DNA of 64,000 nucleotides from Vitrella brassicaformis CCMP3155 (taxonomy: Eukaryota; Protista; Chromerida): the NCBI GenBank assembly GCA_001179505.1, contig CDMY01000403.1:1-64000 (forward strand), read 5' to 3'. Below the pieces are notes generated by a model. It saw only the letters and a list, made by a program, of their open reading frames with translations. It did no database searches and had not been told where the DNA came from. Shown here piece by piece: positions 1 through 64,000 of the stretch. The position numbers and the translations under genes were made by a program. The first letter of the stretch is position 1; every line of letters starts with the position of its first letter.

Positions 1-336
1 GGCGCACTGATGGATGGAACGACAATGGCGGTCCAGAGTCTTCCCTCCCTTCATCAGCGCAGCGGTATATACACCACGACATGCGCACGAGAAACCCGTT
101 GATTCACTCCCATACTCATGATTGACGTGTCATCTCATGCATCCTGCAGCACTAGGAAATGCCCATGGACGTATCTTTGAGCTAGTGTCATCGCTTCCGC
201 CTTCATTGCCACACACCCAACGACCAACCAGCAAGGTAGGGATGCCTGTGAGCACGAGCAGCTTGACAAACAAATCGAGTGTGTGTCTGCATCCCTTGTG
301 TGTCAGGTTGGCTGGTGAGATTGGCAGTGCGTGCAC

Positions 337-939
337 TCATAGTAGCATCATGCACACGATGAGCAAGAGTAGTCCAGTGTAGCCCAGACCCGTTGCTTTC
401 TGGTTGAGGTACCACACAGCCAGGGTACAGATAGACGGATAGACGATAGCAGTCATAGTCAGGTTGATGACAAACGTTGCTGCGCATCCTAAGCAAGATG
501 CCACATAGCTGACGAATGCCGTTGTCATAGCAGTCATCTGCGTCACCATGGTTGTCAGGGTCGTCAGTAGATACCCCATATAAACAGCCACATAAACAAC
601 GAGCAGATGGGCCACATAATAGACGATAAGCACAACCACACAGCTTGTGAAGACGGGAAGCATAAAGAAGCAACACTTGACGTAGCAGCCTCGCGCGACT
701 TTGTTCAGCCACGTCAGGAACTTCTGTGTCCTCTGTTTTGACATCAGCACCCAGACAGTGACGTAAGTTACCGCCAGTGCCAGGGCGTTCGGCCAGTCGA
801 TAGTGAAGTCCCCTATATGCAGCTCCAGCTTCTGAGCCACAGAGCAGTGTCCTTGATAGCCATAAGCGTGCCGGGTGCCCCATTGCAGAGGTCGAGGCCC
901 ACAGCAGCTAGTAGCAGCCAGAGGAGAGACAACCCGGGG
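337..939 (-). CDS. Hypothetical multi-pass membrane protein (single open exon; start not defined)
   Basis: Frame is open from 939 to a TGA at 337-339. It has several long hydrophobic segments (e.g. FFMLPVFTSCVVVLIVYYVAHLLVVYVAVYMGYLL). No family recognised. Confidence 0.35.
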   Translation of the reverse strand, partial: PRVVSPLAATSCCGPRPLQWGTRHAYGYQGHCSVAQKLELHIGDFTIDWPNALALAVTYVTVWVLMSKQRTQKFLTWLNKVARGCYVKCCFFMLPVFTSCVVVLIVYYVAHLLVVYVAVYMGYLLTTLTTMVTQMTAMTTAFVSYVASCLGCAATFVINLTMTAIVYPSICTLAVWYLNQKATGLGYTGLLLLIVCMMLL

Positions 940-1442
940 TCAGTCAGGTAATGTCCCAGCCGCAACGACAGACGAAAGAAGGCGGCTAGGTAAAGATCAG
1001 AGAAAACCTGAGCTCATCTTTGTGAGACACGGCCAGAGAGTGTTTGCTTCTTCTGTCTCTCTCAGTCAGTGAGTTGTCTTTGTCGGTTTCTGCTGTGTGT
1101 CCGCCAGTCACCAAGCGCTTCGGCTCTTAACCTGTCGGATAAATAGCGTGCTCAAGTTGCTCGTAGAGTAGTTGATGACCAAGCAGATGGAGTCAGAGTC
1201 TTTTCTCTTTGGAAAGACCCAGTGTGTAACGCACTGCAAGGCTATGGCGTTGGGCCCAGAATAGCAGGCTCCGTTTCACGAAGCTACCTAGCCCCAGACG
1301 GAATTCCGTGGGTCAGACGGTATTTCGGTGGGCTCTGCTGCTCGTTTGACGTAGCAGCCTAAGCTCGGGCTTGAGTGCCCTTCGACATTGCGGACAATCT
1401 TACCCTTAACCACCACCTATATGTTGCTGATCTTTGCTATTG

Positions 1443-2159
1443 ATGGCGTCTGACTCATCAGCGTCGCCTCCTCGTTCGCCCTCGCTGCTGACAAAGGAGG
1501 CCTACTGGTCCTCATTCTATACGGACGAGCAGCACACGTACGAGTCGTCAGGCAACGAGGGCGAGGAATGGTTCGAGGGCCAGGTCGACAACATCGTTGA
1601 ATGGCTCGTCAACGACCTCATCGGGCCCTCTCGCGCGCCGACGCTGTCTGTTCTCGATGTCGGCATGGGCAACGGGCTGTTCCTGGCGCGGCTGGTGGAC
1701 GAGGGCTTCACGAATCTGCACGGCATCGACTATGCCGAGTCGGCAGTGCAGTTCGCGCGGCGGCTGATGGAGGACAGGAGGGGCGACTGGCCTGACGGTG
1801 TGAGTGTGCGGTTCGACCGGCTTGACGTGCTGGCTTGTGAAGAGGAGCTGAGGGCGGTGCTGCGGGAGGGGGGCTACTCGCTGGTGCACGACAAGGGCAC
1901 ATTCGACGTCATGTGGATGAGAGGACAGGCGGGCGACGATTCTGCGATTGAGGGGTACCTTCGCTTCCTCGATTGTGCGGTTGCGGCCGAGGGGCTGTTT
2001 GTGGTGACGTCGTGCAACTGCACTGATGAGGAGCTCCAAGCGACGTTCGGTGGTTCGTTTGAGCATGTGTCATCGCTGGCGCATCCGTCGCTAGCCTTTG
2101 GGGGGCAGACAGGGCAAGTTGTGAGCACTGTAGCGTTCAAACGAAGACAGACGGACTGA
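1443..2159 (+). CDS. EFM4: Protein-lysine N-methyltransferase, EFM4/METTL10 (EEF1AKMT2) family; intronless
   Basis: N-terminal TKEAYWSSFY..E...GEEWF, SAM motif I VLDVGMGNG, GIDYAESAV, HDKGTFD, VVTSCN and C-terminal LAFGGQTG match this family. Confidence 0.85.
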   Translation: MASDSSASPPRSPSLLTKEAYWSSFYTDEQHTYESSGNEGEEWFEGQVDNIVEWLVNDLIGPSRAPTLSVLDVGMGNGLFLARLVDEGFTNLHGIDYAESAVQFARRLMEDRRGDWPDGVSVRFDRLDVLACEEELRAVLREGGYSLVHDKGTFDVMWMRGQAGDDSAIEGYLRFLDCAVAAEGLFVVTSCNCTDEELQATFGGSFEHVSSLAHPSLAFGGQTGQVVSTVAFKRRQTD

Positions 2160-2635
2160 GAGCGAGCGTTGGCTGTCGGCTGCTGGCTGTTATATATGTG
2201 CCTTGCCTTAGAGCAACTGGTGCGTGGTGTGATGTTTATGGGCCATTCATGCAGTCAGTCACGTGTCAGTCTTGGGATCTCTGTCTGTTGTGTCAGATCA
2301 AAGGTTGTTTCATAACACTTGGACACGGTTCAATCCATGGTGTTAAGTCACAGCTGTCCTCTCGCATGCACACCGATGGGCAAACGAAGGACAACTTGTG
2401 AAATGCAGCACAGCTCATTGATGGAAAAAAAGGCTGAACTCTTCAAGAGCTTGCAAAGCTAACGAACAGACTCGTCGTCTCGGCACTCGTCTTGGTCACG
2501 GAAAGTTGACTGCAGGCTGACCATCTTGTCGGGCTCCTGCTTGACGACCCCGAGCAGAATCGGCACTTCGCTGTCATCATTGGCGAGGTTTTTCATCCCA
2601 CTCCGCATCCCGCCCCACCCACTCTCAGACACCTG

Positions 2636-3504
2636 ATGATCTACTCTGCCGGCCAGGCAGCCGCGGGCGGTTGGTGCCACTGGGGTTGGTGAGACAGGAC
2701 TCATCTGTCGGGCTGAGGAGAAAGGACACCACATTACAGACAACAGCAAATGACACAAGGTCATCCATCCAGTCACACGATGCGTACCCGATAGATCTTG
2801 ACAGCGACTCTTTTGTTCTGTAACGGGATCAGGGAGCAGTAGAACCCCCTAGCCTCCCCCTTCACCTCCTGGCGCACCATGCCGAACAGCATGGCAACCT
2901 TTCCTATGTCGCCTGGGAAAGCCTTAATCTCCGCCGCGTCAGGCCCCCCAACCCACTCAGCCGCAGCGATGATCAGCTCCTCATACGGGACCTCTGCGTA
3001 GCTGTGTATGCTGATCTCCCGGCGCACCTGAACCAGAAGCCCCAGTGCGACCTTGTTGGCCACGCGCCGCATTGCCTCGTCCCTCCGCGAGGCTCGCTCC
3101 TGTTCCGATGGCGGCGGGCCCTGCAAATCACTCTCAGACACCTGATGCACACGTCACCAACGAATCGCATCTCAGTGGCTGCGCAGGCGAACGAGTGTGT
3201 GCTCGTGCGGTGTGCGTGTGGTTACATCGATGCCGAAGAAGCGCATCTCGCGGATCAGCTTGCGCGTGTCGACGGAGGCGTCGATGAGCAGCGGCAGTCC
3301 ATCCCGGTAGTAGTCGAGTACATGGGAAAACAGCGCCGGGTCACGGTCGATGAAGACGGGCTGGCCTTGTTGGATCAGCTAATACTCGGCCGTCGACTCG
3401 TTGGTCACCAGCTGCCCCAGCAGCGTGTGTGGGTGGATGGCCAGTGTCGACTTGGCCACACTGAACTCACGACCGCCGATATTCAAGCGAACGAAGCTCG
3501 TCAT
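2636..3504 (-). repeat. Inverted dispersed duplication of the BTB locus (partner 12266-13138, + strand)
   Basis: Exon 1, the intron, exon 2 and a 3' block (…ccgcccgcggctgcctggcc(g/a)gcagagtagatcat) are alignable by eye. Confidence 0.85.
2773..3504 (-). pseudogene. BTB/POZ (KCTD/T1-type) domain gene with premature TAG; inverted paralogue of 12266-12995
   Basis: ATG at 3504, VRLNIGGREF...FIDRDPALFSHVLDYYRDG motif. Codon 42 (3381-3379) is TAG where the paralogue has CAG. Intron 3225-3142 is at the same position as in the paralogue. Confidence 0.75.
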
Positions 3505-3559
3505 CTGCAGAGATCAACACACACAGAGATTAGCTGGTGCTCCACTGCTCCTCATTTCT

Positions 3560-3569
3560 AAGCTCGCAA
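3560..3569 (+). promoter_or_regulatory. Candidate promoter motif AAGCTCGCAA (second copy, reverse strand, at 3686-3695)
   Basis: Lies in the BTB-pseudogene/HAD divergent intergenic region. Confidence 0.45.
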
Positions 3570-3886
3570 ATGGAATCCACTGAGCATTTTGTCCACAGAA
3601 TGGTGCATTCTTCGCTCACACCGGCTCAATGACACGTCAAGGACACTGTCCCATCCTTCGTTGAGCGTTTGAAGTGCCAGATTTTTTGCGAGCTCGGCCC
3701 CATTGATCGACACTATTTCAAACTCGACAGCCCTCTCCTTCCTGTTCCGAGGCGTAAAAGGTTGCCGCCCCACTGTAATCAGTGGACAGAGACCTTTTCG
3801 GGCAGCCGCAAGGGCTTGAAAGTGGCCTTCCGCCGCCGGGGCCCCGAGAAGAAGGGCCTGACCGATCTCCCCGCCCTCTGGCCGTG

Positions 3887-5117
3887 ATGCCGGCCAACGA
3901 AGAGGGTGAGTGGTGCCTGGGTGGGGGGGCTTGGCCACTCATTGCAAGGGCTGGATGCATCGATGATTGCATGGATGGAATCTCCCCGGCCCCTGTCCTT
4001 CTCACTCCATCCGCATATGTGCCTATGTGTGTGCGTATGTGGGTGCCTGACTCAGTGCAGGTGAGCCTGCTGACCCCCGTGCCACTGCCAGCCGTCCCCC
4101 CAGCTTCACCGTCTTCCTCTTCGACTATGATGACACGTACGCCAGACACTATCAATTGAGAGCTAAATGCATCATCCATCCCCGTGCTGCTGTATGTGTA
4201 TCTGTCCTCTCTCGGTGCTCTGTGCAGCCTGTTCCCCACCTCGGCCCACGACAACGTGGAGGAGGCGGTCCGCGAAGGGACGATGACAGATGAGGAGGGA
4301 CGGGCCAGACTCGCCAAGTGCGCCGCATCGGCGCTGCGGCTGCTGGAGCGGTGCGTCCTGAGGGGGCAGATCATCATCTGCTCCAATGGCGACCGCTCCT
4401 GGTCAGTGGGNNNNNNNNNNNNNNNNNNNNNNNNNNNNNNNNNNNNNNNNNNNNNNNNNNNNNNNNNNNNNNNNNNNNNNNNNNNNNNNNNNNNNNNNNN
4501 NNNNNNNNNNNNNNNNNNNNNNNNNNNNNNNNNNNNNNNNNNNNNNNNNNNNNNNNNNNNNNNNNNNNNNNNNNNNNNNNNNNNNNNNNNNNNNNNNNNN
4601 NNNNNNNNNNNNNNNNNNNNNNNNNNNNNNNNNNNNNNNNNNNNNNNNNNNNNNNNNNNNNNNNNNNNNNNNNNNNNNNNNNNNNNNNNNNNNNNNNNNN
4701 NNNNNNNNNNGTGTGTGTGTGTGTGTGTGTGTGTGCCAATATGCAGGCTGGCGGAGTCGCTGGACGGGGAGGCCTATCAGGAGCTGAGGCAGTTCCTGAA
4801 GGCCAGGGCCATCCCCGTCCTGTCGGCCAGGCAGCACGCCACGCTGCAGGGACTCATCGAGTACGACTCCGGGGTGTGGAAGGTCGGCACCTGGGAGCTG
4901 GGAGAGGGAGACACCTTCCCGGGATGATCTCTGTCTGTGTCTCTCTGTTTGTGTGTGTGTTGGGTGTGATGCAGAGGTCGTGCTTCGGCGAGATCCTGGC
5001 GTCCTTACGCCAGCAGGGGGTTGCGCCGTCGCACGCCCTGTCGATCGGCGACGCCGAGCACGACCTCAGCGCCCTGGAGCGGAATAAAGAGTAGGGCTCG
5101 ATGGAGCCAGCGTCGCA

Positions 5118-5150
<33 letters not shown>

Positions 5151-6087
5151 GGCTTTGTTTGTGGCTTTGTGGGCTCAGGTACCTGCAGCACGGCGGCATC
5201 ATGACGAAGGTGCAGCTCAAGGACCAGCCCACTGCAGACGACCTCGCCGTGGTCACACACCGAGACTCACACAGACGGAAGCGGTTGATTGATGCGATGC
5301 GGTCGTCCGTGCTGCCTTGCTTGTGTCTGTCTTTGATGCACTGCAGCAACACTCGGTGCTGACCACCTGCCTAGACGAGCTGCTTGAGGACGACCAGACG
5401 GACAACTATGAGATGGCACAGATAACACACACATCCACACGCCGCACCTCTTTATGCCTTTTGTGGTGTGTGTGTGTGTGTTTGGTGGGAGTAGGCGTTT
5501 GAGAGGGAGAAGGGCGAGGACGGCGCCTTCGTGGGTGTGAGCCTCACGGCCATCGAGGACCCCAACATGAAGGACCCCGAGACCTAGTGGGTGTAGTGAA
5601 GGGCCGGCCACCCAATACACACGCATACACACATCCACACAAAGAGACATGTCTCCTCCTTCCTCTCTGTCATTTCTTTGTCGACTCCAGCTTTTCGATG
5701 TTTGACGAGGACACCACCACCATCTGCCCCCCCACCGCAAGCCCCTCACAGAGCATCGCACTCATCAACATATGGGACCACCAGCAGCCGACTGGCAGCT
5801 GCAGCGGGACTGCCAAACGCAAGAGGGACACTGACACTGACACTGGCGCTGAGGGTGTCGAGGGCGAGGGGACGGCGAAGCACCTGCGTCCCGCAGGGGA
5901 CTGTGATAACCATCTGGGGTGGGGCGACAGAGAGAGCGAGATGGCCGCCCTGCAGCAGATGCTGAGCTGGTACGAGGAGGACGGTGAGAGCGAGTCGTCG
6001 GAGGGGAGCAGCGACGATTCCTCGTCAGAGGAGGAGAGTGAGAGGTCTGATACAGACGGTGAGGGGGAGCTGCAGAAGGGGGAGTGA
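3887..6087 (+). CDS. HAD-superfamily hydrolase-like protein (protist FDxDDT-L type, similar to the apicomplexan HADO family), multi-exon, acidic tail
   Basis: Spliced MPANEEG|EPAD…FTVFLFDYDDT|LFPTS (HAD motif I), IIICSNGDRSW (motif II), VLSAR, LSIGDAEHDLSAL (motif IV), TKVQLKDQPT. One intron contains the N gap. Confidence 0.7.
4411..4710. other. Assembly gap (300 N) inside an intron
   Basis: Run of N flanked by GT-rich microsatellite. The equivalent intron in the paralogue near 34953-35010 is only about 60 nt, so the true gap is probably short. Confidence 0.95.
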
Positions 6088-8140
6088 ATCCGTACATGGA
6101 CAAGGCAGGTGGGCTGGGCGGGATGGCTGCGGGTACGAGAGAGAGTGTGTGTGGGTGATGTGAGTGACTAGACAGACAGAGAGACCCTCATCGGCTGCCT
6201 TGCCGGCCGGCCTGGATTCATGGATGGATGGATGGATGAACGGTGTCATCAGAGACAGACAGTGCTCATGGATGGTGTCAGACGAGAGATTGACTTGCCT
6301 GCAGCACTGACGTCAAGACGTCACGGTCTATCCATTCCATTGGTCCTCCGAGCGTCCCTCCCCTGTCAGTCAGTCAGTCTGGCTGGCCATCCCTCACTAA
6401 CTACACCCATCCCTCAACCCCCGCCCTGACGAGAAACCTCCGACGCACAATCCTCAATCAGTTACCGACCGCTCACACGCATGCACGCACACAGAACAAA
6501 CCAACAGCGAGAGAAAGGGAAACAAACCGAACAGTCATGAGCCCGCACGTTGATGCGTTCATGCCCGCCGGTGTGTCGTCACAGGAAAGGCGGGCATCAC
6601 CAGCATCAGGGAGGGAGGGAGGAAGGGAAAACCCATCCGTCATGGGTGGATAGGGGTGGGAAGCGGGGGGAGGGGGGGACACGGCAACACACAGGCATTC
6701 ACACAGAATACACACAGAGGGGGACGGGTGGTAGAGTGGAGACGAGGGTGTACCCACAGACAAACACGGAGCGCCCCTTCAACGGTATTCCCAATGAAGG
6801 AGCAGCCACAGACAACATCCATACGCACAGATGAAGACGAGTAGCCCTGTCCATCCGTAGGCGGTCGCATCGGCAGTACCGTTTATCCACCCTGCCCACA
6901 CCCAAACCCAAGATCGCTCACAAGCAATCTGGGAGCGGGGTAGGGGGCGGCTGGTACAACACTACTACCCCCGGACAGCCAGATGGACAACCAGCTCTTG
7001 GCCCCCACCAACCATCAGAAACAGAAATGCACTCCGCAACCACGGGGCAGACATCTTGCTGAGATGTAGCTCTCTTTCCCCCCTCGCTTGACTGACCGGT
7101 TACCCCCCTCAGGCACCAGCCCCCATCTGATGCAAATGCCACATGCTTAGGCGACATCCACAACTGATGCAGTCAGGTGAGTGAGGGAAGGTGACCGACG
7201 CTGTCGGTCGGCATGCCGAGGGACGCTAGGTAACACGAGACAATGAGTGATGTGTGAATGAATGGACGCGGAAAAACTCGCTGATGGAAGCGAAGCCATC
7301 CCTCTCGTACTCATCTCTATCTCTCTTTGTCTGATCTCTTCCTCTCTCTGGTGGTGCGTCCGCACACTATCGGCCAATATGTGTACGGTACGCGCATCGC
7401 ATCGCATTGGGTCCAGTCCAGTGCAATGAATGAGGGACCCCTCTTAGAAGGAATGCATGACGCTGTGTGGCTCTCTCCCAACAAGCGGAAGGTGGGCAAA
7501 TGCTCTCTCTCTCTCTCTCTCTCTGCCTCTCTTCTGAAGCCTCATAGTGACGACGGGTGGAGTGGGGGAGCCGCAGGGGTGACGGGTGGAAGGAGGGGGG
7601 ACAGATAGAGTGATACACAGGGAGGGAGCCATAGGAATCAAGACACCGAACAGACATACGGGGGGCTTCCACTGGGGAGTACAGACAGACATCCACTCGT
7701 GCAAGGGGACACACACACACACACACACATACATACACCACACCACACCACACATACGGGCACTTATGCGATGGATGGATGGATGTGGGACTACAAAACG
7801 ACGATGTCGTCGATGCGATAGCTACATGTAAAGAGATCATGCAGCTAGTTAGAATGTAATGTGATGGAGCAATGCGCGCTTCCCCAGACAAACCGGGCGC
7901 ACGCACACGCCATACCACAGGCAGAGACTTAAGGGGACAGACAGACAGACATACCGACCGACCGACAGAGAGAGACACACATAGACAGACAGCGAGACAC
8001 ACAGCCTACTAGAAACATGGACACACAGAACAGCCACTCACACACAGCCCCCTCTCTCCTCTCTCCTCATCTCATCCAAACCGGCATCTCTCTGCCCAAT
8101 CGCAATCTCTCGCATCCCATATGTGTGTGTGTGTGATTCT

Positions 8141-11100
8141 CTACGCGACGGTCTCGATGGCCTCCATGGGAATGGGCCCGATGGCGCCCACCCATCCGTT
8201 AAGCCCCGTGCTGTCCTCATCCTCGAGACGGAACATCTGATCGTCTGGTCACACACACACACACACACAACACAGAGACGGTCATTCGTCAGTTGGCTGT
8301 GATGAGAGGGTGTCCTGTGGGTGTGGGTGGGGGTGGGTGTGGGCGTGGGCGTCTTACTCTCTCCGTAAGGATGCTGGCACACCGCACTCAGGTAGGCGAA
8401 GCCGTTGATGTTGGTGTTCCTGCGTATTCATGACACATCCATCCATCCATCAAACACAAAGCACGTCGCTGAGTGTGTGGCCACAATCCATCCATCCACA
8501 CCAGTAGACAGCGGTGGTCTCAGCGCCGAACGGGCAGGTGAAGATGCGCGTCAGTTCGGTCTTGTTGCCCAGCTGCGCACACACATTGACACACACACAC
8601 ACACATATGCGGCCAAGTGTGGCCATCAAGAGAGCGACACATGCGCACCTGGTCGTCCCACATGAAGTTGTTGATGTGGTAGCCGGTGTCCTCGCCAATC
8701 ACCAGCACCTTGAACGAGGGGATGAACGCGATGTTGTCGGGGTTGCTGCACCCAGTCAACATCACCACACACAGCCACACACAGGGAGCCGATCAGACTC
8801 GCCTGACCGTGCTGTCAACACACGCACCTGATGCCCGCGACGTCGCAATAGTTCTCTGGTACGGTCGTGTTCGGACGGCCGCACACCTTCACACACACAC
8901 ACACACACACACGTATGTGTTGAGACAGACAGGATTGCACGCGTGTGTTGTGTTGTGTGGATCTCATCCCACTCACCTCAGGGTACATCCTGACGGTGGT
9001 ATACTCGGAGATGTCGGTGGCCTCGACCGGCAGAGCGTACACACAACCACACTGGACACACACGCACACACACAGACGCGGGCCCATGAAGGGGGGGCCA
9101 ACATGGCGACCGACACGCACGCGTGTGTACCCACCTGGTTGTACTCGACGGTGATGGCGTTGGGGCCGCCGATGTCGTATTGCAGGTCGGGCTCTGAAGG
9201 CGCACCACACACACACATACAGACAGACAGACACCTCGATGTGCAGGTGGGTTGCAGACGCCGACACAGACACACACACTCACCGCCCTTCCTCTTGTTG
9301 TCCTCCATGCCGTAGCGCACGTCGCTCATCGCTATGTACAGGCTGACAGTCATCACACACACGTGCTTGCAGGTGTCCATGTCTGTCTGTCTGTCTGTCT
9401 GCTGCTCACATGCTCAGCTCGGGGGCGAAGGTCATGCCTTCCCACTGCACACAAGAACACACACCACACACAAACGCCCTCGTACCTCTCTCTGTCCACA
9501 GACATTGTCTTGTCTGGATGCAGTGGAAGGCACGCACCTTGCTGAACTCGGTCGTGCCGCCGAGCATGGCGGAGTATCTTCTGGCCTCGAAGAAGGCCGC
9601 CGCCACCTCCATGCCCTCACGCAGACTCAGGCACTCCCAACCTGGGATGGATGCGCGCACCAACACACACACAGAGCTCACACACGTGCACAGCGGTAGT
9701 GTGTGTGTGTGTGTGTGTTGTGTATACAGGTGTACCGTTGAGCGTGTTGATGGACGTGAACCCGTCTTCGCAGCTCTCGGTCTCCTCGATGGGCTCAGAC
9801 ACGTCAAAGATATCGAAGAACGTCGTGTTGGCCTCAATCAGCTGCACACACACACATCCCACTGATTTGTGCCCCCGGATGGATGGATGGACGGACGGAT
9901 GCCTACCGCAGCGAGTTCGTCCTGCGTGGCGTGGCCCAGCTTGATCCACTCGATGTCGAACTCCCCGCCGCCCTGCAACGTGGGAGCGAACGTGCATTCA
10001 CACACACACGTGTGCATGGTGGTGGGTGGGGATGAGTGGGAAAGTACCGTGCTGTTGGTCTGCGTGAACTTGGCGGCGTAGAGGGTGGCCGACGAGTAGT
10101 CGTGGGGAGTGTCGAGCACCGCCATGTGCCTGCATAAACAAACGCACCAGACACGCATCGCGTGTGTGTGCGTGTGTGTGCGCGTGTCCGTCACGGGAGT
10201 GTGTCTTCGTGGTTTTACCATACGACATTGGTGCCGTCGTCGCTCATGTAGACGGTGACATTGTCGGGCATCATGTAGCCGAGCTCGTTGGACCGACGAC
10301 CTGCGTGACGTGTGTGCAAGTGGGGGTGTGGTGTAGGTCACCGTCTATGTGTGTGTGAGGGTCGACGTACCGAGAGCATAGTACTTGCTGACATTGGCGT
10401 TGCCCTGGTCATCGAGGTCCATCTGACATACATACACACACGCGTGTCGTGTGATCGTGTGACGCATGGGATAATGGGCGTGAGGGTGCGGTGCATGCTA
10501 TGCTATGCTATGCTATGTGCAGAGAGAGACATCTAGTCTAGTGGGTCGGTGCGTTCGTTCTCCCTCCCACCCCCCTGCCCTACCCCGACAATGTATCCGT
10601 ATTTGTAGGGGTTGAAGGTGCTCTTGATCGCGTCGGCCGTCAGGTTGACCTCGTTGTAGTAGCCGAAATACCTACACACACACACACACACACACACCCA
10701 TATAGGTCCACTCCACGCCACAGCCACAAGATACCCACCCTCACCCGACCGACTCACCTCATGTAGTCGATGATGTCTTGCATCTCCGAGGTGGCATCGG
10801 CGAGGCCCTCCTCAGTCAGCTCCATCACCGAGCGGGCGTCAGGCTCGTACTCCTCCCCCAGCAGCCGCGTGCCGGCAGGGGTGACAGAGCCCGCACACGG
10901 GATCTGCACATCAATCATTTTTGCACACGTGCATACAGGTTGTGGTCTTCTTGGCTCACTCCATCCGCTCACCCAGAGGCCGCCCCATTCGGCGAAGTCG
11001 ATGCGCTCGCTCTCCACCGCTGTCAGGTTGCCGTTCTCACTCTGCGCCAACCTCACCTGCACACACATCACATCACACCACATCACATGACCTCACGCAA

Positions 11101-12026
11101 TCCGACAGGCGGGCCATTTGACTGACGGACGGACGGACTGACCTTGTAGAGCTCGCCAGGACGGGGCCTCTCGAATTGGGTGACCTGCATTGGATGCATC
11201 ACCACACACACAAGCACACCAATGTTGTCTCGTCTCGATGTATCTGTATTATCTCGTTTGGAGCATGTGGGCACCATCCATACCATGTAGACCGTCCCGT
11301 CGGGCGTGACGTGGAAAGAGGAGAAGTCGGGGTCGTGCGCTATCGTCGGCGTGAAGGTGCCGTCATCCGCCATCTAAACCAGGGAACCGACCAGCCACAG
11401 CACAGCACAGACGAGTAAGCACATGTGTGTGTGTGTGCGTGTGTGTGCGGCTGGCTCGCTAACGTCATAGACGGGTGTGTTGTTGACGTTCATGACGGCT
11501 CCGAAGGTGTCGCCCTCATAGGGGTGCTCCTCACGCCACTCGGGGCCATCTGCAGGCACCCACACACCAAGACAGACACACACGACAAACGTGTGTAATA
11601 ATTGGGCTGTACGGGTGGCGAGTGCGTAGACTGTCCGGCTGGCTAGCTGGCTGACCTCTGAGGATGTTCATGAAGGAGACGTTGTAGTCCCTGCCGTTGA
11701 TCGTCACCCTCTCGGTGCCCAACACTGCACACACACCACACCCACAAGACACGACAGCCACACAGAGACAAGGTCAAACTATCGACTGACAGATCTGCGC
11801 CCCCCAGTCGAATGCACTGCACGCATCCATCTTCCGCGCACGACCCCCCTCCCCACTGCCATGCGTCCCACCCCCCGCATGCCGCCCTTCTGTGCTCACC
11901 CTGGTGCTGCTGCTCCTTTTCGGGCAGCGGCACATTCTGGAAATGCATCGAGGGATCCGCGACCTGGCACCTCACCACGCCCACCGACGCCAGCAGCAGC
12001 GTCAACACAGCCGTTGCGAAAGTCAT
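8141..12026 (-). CDS. phoX: Secreted PhoX-type (DUF839) alkaline phosphatase, more than 15 introns
   Basis: Signal peptide MTFATAVLTLLLASVGVVRC. Spliced motifs WIPCAGSVTPAGTRLLGEEYEPDAR, FNPYKYG, IEWIKLGHATQDEL, FEARRY, KWEGMTF, NPDNIAF, VIGEDT, GAETT, QHPY. Stop TAG at 8143-8141. Confidence 0.85.
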
Positions 12027-12180
12027 CCCGTGTGCGAAGGGGGAGAGGGTGGAAGGGCGGTGGGAGGCGGTAGATGAAGGGCGGGGCGGTGACAGGTGCG
12101 ATATGGGCAGGGAGATCCGGCCTAGATCCGGCGGAAAGGAGGAGACAGGGGTGCGAAGATTTCAAGCTCGCAGCGGCTTC

Positions 12181-12190
12181 AAGCTCGCAA
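12181..12190 (+). promoter_or_regulatory. Candidate promoter motif AAGCTCGCAA (variant AAGCTCGCAG at 12164-12173)
   Basis: Lies between the phoX ATG (12026) and the BTB ATG (12266). Confidence 0.45.
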
Positions 12191-12265
12191 AAAGGCGGGA
12201 GAGGAGAGAGGAGGGGTGTGGAGAGAGGTAGGCGTTCACCACGGGGGATCGCCACTGGATCTGCT

Positions 12266-12995
12266 ATGACGAGCTTCGTTCGCTTGAATGTCGGCGGTCG
12301 TGAGTTCAGTGTGGCGAAGTCGACACTGGCCATACACCCACACACCCTGCTGGGGCAACTGGTGACCAACGAGTCGACGGCCGAATACCAGCAGATCCAG
12401 CAAGGCCAGCCCGTCTTCATCGACCGAGACCCGGCGCTGTTTTCCCATGTACTCGACTACTACCGGGATGGACTGCCTCTGCTCATCGACGCCTCCGTCG
12501 ACACGCGCAAGCTGATCCGCGAGATGCGCTTCTTCGGCATCGATGTAACCACACGCACACCGCACGAGCACACACTCGTTCGCCCGCAGCCACTGAGATG
12601 CGATTCGTTGCTGATATGTGCATCAGGTGTCTGAGAGTGATTTGCAGGGCCCGCCGCCATCGGAACAGGAGCGAGCCTCGCGGAGGGAGGCGACGATGCG
12701 GCGCGTGGCCAACAAGGTCACACTGGGGCTTCTGGCCCGGTTGCGCCGGGATATCACCAGCACAGGCAGCTGGGCAGAGGTCCAATATGATCAGCTGATC
12801 GTCGCCGCGGCTGAGTGGGTTGGGGGGCCAGAGGCGGCGGAGATCAGGGCTTTCCCAGGCGACATAGGCAAGGTTGCCATGCTGTTTGGCATGGTGCGCC
12901 AGGAGATGGAGAGGGAGGCTGTGGGGTTCCGCTTCGCCCTGATCCCGACAGTGAACAAGACAGTCGTTGTCAAGATCTATCGGGCACGCAAATGA
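12266..12995 (+). CDS. BTB/POZ (KCTD/T1-type) domain protein, 2 exons (12266-12544, 12627-12995), 215 aa
   Basis: FVRLNVGGREF…HPHTLLGQL…FIDRDPALFSHVLDYYRDG…EMRFFGID. Phase-0 GT-AG intron 12545-12626. Confidence 0.85.
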
Positions 12996-13394
12996 CACAA
13001 CGCATCGTGAATGACGTTGTGTCATTTGCTGTTGCGTGTGGTGTGGTGTGCTTTCTCCTCAGGCCAACGCATGAGTCCTGTCCCACCAACCCCAGTGGCA
13101 CAACCGCCCGCGGCTGCCTGGCCAGCAGAGTAGATCATGTAGCAGAGTCAGCTGCTGTGTAGACCGCTGCCTGTTCAGAGTACTGATTGGTTGCATTAGC
13201 TCATGTAAGTATCACTGACAGCTGACCACATCACGGAGCTGTTTGGGTGTGAAAGAAAGATGGTGTACGCGTCTATATAAGAAAGCGACACGGGGTCTCG
13301 TGCGCTCTGCCGCCATTGCTTGGGTTGTTCCACTGTGGACCACCGTCAGTGTGCGTCCGCAGTGTTGCTAAGGGGATCTCCCCAACATCCTCAA

Positions 13395-13466
13395 GGGTCT
13401 TTAGCTCAGTGGTAGAGCGGCTGACTGCAGATCAGCAGGTCCCTGGTTCGAACCCGGGAGGGCCCT
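13395..13466 (+). tRNA. tRNA-Cys: tRNA-Cys (anticodon GCA)
   Basis: Acceptor stem GGGTCTT/AGGGCCC, D-arm AGCTCAGTGGTAGAGC, anticodon stem GCTGA/TCAGC with loop CTGCAGA, T-loop TTCGAAC, discriminator U. No intron. Confidence 0.95.
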
Positions 13467-14706
13467 TTATTACGGGGCGCTGATTTTGGCTTGACGGATT
13501 CTTCTCCACACGAAGACAACGAAGACACTCAGTCCAACGCACGCCAAAGCATGCAACTACTTACTCTCACACAGAGGTCGGTGACGATCCGCCGGCCAGC
13601 GTGGCAAGTCTCGCCACATGTGCGCGGCCAATCGACTCTCCCTCCCTGCCTGCCTGCCTGCCTGCCTCCTCCAGCGGCACCAAAAGGTTGGTCGTTGTCG
13701 GCCGTCGTGGCTGACCGTCACACAGAGGCGATGGGTCAATGCAACTGTGCTCCGTTGGGACAAAGGGGGGACAGACCTACGTAGAGACAGACAGACAGAC
13801 AGACAGACAGAAATGCACTGACTCTCCGTGATTTGCATCGGCCCAATGGGGGACGGCAGTGGTGCCTGACTCCCCGCCCCGTCCTCATCGTCGACAAAAC
13901 AAGAAAGAGCACACGTACGGATCTTGTCTGCGTCAGTTGGATCTGACGTAGGTGGATGGATGGATGTGTTCGAGTTGAGGGAAGACCCCCAGAGGACGGC
14001 CCTGCGCGACTGCTGCGACAGGACGAGTGCATACACCTACCCTGCCGGGTTGCAAGTTTCTTTGTGTGGCCGGATATATATAAAAGTTGACGAATACACC
14101 GAGTGAGTCATCATGATGTCCTAGTCATTCAGATGGAGCCCACACACAGGCATCCCATCATGTGGCCGGCTACTTAATTACAGATGCACAGATGCAGCGT
14201 GTCGGCCAATGCATACACACATACGCATATGCACGTGGAATGACTGCACATCTGTAGCGTCTGCCTGCCTGCCTGCCTGCCTGTCCTCCTCTCTCCTCTC
14301 CTCTCCTCTCGCCCCTTTACACCACACACATTTGTTGCGCAAGTGAGCAGCCAACCAGCCCATCTGAGCGACAGAGCAGTCAGCCATTAATTAGATAACA
14401 CACACCACACCACACCAAACCACATCTGCACTGGTTCTGCACACATCCATCCATCCATCCATCGTGGTCATGTCCATGCATGGACGTACAGTACACGCAC
14501 TCTTCTGTCTGTACCAATCCATGCCACCCATGCACACACGACACGCAACGCCATGCAATGCCGATGAGATGACCCCTACCTATATACACCTTCATGTGCA
14601 CGAAAAAGTGAGCGCCGTACACACGCAATCATACCACTTGCCACCACATCCTATCCCTTCACTCACAAACGCCCACCCGCACGCCCACCCGCCCGCCCAC
14701 ATCTCA

Positions 14707-15993
14707 CTAGACACCTTTCCCTGGCGAGTGCTGCCCATCCTTACTAATCCCCATCAACCTCTCCTTCTCCGCAGTGGGCTCTGGCGCCTGCTCCGTCCAC
14801 AGTGGGCTCCTCCTCGCACCATTGGTCATGCCCATCTCATAGTCGCCCTCCTTCTCCGATGCGCTCGTCTTCTCCACCATGGTCATCTCCGTCTCGCTCG
14901 ACGCTAGGCCCTTCTCGGCCGCTGACGGGGACTTGCCCTTCTTGTCCATCAGACCAGCGCCGCCGCCCGCGCCCATCTTGCCCTTCTGCCGCTCCTGCTC
15001 CTTCCACTTGCGCATCTCGGCCGAGTACCAGAAGGCGCCGATGGCCGTGGTGATGATGCCCACCCCCAGTGTGGGTGACATGACGCCGCCCAGCATGTAG
15101 ACGCTCAGCACGCAGGTCAGCACCTGCTTGACGTTGCCCGCGATGTTCATCGTCAGGGGCGCCACGAGGGCCGCCGTGCGGAAGGACACAAAATTGAGGA
15201 AGAAGGCCACCCAGCCGAGAATGAACAGATGGCCGACGAGCACCCAGCTCATGTTGGGGTCCACCAAACACCGGCCCACCTCGCCGAACACCCAGGAAAG
15301 ACAGAGCAGCTGGACGGCGGCGAGCGGGCAGAGATAGCGGAGGAGGTCGAGGGACGACAGGCCGAGTGAGCCCACTTGTGTCTGCTGGGTGATGATGCCC
15401 TTGATGGCCGCGATGGCCGAGCCGAACACCGTCAAGGCGAGCCCGAAGAGGTCGAAGCCCACCTCGCCCTTGATGGTGCAGGCGACGCCGAACATGACGA
15501 TGAGGATCGCGGGGAGGAGCTTCAGGGGGTATCTGGTGCGGAGGGCGACGAAGGAGATGACCATGGTGAAGAGGGGCACGGTGGTGCGGACCACCTGGTG
15601 CAGGTTGACCGACACGGCCATCAGCGAGGCGTTGCTCATCCAGATGTTGACCGTGAAGATGACACTGAACCAGCTGACCACCTTCCATCCGGCCTTGGAC
15701 AGCGGCTTGGGCGAGTAGGCGCCGAACAGTGCCGCGAGGTTGACGCCCAGCGTGGTGAAGACCATGTGTACGGTGGTCATGAGGAGGGGGTAGGGGAACT
15801 TGTAGATGCTGAACAGCGCCTTGCAGTACAGCGTGATGATCACGTTGAACCAGAACCACGCGTTGAGATAAAACAGACCCGTCATCTTGCCGGACAGCAT
15901 AGACGACGACAGCGGCTCCGACGTAGCGGGGGCAGGCTGCTTGTGCAGAAGACTCGAGGTGCTGATGCTGCTCTTCCCTTCCCCGCTTGACAT
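14707..15993 (-). CDS. Triose-phosphate/nucleotide-sugar transporter family (TPT/SLC35E, DMT superfamily); intronless
   Basis: About 10 TM segments. Motifs FKFPYP..MTTVHM, SNASLMAVSVNLHQVVRTTVPLFT, AIKGIITQ, LDLLRYLCPLA, FLNFVSF…PLTMNIAGNVKQVL. Confidence 0.85.
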   Translation of the reverse strand: MSSGEGKSSISTSSLLHKQPAPATSEPLSSSMLSGKMTGLFYLNAWFWFNVIITLYCKALFSIYKFPYPLLMTTVHMVFTTLGVNLAALFGAYSPKPLSKAGWKVVSWFSVIFTVNIWMSNASLMAVSVNLHQVVRTTVPLFTMVISFVALRTRYPLKLLPAILIVMFGVACTIKGEVGFDLFGLALTVFGSAIAAIKGIITQQTQVGSLGLSSLDLLRYLCPLAAVQLLCLSWVFGEVGRCLVDPNMSWVLVGHLFILGWVAFFLNFVSFRTAALVAPLTMNIAGNVKQVLTCVLSVYMLGGVMSPTLGVGIITTAIGAFWYSAEMRKWKEQERQKGKMGAGGGAGLMDKKGKSPSAAEKGLASSETEMTMVEKTSASEKEGDYEMGMTNGARRSPLWTEQAPEPTAEKERLMGISKDGQHSPGKGV

Positions 15994-16158
15994 GGCGCGA
16001 CGCTCTCGCAGCACCGCCAGCTATAGACTCGGGTAGAAAATTGCCTTGCCGTTGTGGTGCTGGTTGCCCCTCTCGCGTACAGTCGTCCCGAATCGGAATA
16101 CGTACTTTTCAGGTGACAGCGGTGAGCCCTAGCCCAGAGGGGACAGAAATACTGGGAC

Positions 16159-18962
16159 ATGGTCTCAACTTTCCTCGCCGGGACGACTTTCCTCCTTTTC
16201 CAGCTCCTCTGTCACGCTGATGAGGGCGACGCCTTCGTCCGTGTCCCTCCCGACATCGGCCAGCCTGACGCGGTGGTGCCCGACGAGGATCCCTACGACT
16301 TCAACAAAGCCACAGTGGCCCTCGCCACGGCCGAGTACACGACCGTGATTGACAAGGCGACGGGCCTCAGCTGGCCAGTGGAGACCAAGAAACAGCCCCA
16401 TGGCGGCTACGAGTACCTGTTCCCCGTCCCTGGCGCCAAATACGTGTCGCGGCACACGACCATTGCCGTGAGGGATGGGCGGAAGGTGGACGACCTCAGT
16501 GGTAAAGCCGGTGCGATCACTGTTACTGGGGCGGGTGGCCGGGCGGTGGGGGGCACGCTGGTCCTGGCTGATGACCGCAAGACCGTCATCTTCGCGCCGA
16601 CGGAGCCCTTTCAGCCGCTGGAGGGTGTCACCGTCAGCATCAATCAGCAGCTGTCGCCAAGCTGGGGAGGGGGTGAGGAGGGAGATCACGCCTTCGAGTG
16701 GACATTCAGCACTGCGGCATCGGCCACCGCCGCCCTTGGCGTCTCGGAGGCCGTGCAATGGGAGGCTGATTTTTCGCAGGACCACAGGTCATGCGCCATG
16801 AGCCCCAATGAGACCATCGGAGCAGATGCAGCCCCCCAGCGCAAGCAGGGGAGGAGGAAGGGGAAAGGGAGGAGGAAGGGGAAAGGCAAAGGCAAAAAGG
16901 ACAAGAAGCTCAATGAGGATAAACCGGACGACGACCCGTCGATCATCCGCTACCCCAGGCCATGGTACCGCACCGTCTCTCAAGAGTTCCCCGTTTATGA
17001 GGCTTACGTCGACAACGGGGCGGCGGCAGGCAGCCGTGCCAAGGGCAGCAATCCCGACTCCGCACCGGCCTTCCTGTCCCCCTCCCCGCCGCCTTCCCTT
17101 ATGCCCGGCGACGCGCCCCTCCATTTTTTTGGCGACATGCTGCCCCACCCGTACGTGGTCATTTTGGACGGAGCTGGCGACATTGTCTACCACCGCCGGC
17201 TGCTGGATGGCACGGTGGGATCGGACTTCCGCGTGCAGCCCAATGGCCGTCTCAACTACCTGAATGGCGCCAGGAAATGGACGTTCCGAGACCCGAATCG
17301 CCATGGGGTGGAGATGAGCCTCTCCTACGAGCCTGTGGCCGAGCACAGGGCTCGGCACGGATATCTGAGTGACAACCACCACATGGACTTGATGGCCGAC
17401 GGACGTGTGCTGACGTGTGTGTATGACTGGCAGCGGGCGGTGCCTATCGACTCGGCCGACGGCATTGCGGGGGTGGTGGTGCAGGAGACGGACAAGACAG
17501 GCAACGTCATATTTGAGGTGCGGTGGCATGCCATGGACACATCCACTCCCACTCCCATTCACACACTCTCTCGTGTGCTGTGCTGTGCTGTGCTGTGTGT
17601 GCTGCGTCGTGCTGCAGTGGCGTGCGTTGGACTATCTGGAGGTGCCTCGGCCAGAGCACCAGCCGCACCAGCGTGGCGACCAGCCCGGTGATTTCTTCCA
17701 CATCAACAACTGCGAGTACACCCCCGACGGCCACATCATCATCTCGCTCAAGGACTTCCACCAAGCCATCCTGATCAGCAGACAAGTAAGTAACCATCCT
17801 ACCTACCTCACCCCACATACATATCACCCGTACTCTTTCTCTCACACCCATTCGCTCGTGTGAGCTGCAGACGGGCAAGATCCTGTGGAAGCTCGGCGGG
17901 CGTGATTCGACCTTCACGTTCACCAACGAGGAGTGGGGCGAGATGCCGTTCCGCCGGCAGCACAAGGCGCACCAGCTGGGGAATGGCAATGTGCTCATGT
18001 GGGACAACTGGGAGGAGGAGGTGCCCGGCGGAGCGCCCGAGGGCAGGCGGTGGTCAAGGGCGGTGGAGTACCAGCTGGACCTCGACAAGAAGACTGCTAC
18101 CAAAGGTGACTGACTGACCAGTGATTATTGGGCTATGTCATGCAGCAATGGTGTCTTTGTGTGCGGTTGGTTGGTTGGGATGTGTGTATGTATGTCAGTC
18201 TGGGAGTACACCCCCTCCCCTCCTCTGTACTCTCGCTGCTGCGGCAGCATCCAGCGGATGCACAACGGCAACACGGCAATGGCACTAGGTAGGTGGAAGG
18301 GAATGCAGGGAGGGAGGCAGGCAGGCGAGCTACACACGCACAACCGTCCATCTTTGTGCCGTGCAGGTGCGGTGCCTCGCAAGGAGAACAACCCCTTCTT
18401 TCTGGAGGTGTCGCCCGACGGCCACATCGTCCGCCAACTCACCTCCAACAGCGCACGCTCATTCCGCGCCTTCATGATGCCCTTCAGAGGCACCTCCAGC
18501 CAGCCGGCCAGACTGGTGGTGTGCGACGACGGTGGGCTGGGGCAGGAGGTGGGGGCCACGCTGCACATGTCAGCCAACGGTGTGAGCGGCATCGTGCGGT
18601 GGGAGGTGTACGGCAGTCGTGATAGGGCAGCGCTGGAGACCATGGAGAAAAGACTTCTCAGGAAGAGTATCACGTGAGCTGCAGACACAGATGTGCACTT
18701 TAATAGTCAACGTGGCTGGGGTGTGGTGTGGTGTGTGGTGTGGTGTGGTGTTGCTCCCATGCAACGGACTGCAGCCGTCGGTACTACGAGCACGCCATCC
18801 CGCTTAGCGACGTCCTGCCGGCGGAAAAGAAAGAGGGCGACTTTTACCTGAGGGCTGTGCCCATCGTCGGTGAAGACGAGAAGAAGGGCGTGGCTTCCAA
18901 AGTGCTCAGACGTAAGCGCCTCCAAACAACACATTCACACATGTGTATGTGGGCACGTCCGT

Positions 18963-18993
<31 letters not shown>

Positions 18994-19315
18994 CGTGTGG
19001 GCACTGATGGCGTCAGTTCGGCTGTCCCACCCACACGCCCTGGCCTGCCGATGCTTCGACTTCGACATTGCCCACATAGCTGACGAGAAATCCGTCATCA
19101 AGACTATGCAGATCGCTCACAAGGGCGGCCCCTCTCTGCTGGTGATGGAGAGAATGGCGAGGTGCCGGCAGGCATGCACGAAACCGTCGTGCAAGTCATT
19201 TTCGTTTGATGAGAAGACCGGCGAGTGTCGGCTGCTGAGCAAGGCGGGCACGAGGGAGGCCAGGGGCGGGAGTGTCTCTGGACTGGCGGAGTGCGAGCCG
19301 GCGACGATTGACTGA
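16159..19315 (+). CDS. Secreted arylsulfotransferase (ASST)-like protein: signal peptide, bacterial Ig-like domain, ASST beta-propeller, Ig/FN3-like region, C-terminal PAN/apple domain
   Basis: GTLVLADDRKTVIFAPTEPFQP (Big_5/SbsA-like). DFRVQPNG, NHHMD, QETDKTGNVIFEW, DFFHINN, GKILWKLGG, RRQH, DN, SRAVEY, GSIQRMHNGN (ASST). CRQACTKPSCKSFSFDEKTGECRLLS (PAN). Confidence 0.8.
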
Positions 19316-20286
19316 TTGAACGGCTGGCCGGCCAAGTGGGGTGTGCGTTTTGTACTCAAGTGTGTGTATGTGTGTATGTGTCGTCTGTACTGTGTCTGTC
19401 GTCTGTCGCTGGCATATTTGTCCACCTGTGGCCGCGTATTTGTGTATTCATTTGTGGACTCTCTCTTGGCGTGCCTGCATTGCTATGTGCGGGACACTAG
19501 TGTTAGTGTGTGTGGTGTGCAGGGAATTCATTCATGCTCATTGGGGTGGGTGGATGCAATGCATGGCCGGATGCATGTAGTGATGTGTCGAGTCGAAGTG
19601 GTGTGATATCAATGTCTTGACTGACATATAGCCATGAAGGAATGAAGGAATGAGCCGTGTACATAGCCACATAACATAAAAACACGAGACACGCATACAG
19701 TATATCCACACATCACATGCACGTCAATCCGCTCACATCAATGAATCAGCCAGCCAGACAGCCACGCACATGGGAGGGAGAGTGAGCAGCCGTGCCGTGG
19801 CCACAACAGAAGTACCAAGTGCTGCTGGCTGTGTACGTACGTGGTGTGAATGGTCGCTTCACACTCATGTACACAGTTCCTGCCTTGAATGAGCTGTTCG
19901 TTGTCTGTTCTCTGATGGATGGATAAACCTATCCCCTGTCTCATTACGTCGTGCTGATGGCAGCTAACGGGAAAACCGCTCCCATCTCCTAAGTGTGTGT
20001 CAGGCGAGGGGGTGCGTGCTGGTGAGTGGGTGACAGGCTAGAGGGAATGGCCAGCTAGGGGGGTGGGCAGGCCGGCGGTGCTCTCAGCGGACGGTGCACA
20101 TCACAATACAAACGACGCTACCTAGAAGGCAATCCAGCCAGCCAGCCAGCCAGGCAGGAGAAAGCGTGAGGAAGAGAAGGGAAAAGACGACGAGCGAGCA
20201 GGCAGACACCGACACCCCATTCCCCTCTCTCCCATTATCTCCTTCCGTCTTGAGTTTCCCTGTTGAGTTCCCCTCTTGTCTCCCTA

Positions 20287-21124
20287 TCAGATTCCGTTGT
20301 TGTATTTGGCGTTGGCGTGTTTGTTGTTGCACACCACGCTGGGGCCGGCTTTCTTGATCTTCTCCGCCAGCACCGATGCCATCTTTTCGGCCACCGGAGC
20401 CCTTGCCATGGGCAACTCGTGCTCACGCAACGTCACACGCTGCAGCCGGGAGGTCTTGTTGCCGCTCACCGGCGCACTGGCTGCTGCAGCCGATGATGAC
20501 GCACTCTGAGAGGCGTCGTGAGGCAGACCAACCTGCATGCACAAAGAAAAGAGACGTCACATTTGTGTCCATTGGCTTAGCTCTCGCTCGCTTCCTCACC
20601 TTGCTGCCCGTGGTGTTGTTCTCTTTGCCCTGGTTCCCATTGTTGTCGTCCGGGGCCGCCTGGCCACCACCGGCGGCCGTCCACATGCGACGCTGACTCG
20701 TCTCGTCCCGGACGGACCAGCCCACATGTGCATCGCTGCCGCTTGCGCTGCTAGACTCCTGCTGTGGGGCTGCTGCGGCACCCTGCTCTTGGTCCATGGC
20801 GCGGTTCCGCTGACGTCGAGCGGCACGACGTCGCCGGCTTGTGGGCTCTTTCTTGACGTCCTCTGTCATGGGCTGCGGCAGGGGCATCATATCAGGGTTG
20901 TGAGCCCCCATCACGTAGGCGAATCGCATGAGGAAGAAGAATGCCTTGGGCCAGGCGTGGAAACGCTGCGGCATGCTGACGGGACGGATAGTTGTGCTCC
21001 TTGGACGATGTCGCAACGATGCGACTGTAACAGTTGAAGAGAGCGCTTGCAGTTCAAACTCGAAGCCGAACAGCTGAGGACCTTGGGAAGCGCGGCGTTC
21101 AGCGAGCTCAAAATGGGGCCCCAT
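20287..21124 (-). CDS. Hypothetical protein (2 exons; start uncertain)
   Basis: Long open frame with a hydrophobic stretch (AFFFLMRFAYVMG) and a basic RRRRAARRQR segment. A plausible intron leads to a last exon ending …NAKYNNGI*. No homology recognised. Confidence 0.3.
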
Positions 21125-21168
21125 TGCAATCCGCCCCTCCACCCCGTTCTTCGCCGTCAAATACGCGA

Positions 21169-24061
21169 ATGAACGCCGCTGCTGATCAATCCGCTGCTGA
21201 ACCCGGCCCGGCAGAGTCACAGAAGACAACTGAACACTGTCAACCGCTTCCGCTCCCTATCCCGGAGTCGGTCCTTGCTCACCTGCCCTGCATTCCGCGC
21301 ACCTCCCCTTCACTCAGAGCACGCAAACGCCTCCTCAACTTCGTCCACAACACGCCAATACTCGACGAACACTATCGCATCGACGCAGAGGAGGTCGCGG
21401 TCTTCAGCGGCGGACATGTGAGCACATTTTGTCCATGCGCGGAGGGCAAGGCGAGAGTGTGGGTCAAGATGGTGTTCAATGGCGGCGAGAGGAGGGTAGA
21501 GGCCTTTCTGAGAGAGGCCCTGATGCTCACTCGTGTATGCAGGAATGCCAGGGGGCTGCTGCCTGTCGAGAGAGTTGGTGTTGCCGTGCACAATGAACAG
21601 TGGAGATACGTGGCTGACAAGGGCTGGGAGCGACACCACGCTGCAGACGGAGACAACCAAAATGCTTGTGGCGTCATGGCAATGGACAGGACAATCAACT
21701 TTAACCATCTTCCTCTCAGCAACGTGGAAGAGGCTCTTTCTATGGGGATGTCTCATCTGTCTGACATGCTTGTGGGGCTGAAGGAGCGCGGCAGCGATGA
21801 AAAAAGGGAGGACCCGGAGGGGGACGCCACAGAGAGGGACCGTCAAGAGAGGGAAGATTCTCACAGGGTGGTTGCCGCGTTGCCTGACCGGGCCAGATAT
21901 CTAGTGGTGAAGGTACTGTGTGGAACAGCACAGATGTGGAACAGCACTCTCAGGACCAGCACGGTATCTTTGGATGGATGCAGCTCCTATGGATAATCGA
22001 CCTTCTCAAGTCGCTCGGTGATTCCACACACAGGGATTGACTCATGACGGAGAAAACAGTGTTTGTGGTGGTGCAGAGAACCACCACGATCAGCACCTCC
22101 TGCACAGCCACCTGTCTCTTAAGGACCTCTGCCTCCTCCCCTCTCCGTCATCAGCCTTCATTCCCCCGCCCCCTCCACCCCCGCCCCCACCGCCACCGGT
22201 CCCCACATTCCTTCCGCCACCAGAGCCCATCGAGCAGCCCCCAACACGTAGGCATGCAGTCGTTGAATATATGGATCGCCACTCTGTGTCTTTTGATCAG
22301 CAAAGTCGCCGCCCAGCCGGGGCCGAGGGAGAGGCAAGGCCAGGGGCAAGAGGAAATCAACAATAATGGCCAAGAAGGCGGCGGAGATCCTGCCTCCACC
22401 GCCACCGCAGCCGGCCGTGCCTGAGAGTGTCATTGAGGATATATTGACGCCTCCCCCGTCCCCGCCCGAGCCAATGCCCGTGAGGAGATTCCCTTTCGAT
22501 GTATCGCCTGCATGGTACGCTTGGAGAGGCGTCCATGCCCCACTTCAGTTTGGCTGTGTTTAACAGGGTTGCCTTCATGGACTGGCAGGGCGTTGTGTGT
22601 GCGCCAAGGGATAATCGGGGGCAAGACCCAGTGATGGTCCAGGCCCCATTGCCCTCGCGGGAGCTCCGTGACTTCATCCAAGAACAGTGTAACAGAGAGA
22701 GGCTGTCGCTTGTGAAGAGAGACACGCCAATGACGGACAAGTGGTGGACGGCGTGGGTCAAGGCCCACAGTGACGAAGACTGGATGAAGGGCACCGAGGC
22801 GATGCGAGACACGATGGCCGACGAGACGCTGAGAGAAGGCCTCCTGGACAGCCTCTTAAGAGCTGCGCCCGAGAGGGTGAGTGAGTGAGACAGAGAGAGA
22901 CATCCCCCGTCTCTGTGTGTGGATGCAAAGAGTTGCATCCAGGTCATCGAGTACGCGAAGGCTTCGCTGGGCGAAGCCATTGCGGAGAACCGCGATCGCG
23001 TGGGTGGGTGTGGCATCGGCCCCTGGACAGATGTGTATGCAGTCGGGATGGTCATGTATGAGCTGCTCACTGGTAGAGAACCCGTTTTGTCAGCCACACG
23101 TTTTGATTTCATGTGTCTGCTGCTCAGGCTCTTTGCCGCACTGCAGCACGCTGCCCGCGCTACAGGTAGACAGATATGAAGCCCGCAACTGCGCACACGA
23201 GCTGCACGTGTGTGTGTATGTGTTTGTGTGTGTTTGTGTCCTTCCGTCATACAGAAATCTCTTTTACACTTCTCCAGTGAGTGCGCCACAGCCTCAGCAG
23301 CTCCCCCCGTCCCGCCAACCAACACCCGCCCGTCGGCCCCAGACAACGAGTACCCCTTCCTCACATACGATGCATACCTCTGGCCCGATGTCTCGTCTCT
23401 CCCGCACACACGCCGTGTCTCATCGTCCAGCAGCGCCTCTCGAGCTGGTGGAGAGGACGGCAGCCCCTCTGTGCGTGACGACAGGAGCCCCTCTGCTCGG
23501 CTCTCTGTGAGCAGCTCCTCGGCCCGCTCGTCGACTGTGAGTTTCCCCGGCTCCTCGGTCAGGGACGAGCCGAGCGAGAGCATCGAGGACGCCTTCGTGG
23601 TAAGGATGCATGACGAACAGGTGGCAATTAAAAAGTCAAAGGCGATCGGGTACAACAGCCTGCAGAAGGCGGGGGCGGCTCTTGTCGTGGCCCTTGAGGA
23701 TTATGAGAATGACATGTGGACATTCCCTCGGTGGGCCGATCTGCACTCACCCCTTCTTTTTCTGCCGGCAAGAAAGAAGCCAGAGACGACACACACAGAA
23801 GGGGCGGGGAGTGGGGTGAGGAGGAAAGGCGGACAGAGGTCTGTCGTTGCTAGGAGAGACGAGCTGCTAGACATCCTGCACGCTGCATGTGCAAAGAAAC
23901 CATCTCAGAGATACCAGAGTGCAGGCGAGATGCGGCAACAACTGGTGAGTAGAATTATTTCAGAAAGACGGTTTCATGATACATCTCGTGGGTCTGTCTC
24001 ATGCTGTCAACTGCAGGAGGCGTATTTGCGTGACATATTGTCGCTGTGCTTGCAAGAGTGA
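21169..24061 (+). CDS. Divergent protein-kinase-fold protein, probably a pseudokinase, with long low-complexity insertions
   Basis: VWVKMV (Lys), FLREALML (alphaC Glu), LLHSHLSLKDL (HRD loop, no Asp), VAFMDWQG (DFG position), RAAPE, GPWTDVYAVGMVMYELLTG (subdomain IX), AACAKKPSQRYQSAGEM (subdomain XI). Start and end are approximate. Confidence 0.65.
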
Positions 24062-24170
24062 CTATCAGGTCTAGCACTAGCAAGCACCGCTAGTCTTCAT
24101 GTACGTGCACACTTCCAGCGCGTTCATGCAGCCTTTACAGGTCGTCCCACATGGACCTACCAGATGTCCT

Positions 24171-25036
24171 TCACCAATTCGACGTCCAGATGTCCTTCAC
24201 CATTTCGACCCATATAATTGCCAAAAGCACCAGAAGGGCAACAACCGGATACCCATACAGTGTCCAGGGCAGAAATCCGAATAAGATCATGGAACCCCAA
24301 CCCGGCAGGACCTGGACCACGGCTTTCTTGAATACAAGGGTCAGGCCCAAGATTGGGAAATAGGCGACGGCCGAAGTGATCATGACCTTATTGACACCGC
24401 GTATCATCCCCCGTGCGCCTGTCCATATACACACACAACAAATTGAATGTGTATGGACACTGTCCATCCAGACCAGCAGAGGACACAAAACACGCGTCTA
24501 CGTGCGTGTGTGGGTTTTTTACTGTCAAGATTGATGTCGACACTGGGCAGTGGAATGCTGCTCAGCGACTCTGCATGGAGGCACCGATAGACACACACAT
24601 GACATACATGCCTCTTCTCGTGCACATCTCGGCAGCAAGAGCTCGAGCGACACTCACGTTGCATCAGCTCGATCGCGCCGGGTGTCCTCTCCTCCTGCAG
24701 CCATGCATATCTCGCCTGCAGGTCATTGAGTTGCTCCTGCAGTGTCCTGATGTGCTCGAGCGACGCCCTTTCCCTCTTCTCGGACCTCGCCAGGCGGTCA
24801 GCCAAGGGCAAGCTGGCGTCATCTTCCCACTGAGTGAGTGCATGGACAAAAGCAGATCATCCATCCATTGGATGCATCAGATCAAGTCGCTGCGTGCTTG
24901 CCTGTGTCCGCTTGTCGCTCGGCGGTTGTTTGCCATGGCTGCGCACGACGGCCCGTACTGCCGCATCCATCGACGGCAAAAAAGAATGAATTCTCGGCAA
25001 GATCGACAGAAAGCCGAGCAACAAAAACAGCCGCAT
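24171..25036 (-). CDS. Small signal-peptide + coiled-coil + C-terminal transmembrane protein (family copy A)
   Basis: MRLFLLLGFLSILPRIHSF signal, LARSEKRERASLEHIRTLQEQLNDLQ heptads, hydrophobic last exon (VMITSAVAYFPILGLTLVF…FLPWTLYGYPVVALLVLLAIIW). Paralogue at 27797-28608. Confidence 0.55.
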
Positions 25037-25545
25037 GGTATGCACACCGCCTTCAAACAGACTCATCCGTCGTTTTGTCGTCTCCTCGCGTTCGATTGCG
25101 AGCTCAGAGAGAGGTGTTTTGTCTCTCTCGAATATTTAGAGAAAGGCGCTCGGAGAAGGTGAAAAGAGATCTGTTGTGGTGGTCGATACAGCGATAGGTA
25201 TGATGCGTGACTTTCTTGTCACTCACGCTCTCCTGGTGATGGCCCTGACAGGCGCGTCAGTCACAGGTGATACCCTCCCTCATACACACGGACAGACACA
25301 CACCCCTTGACATCACCTCTTTCATGCACAACTCTGCGCGCGTGTGTGTGTGTTGTGTCCGTCGCTGCAGGCGAAACAGGCGAGGCACGTGATGAGGACA
25401 TAATGGGGACAGTCAGTGTGAGTGAGAGGGCCGACTTGATGTACCCTCACCGAGTTCCGGACTCTCACAACTAATCTGGGGGGCGAGAACTCCGGTGGCC
25501 AAGATGACACTGGTGGGCAGACTTGGCAAACTCGCACTTGACAAT

Positions 25546-25845
25546 NNNNNNNNNNNNNNNNNNNNNNNNNNNNNNNNNNNNNNNNNNNNNNNNNNNNNNN
25601 NNNNNNNNNNNNNNNNNNNNNNNNNNNNNNNNNNNNNNNNNNNNNNNNNNNNNNNNNNNNNNNNNNNNNNNNNNNNNNNNNNNNNNNNNNNNNNNNNNNN
25701 NNNNNNNNNNNNNNNNNNNNNNNNNNNNNNNNNNNNNNNNNNNNNNNNNNNNNNNNNNNNNNNNNNNNNNNNNNNNNNNNNNNNNNNNNNNNNNNNNNNN
25801 NNNNNNNNNNNNNNNNNNNNNNNNNNNNNNNNNNNNNNNNNNNNN
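25546..25845. other. Assembly gap (300 N)
   Basis: Run of N between the two identical repeat copies. Confidence 0.95.
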
Positions 25846-25898
25846 GCGCGTTCATGCAGCCTTTACAGGTCGTCCCACATGGACCTACCAGATGTCCT

Positions 25899-26764
25899 TC
25901 ACCAATTCGACGTCCAGATGTCCTTCACCATTTCGACCCATATAATTGCCAAAAGCACCAGAAGGGCAACAACCGGATACCCATACAGTGTCCAGGGCAG
26001 AAATCCGAATAAGATCATGGAACCCCAACCCGGCAGGACCTGGACCACGGCTTTCTTGAATACAAGGGTCAGGCCCAAGATTGGGAAATAGGCGACGGCC
26101 GAAGTGATCATGACCTTATTGACACCGCGTATCATCCCCCGTGCGCCTGTCCATATACACACACAACAAATTGAATGTGTATGGACACTGTCCATCCAGA
26201 CCAGCAGAGGACACAAAACACGCGTCTACGTGCGTGTGTGGGTTTTTTACTGTCAAGATTGATGTCGACACTGGGCAGTGGAATGCTGCTCAGCGACTCT
26301 GCATGGAGGCACCGATAGACACACACATGACATACATGCCTCTTCTCGTGCACATCTCGGCAGCAAGAGCTCGAGCGACACTCACGTTGCATCAGCTCGA
26401 TCGCGCCGGGTGTCCTCTCCTCCTGCAGCCATGCATATCTCGCCTGCAGGTCATTGAGTTGCTCCTGCAGTGTCCTGATGTGCTCGAGCGACGCCCTTTC
26501 CCTCTTCTCGGACCTCGCCAGGCGGTCAGCCAAGGGCAAGCTGGCGTCATCTTCCCACTGAGTGAGTGCATGGACAAAAGCAGATCATCCATCCATTGGA
26601 TGCATCAGATCAAGTCGCTGCGTGCTTGCCTGTGTCCGCTTGTCGCTCGGCGGTTGTTTGCCATGGCTGCGCACGACGGCCCGTACTGCCGCATCCATCG
26701 ACGGCAAAAAAGAATGAATTCTCGGCAAGATCGACAGAAAGCCGAGCAACAAAAACAGCCGCAT
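25899..26764 (-). CDS. Identical duplicate of family copy A (likely assembly artefact)
   Basis: Same sequence as 24171-25036 shifted by 1,728 nt. Confidence 0.3.
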
Positions 26765-27159
26765 GGTATGCACACCGCCTTCAAACAGACTCATCCGTCG
26801 TTTTGTCGTCTCCTCGCGTTCGATTGCGAGCTCAGAGAGAGGTGTTTTGTCTCTCTCGAATATTTAGAGAAAGGCGCTCGGAGAAGGTGAAAAGAGATCT
26901 GTTGTGGTGGTCGATACAGCGATAGGTATGATGCGTGACTTTCTTGTCACTCACGCTCTCCTGGTGATGGCCCTGACAGGCGCGTCAGTCACAGGTGATA
27001 CCCTCCCTCATACACACGGACAGACACACACCCCTTGACATCACCTCTTTCATGCACAACTCTGCGCGCGTGTGTGTGTGTTGTGTCCGTCGCTGCAGGC
27101 GAAACAGGCGAGGCACGTGATGAGGACATAATGGGGACAGTCAGTGTGAGTGAGAGGGC

Positions 27160-27754
27160 CGACTTGATGTACCCTCACCGAGTTCCGGACTCTCACAACT
27201 AATCTGGGGGGCGAGAACTCCGGTGGCCAAGATGACACTGGTGGGCAGACTTGGCAAACTCGCACTTGACAATGGTCCTTTCGTGCGTTTGTCCATTCGT
27301 TCGTTCGTTCGTTCGTGTGTGTGTGTGTGTGCAGGTGATTCAGTGCGGTCACTTGTGCCCGGCCTCATGGTCGGTGATGGCGATGCGATGGATGCGGAAA
27401 CAGAGCTGACCCGCGAGGGCAGCCCACTCGATGTCGGATCTGGCAGCAGCCACCATAATGGCAATGGCGATTCCACCAGCACCCAGAGGCTTCGGGGTCG
27501 GCCGCCGTGACTGCACTGTTTGCTGTGCGTGTTGATAGATATGAGAAGGGATGCGTGCGTGTTGTTGGCTGCATAATTCAGACATGATTGGTGGATGCAT
27601 GTATGCTTCAACGGGCACGCAACAGGACAGACAGACTGCTCGACAGACAGACTGCTCGATGGATTGACGTCACTCACGCGCACGTGCACGCACAAAAACA
27701 GTGAATTCTCGGGAAGATGGACAGAAAGCCGAGAAAAAAAAAAAACAGCCGCAT
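27160..27754 (-). CDS. Hypothetical protein sharing the family signal-peptide exon (MRLFFFFLGFLSIFPRIH) but with unrelated downstream exons; 3' end undefined
   Basis: ATG at 27754 with the same leader (…gaaggcggtgtg…ATG) as copies A and D. A T12 run keeps the frame. Ser/Pro-rich putative exons follow. Confidence 0.3.
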
Positions 27755-27796
27755 GACGCACACCGCCTTCACACACCCAAGCAGAATCGACCATGC

Positions 27797-28608
27797 CTAC
27801 AGGAGTTCGTCCCACATGCCCTTTGCAATTACGACGAATCCCCCGGCAACACAGATCAACGAGACAACGCTCGCATACCCATACAGTGTCCAGGGCAGAA
27901 ATTCAAAGAAGACCTTGGCAGCCCCAACCCTCGGCCCATCTGGGCTGATGACAAGGATCACCACCCAGATTGGAGCGTAGACAACGGCCGAAGTGAGCAT
28001 GACCTTATTGAAGAGGCGCATCATCGCCACAGCACCTGTCATGCAGACCAGGAGAGGACAGAAAACACGCGTCTATCTGTGCGCGTGTTTTTTCTACTGT
28101 CAAGATTGATGTCGACACTGGGCAGTTGAATGCTGCTCAGCGACTCTGCATGGAAACACCGATAGACAGACACACAGCACCTGTCTTGTGCATATTTCGC
28201 CCAAAGTCGCACTAACATCGCATCAGCTCCCCCATGGATGGCGCCCTCAAGTCCCTCTCCTCCTGCAACCGTTGCAGTTGTGTCTTCAGGTCATTGAGCT
28301 GCTCCTGCAGTGTCCTGATGTGCTCGAGCGACGCCCTTTCCCTCTTCTCGGACCTCGCCAGGCGGTCAGCCAAGGGCAAGCTGGCGTCATCTTCCCACTG
28401 AGTGAGTGCATGGACAAAAGCAGATCATCCATCCATTGGATGCATCAGATCAAGTCGCGGGCTACATGCTTGCCTGTGTCCGCTTGTCGCTCGGCGGTTG
28501 TTTGCCATGGCTGCGCACGACGGCCCGTACTGCCGCATCCATCGACGGCAAAAATGAATGAATTCTCGGCAAGATCGACAGAAAGCCGAGCAACAAAAAC
28601 AGTCGCAT
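27797..28608 (-). CDS. Signal-peptide + coiled-coil + TM protein (family copy D, diverged paralogue of A)
   Basis: N-terminal exons are near-identical to copy A. The last exon is diverged (NKVMLTSAVVYAPIW…FEFLPWTLYGYASVVSLICVAGGF). TAG at 27799-27797. Confidence 0.55.
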
Positions 28609-28672
28609 GATGCACACCGCCTTCAAACAGACTCATCCGTCGTTTTCTTCCATCGGCTTAGCCCGCATTCGA

Positions 28673-28682
28673 TTGCGAGCTC
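28673..28682 (-). promoter_or_regulatory. Candidate promoter motif GAGCTCGCAA (paralogous copy at 25096-25105)
   Basis: 65 nt upstream of the copy D ATG, between it and the helical-repeat gene. Confidence 0.4.
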
Positions 28683-28851
28683 AGCTGGTTGGAGTCGATT
28701 CTCTCCAACTCGATGAGGCGGACACGCCACAACACGATGGAGCTGCACCACTGCTTGTCTGTTCTGCTGTAACGCAGGTGTGACCTGGTTGATCAAACTG
28801 AGGGATCATCGCGGGCCTGCAGCTGGAGATGGCCGCTCTGAAGCCTGTTGA

Positions 28852-31800
28852 ATGAATGCGCCAATCCCTCATTCCCTCATCGCGGCCGCCCTGCTGATCC
28901 ACCTCGTCGTCACAGCCATTTCAGCACCCAGAGCACACGCCTTCCCCCGCAACTCACCCCTCTCATACACAGCTTCCGACAAGCACAGCAGCCAAAGGCG
29001 CCATGTGGCTCTCTATGGCCAGCAGCAGCCGGGCGGCAACCCCATCAGCAGCTTCATTGACGCCTTCACGGGCAAGGCTGCCGCCGAGCAGCGGGCGAGG
29101 GAGAGGGCGGAGACTGAGAGGCGGCGACAGGTTGTCTATTCTCTCGAGGGAGATGTGGACGATGATACGGCGCTTCACGAGGGAGGCAGGACCATGCAAC
29201 GCGAGCTGGAGAGCTGCACGAGTGCCGCTGACGTCCTGACAGCAGTCACTGATGTACAACATGACTCATCTTTTGCCCCTGTTTCGGGAGACTTGCTCCG
29301 GCTCGCGTGGGGACGCATCGAGCACCTCACGCCATCTTTGCGCGCCGCGGCCGAGGTCAAGACCGATCCCAGGCTGCCTCTGCTCGTCCAGCAATCCGTC
29401 GCCAACAGCATCGCCAATCAAGACGCCTCAATCGCGTCGGCGCTGCTCTCCTGTCTGGGCAAGCTGCGGCTGCGCGAGAGGGAGCTGGTCCCCAACGTGC
29501 CGTCGATCATGGGGGCGGCAGACCTAGTGGCTGCCCAGTGGGACAAGATGCCCGTGCGCGCCCTGATGGATGCATTACGGGGCCTTTCACAGCTGGGCGT
29601 GGCGACTGGGCCGCTCCTCTCCCAGCGCATCGATGCCGACACCAACAGGCGGATGCGCACCTTCCTATCGTCGGCTCATCTCTCTTTACGCGACCTGGCG
29701 GACTTCCTCCGGTATGCGACAGTAATGCGGTGGGAGTTTGATCAACTGGCCTCCCCGCTGCTGGTGGCCGCTGCGAGATTGCTCAAGAGGGAGCGCAAGA
29801 GGGGCGGAAGGAAAGGCGAGTGCCACCCACACCTGGCGAGCTTGCTGCATGGGCTGGCGAGGACCAAATGCCATCTCGCGATGGGGCAGAGTGACGACGT
29901 CAGGACGGCATATGAGGGGGTTCTCACTGAGACGGCGACCATTCTGAGGAGCGACCCCACACCGATGGCGGCGAAGGATGTGGCGCGACTGCTCAGGGGC
30001 CTCGCTGTGCTCCAGGAAGACAGCGGCCAAGACGAAAGCAGCGACAAGGAGCACCAATGTTTATTGATGGCGGTGCTGCAGGTCGCCCAGAAGCGTCTCG
30101 TCATCAGCAACGGCACGCAGCCGATCGAGCCGACTGTCCACGTGCTGTCTGCGTTGCAGAGCTTCCCAAGGGGGCAGGGCGGCATTTCTGACGGCCGGCT
30201 GGCGGCGCTGACGGCCCATGTGCACTGCCATGTGAAGCGGCTGTCTTTGCGGCAGGGCGGGGCCATTCTCTCGGCTCTTGCTCGCTTGGACGTACGCGAC
30301 AGTGAGCTGCTCTCTTTGCTTGCTCGCCGCATGGAGGCGCTGATCAAGACGCAGACGGGCAGACAGAAGAAAGGAGCGGTGCAGCAAGGGCATGTCAGTG
30401 ACCCTGCCAGTCCCCTGCTTCCATCCCACTCCCGCCCCTTCGACTCCGAGCACGGCATCACGAGCCCAATCGCTACCGCTGTGTGGGCACTCGGTCGCCT
30501 CAATTACCGCGATATGGCGCTGCTGGAGACGGCAGCCAGCTGGTCGCGTGTGGGATATGGTGGCATGAGTGCTTTGGAGAAAAGCATGATGGTCTGGGGC
30601 TTCGGGCAATGTGGTGTGCGTCCAGAGGGCCTGTTGGTGCGACTGAAGAGGGAGGGGGAGGGGTGGGTCAGCCGGCTGGGAGATAGGGAGCTCGGAATGG
30701 CGGCGGTAAGCTGAGCTGCGCCCGCCCCACCTTTCCTGAGCCGATCATGGTGTGCCGTAATTGTTTGTGTTGCAGGTTGGTCTAGCCAAGATTGGCTTTC
30801 AGTCGCCTTCACTGCTGTCGGCCATCGCCAGGCGGGCCATGTCCCTCTGCGAGCGCGGCCACCTGCCGCCACGTCAGCTGACCAACATCCTCTGGTCCCT
30901 CGGCCGCCTGGGCGTCGTCCACAACCCCTTAATGCGAGCCGCATGCCAAATGCTCACCTCCTCCCCACACCTGTTCCAGCTGCAAGAGGGCATCGGGGTG
31001 CTGCTGGCTCTTGCGTGGCTGGACTACTGTGATGAGAATGTGGCTGCTGTGGTGGCGGGCGAGTGGGAGAGGCGTGTGCAGCAACACGACTACGAGCCGC
31101 AGCCCATAGAACTGACGGCGTTCGTGTGGGCGCTGGGGCGGCTCCGGCCACACCAATGCATCGACAGCCAAGAGCTGCTGACGGCCACGTTGCCGTTCGT
31201 GATCCGCCAATTCGCGGCATTCTCTCTCCCGCAGCTGTGCGACTACATCTGGGGCATCGGTCGCCTGCTCGCCGGCCAGACACAACCACTCACCGTCCTC
31301 TTCCAGGCCATTGGTGAGCCGCTGAGCAGCCGGCTGGCGCAGGCGAGTCTGGCTGTGGGTGTGGGTGACGGCTATGCGGACATGTCATTGATGGACGGCA
31401 GGGGGGAGGAGAGGGAGGGAGGGGTCGGCAGGGAGACGTTTCGCACAGGCGATTTGGCCAAGCTGACCAACACCATGGCGCGTGCGAGGGTAGAGGGGCA
31501 GCACAAGCTGAAAGAGGTAGGCCGAAAGAGGCCATGCAATGCGGTCGTCCGGCTCCACAAAATCGCTGCCTGTCGGTGTTCTTCATGTTCTGTGTATGCA
31601 GGCGCTTCTTTGGCACGTCTCTGACGCATCAACGGTCCGGCAGCTGGACGTCGTGTCCCTGGTGGACATTGCCCAGTCCCTCAGCAAACTCTACGCCTAC
31701 TCTCCCACCTCGCACACGCCACAACAGTCCGACGCCGCGCGTATGCAGCCCATCCTCAAGCCCCTCATGCTCATTGCCGATGAGGTCACCGCACGAGTGG

Positions 31801-32904
31801 CCTCACTGAGAACCGACAACAGCGATCCCGAGCTGAGCCAGCTGACGGCTGAAGAGACTCTCCGCAAGATGTCGATCGTTTTCTGGGCGTTCGGGCGGCT
31901 GCGGTTTCACCACGCGGCCTTTATGGAGGAGTTCTTTGCTTTAATGCTGGCCCTGGTGCCCTGGTCGACAGGGCGGCGGCGCAGGAAGCAGTCTGACCGT
32001 TGTCTGGCGCCTCTCGCGTGGACGCTGTCTGACCACAATTTGTGTCAGGTGTGGTGGGCGATGGGACGGTTGCAGATGAGGGAGGAGAGGGTGCTGGCCG
32101 TCATGAGGGAGGCGCTCTTGCACCGGATGAGGGCAGCGGGTGGGGAGGGAGGGGTCATGAGGGCATCGCATTTAGCGCAAGTGGTGGTTTCTATCGGGCA
32201 GCTACGCATGCCGGACGATCGCAAAGTGCTCGATGACGTGAGTGATACACACCATACTACACAGATCACGCACATTGGCCAATCCTTCCCTTCGTCAGGT
32301 CCGAGACCATCTCGTCTCGTCCGGCCGGCTGGCCACCTTCCCGCCTCGCGAGCTGTCGAATCTCATGGGCGGCCTGGCGGCCTACAACTACAACGATCCC
32401 GCCCTCCTGCACGCAGTGCAGCAACGCTTCGCCGCCGCCCAGCACCTCTTCTCTCAACGAGACAAGATCGAGATGCAAAACGCCTTCACACGGCTCAACC
32501 TGCCCCTCCCTCCCCTGGTCCCCCTCTCCATCCCTTCACCACGACCACGGCCGCCCGACGGGCGTCCTTACAGAGGCAGGGGCGTGCTTTCGACAGATGA
32601 GGACTTCGCCGAACGGGTGAAGGAGGAGGCGGCCTGGAGATCTGGCGTGCATCGGGGCAGCAGGAGCAAGGGTGTGGGTGAGCTCTCGCGGCTGCAGGTC
32701 CAGACGAGAGCTGCGGAGCGGCTGATGGAGTATCTGGTCGGGAGGCCAGAGGGCAACGAGGGAGACAAGGGAGGAGCTGCACAAAGTGCCAACGGGCACA
32801 GTAGTTCGTTTGATGTGGGTGTGCTGGTCAACGGGGAAGGCAAGGGGAACGGGAGGCACGCAGGCAAGAGGAAACGAATAAGGAGTGAAGCAACAAGGCG
32901 GTAG
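28852..32904 (+). CDS. Helical-repeat (heptatricopeptide/octotricopeptide-like) organellar RNA-binding protein with probable bipartite plastid targeting
   Basis: Repeats such as MSALEKSMMVWGFGQCG, LPPRQLTNILWSLGRLG, ELTAFVWALGRL, KMSIVFWAFGRLRF, FPPRELSNLMGGLAAYNY. Consecutive units measure 37, 39 and 37 aa. N-terminus is hydrophobic followed by AHA|F. Confidence 0.8.
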
Positions 32905-33098
32905 ATGTGTGTGATGTGTGTGTGAGCGCTTTTCGGTGTTCATGCTAGGCCATGTCCAGTCCACCCGTGCAAGAGATAGATTTTTCCCTCTACGACTATG
33001 TGGATATGCACACACGGGAATGAATGGGCGGGTGGACTCGACAGCAGCTTTATTCTTCAAAGTGTGGCAATGTGAAGGAGTACTGGCCGTTTTCGGCA

Positions 33099-33118
33099 GG
33101 TTCAGGGTTTAGGGTTTA
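33099..33118 (+). repeat. Short telomere-like heptamer run GG-TTCAGGG-TTTAGGG-TTTA
   Basis: About 2.5 units of TT(T/C)AGGG, the alveolate/plant-type telomeric unit. Confidence 0.4.
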
Positions 33119-33245
33119 CGAGTTCACGAGACGTCGCGATGGAATTTCCACTTTTTCTCAAAAACTCTAGATTTCATTTGAAACACGCTGGTTTTCATCT
33201 TAAACACGCTGGGAAATAGCCAACAACCCACCCCCGGGCTGCTGA

Positions 33246-34054
33246 GTCGCATCCTGGGCGGCAGCCGGCGACACAGCGCGACAGCTTGTCAAGGACTTCA
33301 ACGAGTGGACTGAAAGAGTTGTGGAGCAGTGGTTGGCGGACCGCGCTTGTGTGCTGCTCATTGACGAACTCAACAAGCTGATCACAAAGAACGTCGTGGC
33401 TTCCTGAAGCAGAGCTTCATCGACAAAAAGGAGCGTTACTTCGTTTTTTCGGGCCATTCAGCGCCGACAGGGGGCAAGCTAGCGGTGTTCACTCAGAGCC
33501 CCAGCGACCGTCATCAGGACGGGATGGACGGCGCAAACCGCAAAACAGAGGGCGGCCCCGGCAGCCGCCTCACGCCAGCTTTAGGTTCGCATATGAGGGG
33601 CTTGAGGACGATGAGAAGGAGGAGGGCAACATGGGGAGTTACGCCGCCATCTCAGCCTGTGCGGTGGGACCTGCCCCTGGCTGGTGTTCGGGGGGTCTTT
33701 CGCGGGCAAGGCGGCCGGCGAGTTTGACCTCCCTCTTTCCCTCGAGGATTCTGAAAATGAGCTCGAAGACCGAGCCGTCTCCCTCTTCCTCTCCCTCTCT
33801 GCCTTCAATGCATACCATGCCTTCACGGGAGCCCCCTGCGGCGCACATCGATGCAGGAGACATGCCATTTGACATCGCTCATCAACAATGAGTGTGTCCA
33901 GGACATCGCGAAGGAAGCTGATGGGTACATATTACAAATACCTTACAAAGAGAGCACAAGAAACACACATGTGTATATGTGTGTTTCAGCCGATAAGTCC
34001 ATCGTCAAGGAGTCAGACGCCATCCGCATCTACAATGCATGCTGGAATGGCTGA
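33246..34054 (+). pseudogene. Decayed Crinkler (CR)-effector-type P-loop NTPase fragment
   Basis: Walker-B-like ACVLLIDELNKL, then a frameshift to GFLKQSFIDKKERYFVFSGHS…KLAVFTQSPSDR. This resembles (from memory) protist crinkler-family NTPases. Multiple stops and frameshifts; no Walker A seen. Confidence 0.45.
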
Positions 34055-34651
34055 CAATCCTATGGCGGACAACAAGCCGGAGATCGGACCCGGCATTGCG
34101 TAGAAGACAGTCCATTCCGGTGATAGTGAAGTGCTTCAAGGCTGGCATCAACACCAGGTACATATCGCCAGTTGAACTACATGTACATGTCCACCAGACC
34201 CTCATCGAGCATCGCCGTCACTCGAACGGCAAGGCCAATGAAGAGAGTCAGGTCAGTCAAGGCGGGCCGCTTTGCAATGATGACTGACTCACTGCATACG
34301 ATGTCATGTCACTGTCAGTGCTTCACCCAGTTCAGCCTTGTTTTCGAGCGTCAAGAGAGCCGACGGTCTACCTTCCTACGCAGCCGACAACAACGCGACA
34401 AGAAGGCGGGCGTCGGCCGTGCTTTTGGCTGCTGCGGGTGCAGAGTGAGGTCAGCTGTGGATCGCATGACCGCATTCGGCAAAGCCGAGCTGCTCGGGGG
34501 CATTTGCGAGGGGGTGACGAGGCTGCCTGTACAAATGTGGTGTAATCCATGGCGGTATGCCTTCCCGCGAGTCATGCCTTCCAGCGAGCCGATTCAGACG
34601 ACGTAGTGGAAGTCAGCGACACAGAGACATACACAGACGAGTTCAGCGTGC

Positions 34652-35135
34652 TTGGTTCACGTCTTCCTGTTCGACTATGACGACACGTACGCCAGACACA
34701 ATCAGTTGAGAGCTACATGCATCCATCCATCCCCGTGCTGCTGTATGTGTATCTGTCCTCTCTCGGTGCTCTGCGCAGGCTATTCCCCACCTCTGCACAC
34801 GACAGCATGGAGGAGGCGGTCCGGAAAGGGACCATGACAGAGAAGGAGGGGCGGGCAATACTGGCCAAGTGCGCCGGATCGGCCCTGCGGCTGCTGGAGC
34901 GGTGCGTCCTGAGGGGCCAGGTCATCATCTGCTCCAATGGCGACCGCTCCTGGTGAGTGGGTGGGTGGGTGGGTGGACAACCGACATGCCGTGTGTGTGT
35001 GCCAATGTGCAGGCTGGAGGAGTCGCTGGACGGGGAGGCCTACCAGGAGCTGAGGCAGTTCCTGAAGGCCAGGGCCATCCCCGTCCTCTCCGCCAGGGAG
35101 CACGCACGGCTGCAGGGACTCATCGAGTACGAGTC
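34652..35135 (+). pseudogene. Truncated copy (three exons with introns) of the HAD-like gene at 3887-6087
   Basis: VFLFDYDDT|LFPTSAHDSMEEAVRKG…CSNGDRSW|LEESLDGEAYQELRQFLKARAIPVLSAR. Introns are alignable with 4136-4228 and the gap intron. It lacks the first exons and motif IV. Confidence 0.7.
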
Positions 35136-35467
35136 CGGATCACCACGCCACACTCCTGGCTCCCTGTCTCTCTCCCTAGTGTGCGTGCCATGCAGGGCGC
35201 CGGAAGAGCACTGGCAGCACACCCAAGAGACAATTCATCGCTGCTTGCATTTTATATCTGACTGTCTTGTGGGCAAACCATCTCGCCTCCGCAAAAACAG
35301 ATATGCACGCGGAAAATGGGATATTGATGACTTCTTACATACACACATAAATAAAGCGTTCGCTGGTAGACGAGCTGTACAGACCAATCATACCCCTAGG
35401 TGGGTGTGTGTTGCCACGCGCATGTCTATATCACAAATGTCTGTCTATCATCTCACACACATCACAG

Positions 35468-36440
35468 TCACAGCAGCTTTAGGTGTCCACACACACTGTC
35501 AGCCTCATCGGCGAGACACGGACCAATACCCAACACCGTCAGAGAACCGCGGGCTATCTGAGACACCCAATGCACACACATCCATCCACCCATCCGTGTG
35601 TGTGTTTCCCACCCACCTGTGTGTGTCCGGCGTCGGCAATGAGGGCCGCCACAAAACCCCGATCAACGGCATCTTGCTGCATGGACACTCAGACAGAGAG
35701 AAAGATACCCATGCATATGGAAATGCGGTCTTGTTCTCCTTCCCTCTACAGATGCGTACAGACGTACGCACATAGATGTCGAGCAGTTGGTGTTCACTGT
35801 CGACGCGCACAGCCACCTTGGTCACACCCGTGTCCTCCCTGTTGGTGGACATCCACACGCACGAAGAGACATAGTACCCTGATGACGTGTATGTCTCTGT
35901 GTGTGTGGCGTGGGCCTACCAGAGTTTCAGGTGCGGGTTTCCTTTCTTGACGGATATTTTGTAAGCCTCCACGGCAGCATGGGCACACTATACACACGAA
36001 TTCGCACACACACGGACACGCGACTCTCCCCATCCCTTCCATGTCTCTCCCCGTCCCTCTTACCTGTGCGGCAATTTTCCCTTTGCCCATCTTCAGATCG
36101 CTTCTTACCACCAAGACCATCTTGCACGGCTTCCTACGCGCCCTGGCCACGCTGCTGCTGCTGCTGCTACTGGTGTCACTCTTTGTTGGTGTTCGTGTCT
36201 CGCCATTTGATGGTGATGGCAATGCTTGAACGCGGGATGATGGATGTGACACCATCTGTGGCCTTGTTCTCAGCTGTGAAGTGGTTCTGCCAGCAAACAC
36301 ACGCCTGGCTGTCTGTGTGGGGCCGTGGTGTGTGCGTATGTGTGAATGCAGGCAGCGTGGCAAGGGGGAGGGAGGGAGGGAGGGAGGGAGAAGGTGGAGG
36401 AGCGACGGATGCCTCCAATAACAACAATTGGCAAGCAATG
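35468..36440 (-). CDS. PTH2: Peptidyl-tRNA hydrolase 2 (start codon not resolved, probably further upstream)
   Basis: Spliced KMVLVVRSDLKMGKGKIAAQ|CAHAAVEAY…W…KVAVRV…IADAGHTQ|IARGSLTVLGIGP…CGHLKLL*. TGA at 35470-35468. Confidence 0.85.
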
Positions 36441-37375
36441 GTTAAGCCTCCAGGACGTCTTGTCCAGAAATAAAGCACAAAACCTCCAGGCCCAAGCAGG
36501 CAGGCAGGCAGGCACACACGAGGGCAAAAATGGCAGCCACGCGGCCGTCCTCCCCCCAACACAAATAAATCTCATCCATCCATCGAAGGACCGGCCGGCC
36601 GGCTGCCATGTCCCTGCCCATCTCCCGCAGACATTGCACAAACCTCACTCACTGACTGTACACACACACACAGACAGGCACACAGACAGGCAGACAGACA
36701 GACAGCGCTCTATCTTTCTCTCTCTCTCTCTCTCTCTCTCTCGGTCGGTGAAAAATCGGCTCTAAACCCTGCCAGCCAGCTTTGGTTGGTATGTACAGAT
36801 AAAACACAGCACAGCCATTCATTCGTTGATTGATTCAGTCATCTGCTGTGTGTGGAAGAATGGCAGGCAAGGCAAAAACTCCCCTCTTCCTTCCTTCCTT
36901 CCTTCCTTCCTCGATCGCTCCTGGCTGTCTGTCTGTGCAGACACAGATACTCACAGCGAGCGTGCGCACGTCAGTCACGTGTGCATCCCATCCATCCATC
37001 CATGCAGGCACGCAGGCAGGCATGCAGCCGTCGCTTCGTTGTGGAGTGGGAGGGTCAAAATCCATCCATCCATCCATCCGTCCATCCACCCACCATGGAT
37101 CAATCACAACCGTCGCTGCCCCTTCCCTCCCTCCCTCCCTCCCTCCCTCTCCTCCCCCGCTCCCCCTGCCAGCCACCACGTGTGCGCGTGGATGGTGTGG
37201 GTGAGTGGGCGTCTGTTACGCTGGGGTAGGTTCGCTCTCCTTGATGGCCTCGGTGAGGGCCCTGTTGATAGATGAAGACACACATGAATGAATGAGCCCA
37301 CATAGCATCTATAGTGGGGCTGGTGGATGTGCATGTGTGTGCTTATTCATCTGGGTGGGTGACGACAGACACCGT

Positions 37376-40300
37376 TTACCTTGGGAGCTTCCAGTTGACG
37401 TTTTCCTCCGCGAAGACGAACTCCTCTGTTTGTGTCACACCGAGCTCCTTCAGCCGATCCACCACTCGCTGCACAACGTCCTCGGGTGTGGAGGCGCCTG
37501 CCGTGAGGGTGATGGTCTTGACCCCATCCAGCCACTCCTCGCGGATGTCGTCTGGACCCTGAATCAACTTGCCCCTACACACACACACACACACAACACG
37601 TGTACCGCATCCAGATGACCTGCGCATGTATGTGCGTGTGTGCGGGGCGTCCGTCCGTCCATACTTGACATTCCTCAGCTCGGCGGTTTCCCTCAGCCGC
37701 TTGGAATTGGACGACATCTGGTCACCCACCACCAGCGCCAGGTCGCTCTGCCATTCGACACACACCGGACACACGCCCTCTTGGATGGATGGATGGATTG
37801 GTGGATGCCTCACCCGCCCCACCTGTTCGACGACCTCCCTCATGGCGCCCTGCCTGTTGGTGGTGGCGAAGCAGATGCTCCCGCTCGGAATGCTCTCGAC
37901 GTGGGGATAACGCAGCTTCAACGCAGCTGTGTCCAATACACACACACACACACACACGGAGGGACGGATCACTTGAGAAGGTGTGTTGCTGTGCTGTGCT
38001 GTGCTGCGGTGTGGTGTGGTGTGGTGTGCTGTGGTGTGCTGTGCCGACCAACGATGTCTTTGCAGTCGTCCATTGACAGAGTGGTCTGCGTGGCGTAGAA
38101 CAGCCTGAAGGCACACAAGACACACAGCAAAGACATGACACTTGTGTGTCTGTGTGTGTGGGTGGGTATGTGTGTGGCTGACTAGACAGACTGACTTGTC
38201 GTTTTCGGTGAAGGGGAGGTTCATGACGTCCTGCACGCTCTCGACGATGGTCGTCTGGTCGGGGGCCTCCCCCTTGGTGCCGATCGTCTCAACTACACCA
38301 CACCACACCACACGCACACTGATGACATTGACGCACACACACCCTATAGTATAGCGTGCGGACTCACTAACCGTGATCGGCGTGGCCAATAAGGATGATG
38401 TGATACCCCTCCTTAGCCTTCCGCTTGGCGTATACGTGGACCTGCACGCGCACACACGCACCAGACACACGTAACGCCTGAACGCATGAGCGCATAACGG
38501 CGGGGCGGGCGGGCGGAGGGTGCGCACCTTAGTGACGAGAGGGCAAGTGGCGTCGACCTCCATGAGGTTCCGCTGCTTGGCGACGTCGCGGACCTCCGGG
38601 GGTATGCCGTGGGCCGAGTAGATGATCTTCTCGCCCTCCGGCACCTCGTTCAGGTCCTCGATGAAGATCACACCCTTGTTCTGTGTTCCCATACATAACA
38701 TACACACAGACAGACAGACAGACAGATGGCCCAGTGAGTGTGTGTGTGTGCGCGCGTTGCATGTAGAAGGTGACCTTGAGTCGGTCACAGACGATTCTGT
38801 TGTGCACGATCTCGTGTTTGACGTAGATGGGCGGGCCCCACAGCTTGAGCGCCTCCTCGACTGTGTCGATGGCACGAACGACGCCCTGATTGAGTGATAA
38901 AAGGACCGACCAACGATATGATGGACACACACCAACGAATGCGTGTGATGTGAGCGCTGGTGCAGGCAGGCAGGCAGGCACGGACCTCGCAGAAGCCTCG
39001 TGGGTTGGTGAGTACCAGCTTGATGCCTGGAAGGAAGGACGAGGCGAGGCGAATCAAGGGGAGGGGAGATGCAGATTGATGGGTTCATGGGAAGGTGTAC
39101 ATGTCATGTGTGTGGGTACGGTATCTTACCTTCTCCCTGCTGCTGCTCCTGCGCCGCTGCTGGCTGCGTGTCGGTCATCATGGTGTTGGCCTTGGAGGTC
39201 ATCTCGCTCTTGGCCGAGCCCACCAGCTGGTTGTACCTCTCCACCTCATCAGCCGACCCATACGCCACCGGACTGCGGTCGTCGGTCGAGCTGATCTGCG
39301 GAAAATGGAGGCACACACACACACACGAGTGTTTCTTCATGTGTGTGATATGAGGGGCGGGGGGCGGGTTTGATTTGCGTGCCTTGACGTCGAGTATTGA
39401 CGCGAGTCCGTTTGACGACTTGCCACCGGCCTTCTCCACGATATAGGCCAGCGGGGCAACCTTGACACACACACACACACACACACAAGGGTTGATGCCT
39501 TCACATATTGACGGATGCATGTATGCAGTGACTGCCTAACTGACCTCGTAGAGCAGCCGCAGCTTGGCGGGCGCTGCGTCGCTCGATGGGTTCACGAAGA
39601 CGCCCTGAATGACGTACATGACGTCCATGTGTGTGTGTGTGTGTGTGGCCATGCGTGTGTGTGGATGGCTGCGTACCTTTCCTTTGACGAGCAGCTGGAA
39701 GACATCAGGCACCATGCCGCCAGTGTACCTGCAGCCATATGGATGGATGTGTCACGAAACACAGGTGTGCGAATGGATCCGCGTACGTGTGGACGTGTGT
39801 GTGCGTCTCAGCCGGCCTAGCCTACCTTAGTTGGTATTTGTTCTTGACCCAGAAGTCCACCAGCTCGTTGTAGCCCTTGTTGTCCTGCGTTGCACGGAGA
39901 TTGCCTGCACACACACACACACATTCACACACAGAGAGAGAGAGAGAGAGAGTGAAGCACGCACGCTCTCGTGTCCACAGACGTACCCGGTGCGAACAGT
40001 TTGCCCTCTCCGATTTCGGTGAAGCGGTTGGTGTGGACCCAGTCGCCGTGGCGCTGGCCCATGTCGTCGACCAGCGTGAACTCATGCGCACCCTCAACGC
40101 CCTCCACGGCGATCGTCATCGACACGCGGGGGCCGTACATGGCCAAACCTGTCATGTCACACACACACATGGGATGGTGATACAGACAGACAGAGATGGG
40201 TGCGGGGGTCAGCAGGAACGTACCAGCTGCGCTGAGCTCCCTGCCCGTGATGCCCGTCAGCCTGCTGCCCGGCCACACGCCGAAGAGCGTCCCCACAGCA

Positions 40301-41367
40301 AAGTTCGTGTCAACTGCACACACAGTGCACGCCACGCCCTTCTGGAGGTGTGTATACATGTATGTGTGTGTGTATATGCGCCGACCGACCGATGGACGAT
40401 CCATCAAGTGGGTCGAATGCGACACTGTATGTGCCGTCGAGATCGTCGCCCTCGGCGATGAGCGGCTTCTCGACGGGCTCCTCCTCGCTTGACGCAGTCG
40501 ACACCACCCCTGCACACACAACACACACGATGGGTGGGTGGGTGTTATACTGTGTGTGTGTGTGTCAGGACATTCCCTCCCTCTGTGTGTGAGTGTGAGT
40601 GTGTGTGAACGTACCCGATTGATCCAGGTTGAAGAAAATCAGATTGTTGGCCAAAATGTCCACAGCCAACTGCACACACACACACACACACACACATACA
40701 CACACAGAGGTGTAATGGATGCGCCTCATGATGGACAGACCTGTTCATCCCCAAAGTTGTTGAAGCACGACGTAGAATCACACGAGGCCGTCCGCACCTG
40801 ACAATCACACACACACCCCCACGAGCGTCCAATCCAATCCAATCCAATCAGCTTGTCTGCCTGCCTGCCCGCGTCCGTACCTTGTATCCGATTTCCTTAC
40901 AGGCGTCGAACATGGCCTTGAGGACCTTCTGCAGCTTGGGCTCCACCCCGCTGTCGGCCAGCCAGTCGTACAGCGTCTCACCCAACTTCATGCTCAGAGA
41001 GGCCGGGTGGGCGGGTGGCACAGACACATCACCTGAACACACACACGCACACACACATCCGCACAGAAACAGAATCACATCCTGATCTCAGATCTGCCGA
41101 AGTGGAGTCCCTGGTTGTTGGCGCGAGTGGCTGACCTTCGTCGCTTGTCATGCGGACTGGACCTCGCAGGCGAAACGCCCCACGAGGCCAGCCGGCAGGG
41201 TGCAGATGGCCTGGCGCTGCTCCTCTCCTCTCACCAAGATGGATAGCACCGCCGCTGGACGAGATCCCTGCCCGCCAATGTGCTGGTGGGCGAAAGGCGC
41301 ACGACGGCACCGCCGTGATGGCCATCATGCAGAGGCACAGCCATGCAGGCGGCACCAGCTGCGCCAT
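37376..41367 (-). CDS. SBP-ispH: Plastid-targeted sedoheptulose-1,7-bisphosphatase / 4-hydroxy-3-methylbut-2-enyl diphosphate reductase (SBPase-IspH/HDR) fusion protein
   Basis: Signal + transit peptide (…AVPSCA|FRPP). SBPase part: [49 protein letters not shown]. Intron 39129-39027 joins GAA G|GC ATC in frame. IspH part: [60 protein letters not shown]. Confidence 0.9.
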
Positions 41368-41441
41368 CAGCTGCGGGAGCGACTTCATTCTCCAGATGCA
41401 CGGCTGTCTCTCTCTGGTGCTCCCTCTTGCCGAGAGCAGGA

Positions 41442-41451
41442 AAGCTCGCAA
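41442..41451 (+). promoter_or_regulatory. Candidate promoter motif AAGCTCGCAA
   Basis: Lies in the 180-bp region between the SBP-ispH ATG and the chromodomain-gene ATG. Confidence 0.45.
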
Positions 41452-41547
41452 CAAGACCTCTCTAAAGGCCGAAGGGAAGGGTGCATAGGCAGGATGAGTG
41501 TTCCTGGTGCCGCTGCAGCCGCTGCGGCGAGCGTGCTGAGCGATGGT

Positions 41548-42435
41548 ATGAGCCCACACGCGTCCGACGCAGATCCCCATGGAGGACAGAACCATAACGG
41601 AGAGGTGAGGTGATGAGAGAGTGCGTGAGTGAGTGAGCACACATGCGTTAACGAACGTTGGCATGGCATGCACCCCACCCCATCCATGTATACCACGCCT
41701 CCATGCGTCCGTCCATCCGCGCAGGCGAAGGATGCGTCAGGCAACGGTGACGGCATAGAGTGCGAGGAGGTGGTTGACGAGCCGATGCCGTCCGCCAGTG
41801 GGGACCCCCACCAGGGACAGCAGCAGAGGGGTGAGCAAGGTCAGTCAGCACGGGGTGACCGCGGTGCCACTGAGCGAGGATGGGGGGGAGGGTGGGTGGT
41901 CACGTCACGTCACGGAATGCATTGCATGCAACACATATGCAGCACCAACTTAACTAATGTCTGTGTGTCCTGACTGACTGTCCTTGGTCTCTTCACATTG
42001 ATTGATTGTTGATTATTGATTTGATTGCATCATGTGCGGCAGTGGGTGCGGGTGGTGGTGAGGTGGAGTACATCGGTTGTGGACCCATATTCACTCGCGC
42101 ACACCACACACACAGAAAGGTAGGGAGGGAGGATCACCACAAATGACAGACAGCAGACGGCACGCTCCATCGTGTGTGTATGCTATGGGTGTGGTCTGTC
42201 CGTGTGTCTGTCTGTCTGTCTGTGCAGTCGTTGCGTCCGGCCGGCTGCGCGCTGCCCAAAGGTCTCTACCCGCTCTCGTCGGTGCTCAAGTCGGTGCCTG
42301 GCGAGGCAGCCGTGGCCGATATCGCTGTGGGCAGGTGGCAGATGGCCGTGCTGCTCGACAACAGTAGGGTGTGTGTCTGGAGGGGGAGGTGAGTGACTGA
42401 GTGAGTCAGGGAGTGAGGGGCGGGAAGTCGTGTTG

Positions 42436-42471
<36 letters not shown>

Positions 42472-45468
42472 CACGTACAAGTGGCAGGATGTGTCAGTGC
42501 TGCGGCAGTACTGCCTGACCTCCATCACCATGGCCTCCTCACCGACCTCAGAGGAACGGTTCGTCATCGCCGGCATTTCGCGCGAAGGTCTGTCTGTCCA
42601 TCCACACACACCACACCGCACAGACGAGACGTGTGTATGCACGTCACACACACGTGTGGTTGTGTGTTGTGTGTTGTGTGTGGTTATACGTTTGGTTTGG
42701 TTTGCAGGGTCGTTTCACTGGGTGTCGTCAGACAGCCTGCAGAAGGAGCGGTCGATGGACCTGAGCGTGAGGCCTGGCGAGCGGGCAATCGCAAAGTCAA
42801 TGGATCTGGCGGACGTAATCGATGTATGTACGCTGCGTACGCTACGTTACGTGGCGGCTACACACACACACACACACACACAAAAGCAACTGCTCACACG
42901 TGTGTGCGTTGATTTGACTGCAGGGTGAGTTTGTGCCGGCCATGGCCGTGCTGAGTTTTGCTGGCGGCGACGAGAATAATCCCTACCTGTTTGTCAAGGG
43001 CCCGGAGGCGTTCACTCGGTTCAGGAACTTCTCATCCACACCACTCAAGGTGGGTGACCAGCACACACACGCGCACACACACCCGAGCCTGACGTCTCTC
43101 TCTCTCTCTCTGTATGTGTGTGTGTTTGTGTTTGTGTGTCCATGGGTTCATCCATCCGCAGGCGCTGTGCGGGCTGTCTGGCCTGTATGGGTGTGTGTTG
43201 GTGGCGGACGGCCACGTGTTCCACTGGAGCCCCGATATGGCGCCCGACGGGCAATACGGCCGATATGACAACGGAAACGTCAAGATGGCCATCAACAAGG
43301 TAATAAGGTACCCCACCCACCCACCCCATGCACACCACACAGGACTCTACGTCCACATGAATGTTTGTGCGTGTATGCGATGCGCCCCGCCCAGCTGTGT
43401 GGTTCCCTCTCTGCCGGCAAAGTGGTGGACGTCGCTTGCTGCGGCAACGCCTTCACGGCCGTGACGCGCGACGGCGTCATTCACGTGTGGACGGGCGCGG
43501 GCGACACTGGGGCCAAGTTCGTCATCAACACGCCCATCCAGTGGACACCCGACTTCCATCAGATGGTTCGTTTAGTAGTAGCCCCACCCACCCACCGCTC
43601 ACCTCACCAGCATGACCTCTGTCTGTTTGTGGTCAAACCATGCTTGTGACAAGCAGCTGATAGACGAGCGTGGCATCCCCTTCGCCAGCCGCTACCTGCT
43701 CACCAACGAGGAGAGGCCGTCCGCCCAGCTCGAGGCCGTCAGGAAGCAGGAGCTCGAGACACTCTATGGCGTCACGGTGACCATGCAGAGGGAGGGGGAC
43801 GGGGCAGGGGAGACACCGAAGCTGACCATCAGCAAGGGCGCCGACGACCCGATTGTGCGGCTGTTCGTGTGTGAGGAATGGACCATGGGCGTGAGCCGTG
43901 GGGGCCGAGTTGCTGGGTGGAAGAATGGCCTCCTGACGCGAGGAACAGCGGTCAGTGGAGTGCGTCATGTGTGATGAGTGGATGGACTGACTGGACGGAG
44001 GGAGGGATGGATGGCTGTCGTGTGGGCTGTGGTGTGTGTGTGCGTCTTTGGTCTCTTCCTTCCTCAGATTGAGAGTGTGTCGGTCAACCTGTACGAGTGT
44101 CTGCGGCAGCTCCACAGCTCCATCAACGACCCCGCCCTCTTCGCCAACATGACCACAGAGACCACCCTCACCGACCTCCCGCCCGCCTCCTGCCGGATCA
44201 TCGCTTCACCATCATGCTTCATATTCGCCCACAGACACCCCGCCCCGGCACCCGCCCCCGCCCAGCCAGAGGCCGACGAAGAAATGATGATGATGCCCGA
44301 GAGCTCGGCCACGCCAGGCGGTCGCCCCGCGAAGCGCCGCGGCCGCCCGCCTGGCTCGCGTGGACGGGGAGCTGCCAAGAGAAAGGCAGAGGAGGAGCTG
44401 GCCACGCGCGACACACAGGTGGGTAAATGGAACGATTTATGACGGTTCCTTCCACCACACACACGACAGACAGATGTCTCTCTTTGTTGTGGACTGCCAG
44501 GGCGGCGCCGACGAGCCTGTGCGTCCGAGCGGCCGCAAGCGGGGTCGGCCGAGGGGCAGTGGTCGGGGCAGGCCGCCCAAGGCCTCACTCGCCGCTATGG
44601 CCGCTGCCGCCGCAGCTGCAGCTGCTGCTGCAGTAGCCAGGGACACCCTCCAGGAGCAGCGCGAGCAGAAAGAGGGTAAGGGTGAGGGTGAGCCACCCCG
44701 CTTGTCGAAGCGAGGCCGCCCACGTGGCAGACCGAGAGGCAGTGGCCGGGGCAGGGCCAGGGGGAAAGGGCGGGAAAGGGGGACTGCGGCAGCAGCAGCA
44801 GGGGTGGAGGATGCAGCCATGGGTGGTGAGGATGAGGAGCCGGCTGTGAAGCGAGGGGAGGAGTCCGACGAGGAGGAGGAGGAGGAGGAGGAGCCCATGC
44901 CGCCGCAGCAGCGGCGGAGAGGCCGTGCGAGGACCACCGACGAGGACGAGAGCGAGGATGCCGAAGAAGAGGAGCAGGAGTGGTACGTTACGTGCACACG
45001 CACTGGCCTGCCCTGCACCACACTCACACATCCACTGCACTGGCTGTACGTACGGCGTCCATGTGATGTGCCTCTCTCTCTCTCCTGTTGCGATGCGATG
45101 TGACCGACCGACCATTCCATTCAGGGAGGTGGAGCGCATCCTCTCACACCGTGACCTCGCCAACGGCGTCCGTGAGTTCCAAGTCAAGTGGAAAGGTGCG
45201 ACCCCCCACCCCACCCCACCATGCTATGCTATGCTGTCTCCCCCCTCCCCCCACCACGCCACGCACGCAGAAACCCATCTATCTGGTTTGCCTGCCTGTG
45301 TATGTCTGTCCACGCACGCACACAGGGGCCTGGTCGCCGACGTGGGAGAGTGCCGACCTCCTGACACACTGCCAGGAGCTACTGGCCGACTACTGGGTCT
45401 GCCGCAACGCTAACAAGACCAGGGGCGGCCGGTTCGTCAAAGACCCGCAGTTGCTCATGGACCATTGA
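41548..45468 (+). CDS. Chromatin protein: RCC1/BLIP-II-like repeats, multiple AT-hooks, acidic stretch, C-terminal chromodomain
   Basis: VADIAVGRWQMAVLLDN and VVDVACCGNAFTAVTRDGVIHVW (RCC1-like). KRRGRPPG, RKRGRPRG, RGRPPK, KRGRPRGRPRG (AT-hooks). EW|EVERILSHRDLANGVREFQVKWKG|AWSPTWES (chromodomain). Start is inferred. Confidence 0.7.
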
Positions 45469-46923
45469 GGTGAGGTGAGGGACCTGACGGGCGGCGGACA
45501 GATCAGATCGGATCAGATCAGATCGGCGGACGACGAATCTTTTTCGTCTGCTTCGTTTTGACGTTCACACAACGTACGTACATCTGCATTTTTCCCACTC
45601 ACATGCATCAGATGTATGGCGAAGGCGGCATGTAGGGCTGGCATGGCATGGCACGGCTGGCTGCGCGTGTGCGCGATGTATACTTGTGCTGATGATAATA
45701 CGGTGACTTCTGAGTGAGTGAGTGGCTTGAATGCACGCAGGGAGGGAGGGACGGGGGGAGTCGGGTGTTTGTTACTTTAGTTCGCGACTGACTGAGACTC
45801 ACAGGAACATGTATCTTGAAGTCAGGTCACTTGACGATGGATGAATTGCGATGATGGATGGTACACGGCCATCCATCCAGCCACAGAGGCGTCACGTCAA
45901 GTGAGACAGGACAGTGAGTGTCACAGAGTCAGGCATTCGAATGCACATGTGAGCTGAGCGCTCATAGGCACATCAGACAGACATGTATCGAACACACCCA
46001 CGCATCGCATCCAACCTGAGCCAGTCGGCTGAGGGAGGGAGGGAGGGAGCGAGAGACTGTCGTGATTTGGTAGTCTGGTCGGTTGTCTTATTGGAAAATA
46101 ATAATGCCATCAGGGACGGACGACAAACGTCACTCGCTCAGTCAATTGCGATGAGATGTATACAGCCATCGATCCAGGCAGACAGACAGACAGACAGGCA
46201 GGCACCACACAGGACAGTGTCACAGAGATATGGATATGTGAGGTTACACCCACACACAGAGCATCAACACACGCACACACACAGAGGGAGAGTGGGAGCC
46301 GGTCGCAGTTTCGACACGCAGCGCTTCCCAGCCAGCTGAGCTACCCACACACACACCCATCCATCCATCCATCCATCCCATATATCAGCACATGTATGAG
46401 CTACTCGCCACCACCACCCTCTACTGGACCTGGCTGGCTGCATGTATGTGACTGACGGCACGTCTATCGATAAATGCACTAACTACGACCCAGCCATGAC
46501 AAAAAAACTGCCCCTGGCTCCCATACATGGCTCACACGCGCACACATTCATATTCATTCACAGAGCACGGCGGGGAGGGATGGGGGGAGGGCGCGGCGGG
46601 GCGAGGCGAGGCGGGGCGGGCCACACACACGTCATTCTGACCGTGATCGTGCCCACATACAAGCCAGGCCGCCAGCCAATCCACCATCCATCCATCCATC
46701 CATGTGAGTGATAGCCATGCGTCTCTACATAAGTAATTAGCACTGCACTCCACTGCCTATAAAGACATTCCACATCATATCATATCACACCACACCACAA
46801 AACACAGCACGCGAGACCAGTAGCACCCACCACCACAACAGACAGACAGACAGACAAAAAAATACATGTATGTATGCACAATGAATTCATCAAGTCAGGT
46901 AGGTCGTCAGTCAGGTCCCCTAG

Positions 46924-49900
46924 CTAGGGCGATGGCACATCACCCTGCCGCCGCGTGGCCGACGTCTCACTACCGCCTTCAAGACACGCAGGGGCAACTA
47001 TGGAACGTGCCACCAACCCCAACACCTCTCTCGACACCTGTCTGGAGCACTCACTGGGCGACGATGATGCCAACGACGGCAGGTGCGATATGAACGGCGG
47101 CGAGAACGCCCCCACTCCCTCACCCTCCCCATGACCACAAGAAGCGTCGCCCTCTCCCTCTCCCTCCCTGCCATCTGTCTCGGTCGTCACGCCGTCACCT
47201 TCGCTTGTGTCCCAGAGAGACGGCGCCGGCTGCTGCCCCACAATCTGCTGCCCCGAGATCAGCTGCCCCGCTTTGGTGCCGCTGTCGCCCTCGCGATTGT
47301 TGTTGTCACTTGCACACATCGAGATGGTCTTGGTGGGCTCAGGGGCGGTGTGGGTGTGGGTGTGGGAGTGAGAGTCATTCTTTGGGCCGATGAGGGACAG
47401 GATAACAGGCAGCAGGATGATCCCGTGGCCGAAGCCGATCCACAAGACCTGATGGTTGGTTGAAGGCAGGGAGGAAGGGAGAGAGAAACGGGGCATTGTG
47501 TGCGTGGGGGGGTGGTTGGTGCAGTGAGTGCTTACGAGAGTCATCATTCTGAAAAAGATAACGAAAATGAAGCTCCTCATGGTGAGGATGACCAGCATGG
47601 ACAGGAACGTCGAGACCACACCCTGCAGCAGCGGATTGCCCATCAGGATCAGCGTCTCAGCAACCCTATACACACACACATCACCAGCCAAAATGCATAC
47701 CTAGTCCATTCCCCTCCTCTCATACGCGGCCGTTGCAGTCATACCTGTGATTGCGGGTGGGCCCGACACAGTGGGAGAAGGTGTGGCACATGTGGGTCTG
47801 AACAAACCAACACAGCACAGAGAGAGAGAGAGAGAGAGTGAGCAGTGTGACAAAAGTATGACGTGTGTGAGCTCATGACATGACCTCTTTTCTTTTGCCT
47901 TACTACACTGACCGTGTAGTCGACGGAGAACCCGACAGAGAGGATGAGGCAGACCATGGACATCATGTTGAGCTTCAGGTCCCAGAAGTCCAAGAACCCA
48001 AACAGGCCCACGTCGATGGTCACGAGCATCACCATCACCAACACCCAACACTGCCAGTCCCTCATCAGGAACATCGACACCTAAACATATACACACACAC
48101 ACACACATGGACACATCCACACACACCTCGCCATGTCCCCTTGGTGCCCCCACTCACCAGGAGCACAGCGATGAGCGCATATCCCATGTTGAGGAGGGTC
48201 GACTGCACGATTGACACGTCCTGCTCGTAATAAGGGAAGTACTCGCCATAGGGGAAGCACTCAAGCCCTCCAGGCCCCTCGGCTGCGATGTGGCAGTCCT
48301 CACGGCTGCGCGTCATCAGCTTGGCACCCGACACGTCAGGACTAGCGAAAAAACGCAACTTGTAGGCAAGCAGATTTTCCCTCTCTGGCATGACACACAC
48401 ACGCACACAAACACATATACACACAAATGGAAGCGTGAAAGGCCGTGCTCGAGCGCTGTGTGTGGGGGTGCACCTCACCTTCGTCGAATTTGAAGTCGCT
48501 GGCGAGGATCTTGATCTCTTTCTTAGAGAGGAACTTTCTCAGCCTGTTTGTGAGCGAGCGGCACACAGAGGGATGTGTGTACGTTTGGGTGCGAAGGTCT
48601 GTCTGTGTATCTCCCTCTCTGTCCAGACAGCTTACTCGGCGGTGAATCCCTGGGGGTCGTCCTCCTCCTCCTCCAGTGTGGCCTGGTCGGTGCGGGTGTA
48701 GAATTCGTACATTCCCGAGAAGACCTGGTCCGACGCGTAGCCGCCGCTCCGTAACCGATCCTCATACGCCATGTACTCCTCCTGTGGAGAAAGAAACACA
48801 CACAGCGCACGCAGCACATGTATGCCGTGTGTGCCGTGCCAGCCAGTCGTCCCCGCACTCAACCAACTCACCCGGACTTCTTTCTTCCACCACTCCTGTC
48901 GGTTTGGGAAGACTACAAAGACGTCCTCGCCGTAGGAGGTGAAGCTGGTGAAGTAGCGACTCCAGAACACCCTGTAGTACGAGTCCTCAGGCGTCAGCCA
49001 CAAGAGATCCAAACCGGTCGTCATGCGCGTCACGCCCCACACAGACACGGCAAGGTACCCGGCGAACAGCAGCAGAGTCACCACCTGCATAAGCACATGT
49101 GGGGTAGGGACGGTAAATGATCTTTCCCTCTGCCACCATTGCTGTATCTGCGTGTGTCTGTGTGTGTACCTACCTTGACAGCAGGGATGGTGACCCATCT
49201 GCCCCAGAATCGCCTGAACGCCCACCGCACCTTCCGCCCAACTGTGCCAACTGGCTCCTCCACATCGGCCATGGGGCCGTCCCGCGCCTCGTCCCAGCCA
49301 TCCTCATAACCCAGATGCACGCCGAAAAAGCCGCCACTGCTGCACCCGTGTTGCCGTGAGCTGCTTGTGGTGCTGGTGGTGCTTGTGGTGCTGGCCCTTC
49401 TCTGCCTGATGGTGAGCTCTTGCGCCTTCAGCTGCAGAGCCGCGAGCTCGAAGGTGTCGAGGGCGGCGGGAGGGGGGGATGAGGTGCGGCTGGGGGTGGA
49501 GGGGTGGGACGCTGAGATGCTCACCGAATGGTGCTCCTGCTCGTGCTCTGGCTCGGTGGTACTGTCCGGCTGTGGCTGCTCTGGATCGTGGTGTTCTTCA
49601 GCAGCTGGTGGCGGTGGCGGTTGTGCTGATTTTAGTGCTGGTGTTGGTGTGGATGATCGCCTCCTCTTTCTGCAGGTGTTGCACCATGTCTCGAGGTACG
49701 GCCCCTTGCCGGCCGCCTCACGCTTGGCGTCCAGACACACACTGGCGAGAAAGAAGGTGAGGGCGTAGAAGTAGCCCTGAAAAAGAAAGGGGGTCAAGCA
49801 GCAAGACAGAGGCATCCATGATCACGGATGAAGGCATATGTGTGTTTCTTGTATGTGTGTTGATGATTGTGGGGCAGGCTGGCCACTAGACCCACCATGA

Positions 49901-51845
49901 GCAGTGCCAAGAAGGTGATGATGCAGAAGTTGCGGATGGAGAGGTAGTCGCTCGACGCACCCACACCAAACGCAATCAGATTGGTCAGAGTGGTGATCGT
50001 TATCGATATGCCTGAATGCATGCACCATACCAACAAGCGTACACACAGAGAGAGAGAGAGAGAGAGACAATTGCAGCAACACGCTTTCCCTCCGACGGCA
50101 CCAGCCAGATTTTATTATCCAAGAAAGAACGTACCGCAGTCTTTGATGGCGACGGCCACCCGCTCCCTGGGGTCGGTCACCTTGACGGCCAGTGCGTAGC
50201 TGTTGAATATCACAAACATGTCGTCGACGCCGATGCCCATGCAGAGGAAAGGGGTCGCCTCGATGGGCGGCACGTGCACGAATCCCAGGCTGTAGTACAG
50301 ACCCGCAGAGAACATCACCGCCCACAGCACCGCAAAACAACCGAAAAATGCCGGCAGGGACCTGCAAGAGACAGACAGACAGACAGACGTTGACGCATCC
50401 ATCCCTCGGCATACAAACAAACAAGCATACTTGGATCGGTGCGGTATGGTGGAGAAGTTGACGATGGCGCAGTATGAGAAGATGATGATGCCGCCGATGA
50501 CATAGCGCGCATAGTCGAGCAGCCCCAGCCGCGTGCTCTCCTCGAGCTCGTCGTCGACCGACCGCCGGGCGTTGCGCACCAGCCTCACGCCGATCTCCTC
50601 GAACACCGGTATCTGCTCCCACACCAAATCGAGCCAGGCCTGCTCCCACGCCAGCAACACCGGATCCCAAAAGTCGTCCGAACCATTACGACGCAGCAGC
50701 CACCGGAACAGCAGGGCTGCACACACGCCAAGGGGTAGATAGAGGAGCAGTGAGTGATGCGAATGCGCATGCCTATGAGTGGTGGCTCGCTCACCTTCAG
50801 CGGCTTTGACCTTGCATCCTTCGATGCATCCTTCCGGTTCGAGTGTCACGTTGGCGGCGAGAAGGGGGACGGGCCAACGGATGAGAGAGCTGTCGTTGCG
50901 GGACCAGCTGCTGTCAAGCCGAAACTGGAGGTGGTACGGGTAGTTGAGGCTCTTGGTGAAGTCGACCTCATAGCTACACGCACACAAACACAAATAAACA
51001 ACCATCACAGCGTGTGCGCGTGTGGTGCCCTGTCCCCGCCCCTCCCTCCCTCCCTCCCTCTGTTTCCCTCTTCACTCACTTCCTGTCGTCGCCATAGTCG
51101 GTCTTCCACTCCTTGGGTGGGTAGAGCTGCACGACGCTCTCATGCTCACACCGCCCTGTGCCGTCCTTGACACACACGGACTCATATCGTGGGTCTTCAT
51201 ACCCATACGTCTTCCCGTCCACAGTCACAGTCAGGTTGGCCACCTGCCGGTCCAAACGGTCGAGGGCCCGCAGTATGTGTGCCTGCAGCAGGTTCTGGCC
51301 GTCAATGCCCTCCACAAGCAGGTAGGTCACCCTGGGCATGGTGCCAAACAGCTCCGTCAGCCTGGCCTGATCCTGAAGGAGCAGAGAAAAGGACAGCAGC
51401 AAAGGGGAGAGAGAGAGAGAGAAATCTTCATCCATCTGTGTGTGTCTGATTGGTGGACAGACGGACGGACCTGCATGGCCTGCGAGTCAGGTATAGCGTA
51501 CAGCTTCATGGGCGCGTACTCCTCTGTCCGGTTCAGAATTCCAACACCCATCAGCAAAGCCATCAACACAGGCACCCAGATGAACTGACACACACACACA
51601 CACATAGAAGGGCACATGTGAACAAACGGGACACCTGAAATCTTCCTTTCCTCGATCCCTCCCTCGTTCTTTGGTTCCTTTCCTTTCCTTTGGCTCCTTA
51701 CCCAGCATGGGAAGTCGTACACGAACAAGGTGTACCGATAAAAGCCTTCGTTGATCCCATCCACCAGCCGCTCCTTCACCCTCTGGAACAGCCCCCTCAC
51801 CTCCCCCAGCCGACACCAAACCCCCTTCTTCGCATCTCCGGCCAT
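46924..51845 (-). CDS. Patched/NPC1-family sterol-sensing-domain RND membrane protein (apicomplexan NCR1-like)
   Basis: TM1 FIWVPVLMALLMGVGI. SSD: EATPFLCMGIGVDDMFV…SITITTLTNLIAFGVGASS…RNFC. Second half: GLDLLWLTPEDSY, LKLNMMSMVCLILSVGFSVDY, GNPLLQGVVSTFL, GFGHGIILLPVILS. Confidence 0.85.
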
Positions 51846-52045
51846 CGCCGGCTCACCAACAGACCAACCCTCTCGCCGTCGTGCTCGTCCTTCCGAAGAT
51901 CAGCAAGCAGGCCGGAAAGATCTGGGCACCCTGTGTACAGCGGTTGAGAGGGAGCGGTTCGGACGCCTCCGCTTGGTCTAAAAGCAAAACTCCCGTCGCG
52001 GTAGGTGGATCAGTCGCTCAGGGATAGGACGGGGGCTTTCCCAAT

Positions 52046-52055
52046 TTGCGAGCTT
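52046..52055 (-). promoter_or_regulatory. Candidate promoter motif AAGCTCGCAA
   Basis: Lies mid-way between the NPC1-like ATG (51845) and the CEP89-like ATG (52228). Confidence 0.45.
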
Positions 52056-52227
52056 GGCTTCTCGCGGATTTCGTTTTAGTTCTTCGCCCTAAAGCACCGC
52101 GAGTTCAGAAAAGGGGGAGAAGCAAATCCCGGCGCGTTGAAGAGAAGCAGGCACGTGGAGGGACGTGACTGAGACTATCGCATCCATCATCATCGACTAG
52201 CAGCGTCTGTTGGAGTCTGTTGGCGAT

Positions 52228-55200
52228 ATGCTGGGCCCTCAGGACGAGCGCCTGGGTCTGCACTCCACCGATGTGGCCCGCCCGCTGCCCCTCACCGACC
52301 CCATTGTGCATGCGCGAGGCCACACGGAGGACGAGCTGCTCGAGCAAATCTCCCACCTCAAGCAGGAGATTGAGGACCTGCGAGACTATGGCGACCGTGT
52401 TACCAAGGAGCTGCGGCGCTACCAGGCGCTCGGGCGCGCCATGCCGTCCGAGACGGAGGCGGACGACGACTCGCCTCTGCCGCCGTGGGCGATGAACATG
52501 CCTCTGATGAGCCCGCTGCTCATCGCCTATGACGACCGAGTGCGGGACCTCGAGTCGCTGGTGGAGCGGCGGCAGCTGGAGCTCCGGTCGCTGGGCGAGC
52601 AGACGCAGCAGCTGGTCAAGGAGAACGAGGACCTGCTGGCCGAGTGCAAGGAGAAGACGGAGGCCCTCAGGAGGTACCACCAGGACGCATCGGGTGAGTG
52701 AGGCGCATGCAGCGCACGCGCTATGGTCGCCATAGTGCATCCATTCGTTCATTCATCTGTCCATCGTGTTATGCAGGCATCGGTCGCAGCGAGGCGGCCG
52801 CCATAGAGGAGAGGGAGGAGCTGGCGGAGCTGTACAAGCTCTCTTGTGAGCAGAACGAGGTGCTGGTCGAGCAGAACCAGCTCATGAAGCAGCAGCTCGA
52901 CGCCGCCCAGCGTGCCATGGAGGAGCTGCAGCAGCGGGCGGGCACTGAGGCGCAGAGGGCCGAGGAGGCCGACAAGGTCCAGAAGCGCCTCACCGCCGAG
53001 GCGGCCCAGCTCAACGAACAGAGGAAAGCCGCAGAGCAGCAGCTGGCGGAGCTCAATGCTCAGGTAGGACGCAAGAGGACTGACTGACTGACTGACTGGC
53101 CACGCCACGCTTTCACTGTTGATTGCCTGTGTGTCAGTACACGTCAGCGCTTGACGACCGTGTTGCCCTCGACCGTCGTGTGGAGGAGCTGCAGGCCGAT
53201 GTGCAGCATACCAAGCGGCTCGCAGAAGAGTCCAGGAGAAAGCTGGAAGTCAGTACAGTTACCACACACGGGCATGTGACACAGGCACCCACGCACACGA
53301 AAAGGCACAACGTATCGGCCGATGCAATCAATGCGTGTGTTTGTGTGTGTATGTGTTTAGGAGAGTTGTCACCGTTACGAGTTGGAGCGTCAGGACCTGA
53401 CGACCAAGTGCGAGCGGCTGGAGCATCGCGAGAAGGACCTCACGCACGCACTGTCAGCCATGGAACAGGACCTCAGGACTACAGCCGATAAGCAGAGGTA
53501 TGTCTGTATGTCGCTATAAACCTGGGAGGCCATATCCATGCAGAGAAGGACAGACGGTGCTGCTGGTGGGGTGGGGACCGGCCGGTCAGGCAAGCTCGTC
53601 GGGAGGCTGACGTACTCAAGAAGGAACAGGATAACGTACGTACGTGGGATTTGCACTGCACGCCTGCGGGGAGGGGAACAGACAGACAGACAAAGGCAAA
53701 CATAATTATTGTCGTCTCCGAGCAATCAACCATTGGCGTCTGTGTGCTGCCTACCTGTCTGCAGCTGACCAAGTCGATTGCGGTGTTGGAGCAGAAGTAT
53801 CAGGAGACGAAGCGACAGCTGGAGCAGGTCAGGGCAGGTCGCCGTCAGACACGGATACACTCATATATCAGCACTATCTGCTGATGTGTCACCAGGAGCA
53901 GACGCGTCACCAGGAGCAGCGGCGCCAGGCCGACCAGCTCATACTCGACAAAGAACGGGCCGTCGCGTCAGAACAAAACCTCAAGCAACACGTATGTAAC
54001 CACTCTCACCCCACCCACCACTCAGCCGACACACGTCTGTGTCGGTTGGTCAGTTTACACATCGATTTGGTTTGGTGTGTATGGGGTGCAGGCCGATCGT
54101 TTGGAGCGCCAGCTGACCACTGAGGTGCAGGGGCTGCGGGACAAGCACCAGGCGGAGCTCACGGCCAAGACAGCCGCACTGCAGACCAAACTCAACTCGC
54201 TTGAGGAAACGGTACACACACACACACACACACCCGCCAACACGAAATGCGGCCACTTCTGTGTGTGTGCACCGCTGTGTGTGTGTCAGTTGAGCACGTT
54301 GGAGCGTGCTAAGGCTGAAGCGGTTGCCGTGGAGGAGGCGGCCACTCGGCAGAAACGATTGGCCGAGGAGGAGCTGCAGCGAACCACCACCACCACACAG
54401 GCACGTCCCCGTCACCTCCCGTCACCTCACAATGAGCAGCCCCGTTGATTGTGTGTTGTGTCTGGCGGGCGATTGTGATCTAGGCGGAGGTATCTCGCGT
54501 GCAGAACCTGCTGAGGGAGGTGCAGGAGGTCAGCCAGTCACCGCCCATGTGTGTGTGTGTGTGTGTGTATGTTCTCTTTGTCCGTTCTCTTTGCAGGCCC
54601 GTTTGACAGCCGAGCGTCATGTGGACAGTCTGGAGGAGCAGCTCAAGGCTTCCAAGGACACTCTCAGCTCTAAGACCGCAGAGTGGACCGAACAGATTAA
54701 GGACGCACAGGTACGTGCCCGTGTGTGCGTATGGTGGGTGGGCTGGTGAGGCAGCCCACCCACTCTCATGCAAATGTGTGTCCCCCCCTCGTCTCTCAGC
54801 GTCAGGCGGAGGGCCTTCGCCAGCAGCTGCAGACCATCCAGCAGGTGCACACACATCACATGCATCACATAGCAGAGCAGGGCGAGGCGACACACACCCA
54901 CACCACACCCAGAGAGGAAACTCCCTGCTCGACGCTCGATGCGCAACCGTTCGTGTGGATGTGTTTGCATGACATCCACCCACTTATTCATCAGGCGATG
55001 AGCAGCGTTGAGGAGGAGAAGCGCAACCTCCAGTACTCCCTCGACCAACTCATCAGGGACAAGGGGAACGCCATCGCGGTGTGTCACACCCCTCCTCCCT
55101 CCCTACACCCCCCCCCACACACATTCATGTGCCTGTTCCCCCTTGTAAAGTGTGTGTGTGTGTGCTCTGCTCTTTATGTATGGTGCAGGCAGCCGAGTCG

Positions 55201-55758
55201 GGTCGTCAGCGGATGATGCGTGATTTCGAGGAGGAGCGGTGTGCCCTCGAGGCCCACATCGGCAGCCTGCAGCGGCGCCTCAACGACGTGCAGGAAAGGG
55301 CCAGGAAGGAGGAAACCAAGGCAGCCGAGCTCATCAAGTAACTAACTTACCTTCTAAGTGACACACGCACGACCACAGCGTACCAACCATCCATCGTGAT
55401 GTGTGTACATCATCTCATCTACTACTGCAGGGCGCAGGAGAGTCTGCGGCAGCGGTGGAAGGACGAATTGGAGAGGGAGAAGGCGGTAAGCCAGCACGCA
55501 ACTCCTCCCCCCTACAACACATGCACCGATGGCTATGCTATGCACACAAGATCTCTCGGACCTCTGTCTGTGTCTGTCCGTTATGCATGCGTGTAGACGT
55601 TGGAGCGTGATCTCTCGGCGACCAAGGCGGAGAACCGGCGGCTCAAGAGCCGCCTGCAGAGCACACTGAGGCTGGCCTGCCTGCAGGCCACCGAGCCCGC
55701 CTGCCCCCTCTCGCCGCGACGGATGCCGCCGCCCGACTGTCCTCTCGCCAGTGTGTAG
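52228..55758 (+). CDS. CEP89: Long coiled-coil protein, CEP89/CCDC123-like (centriole distal appendage)
   Basis: PPWAMNMPLMSPLLIAYDDRVRDLESL…QQLVKENEDL resembles (from memory) the conserved CEP89 segment PPW…SPLLLAY…VKENE. The rest is heptad-rich. TAG at 55756-55758. Confidence 0.6.
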
Positions 55759-57078
55759 CGCTCATAGATAACATAACATAACATAACGGACGCACCGCAA
55801 CATCTGTCTGCACGCATCTCTGTCTGGTCTGCGTGTGTGCATACAAAGGGAGACAGACTGGATGGATGCATGGGACTTCATGGGGGCTGGTTTTGATGGA
55901 TTGATGCTGTAGGTGTTGCTTTTCATGGATGGATGGATGTGTGTTGGTGACCACGCGTGATCAATCCATATGAAATGAAGGTGATACGAACGTCGGAACG
56001 TGCACATCACACACAATCGGAAAAGATCCACTGATGAAGTGTCACGTCATCAAAGGGAATGAGCCCGTCGGTCTGTTATCCATCCACCCACCGTTGTACC
56101 AGCAACTGTGAGTCCATCCATCCATCCATCGACTCACGACCGCAACGACCCACCAACACCGCGGTACTAGGCTGGCTGGGGATGCTTAGCATGCCCACGG
56201 CAACAGGCAGATGGGCAGCGGGAGACAGACAGACAGGCAGATAGAGACGAGGTTTTTCATCTGCGCAAACAGGTAGGGATTTCAGCAAGTATATGTCCAT
56301 CCATCCATCTATCCAGGCTGCAAAGAGAAAGGCAGGGACAGGATGTAATGAGCATGCAGGGGGTTTCTGTGTCCATGCAGGTCACTTCTGTGTCCAGGTC
56401 ACTTCTGTGTCGCACTTGGATGGGTACTCTATGGAGAGAGCTATGTTTGTATGGGCATCCATCTCTCTTTCGCTCTCCGTGTGTGTGGGCGTGGCGTCCT
56501 GTTTGCGAATGAGACCCAATCATTCAGCCTGTAAGGATTCAGCTTAGGTTAGTCACTTAGTGTCCTCTGCATGCATGCACCTATTCATCCCATGCAGGAT
56601 ACGCCGCCAGACCATCCATCCATCCATCCATCCACTCCACACCCCACACCGTGCCAGCCACCATTGACCGTTCATCTCGTGCAGACGCACGCACCGTCCT
56701 ATCCCTAGGCCGCAAGTCTGTCTCCCCCACACACGCACCGAACGCCACCCACTCATTCCTTCGGTCAGACAGTCGGGAAAAGGAAAAATAAATCACTCGG
56801 TCAGTCAGGCACCCAGGCAGCTGGATCGATGCGCTCGAAACAAAACTTTGATAGGCAGGTAGGCAGGTAAGCAGGCAGCCATGTGGCACGGGGTAGAGAA
56901 TTGTGGGAGGGCAGCCGTCCACCCACCTCATTTCTGTGGGTGGCATGCCCTCCGTCACATATATACGGCGATCGATCCGCATACGGCCAACCAGTCAGCG
57001 AGTACGTATATGTATATGTGTGTGTATGTATGTGTGTGTGTGTGTGTGTATGTATTGATTGTTGTTGTTGTTGTTGAT

Positions 57079-59585
57079 CTATTTGACTTGCTGCATGACG
57101 GTGTTGTAGCGGTCCGCGTTGCGCTGGAGGATGTGCTCCACCGGTCCTGAGTGAACACACAGCGACACGCATCCATCGCATGCACCCAGATGAATGAATG
57201 GCTGGGCGGACATGCATACGGCCGTTCGTTCATTGCCCTCCACTCACTCCCGTATGTACCGAGTAGTCGCTTGAAGCTTTTGCGGTCCAAAGTCACACAC
57301 TTCACCTCACCCTGAATGCGATGCGCACACATGGAAGAGTGGCTCTCTGCATTGCATCTCTCTGTGTGGAGATCTTTCTTTCGTGTCTCACTGACTGACC
57401 TTGGCCTTGACGGTAGCAGCACGTGGCTGGTTCTTGATCAAAGCGAGCTCACCGAAGTAGTCACCTGTGTGTATGTATGGTGGCCCCTTACTCGTCGTCC
57501 TGCTTCTCCATATATAGGCACCTTACTTACCTTTCTTGTAGTCCATGACCTTGCCTGCACCACCCTCCTTGAACGCCTCAGCCTCGCCCTCCTCTGTTGG
57601 TTGGGCGCGGCGCCCCATATATCAATCACATAACATACACAGACAGAAGGGATGTGCAGTTGATGTGATGCCTCGCTGTGCATACTGAGTACCGATGATG
57701 TAGAACTTGTCCCCCTCGTCGCCTTGCTTCACGATCACCTCGCCGTCCTGACACACACAGCCAGGCCACGGACAGTAAGTATACTTGCCGGTGGTCTGGC
57801 CGGGTGCGTGTGTGTGTGTGTGTATACCTTGAATGCGGCAGTCTTGAGTGCGTCAGCAAGTTTGGACCGCTCGTAGGCGTCCATCTCCTTGAGCAACTCC
57901 ACCTGACACGACACGGGTCGATGGATGCTTTGGCTGTCTGCCTGTCTGTCTGTCTGGCAGTGCCTTGCCTGCATACGCACCTTCTCGAGGAACCCCTGGT
58001 ACATTTCGCGTTTCTTCTGCGCGGCGTCCTTGACAATGTTGTTGAAACTCTCCCGGTCCAACTTCCTGCAGCACCCATCCCATCCACACACAGCAACACA
58101 TGGAAAGCCATGGGGTGAGTGCACGTGTGTGTCCGGCGGCCGACCAGAGACGTCCCTGCTTTGTGCACTTGACAGTGGCGGCCCGGGGGCAGTTGTACCT
58201 GTGGAGGCAGGCATGAGACACGCACAGACAGAGAGCAGAGACCACATGATGGATCCGATCCACATGTGAGCATTTCTGCTGGCTGCGAGTGTGTTTGACT
58301 GACAGGAGTGCGAGCTCCCCGAAGGCCTGTCCGCCTTCATACGAGGCCACCTGATCTTCAACCCCTGTCTCCTTCTGCTCACAACATACATGCAAAAGAC
58401 TCACATGTGTGTGCGCGTTGGGTGTGCACCCGTCTGGTCTGGGGCATGCAGCCAGCCTGCCTACCGATTTCTTGGTGACGATGAATTCGCCGGTTTCCAC
58501 GAGGTAAAGGAAGTCGCCGTCCTCGCCTTGAGTGATGACCACATCGCCGTCGCTGCAAACACACACACGGGCACACCGGAGGCTCCATGTGTCTGGAGGG
58601 GTGGGTGTGTGGGTCAGTGGGGATGGCGTGTGTGGGTGCTACGTACACGACCAGCATCTCCTTGAAGGCATCGATGACCGTCTTGAGATCCTTCTCGTCC
58701 AAACTCTGACGACAGACGAGTGATGGGCGGATGGAAGGATGAGTGAGTGTGTGTGTGTGACCCCACCCCCCTCCCCTCCGACCTGGAACAGGAACGAGTT
58801 GTTGATGGCATTGCGGATGCACGTCTTCTGCTCGTCCGTCTTGGGGTACACCTGAAGGGCGCAACCACGTGACGTGCTGTGTGCCGTGTCTCTGCGTCTG
58901 TGTGACGGAGGGGGAGGGGAGGCGGTGCTGACCGGTGCGGTGAAGGCTTGTTTTTTGTTAAATTCGCCATATGCCTCGGCACTGACACTCGTGCGGGGCT
59001 TCTTGCCGTAGTTGGCGGGCGTCTGGACACACAAAGATGGAGAGACATGCCGGGACGTGTGAGCAAGGAAAGAGAGTGTGTGTGTCCGAACAAAAAGGGT
59101 CAGGTCGGCGACTTCATCGTCCTCATCCTCGTCTTCGTCCTCGTCGTCGGCCTCCTCTGTAGAGGCACATACGCACACACATGCACGCAGAAGGATGGGA
59201 GTTGCTGGCCGATGGGTGCATGTCACTGGCTGCTGCACGTCACGTTGGTCACTTTCAGGGTCTTCGGTAGCGCCCTCGACCTTCTTGTACTTGTGCTCCT
59301 CTTCCTCCTTCACACGCATCTCGCCGCTGTCCACCCCGCACAGTTGGGTACAACACCTGCACACACCCAGAGAGAGCACACAGAGCAGACAGAAGGATGG
59401 CGGCTCCCTCGCCTCGTGTGTGTTCTCCGTCTCCCTCCCCTCTCCCCTCCTCCCCTCTCCTCTCCTCCCCTCCCCGCCCTGCGTGTGTCAAACCCCGGTG
59501 AACCGGCTTACTTGCACTGCAGGAGCCAAAGGAATCTCTCATACAAGGTCATAGGCTGAGCCTCCTGCTTCACCTCCTCACTCAT
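57079..59585 (-). CDS. PKAR: cAMP-dependent protein kinase regulatory subunit
   Basis: Inhibitor site KKPRTSVSAEAYG. Two cNMP-binding domains: VITQGEDGDFLYLVETG…FGELALLYNCPRAATV and VIVKQGDEGDKFYII…VKCVTLDRKSFKRLLGPVEHILQRN. TAG at 57081-57079. Confidence 0.9.
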
Positions 59586-59982
59586 CGACCTGACCTGCCT
59601 TCTCTTGTCGCAATACGCTCACAAATGAGGGAGGCAGCTCAGGGAGCCCCAGTCGGTATATATGCAGCCCTCGTGTGGTCCGGGAGAGCCGGCTGGTTTG
59701 ATTGCGCGGTTGGAGACCGAGAAACACCGAGAAATTGCGGAAGCTCTCACCCCTGTGCGCGTCGGTGGTCGAAAGTCGTCACGAGGACCCGCAAGGGAAG
59801 CAGGTGGAAGTTAAGAAGCGGTGTGAACCTCAAGAGAGGGGGGCTTTCACGGTTTTGGCTGGTCCAAGTCGGTGCTTATCTTGCGCTTTGACAGACAGCA
59901 CAGCAGCTTTAGGAAATGCTCAGCAGCCTGAAGAAAACTTGAATGCGAGTCTCAGACTGGCTTGGCCCCCCACAGCCCCCAC

Positions 59983-59992
59983 AAGCTCGCAA
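59983..59992 (+). promoter_or_regulatory. Candidate promoter motif AAGCTCGCAA
   Basis: Lies between the PKAR ATG (59585) and the CCCH ATG (60271). Confidence 0.45.
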
Positions 59993-60270
59993 AAGGTTGG
60001 CAGAGGGAGGACGCCGCCAAAGGGCCTTTGGTACTGGTGATGGTGAAAGCAAAGATGCGGCGGAAGCTCTGGTGCTGACGGAAGTGCGCTTTCCAGACGC
60101 GATCTCTCCTGGTGCCACAGCGGCTTCGGAGGCAGAAGGCAGCTCAGCAGGACGACAGACAACCCTATCAGACGCACCCCGCACCGGCCACACAAGCGTG
60201 GCCCTCCCCGCCACCACGAGACGAAGCAAACGCCGCACCTCACCGGCAGTGAGGGCTGGCAGACGTCAGA

Positions 60271-63200
60271 ATGAACACGCCGAGCACCTACGCGAGCGAG
60301 TATCCTTACCCCCCTCCGCCGTCCACGGACATATCGGTGTCCATCCCGGCCGCACCCACGGTGTGCGTGTCGGCTCCCAGCGGCAGCGGCAATGTGTATG
60401 AGGACATGACGGCCGGCGGGTACGGCCCTGGGCAGTATGATGGGTCGGGCGGCGACCAGGACGCGGCGGGGATGCAGCAGACGGTGCTGCTCGCCAACGA
60501 CTGCTTCTATAAGGTGAGCGAGCGGGGGAAGGGAGGGACGAAGTAAAGCTCTCTCCATTCCATTCGTTCGCACAGCGAGTGGATTGTATGTCCGTTGTGT
60601 CCTGTCTGTCGATGTGTGATCGTGACCATTGATTGTGTGCAGACCAAGTTGTGTCCGCATGCCTTGGAGGGTTACTGCCGCAAGGGCGTCAGCTGCTCGT
60701 TTGCGCATTCCCAGGCGGAGCTGCGGCCCCTGCCCAACCTCAAAAAGACACGACTCTGCGACACCTTCATGAAGGTGAGGGAGGGAGTGGCCTGGCCACA
60801 CACACACACAGACGGACAGACACACAGGCAGACCCGATCCTATCTATGTGCCTTCGACTGTGTCTTGTGTATGTGTATGTGTGTTTATTTGCCAGACGGG
60901 CCGTTGCGACAACCTGAATTGCACCTTCGGTGAGTGAGGAAGGAAACACGCACGCACATGCTCATTCATGATGTGAGTGGGTGCCTTCCTTCCCATTGAT
61001 TGTCCTGTGTGTGTGCAGCTCATGGGCAGGAGGAGCTGCGGGCTACGTCAGATTACTACAAGACCTCTCTGTGCTTCTTCTGGAAGAACGGCGAGTGCAA
61101 GGCGGGCGAGCGGTGCAGACACGCTCACGGGTGGGTGAGGGCGGAAATGAGACGAGGGAGGGTGGACACAAATTCTCTCTCTCTCTCTACTGTATTGTTT
61201 AGAGTGCATGAGTTGCGTCCGGCGCCTCCCCGTCGCCGGAACAAGAAGTCCCTGCAGGTGGTGACATCAGGGCTGTCAGGCAGGTTGCCACAGCCCGCCG
61301 CGCCCGTCACGCCACAGAGCGCCGGGCCACAGTTCCACCGCACCAACGTCCCTGACCTCTCGCCCTGCCTGCCCTCGCCCACATCCACCTGGAGCGCGCA
61401 CTCGCCATGGCCCGCTGGCGTCCCCTGCCCCTCGCCCCCGCCCCCGCCCCCGCCACACCCCCCCATGCCAATCAACAACCCGCCGCCCATGCAGCTCACA
61501 CCGAGGCAGGGCGGTGCCACTGGACACAGCAGCATCAGGTACGGTACGCGAGGGACCTTGTTCATGCGCACACATAGACGGATGGATGGATGTGGAATTG
61601 TGAGTGAGTGCAGGAATGAGAACTGGCCGACGGCAAGTCAGAGCAACCCCCTGATGAAGAGTATGGGGGGCGACATGGCTGGCAGTGGTGGCGGCTGGGG
61701 CGGCCACGACGAGCGCATAAGACGGTCCCTGGGGCTGGGACCAAGGTATGCGGCAGGGGCAGCCAACGCCGCCATGCAGGACCATCAGCCCACCGACAGC
61801 AAGGACGGCGACCGCCATCCACAAGAGGACGAAGGTGAGATAGACCCATCCAAAGACGTGCAAACACCAATCCCAACAGCTGATGTGTGTGCCTGTCGCT
61901 CGCTTCAGTTCCTGCCTGGTGGGAGGGTACGGCTTCATCCTCATCCTCCGCCACCATTCTGAAGGCCACCACGCGACCGTCGGTGCCGCCGGGCATGCAC
62001 ATGCAGGGCGACGAGAGGCGGGCCGCTGCGCCTGTGAGGACAACCAGCTCGTGGGGGCCCAACCCACAAGCACAACCTTTCGTGCCAAAAGCCAGGTATC
62101 TATCTATCTGTGTGGGTGGGTGGGTGGGAACAACGAACGAGGTAGGTCTACAAAATCTGCTCTGATGTGCTGTGTGTGTGGTGCACTTTCTTTCGTCAGC
62201 CTGTGGCGTGAGACGACGGTTTCTGGGGCGAGGAGCGCCGCTTCAAACCCTGACGTAGGCACAGCCCGCACACAGATCAGATATGCACACCCGTGCAACG
62301 AACGTCCTCTGTCTCTTGTTCACTCATTTCTTTCCTTTAGACACAGTCCGGTTCATCTCCCGGCCAGGCATCCGCCGGCGGCGCGTCAACGGTGTCGATC
62401 TTCGCCAACCCCTCGCCCTTCGCCCCAACGGCCACCCCATCGGCCATGCCGCAGCAGCCAGTACACACCGACAGCCCCACCCGCACCGCAGAGGAACATG
62501 CATGGCTGCTCAACCTGAGGCCCGACGAGAGCGACCCCTCCGTGGACGTGTCCGTGCTGGACCCGAGCAGCAAGGACCTGCTCAGCCGGTTGCCGGCCGA
62601 CGAGCAGCCGCTGTTTATAGAGTTCCTGCGGTACAAGAGGGAGCGCGGCATGGTTGGCGGCATGCACAGCAGATCCACGGCCACAACCACGCCCACAAGG
62701 CGGCACTTCTCCTCCCCCTTTGGGCTGGGCCTCACGCCAGAAGGGCTGCCGTCCTCGCCCCCACAGGCACAGAACGCGTCCCCCGATAGCACCGACTCAG
62801 TCTTTCTGCGGCCGATCGCCATACAGCACCGGAGCCACTCTGACAACGGAATGAGCATCAGCGGGGGAGGATCGGTGTCGCCGGGAGAGAGGGGGAGGGG
62901 CGGTGTGGGTGTCGATTCGGCGGGTGGTGATGGGGGGCACGTGTCGCCCGCTGTGGCTGTGGACGTCAGGGGGGGTGCGGCGATTGCGTGGGACGAGGAG
63001 CAGGAGAGCGAACAGTACAACCGAATAGAAGAGGTACGCACGCGTCGGGACACACACACACACAAACGGAGATTCCATGCATGTTTGGCTGTCTCTAATC
63101 TCAGCTGGCATCCTCATGTCTGTCCGGTGCGGGCAGCGCCCCCTTCTCCCTCCTCGAGGCGCCTGGCAGCAGCACCACGTCGACCACCCCAACGCACCCC

Positions 63201-63392
63201 TTCTCCCCAACCCCCTGGGCGTGCGGCCTGCCGTCGGTGCTGGAGGTCAGCCACTCCAATGAGGACAGCCCGCAGAGTGACATCAACCTCGGCACAGCGC
63301 ATGTCAATGACAAGGACGAGGAGGAGGAGGAGATGATCCGGGGCGGTGGGGGGTCGGGCAGCGACGGCACCACACACGAGGGCGAGGAGTGA
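60271..63392 (+). CDS. Tandem triple CCCH zinc-finger RNA-binding protein with long Pro/Ser-rich C-terminus
   Basis: [75 protein letters not shown], each followed by ELR. Confidence 0.85.
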
Positions 63393-64000
63393 GTTGAGTG
63401 AGTGATAGGTAGATATCTAGAGCGTGTGGCTGGCTGGCTCCCTCATGTAGGGGAAGGGAGGGAGGTGTGTGTAAGGGCGGAGGGAGGGGGCGAGCGAACG
63501 AGTACCGAGCGAAGGGCTCTGGTGCTCCTTTACTTGTTTGCTCGTTGGCTGGTCGGTTGATTGATTGATTCGTGATAAATGAGTGGTTGAGTGAGTGCTG
63601 TGATGAGTGCGCCGCTTTTTTCGCGTGCAGATGAGAGACAGACAGTGCGCGCATAATGGCGTTCGGTGTGTGCTGGTTGGTGTGGTCGGTGTCCTGTGGT
63701 CTTTCTGTTGTGGTGTGGCAGGCAGCCTGTGTGTGATAACGATACCATACCCCTCACACAAAAAAGACAGAAGAAACCAAAGAAAGAAAGAAAGTGGCTG
63801 GCCTGGTTGGTTGACGTTTTTTGGACGCAAGAATGAACGTCTGTATGTCTGCCTGCCTGCCTGTCTGTCTGCCTGTCTGCCTGTGAGGGAGTGAGCAGTG
63901 TCCGTGACTCGACCTGTGTATGTATCTCTGTCTGTCTCCAGTCGGGGCGGCCAACTTAGGGGATATGCACGGTGCAGAACACTCAGGGATACGTACGGAC

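What the first reader, a model, noticed from the sequence alone, without database searches (positions are those of the whole stretch)
37376..41367. Calvin-cycle SBPase fused in frame to the MEP-pathway enzyme IspH/HDR in one plastid-targeted gene
Seen: one signal+transit peptide precedes a complete SBPase that keeps the CxxxxC pair (SCDSTSC, 40782-40765). A ~30-aa Ala/Gln/Thr linker follows. A canonical 103-nt GT-AG intron (39129-39027) then joins GAA G to GC ATC AAG, giving …[19 protein letters not shown]. The IspH half has no start Met or targeting peptide of its own and keeps the three [4Fe-4S] Cys, the catalytic His/Glu and the SNS motif. It begins at the position of the E. coli-type N-terminus, without the cyanobacterial/plant extension. 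Established: plastid SBPase is activated through ferredoxin/thioredoxin at this Cys pair, and IspH takes electrons from ferredoxin to make IPP/DMAPP. Inference: the fusion could tie isoprenoid output to light-driven carbon fixation, stoichiometrically or through redox control. I recall a similar SBP/HDR fusion reported from Chromera but cannot verify it, so novelty needs a literature check.
Basis: partly seen in the sequence, partly recalled or inferred. Interest (0 to 1): 0.85.

Follow-up and report, generated by a model that had tools for sequence, protein, structure and literature searches.

The report
Known SBPase–IspH fusion gene, Vitrella copy
This is the Vitrella brassicaformis copy of a plastid gene that joins a sedoheptulose bisphosphatase to the last enzyme of the MEP isoprenoid pathway; the fusion is real and transcribed as one mRNA, but it was published for Chromera in 2014 and shown to be widespread in apicomplexan relatives in 2019.

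Summary
One minus-strand gene of 22 exons (CDS 41388..37216, 759 codons) encodes a signal peptide, a transit peptide, a complete SBPase, a hinge of about 30 residues and a complete IspH. Assembled RNA contigs from four runs in three studies carry the fully spliced mRNA. That includes the 103-nt GT-AG intron 39129-39027, which joins the two halves.

Two boundaries need correcting:
- The first ATG of the mRNA is 41388, not 41367.
- A last intron (37379-37262) and a 15-codon exon were missed, so the stop is at 37218-37216, not 37376.

The window is Vitrella brassicaformis CCMP3155. From residue 80 on, the product is identical to the public 680-aa protein. That public model starts at an internal Met and so lacks the signal peptide.

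The fusion is already known. Petersen et al. 2014 described SBP3-HDR in Chromera. Janouskovec et al. 2019 showed that it is widespread and that the IspH half is Chlamydiae-like.

The proposed coupling to light-driven carbon fixation is untested, and comparison weakens it. In the non-photosynthetic Digyalum and Cardiosporidium the fusion persists, but its SBPase motifs have decayed while the IspH motifs stay intact.

Another read of this scan (s1-218443) covered the same stretch with the same bounds I reach.

The parts
37216..41388 (-). Coding region of the SBP3-IspH fusion gene. It has 22 exons and 21 introns of 71-122 nt, and encodes a 759-aa precursor of 82.8 kDa.
   Evidence: Exon table. 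The product is identical to public protein P0001 from residue 80. The piece lengths of the fully spliced RNA contig match the model exon by exon. Mass.
41389..41448 (-). 5' UTR, at least this far. It holds no ATG in any frame upstream of 41388 within the transcribed stretch.
   Evidence: RNA contig pieces 41134-41419 (X1) and 41134-41448 (X7). ATG scan.
41293..41388 (-). Predicted signal peptide, residues 1-32 (hydrophobic core [12 protein letters not shown]). Cleavage is expected after SCA, leaving Phe at +1 of the transit peptide.
   Evidence: Kyte-Doolittle scan. The cleavage site and the Phe rule are inference from what is known of complex red plastids. This part is missing from the public model P0001.
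41136..41292 (-). Transit-peptide-like stretch in the rest of exon 1: rich in Arg, Ala, Gly, Pro and Ser, with few acidic residues. It continues about 12 residues into exon 2.
   Evidence: Composition. The alignment shows no homology to SBPases before about residue 98. AF2 pLDDT is below 50 for P0001 residues 1-19.
41033..41135 (-). Intron 1 (103 nt, GT-AG).
   Evidence: RNA contig pieces 40879-41030 and 41134-41419 are adjacent in the contig's own coordinates. This replaces my first guess of a donor at 41234.
39227..41032 (-). Exons 2-12 up to the hinge: the SBPase (SBP3) domain, residues about 98-409, with Pfam FBPase and FBPase_C.
   Evidence: Pfam, (2e-35 and 1.5e-39). PDB 5iz3 E 3e-104 and 7b2o E 4.5e-102. 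Catalytic motifs intact. pLDDT above 90.
40765..40782 (-). CDSTSC (C141...C146), the SBPase-type regulatory Cys pair.
   Evidence: It aligns with the CGATAC of Physcomitrium and the CAGTAC (C115-C120) of Chlamydomonas SBPase (PMC11961124).
39296..39382 (-). Intron 11, a GC-AG intron.
   Evidence: joint 39295->39383, ends CT..GC on the + strand.
39130..39226 (-). Hinge coding region, residues 410-442. It is rich in Ala, Gln, Thr and Met, has no homology to either enzyme, and is predicted disordered.
   Evidence: Alignment. AF2 pLDDT below 50 for P0001 335-359 (residues 414-438 of the full protein) and pTM 0.57.
39027..39129 (-). Intron 12 (103 nt, GT-AG, phase 1). It lies at the hinge/IspH boundary, one codon before the residue that aligns with E. 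coli IspH Met1.
   Evidence: The joint is present in 4 of 4 runs.
37216..39026 (-). Exons 13-22: the IspH/LytB domain, residues 443-759, of the short bacterial (Chlamydiae-like) type.
   Evidence: Pfam LYTB 1.6e-87. PDB 4n7b E 1.9e-95 and E. coli IspH 1.3e-76. All 10 named bacterial hits among the best 120 are Chlamydiota.
38989..38991 (-). Codon of Cys454, equivalent to E. coli C12 ([4Fe-4S] ligand).
38543..38545 (-). Codon of Cys538, equivalent to E. coli C96.
37871..37873 (-). Codon of Cys636, equivalent to E. coli C197.
37262..37379 (-). It is followed by the last exon, 37261-37216, with stop TAA at 37218-37216.
   Evidence: Joint 37260->37379 in 4 of 4 runs. Exon table. C-terminal homology.

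Best explanation
This is the Vitrella brassicaformis orthologue of the published nuclear sbp3-hdr (SBP3-IspH) fusion gene.

Shown:
- One promoter gives one spliced mRNA.
- The mRNA encodes a 759-aa precursor: a signal peptide, a transit peptide, an SBPase of the plant-like class-I FBPase fold with all catalytic motifs and the SBPase-type Cys pair, a hinge of about 30 residues predicted to be disordered, and a short bacterial-type (Chlamydiae-like) IspH with all [4Fe-4S] ligands and substrate-binding residues.

Inferred:
- The bipartite leader carries both enzymes together across the four plastid membranes.
- In the stroma the SBPase half hydrolyses sedoheptulose-1,7-bisphosphate under thiol control, and the IspH half reduces HMBPP to IPP and DMAPP with electrons from ferredoxin.
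- The two halves behave as independently folded domains on a flexible tether, of about 73 kDa when mature.
- The fusion arose once, in the common ancestor of apicomplexans, chrompodellids and squirmids. At that time a chlamydial ispH replaced the cyanobacterial one and landed downstream of sbp3 (Janouskovec 2019).
For: Gene model and identity to the public Vitrella protein.

One RNA contig joins all exons in four runs from three studies, with the same assembler depth over both halves.

Pfam finds FBPase, FBPase_C and LYTB on one chain.

SBP half: E 3e-104 to Physcomitrium SBPase and 4.5e-102 to Chlamydomonas SBPase, with the Cys pair aligned. IspH half: E 1.9e-95 to P. falciparum LytB and 1.3e-76 to E. 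coli IspH, with all key residues kept and the N-terminus aligned to E. coli Met1.

AF2 gives both domains pLDDT above 90, the hinge below 50, and pTM 0.57.

The Chromera orthologue P0268 (AHK23664.1, 730 aa) is collinear and 60% identical.

Literature: PMC3971594 and PMC6733595. All named bacterial best hits are Chlamydiota.
Against: There is no protein-level evidence that the polypeptide stays in one piece after import. No enzyme assay exists for either half.

The RNA evidence is assembled contigs, not single long reads, so a minor IspH-only transcript from an internal start cannot be excluded.

The signal and transit peptides are predicted from sequence only.

Chromera has two other SBPs (SBP1, SBP2) in the Calvin-cycle clade of red-plastid algae, so SBP3 may not be the main Calvin-cycle enzyme.
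Confidence: 0.9

Rival explanations
1. The fusion is only a co-expression and co-import device. After import the disordered hinge is cut, and the two enzymes then work as separate proteins of about 34 and 35 kDa.
For: The hinge is predicted disordered and no fixed contact between the domains is predicted (pLDDT below 50, pTM 0.57). The hinge sequence is not conserved between Vitrella, Chromera and Digyalum. Coccidia and haemosporidia manage with IspH alone.
Against: No processing site is known and no protein data exist. Where SBPase motifs have decayed (Digyalum, Cardiosporidium), the domain is still kept in frame. That is hard to explain if it were simply cut off and useless.
Confidence: 0.2
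2. The SBP3 half is not the working Calvin-cycle SBPase. It serves mainly as a structural or regulatory partner of IspH (dimerisation, solubility or import carrier), or in another sugar-phosphate route. Its intact active site in chromerids is an ancestral state that is not essential to the fusion.
For: Chromera SBP1 and SBP2, not SBP3, lie in the Calvin-cycle clade of red-plastid algae. The fusion persists in non-photosynthetic Digyalum and Cardiosporidium, and in two environmental sequences, with the GDEQLAVD, SEEE, DPLDGSS, RYTGG and KLRLLYE motifs decayed and every IspH motif intact.
Against: In Vitrella and Chromera every catalytic motif and the Cys pair are intact, and the domain is about as close to plant SBPase as plant SBPases are to each other. 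This argues for retained catalysis in the phototrophs. Lineages that lost SBP3 altogether still have a working IspH.
Confidence: 0.3
3. It is an artefact: two neighbouring genes wrongly merged through assembly error, read-through or a mis-called intron.
For: None found. In principle, contigs assembled from short reads can chain neighbouring transcripts.
Against: The junction is a spliced exon-exon joint with GT-AG ends, seen in four runs from three studies. The frame is kept. The IspH half has no Met or leader of its own. The same architecture occurs in cDNAs of Chromera, Digyalum and Cardiosporidium and in environmental sequences.
Confidence: 0.02

Closest known systems
Chromera velia SBP3-HDR fusion protein (KC899090 / AHK23664.1; Petersen et al. 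2014, PMC3971594)
   Same: Same order (leader, SBP3, hinge, chlamydial-type HDR/IspH). It is collinear over the whole length and 60% identical. An intron lies in or at the hinge. Catalytic motifs are intact in both halves.
   Different: Vitrella has 21 introns against the 15 reported for Chromera. Its hinge is about 30 residues against about 40. Its transit peptide is longer. Chromera reads GDNQ where Vitrella reads GDEQ. Intron positions could not be compared, because only Chromera transcript contigs were retrievable.
SBP3-IspH fusions of non-photosynthetic relatives (Digyalum oweni P0005; Cardiosporidium cionae KAF8819348.1 P0122; Janouskovec et al. 2019, PMC6733595)
   Same: Same domain order, with a highly conserved IspH half carrying all key residues.
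   Different: Their SBP halves have lost the metal-binding and catalytic motifs (for example DSLSGYM in place of DPLDGSS and SIDLVHS in place of KLRLLYE), so they are probably pseudoenzymes. Vitrella's half is intact.
Calvin-cycle SBPase of plants and green algae (Physcomitrium 5IZ3, Chlamydomonas 7B2O)
   Same: Class-I FBPase fold, E around 1e-104. The regulatory loop ASCxxxxC is aligned and the active site is intact.
   Different: Here the enzyme carries a C-terminal IspH. It belongs to the SBP3 paralogue rather than to the SBP1/SBP2 clade of red-plastid algae. Its redox behaviour is untested.
Apicomplexan IspH/LytB (P. falciparum 4N7B; Besnoitia, Plasmodium proteins P0127, P0131)
   Same: Same chlamydial-type IspH. 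This is the best solved-structure match (E 1.9e-95).
   Different: Those proteins have low-complexity N-terminal extensions with no detectable SBP remnant (hhalign probability 0.1% or less). Vitrella keeps the ancestral SBP3 domain.
Bacterial IspH fusions (IspH-RPS1, IspH-UbiA 'Rosetta stone' proteins, PMC4746011; also seen here: DXS-IspH P0180, phytoene/squalene synthase-IspH P0167)
   Same: IspH is repeatedly found fused to other enzymes.
   Different: The partners are different. In IspH-RPS1 and IspH-UbiA the IspH part lies at the N-terminal end (for example P0163). None of these fusions involves an FBPase-fold domain.

Membership tests
SBP3-IspH (sbp3-hdr) fusion of apicomplexans, chrompodellids and squirmids | An N-terminal FBPase-fold SBP domain and a C-terminal LytB/IspH domain on one polypeptide. 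| tested here: met
   Pfam PF00316, PF18913 and PF02401 on P0001. Spliced model.
SBP3-IspH (sbp3-hdr) fusion of apicomplexans, chrompodellids and squirmids | Both halves are on a single mRNA, joined by splicing. | tested here: met
   Joint 39025->39129, and one contig through all exons in 4 runs from 3 studies.
SBP3-IspH (sbp3-hdr) fusion of apicomplexans, chrompodellids and squirmids | Orthology to the Chromera prototype over the full length. | tested here: met
   P0268 is the top full-length relative, 60% identical and collinear.
SBP3-IspH (sbp3-hdr) fusion of apicomplexans, chrompodellids and squirmids | The IspH half is of the Chlamydiae-like type, not the cyanobacterial or plant type. | tested here: met
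   All 10 named bacterial hits among the best 120 are Chlamydiota. There is no cyanobacterial or plant N-terminal extension, and the domain starts at E. coli Met1. No tree was built here; the trees are in PMC3971594 and PMC6733595.
SBP3-IspH (sbp3-hdr) fusion of apicomplexans, chrompodellids and squirmids | A bipartite plastid-targeting leader (signal peptide plus transit peptide). | tested here: inconclusive
   The hydrophobic N-terminus, the SCA|F site and the Arg-rich stretch fit, and RNA covers ATG 41388. No dedicated predictor or localisation experiment was available.
IspH/LytB (HMBPP reductase) | Three Cys ligands of the [4Fe-4S] cluster, plus H41, H74, H124, E126, T167, S225-S226-N227 and S269 (E. 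coli numbering). | tested here: met
   PDB alignments. Motif table.
IspH/LytB (HMBPP reductase) | HMBPP reductase activity with ferredoxin as electron donor. | not testable with these tools
   This needs complementation of an E. coli ispH mutant or an in-vitro assay.
Redox-regulated plastid SBPase | Class-I FBPase fold with intact metal-binding and catalytic motifs. | tested here: met
   [28 protein letters not shown] and KLRLLYE are all present. PDB. AF2 pLDDT above 90.
Redox-regulated plastid SBPase | The SBPase-type Cys pair in the ASCxxxxC loop. | tested here: met
   C141 and C146 align with Chlamydomonas C115 and C120.
Redox-regulated plastid SBPase | Thioredoxin-dependent activation, and a role in the Calvin cycle. 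| not testable with these tools
   This needs biochemistry. In Chlamydomonas this Cys pair is not the sole switch. In Chromera, SBP1 and SBP2 occupy the Calvin-cycle clade.

The most novel reading that the evidence does not exclude
The SBP3 moiety does something for IspH that does not need SBPase catalysis, for example dimerising it, keeping the Fe-S enzyme soluble, or carrying it through import. This would explain why non-photosynthetic lineages (Digyalum, Cardiosporidium and two environmental relatives) keep it in frame as a decayed pseudoenzyme. In the phototrophs Vitrella and Chromera the same domain is still an active, thiol-gated SBPase, so IspH there rides on a redox-responsive dimer. 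The decay pattern does not appear in the text I could search of the two papers on the fusion.
Probability: 0.3. Interest if true: 0.45.

Novelty: already known. Interest (0 to 1): 0.2.

Why it matters
The fusion is an established shared derived character. It links the plastids of apicomplexans, chrompodellids and squirmids, and it marks the replacement of the cyanobacterial ispH by a chlamydial one.

This window adds only small things:
- RNA-supported proof that the Vitrella copy is one transcript.
- A corrected 5' end that restores the signal peptide missing from the public model. This may explain why Vitrella IspH is absent from the published list of signal-peptide-bearing plastid proteins.
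- The comparison showing that the SBPase half is intact only in the two phototrophs.

IspH is a drug target in Plasmodium and Toxoplasma. Knowing whether its ancestral partner domain had a structural role could bear on how the apicoplast enzyme is stabilised, but that remains speculative.

Tried and rejected
1. My first model ended exon 1 at a GTGAGA donor at 41234. RNA contigs show exon 1 running unbroken down to 41136, with intron 1 at 41135-41033, so that model was dropped.

2. I asked whether the long N-terminal extensions of coccidian (Besnoitia P0127) and Plasmodium (P0131) IspH are decayed SBP3 remnants. Comparing a profile of six SBP3 halves with them by hhalign gave probability 0.1% or less. 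There is no detectable remnant, in line with the published statement that those lineages lack SBP3.

3. I tried to fetch the Chromera genomic locus to compare intron positions. Only intron-less transcript contigs came back, so it remains untested whether the hinge intron is shared.

4. A literature search for functional work on the fusion (terms SBP3 and IspH) found only the 2019 eLife paper. I found no biochemical study.

5. I did not build phylogenies of either half. The published trees and the ranking of hits were judged enough for a known case.

Full report
**What is in the sequence**

Reading 37000-41800 on the minus strand shows a run of short exons. They are separated by introns of 71-122 nt that are rich in (TG)n. 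Joining them at GT-AG sites gives an open frame.

After one correction from RNA data, the model has 22 exons, with CDS 41388..37216 and 759 codons. From residue 80 to the end the translation is identical to P0001. P0001 is a 680-aa 'unnamed protein product' of Vitrella brassicaformis CCMP3155, and it already carries the Pfam domains FBPase, FBPase_C and LYTB. The window is therefore Vitrella nuclear DNA, and a fused model is already public.

**Check of the observation**

- CDSTSC lies at 40782-40765.
- The 103-nt intron 39129-39027 is GT-AG and phase 1, and it joins ...QGEG to [15 protein letters not shown].
- The hinge (residues 410-442) matches neither enzyme.

Two boundaries are off:
In fact intron 21 (37379-37262) is removed, and a final 15-codon exon ends at 37216. 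Its peptide (ALTEAIKESEPTPA) aligns with the C-termini of the homologues.

Intron 11 is GC-AG.

**RNA evidence**

Assembled contigs of four public runs from three studies were laid on 36900-41700.

- All four runs carry the joint 39025->39129. It skips 103 nt, and its ends are CT..AC on the + strand, which is GT..AG on the gene's strand.
- Single contigs (2378 nt in X1, 3112 nt in X7) run from the last exon to the 5' UTR.
- The gaps between their laid pieces equal the summed lengths of my intervening exons, so these contigs are the fully spliced mRNA of the model.
- Assembler depth is the same over both halves, so nothing points to an abundant IspH-only transcript.
- Exon 1 is unbroken from 41136 to at least 41448. 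This rejected my first guess of a donor at 41234. It also shows that the public model's start (MTSDEG, an internal Met at about 41151) is too far downstream.

One caveat applies. These are contigs, not single molecules, so a rare internal start cannot be excluded.

**The leader**

Residues 1-32 have a hydrophobic core and an SCA|F site. The next 65 residues or so are rich in Arg, Ala, Gly, Pro and Ser and carry few acidic residues. This is the pattern expected for a bipartite leader of a complex red plastid, but that is inference and no predictor was run.

The published table of plastid proteins with predicted signal peptides lists IspH of Chromera (Cvel_2579) and has no Vitrella entry. That fits the truncated public model.

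**The SBPase half**

The best solved relatives are:
- Physcomitrium SBPase 5IZ3 (E 3e-104);
- Chlamydomonas SBPase 7B2O (E 4.5e-102);
- Toxoplasma SBPase 4IR8, which is much further away (E 6e-64).

The motifs that hold the metals and substrate are all present: [28 protein letters not shown] and KLRLLYE. C141 and C146 align with the C115-C120 disulfide of the Chlamydomonas ASCAGTAC loop.

The Chlamydomonas paper also reports that C115S and C120S mutants still need DTT and Mg for activity. The pair is therefore conserved but is not the only redox control (PMC11961124).

**The IspH half**

The best solved relative is P. falciparum LytB 4N7B (E 1.9e-95), followed by E. coli IspH (1.3e-76). The equivalents of E. 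coli C12, C96, C197, H41, H74, H124, E126, T167, S225-S226-N227 and S269 are all kept.

I443 aligns with E. coli Met1, so there is no cyanobacterial or plant N-terminal extension. Among the best 120 database hits, every named bacterial one is from Chlamydiota. This agrees with the published chlamydial origin.

**Fold**

AlphaFold2 was run on a 53-row alignment. It gives both domains pLDDT above 90. The hinge falls below 50 (P0001 residues 335-359, which are 414-438 of the full protein), and pTM is 0.57. This describes two well-defined domains with no confident mutual orientation, joined by a flexible tether. The loop around the Cys pair also has lower confidence.

**What is known**

Petersen et al. 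2014 (PMC3971594) described 'the most conspicuous transcript' of Chromera velia. It encodes a biprotein with an N-terminal SBP3 and a C-terminal HDR, linked by a hinge of about 40 residues. It has a bipartite leader and 15 introns, one of them in the hinge. They also showed that the HDR is a chlamydial xenologue.

In my searches the Chromera protein (P0268, AHK23664.1, 730 aa) is the closest full-length relative, at 60% identity. Further fusions come from Digyalum oweni (P0005), Cardiosporidium cionae (P0122), a JGI metagenome (P0002) and a Logan assembly (P0049).

**The functional idea**

Nothing here tests that directly, and two comparisons weaken it.

- In Chromera, SBP1 and SBP2, not SBP3, lie in the Calvin-cycle clade of red-plastid (CASH) algae.
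- In the fusions of non-photosynthetic Digyalum and Cardiosporidium, and in the two environmental sequences, the SBPase motifs have decayed. Examples are DSLSGYM, APLD-SS or gaps in place of DPLDGSS, and SIDLVHS or AMKLLHV in place of KLRLLYE. Every IspH motif is kept.

The domain is thus retained where photosynthesis, and probably SBPase catalysis, are gone. That hints at a role other than catalysis, or at slow decay. In Vitrella and Chromera the domain looks fully competent.

I found no SBP remnant in the N-terminal extensions of Besnoitia or Plasmodium IspH.

**Verdict**

It is the Vitrella orthologue of a fusion published in 2014 and 2019, so novelty is 'already known' and interest is low.

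The modest additions are the RNA-supported 5' extension with a signal peptide, the GC-AG intron, and the contrast between intact SBP3 in phototrophs and decayed SBP3 in non-photosynthetic lineages.

An earlier read of the same stretch in this scan (s1-218443) gave the bounds 37216-41388, which my RNA-based model confirms.

Noticed in passing
window 41136-41388: The public Vitrella protein model (P0001, 680 aa) starts at an internal Met (MTSDEG, about 41151) and lacks the 79 N-terminal residues that include the signal peptide. RNA contigs cover the upstream ATG at 41388.
   Followed up: yes
window 41460-41605: Separate RNA contigs of about 3.4 kb (X7, X8) end at 41460-41480, only about 12-30 nt from the 5' end of the SBP3-IspH mRNA contig (41448). 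This is a very closely spaced neighbouring transcript, possibly head-to-head with a shared promoter. Its strand and identity were not determined.
   Followed up: no
window 36900-37060, 37866-38187 (intron 18), 38832-38992 (intron 13): Assembler depth is 10 to 100 times higher than in the exons, and many contigs join or break here. The stretches are simple repeats, (CTGC)n, CACAGCACACCACA-type and (GGAT)n/(GGGA)n. They recur in many transcripts of this genome and produce spurious 'joints' such as 37009->38962.
   Followed up: partly
window 39296-39382: A GC-AG intron (donor GCACGC), confirmed by RNA contigs in all four runs. The other 20 introns are GT-AG.
   Followed up: yes
proteins P0005, P0122, P0002, P0049 (not in the window): In SBP3-IspH fusions of the non-photosynthetic Digyalum and Cardiosporidium, and in two environmental sequences, the SBPase catalytic motifs have decayed while all IspH motifs are kept. 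The SBP3 domain there is probably a pseudoenzyme.
   Followed up: partly
proteins P0180, P0167, P0164, P0126 (not in the window): The representative search turned up other IspH or SBP architectures: DXS-IspH (931 aa), phytoene/squalene synthase-IspH (623 aa), a PNP_UDP_1-like domain fused to IspH (617 aa), and a tandem double SBPase/FBPase (661 aa). Their organisms are unknown.
   Followed up: no
If real, it would be a second case of a non-catalytic FBPase-fold domain fused to a plastid protein in Vitrella. I did not check it.
   Followed up: no
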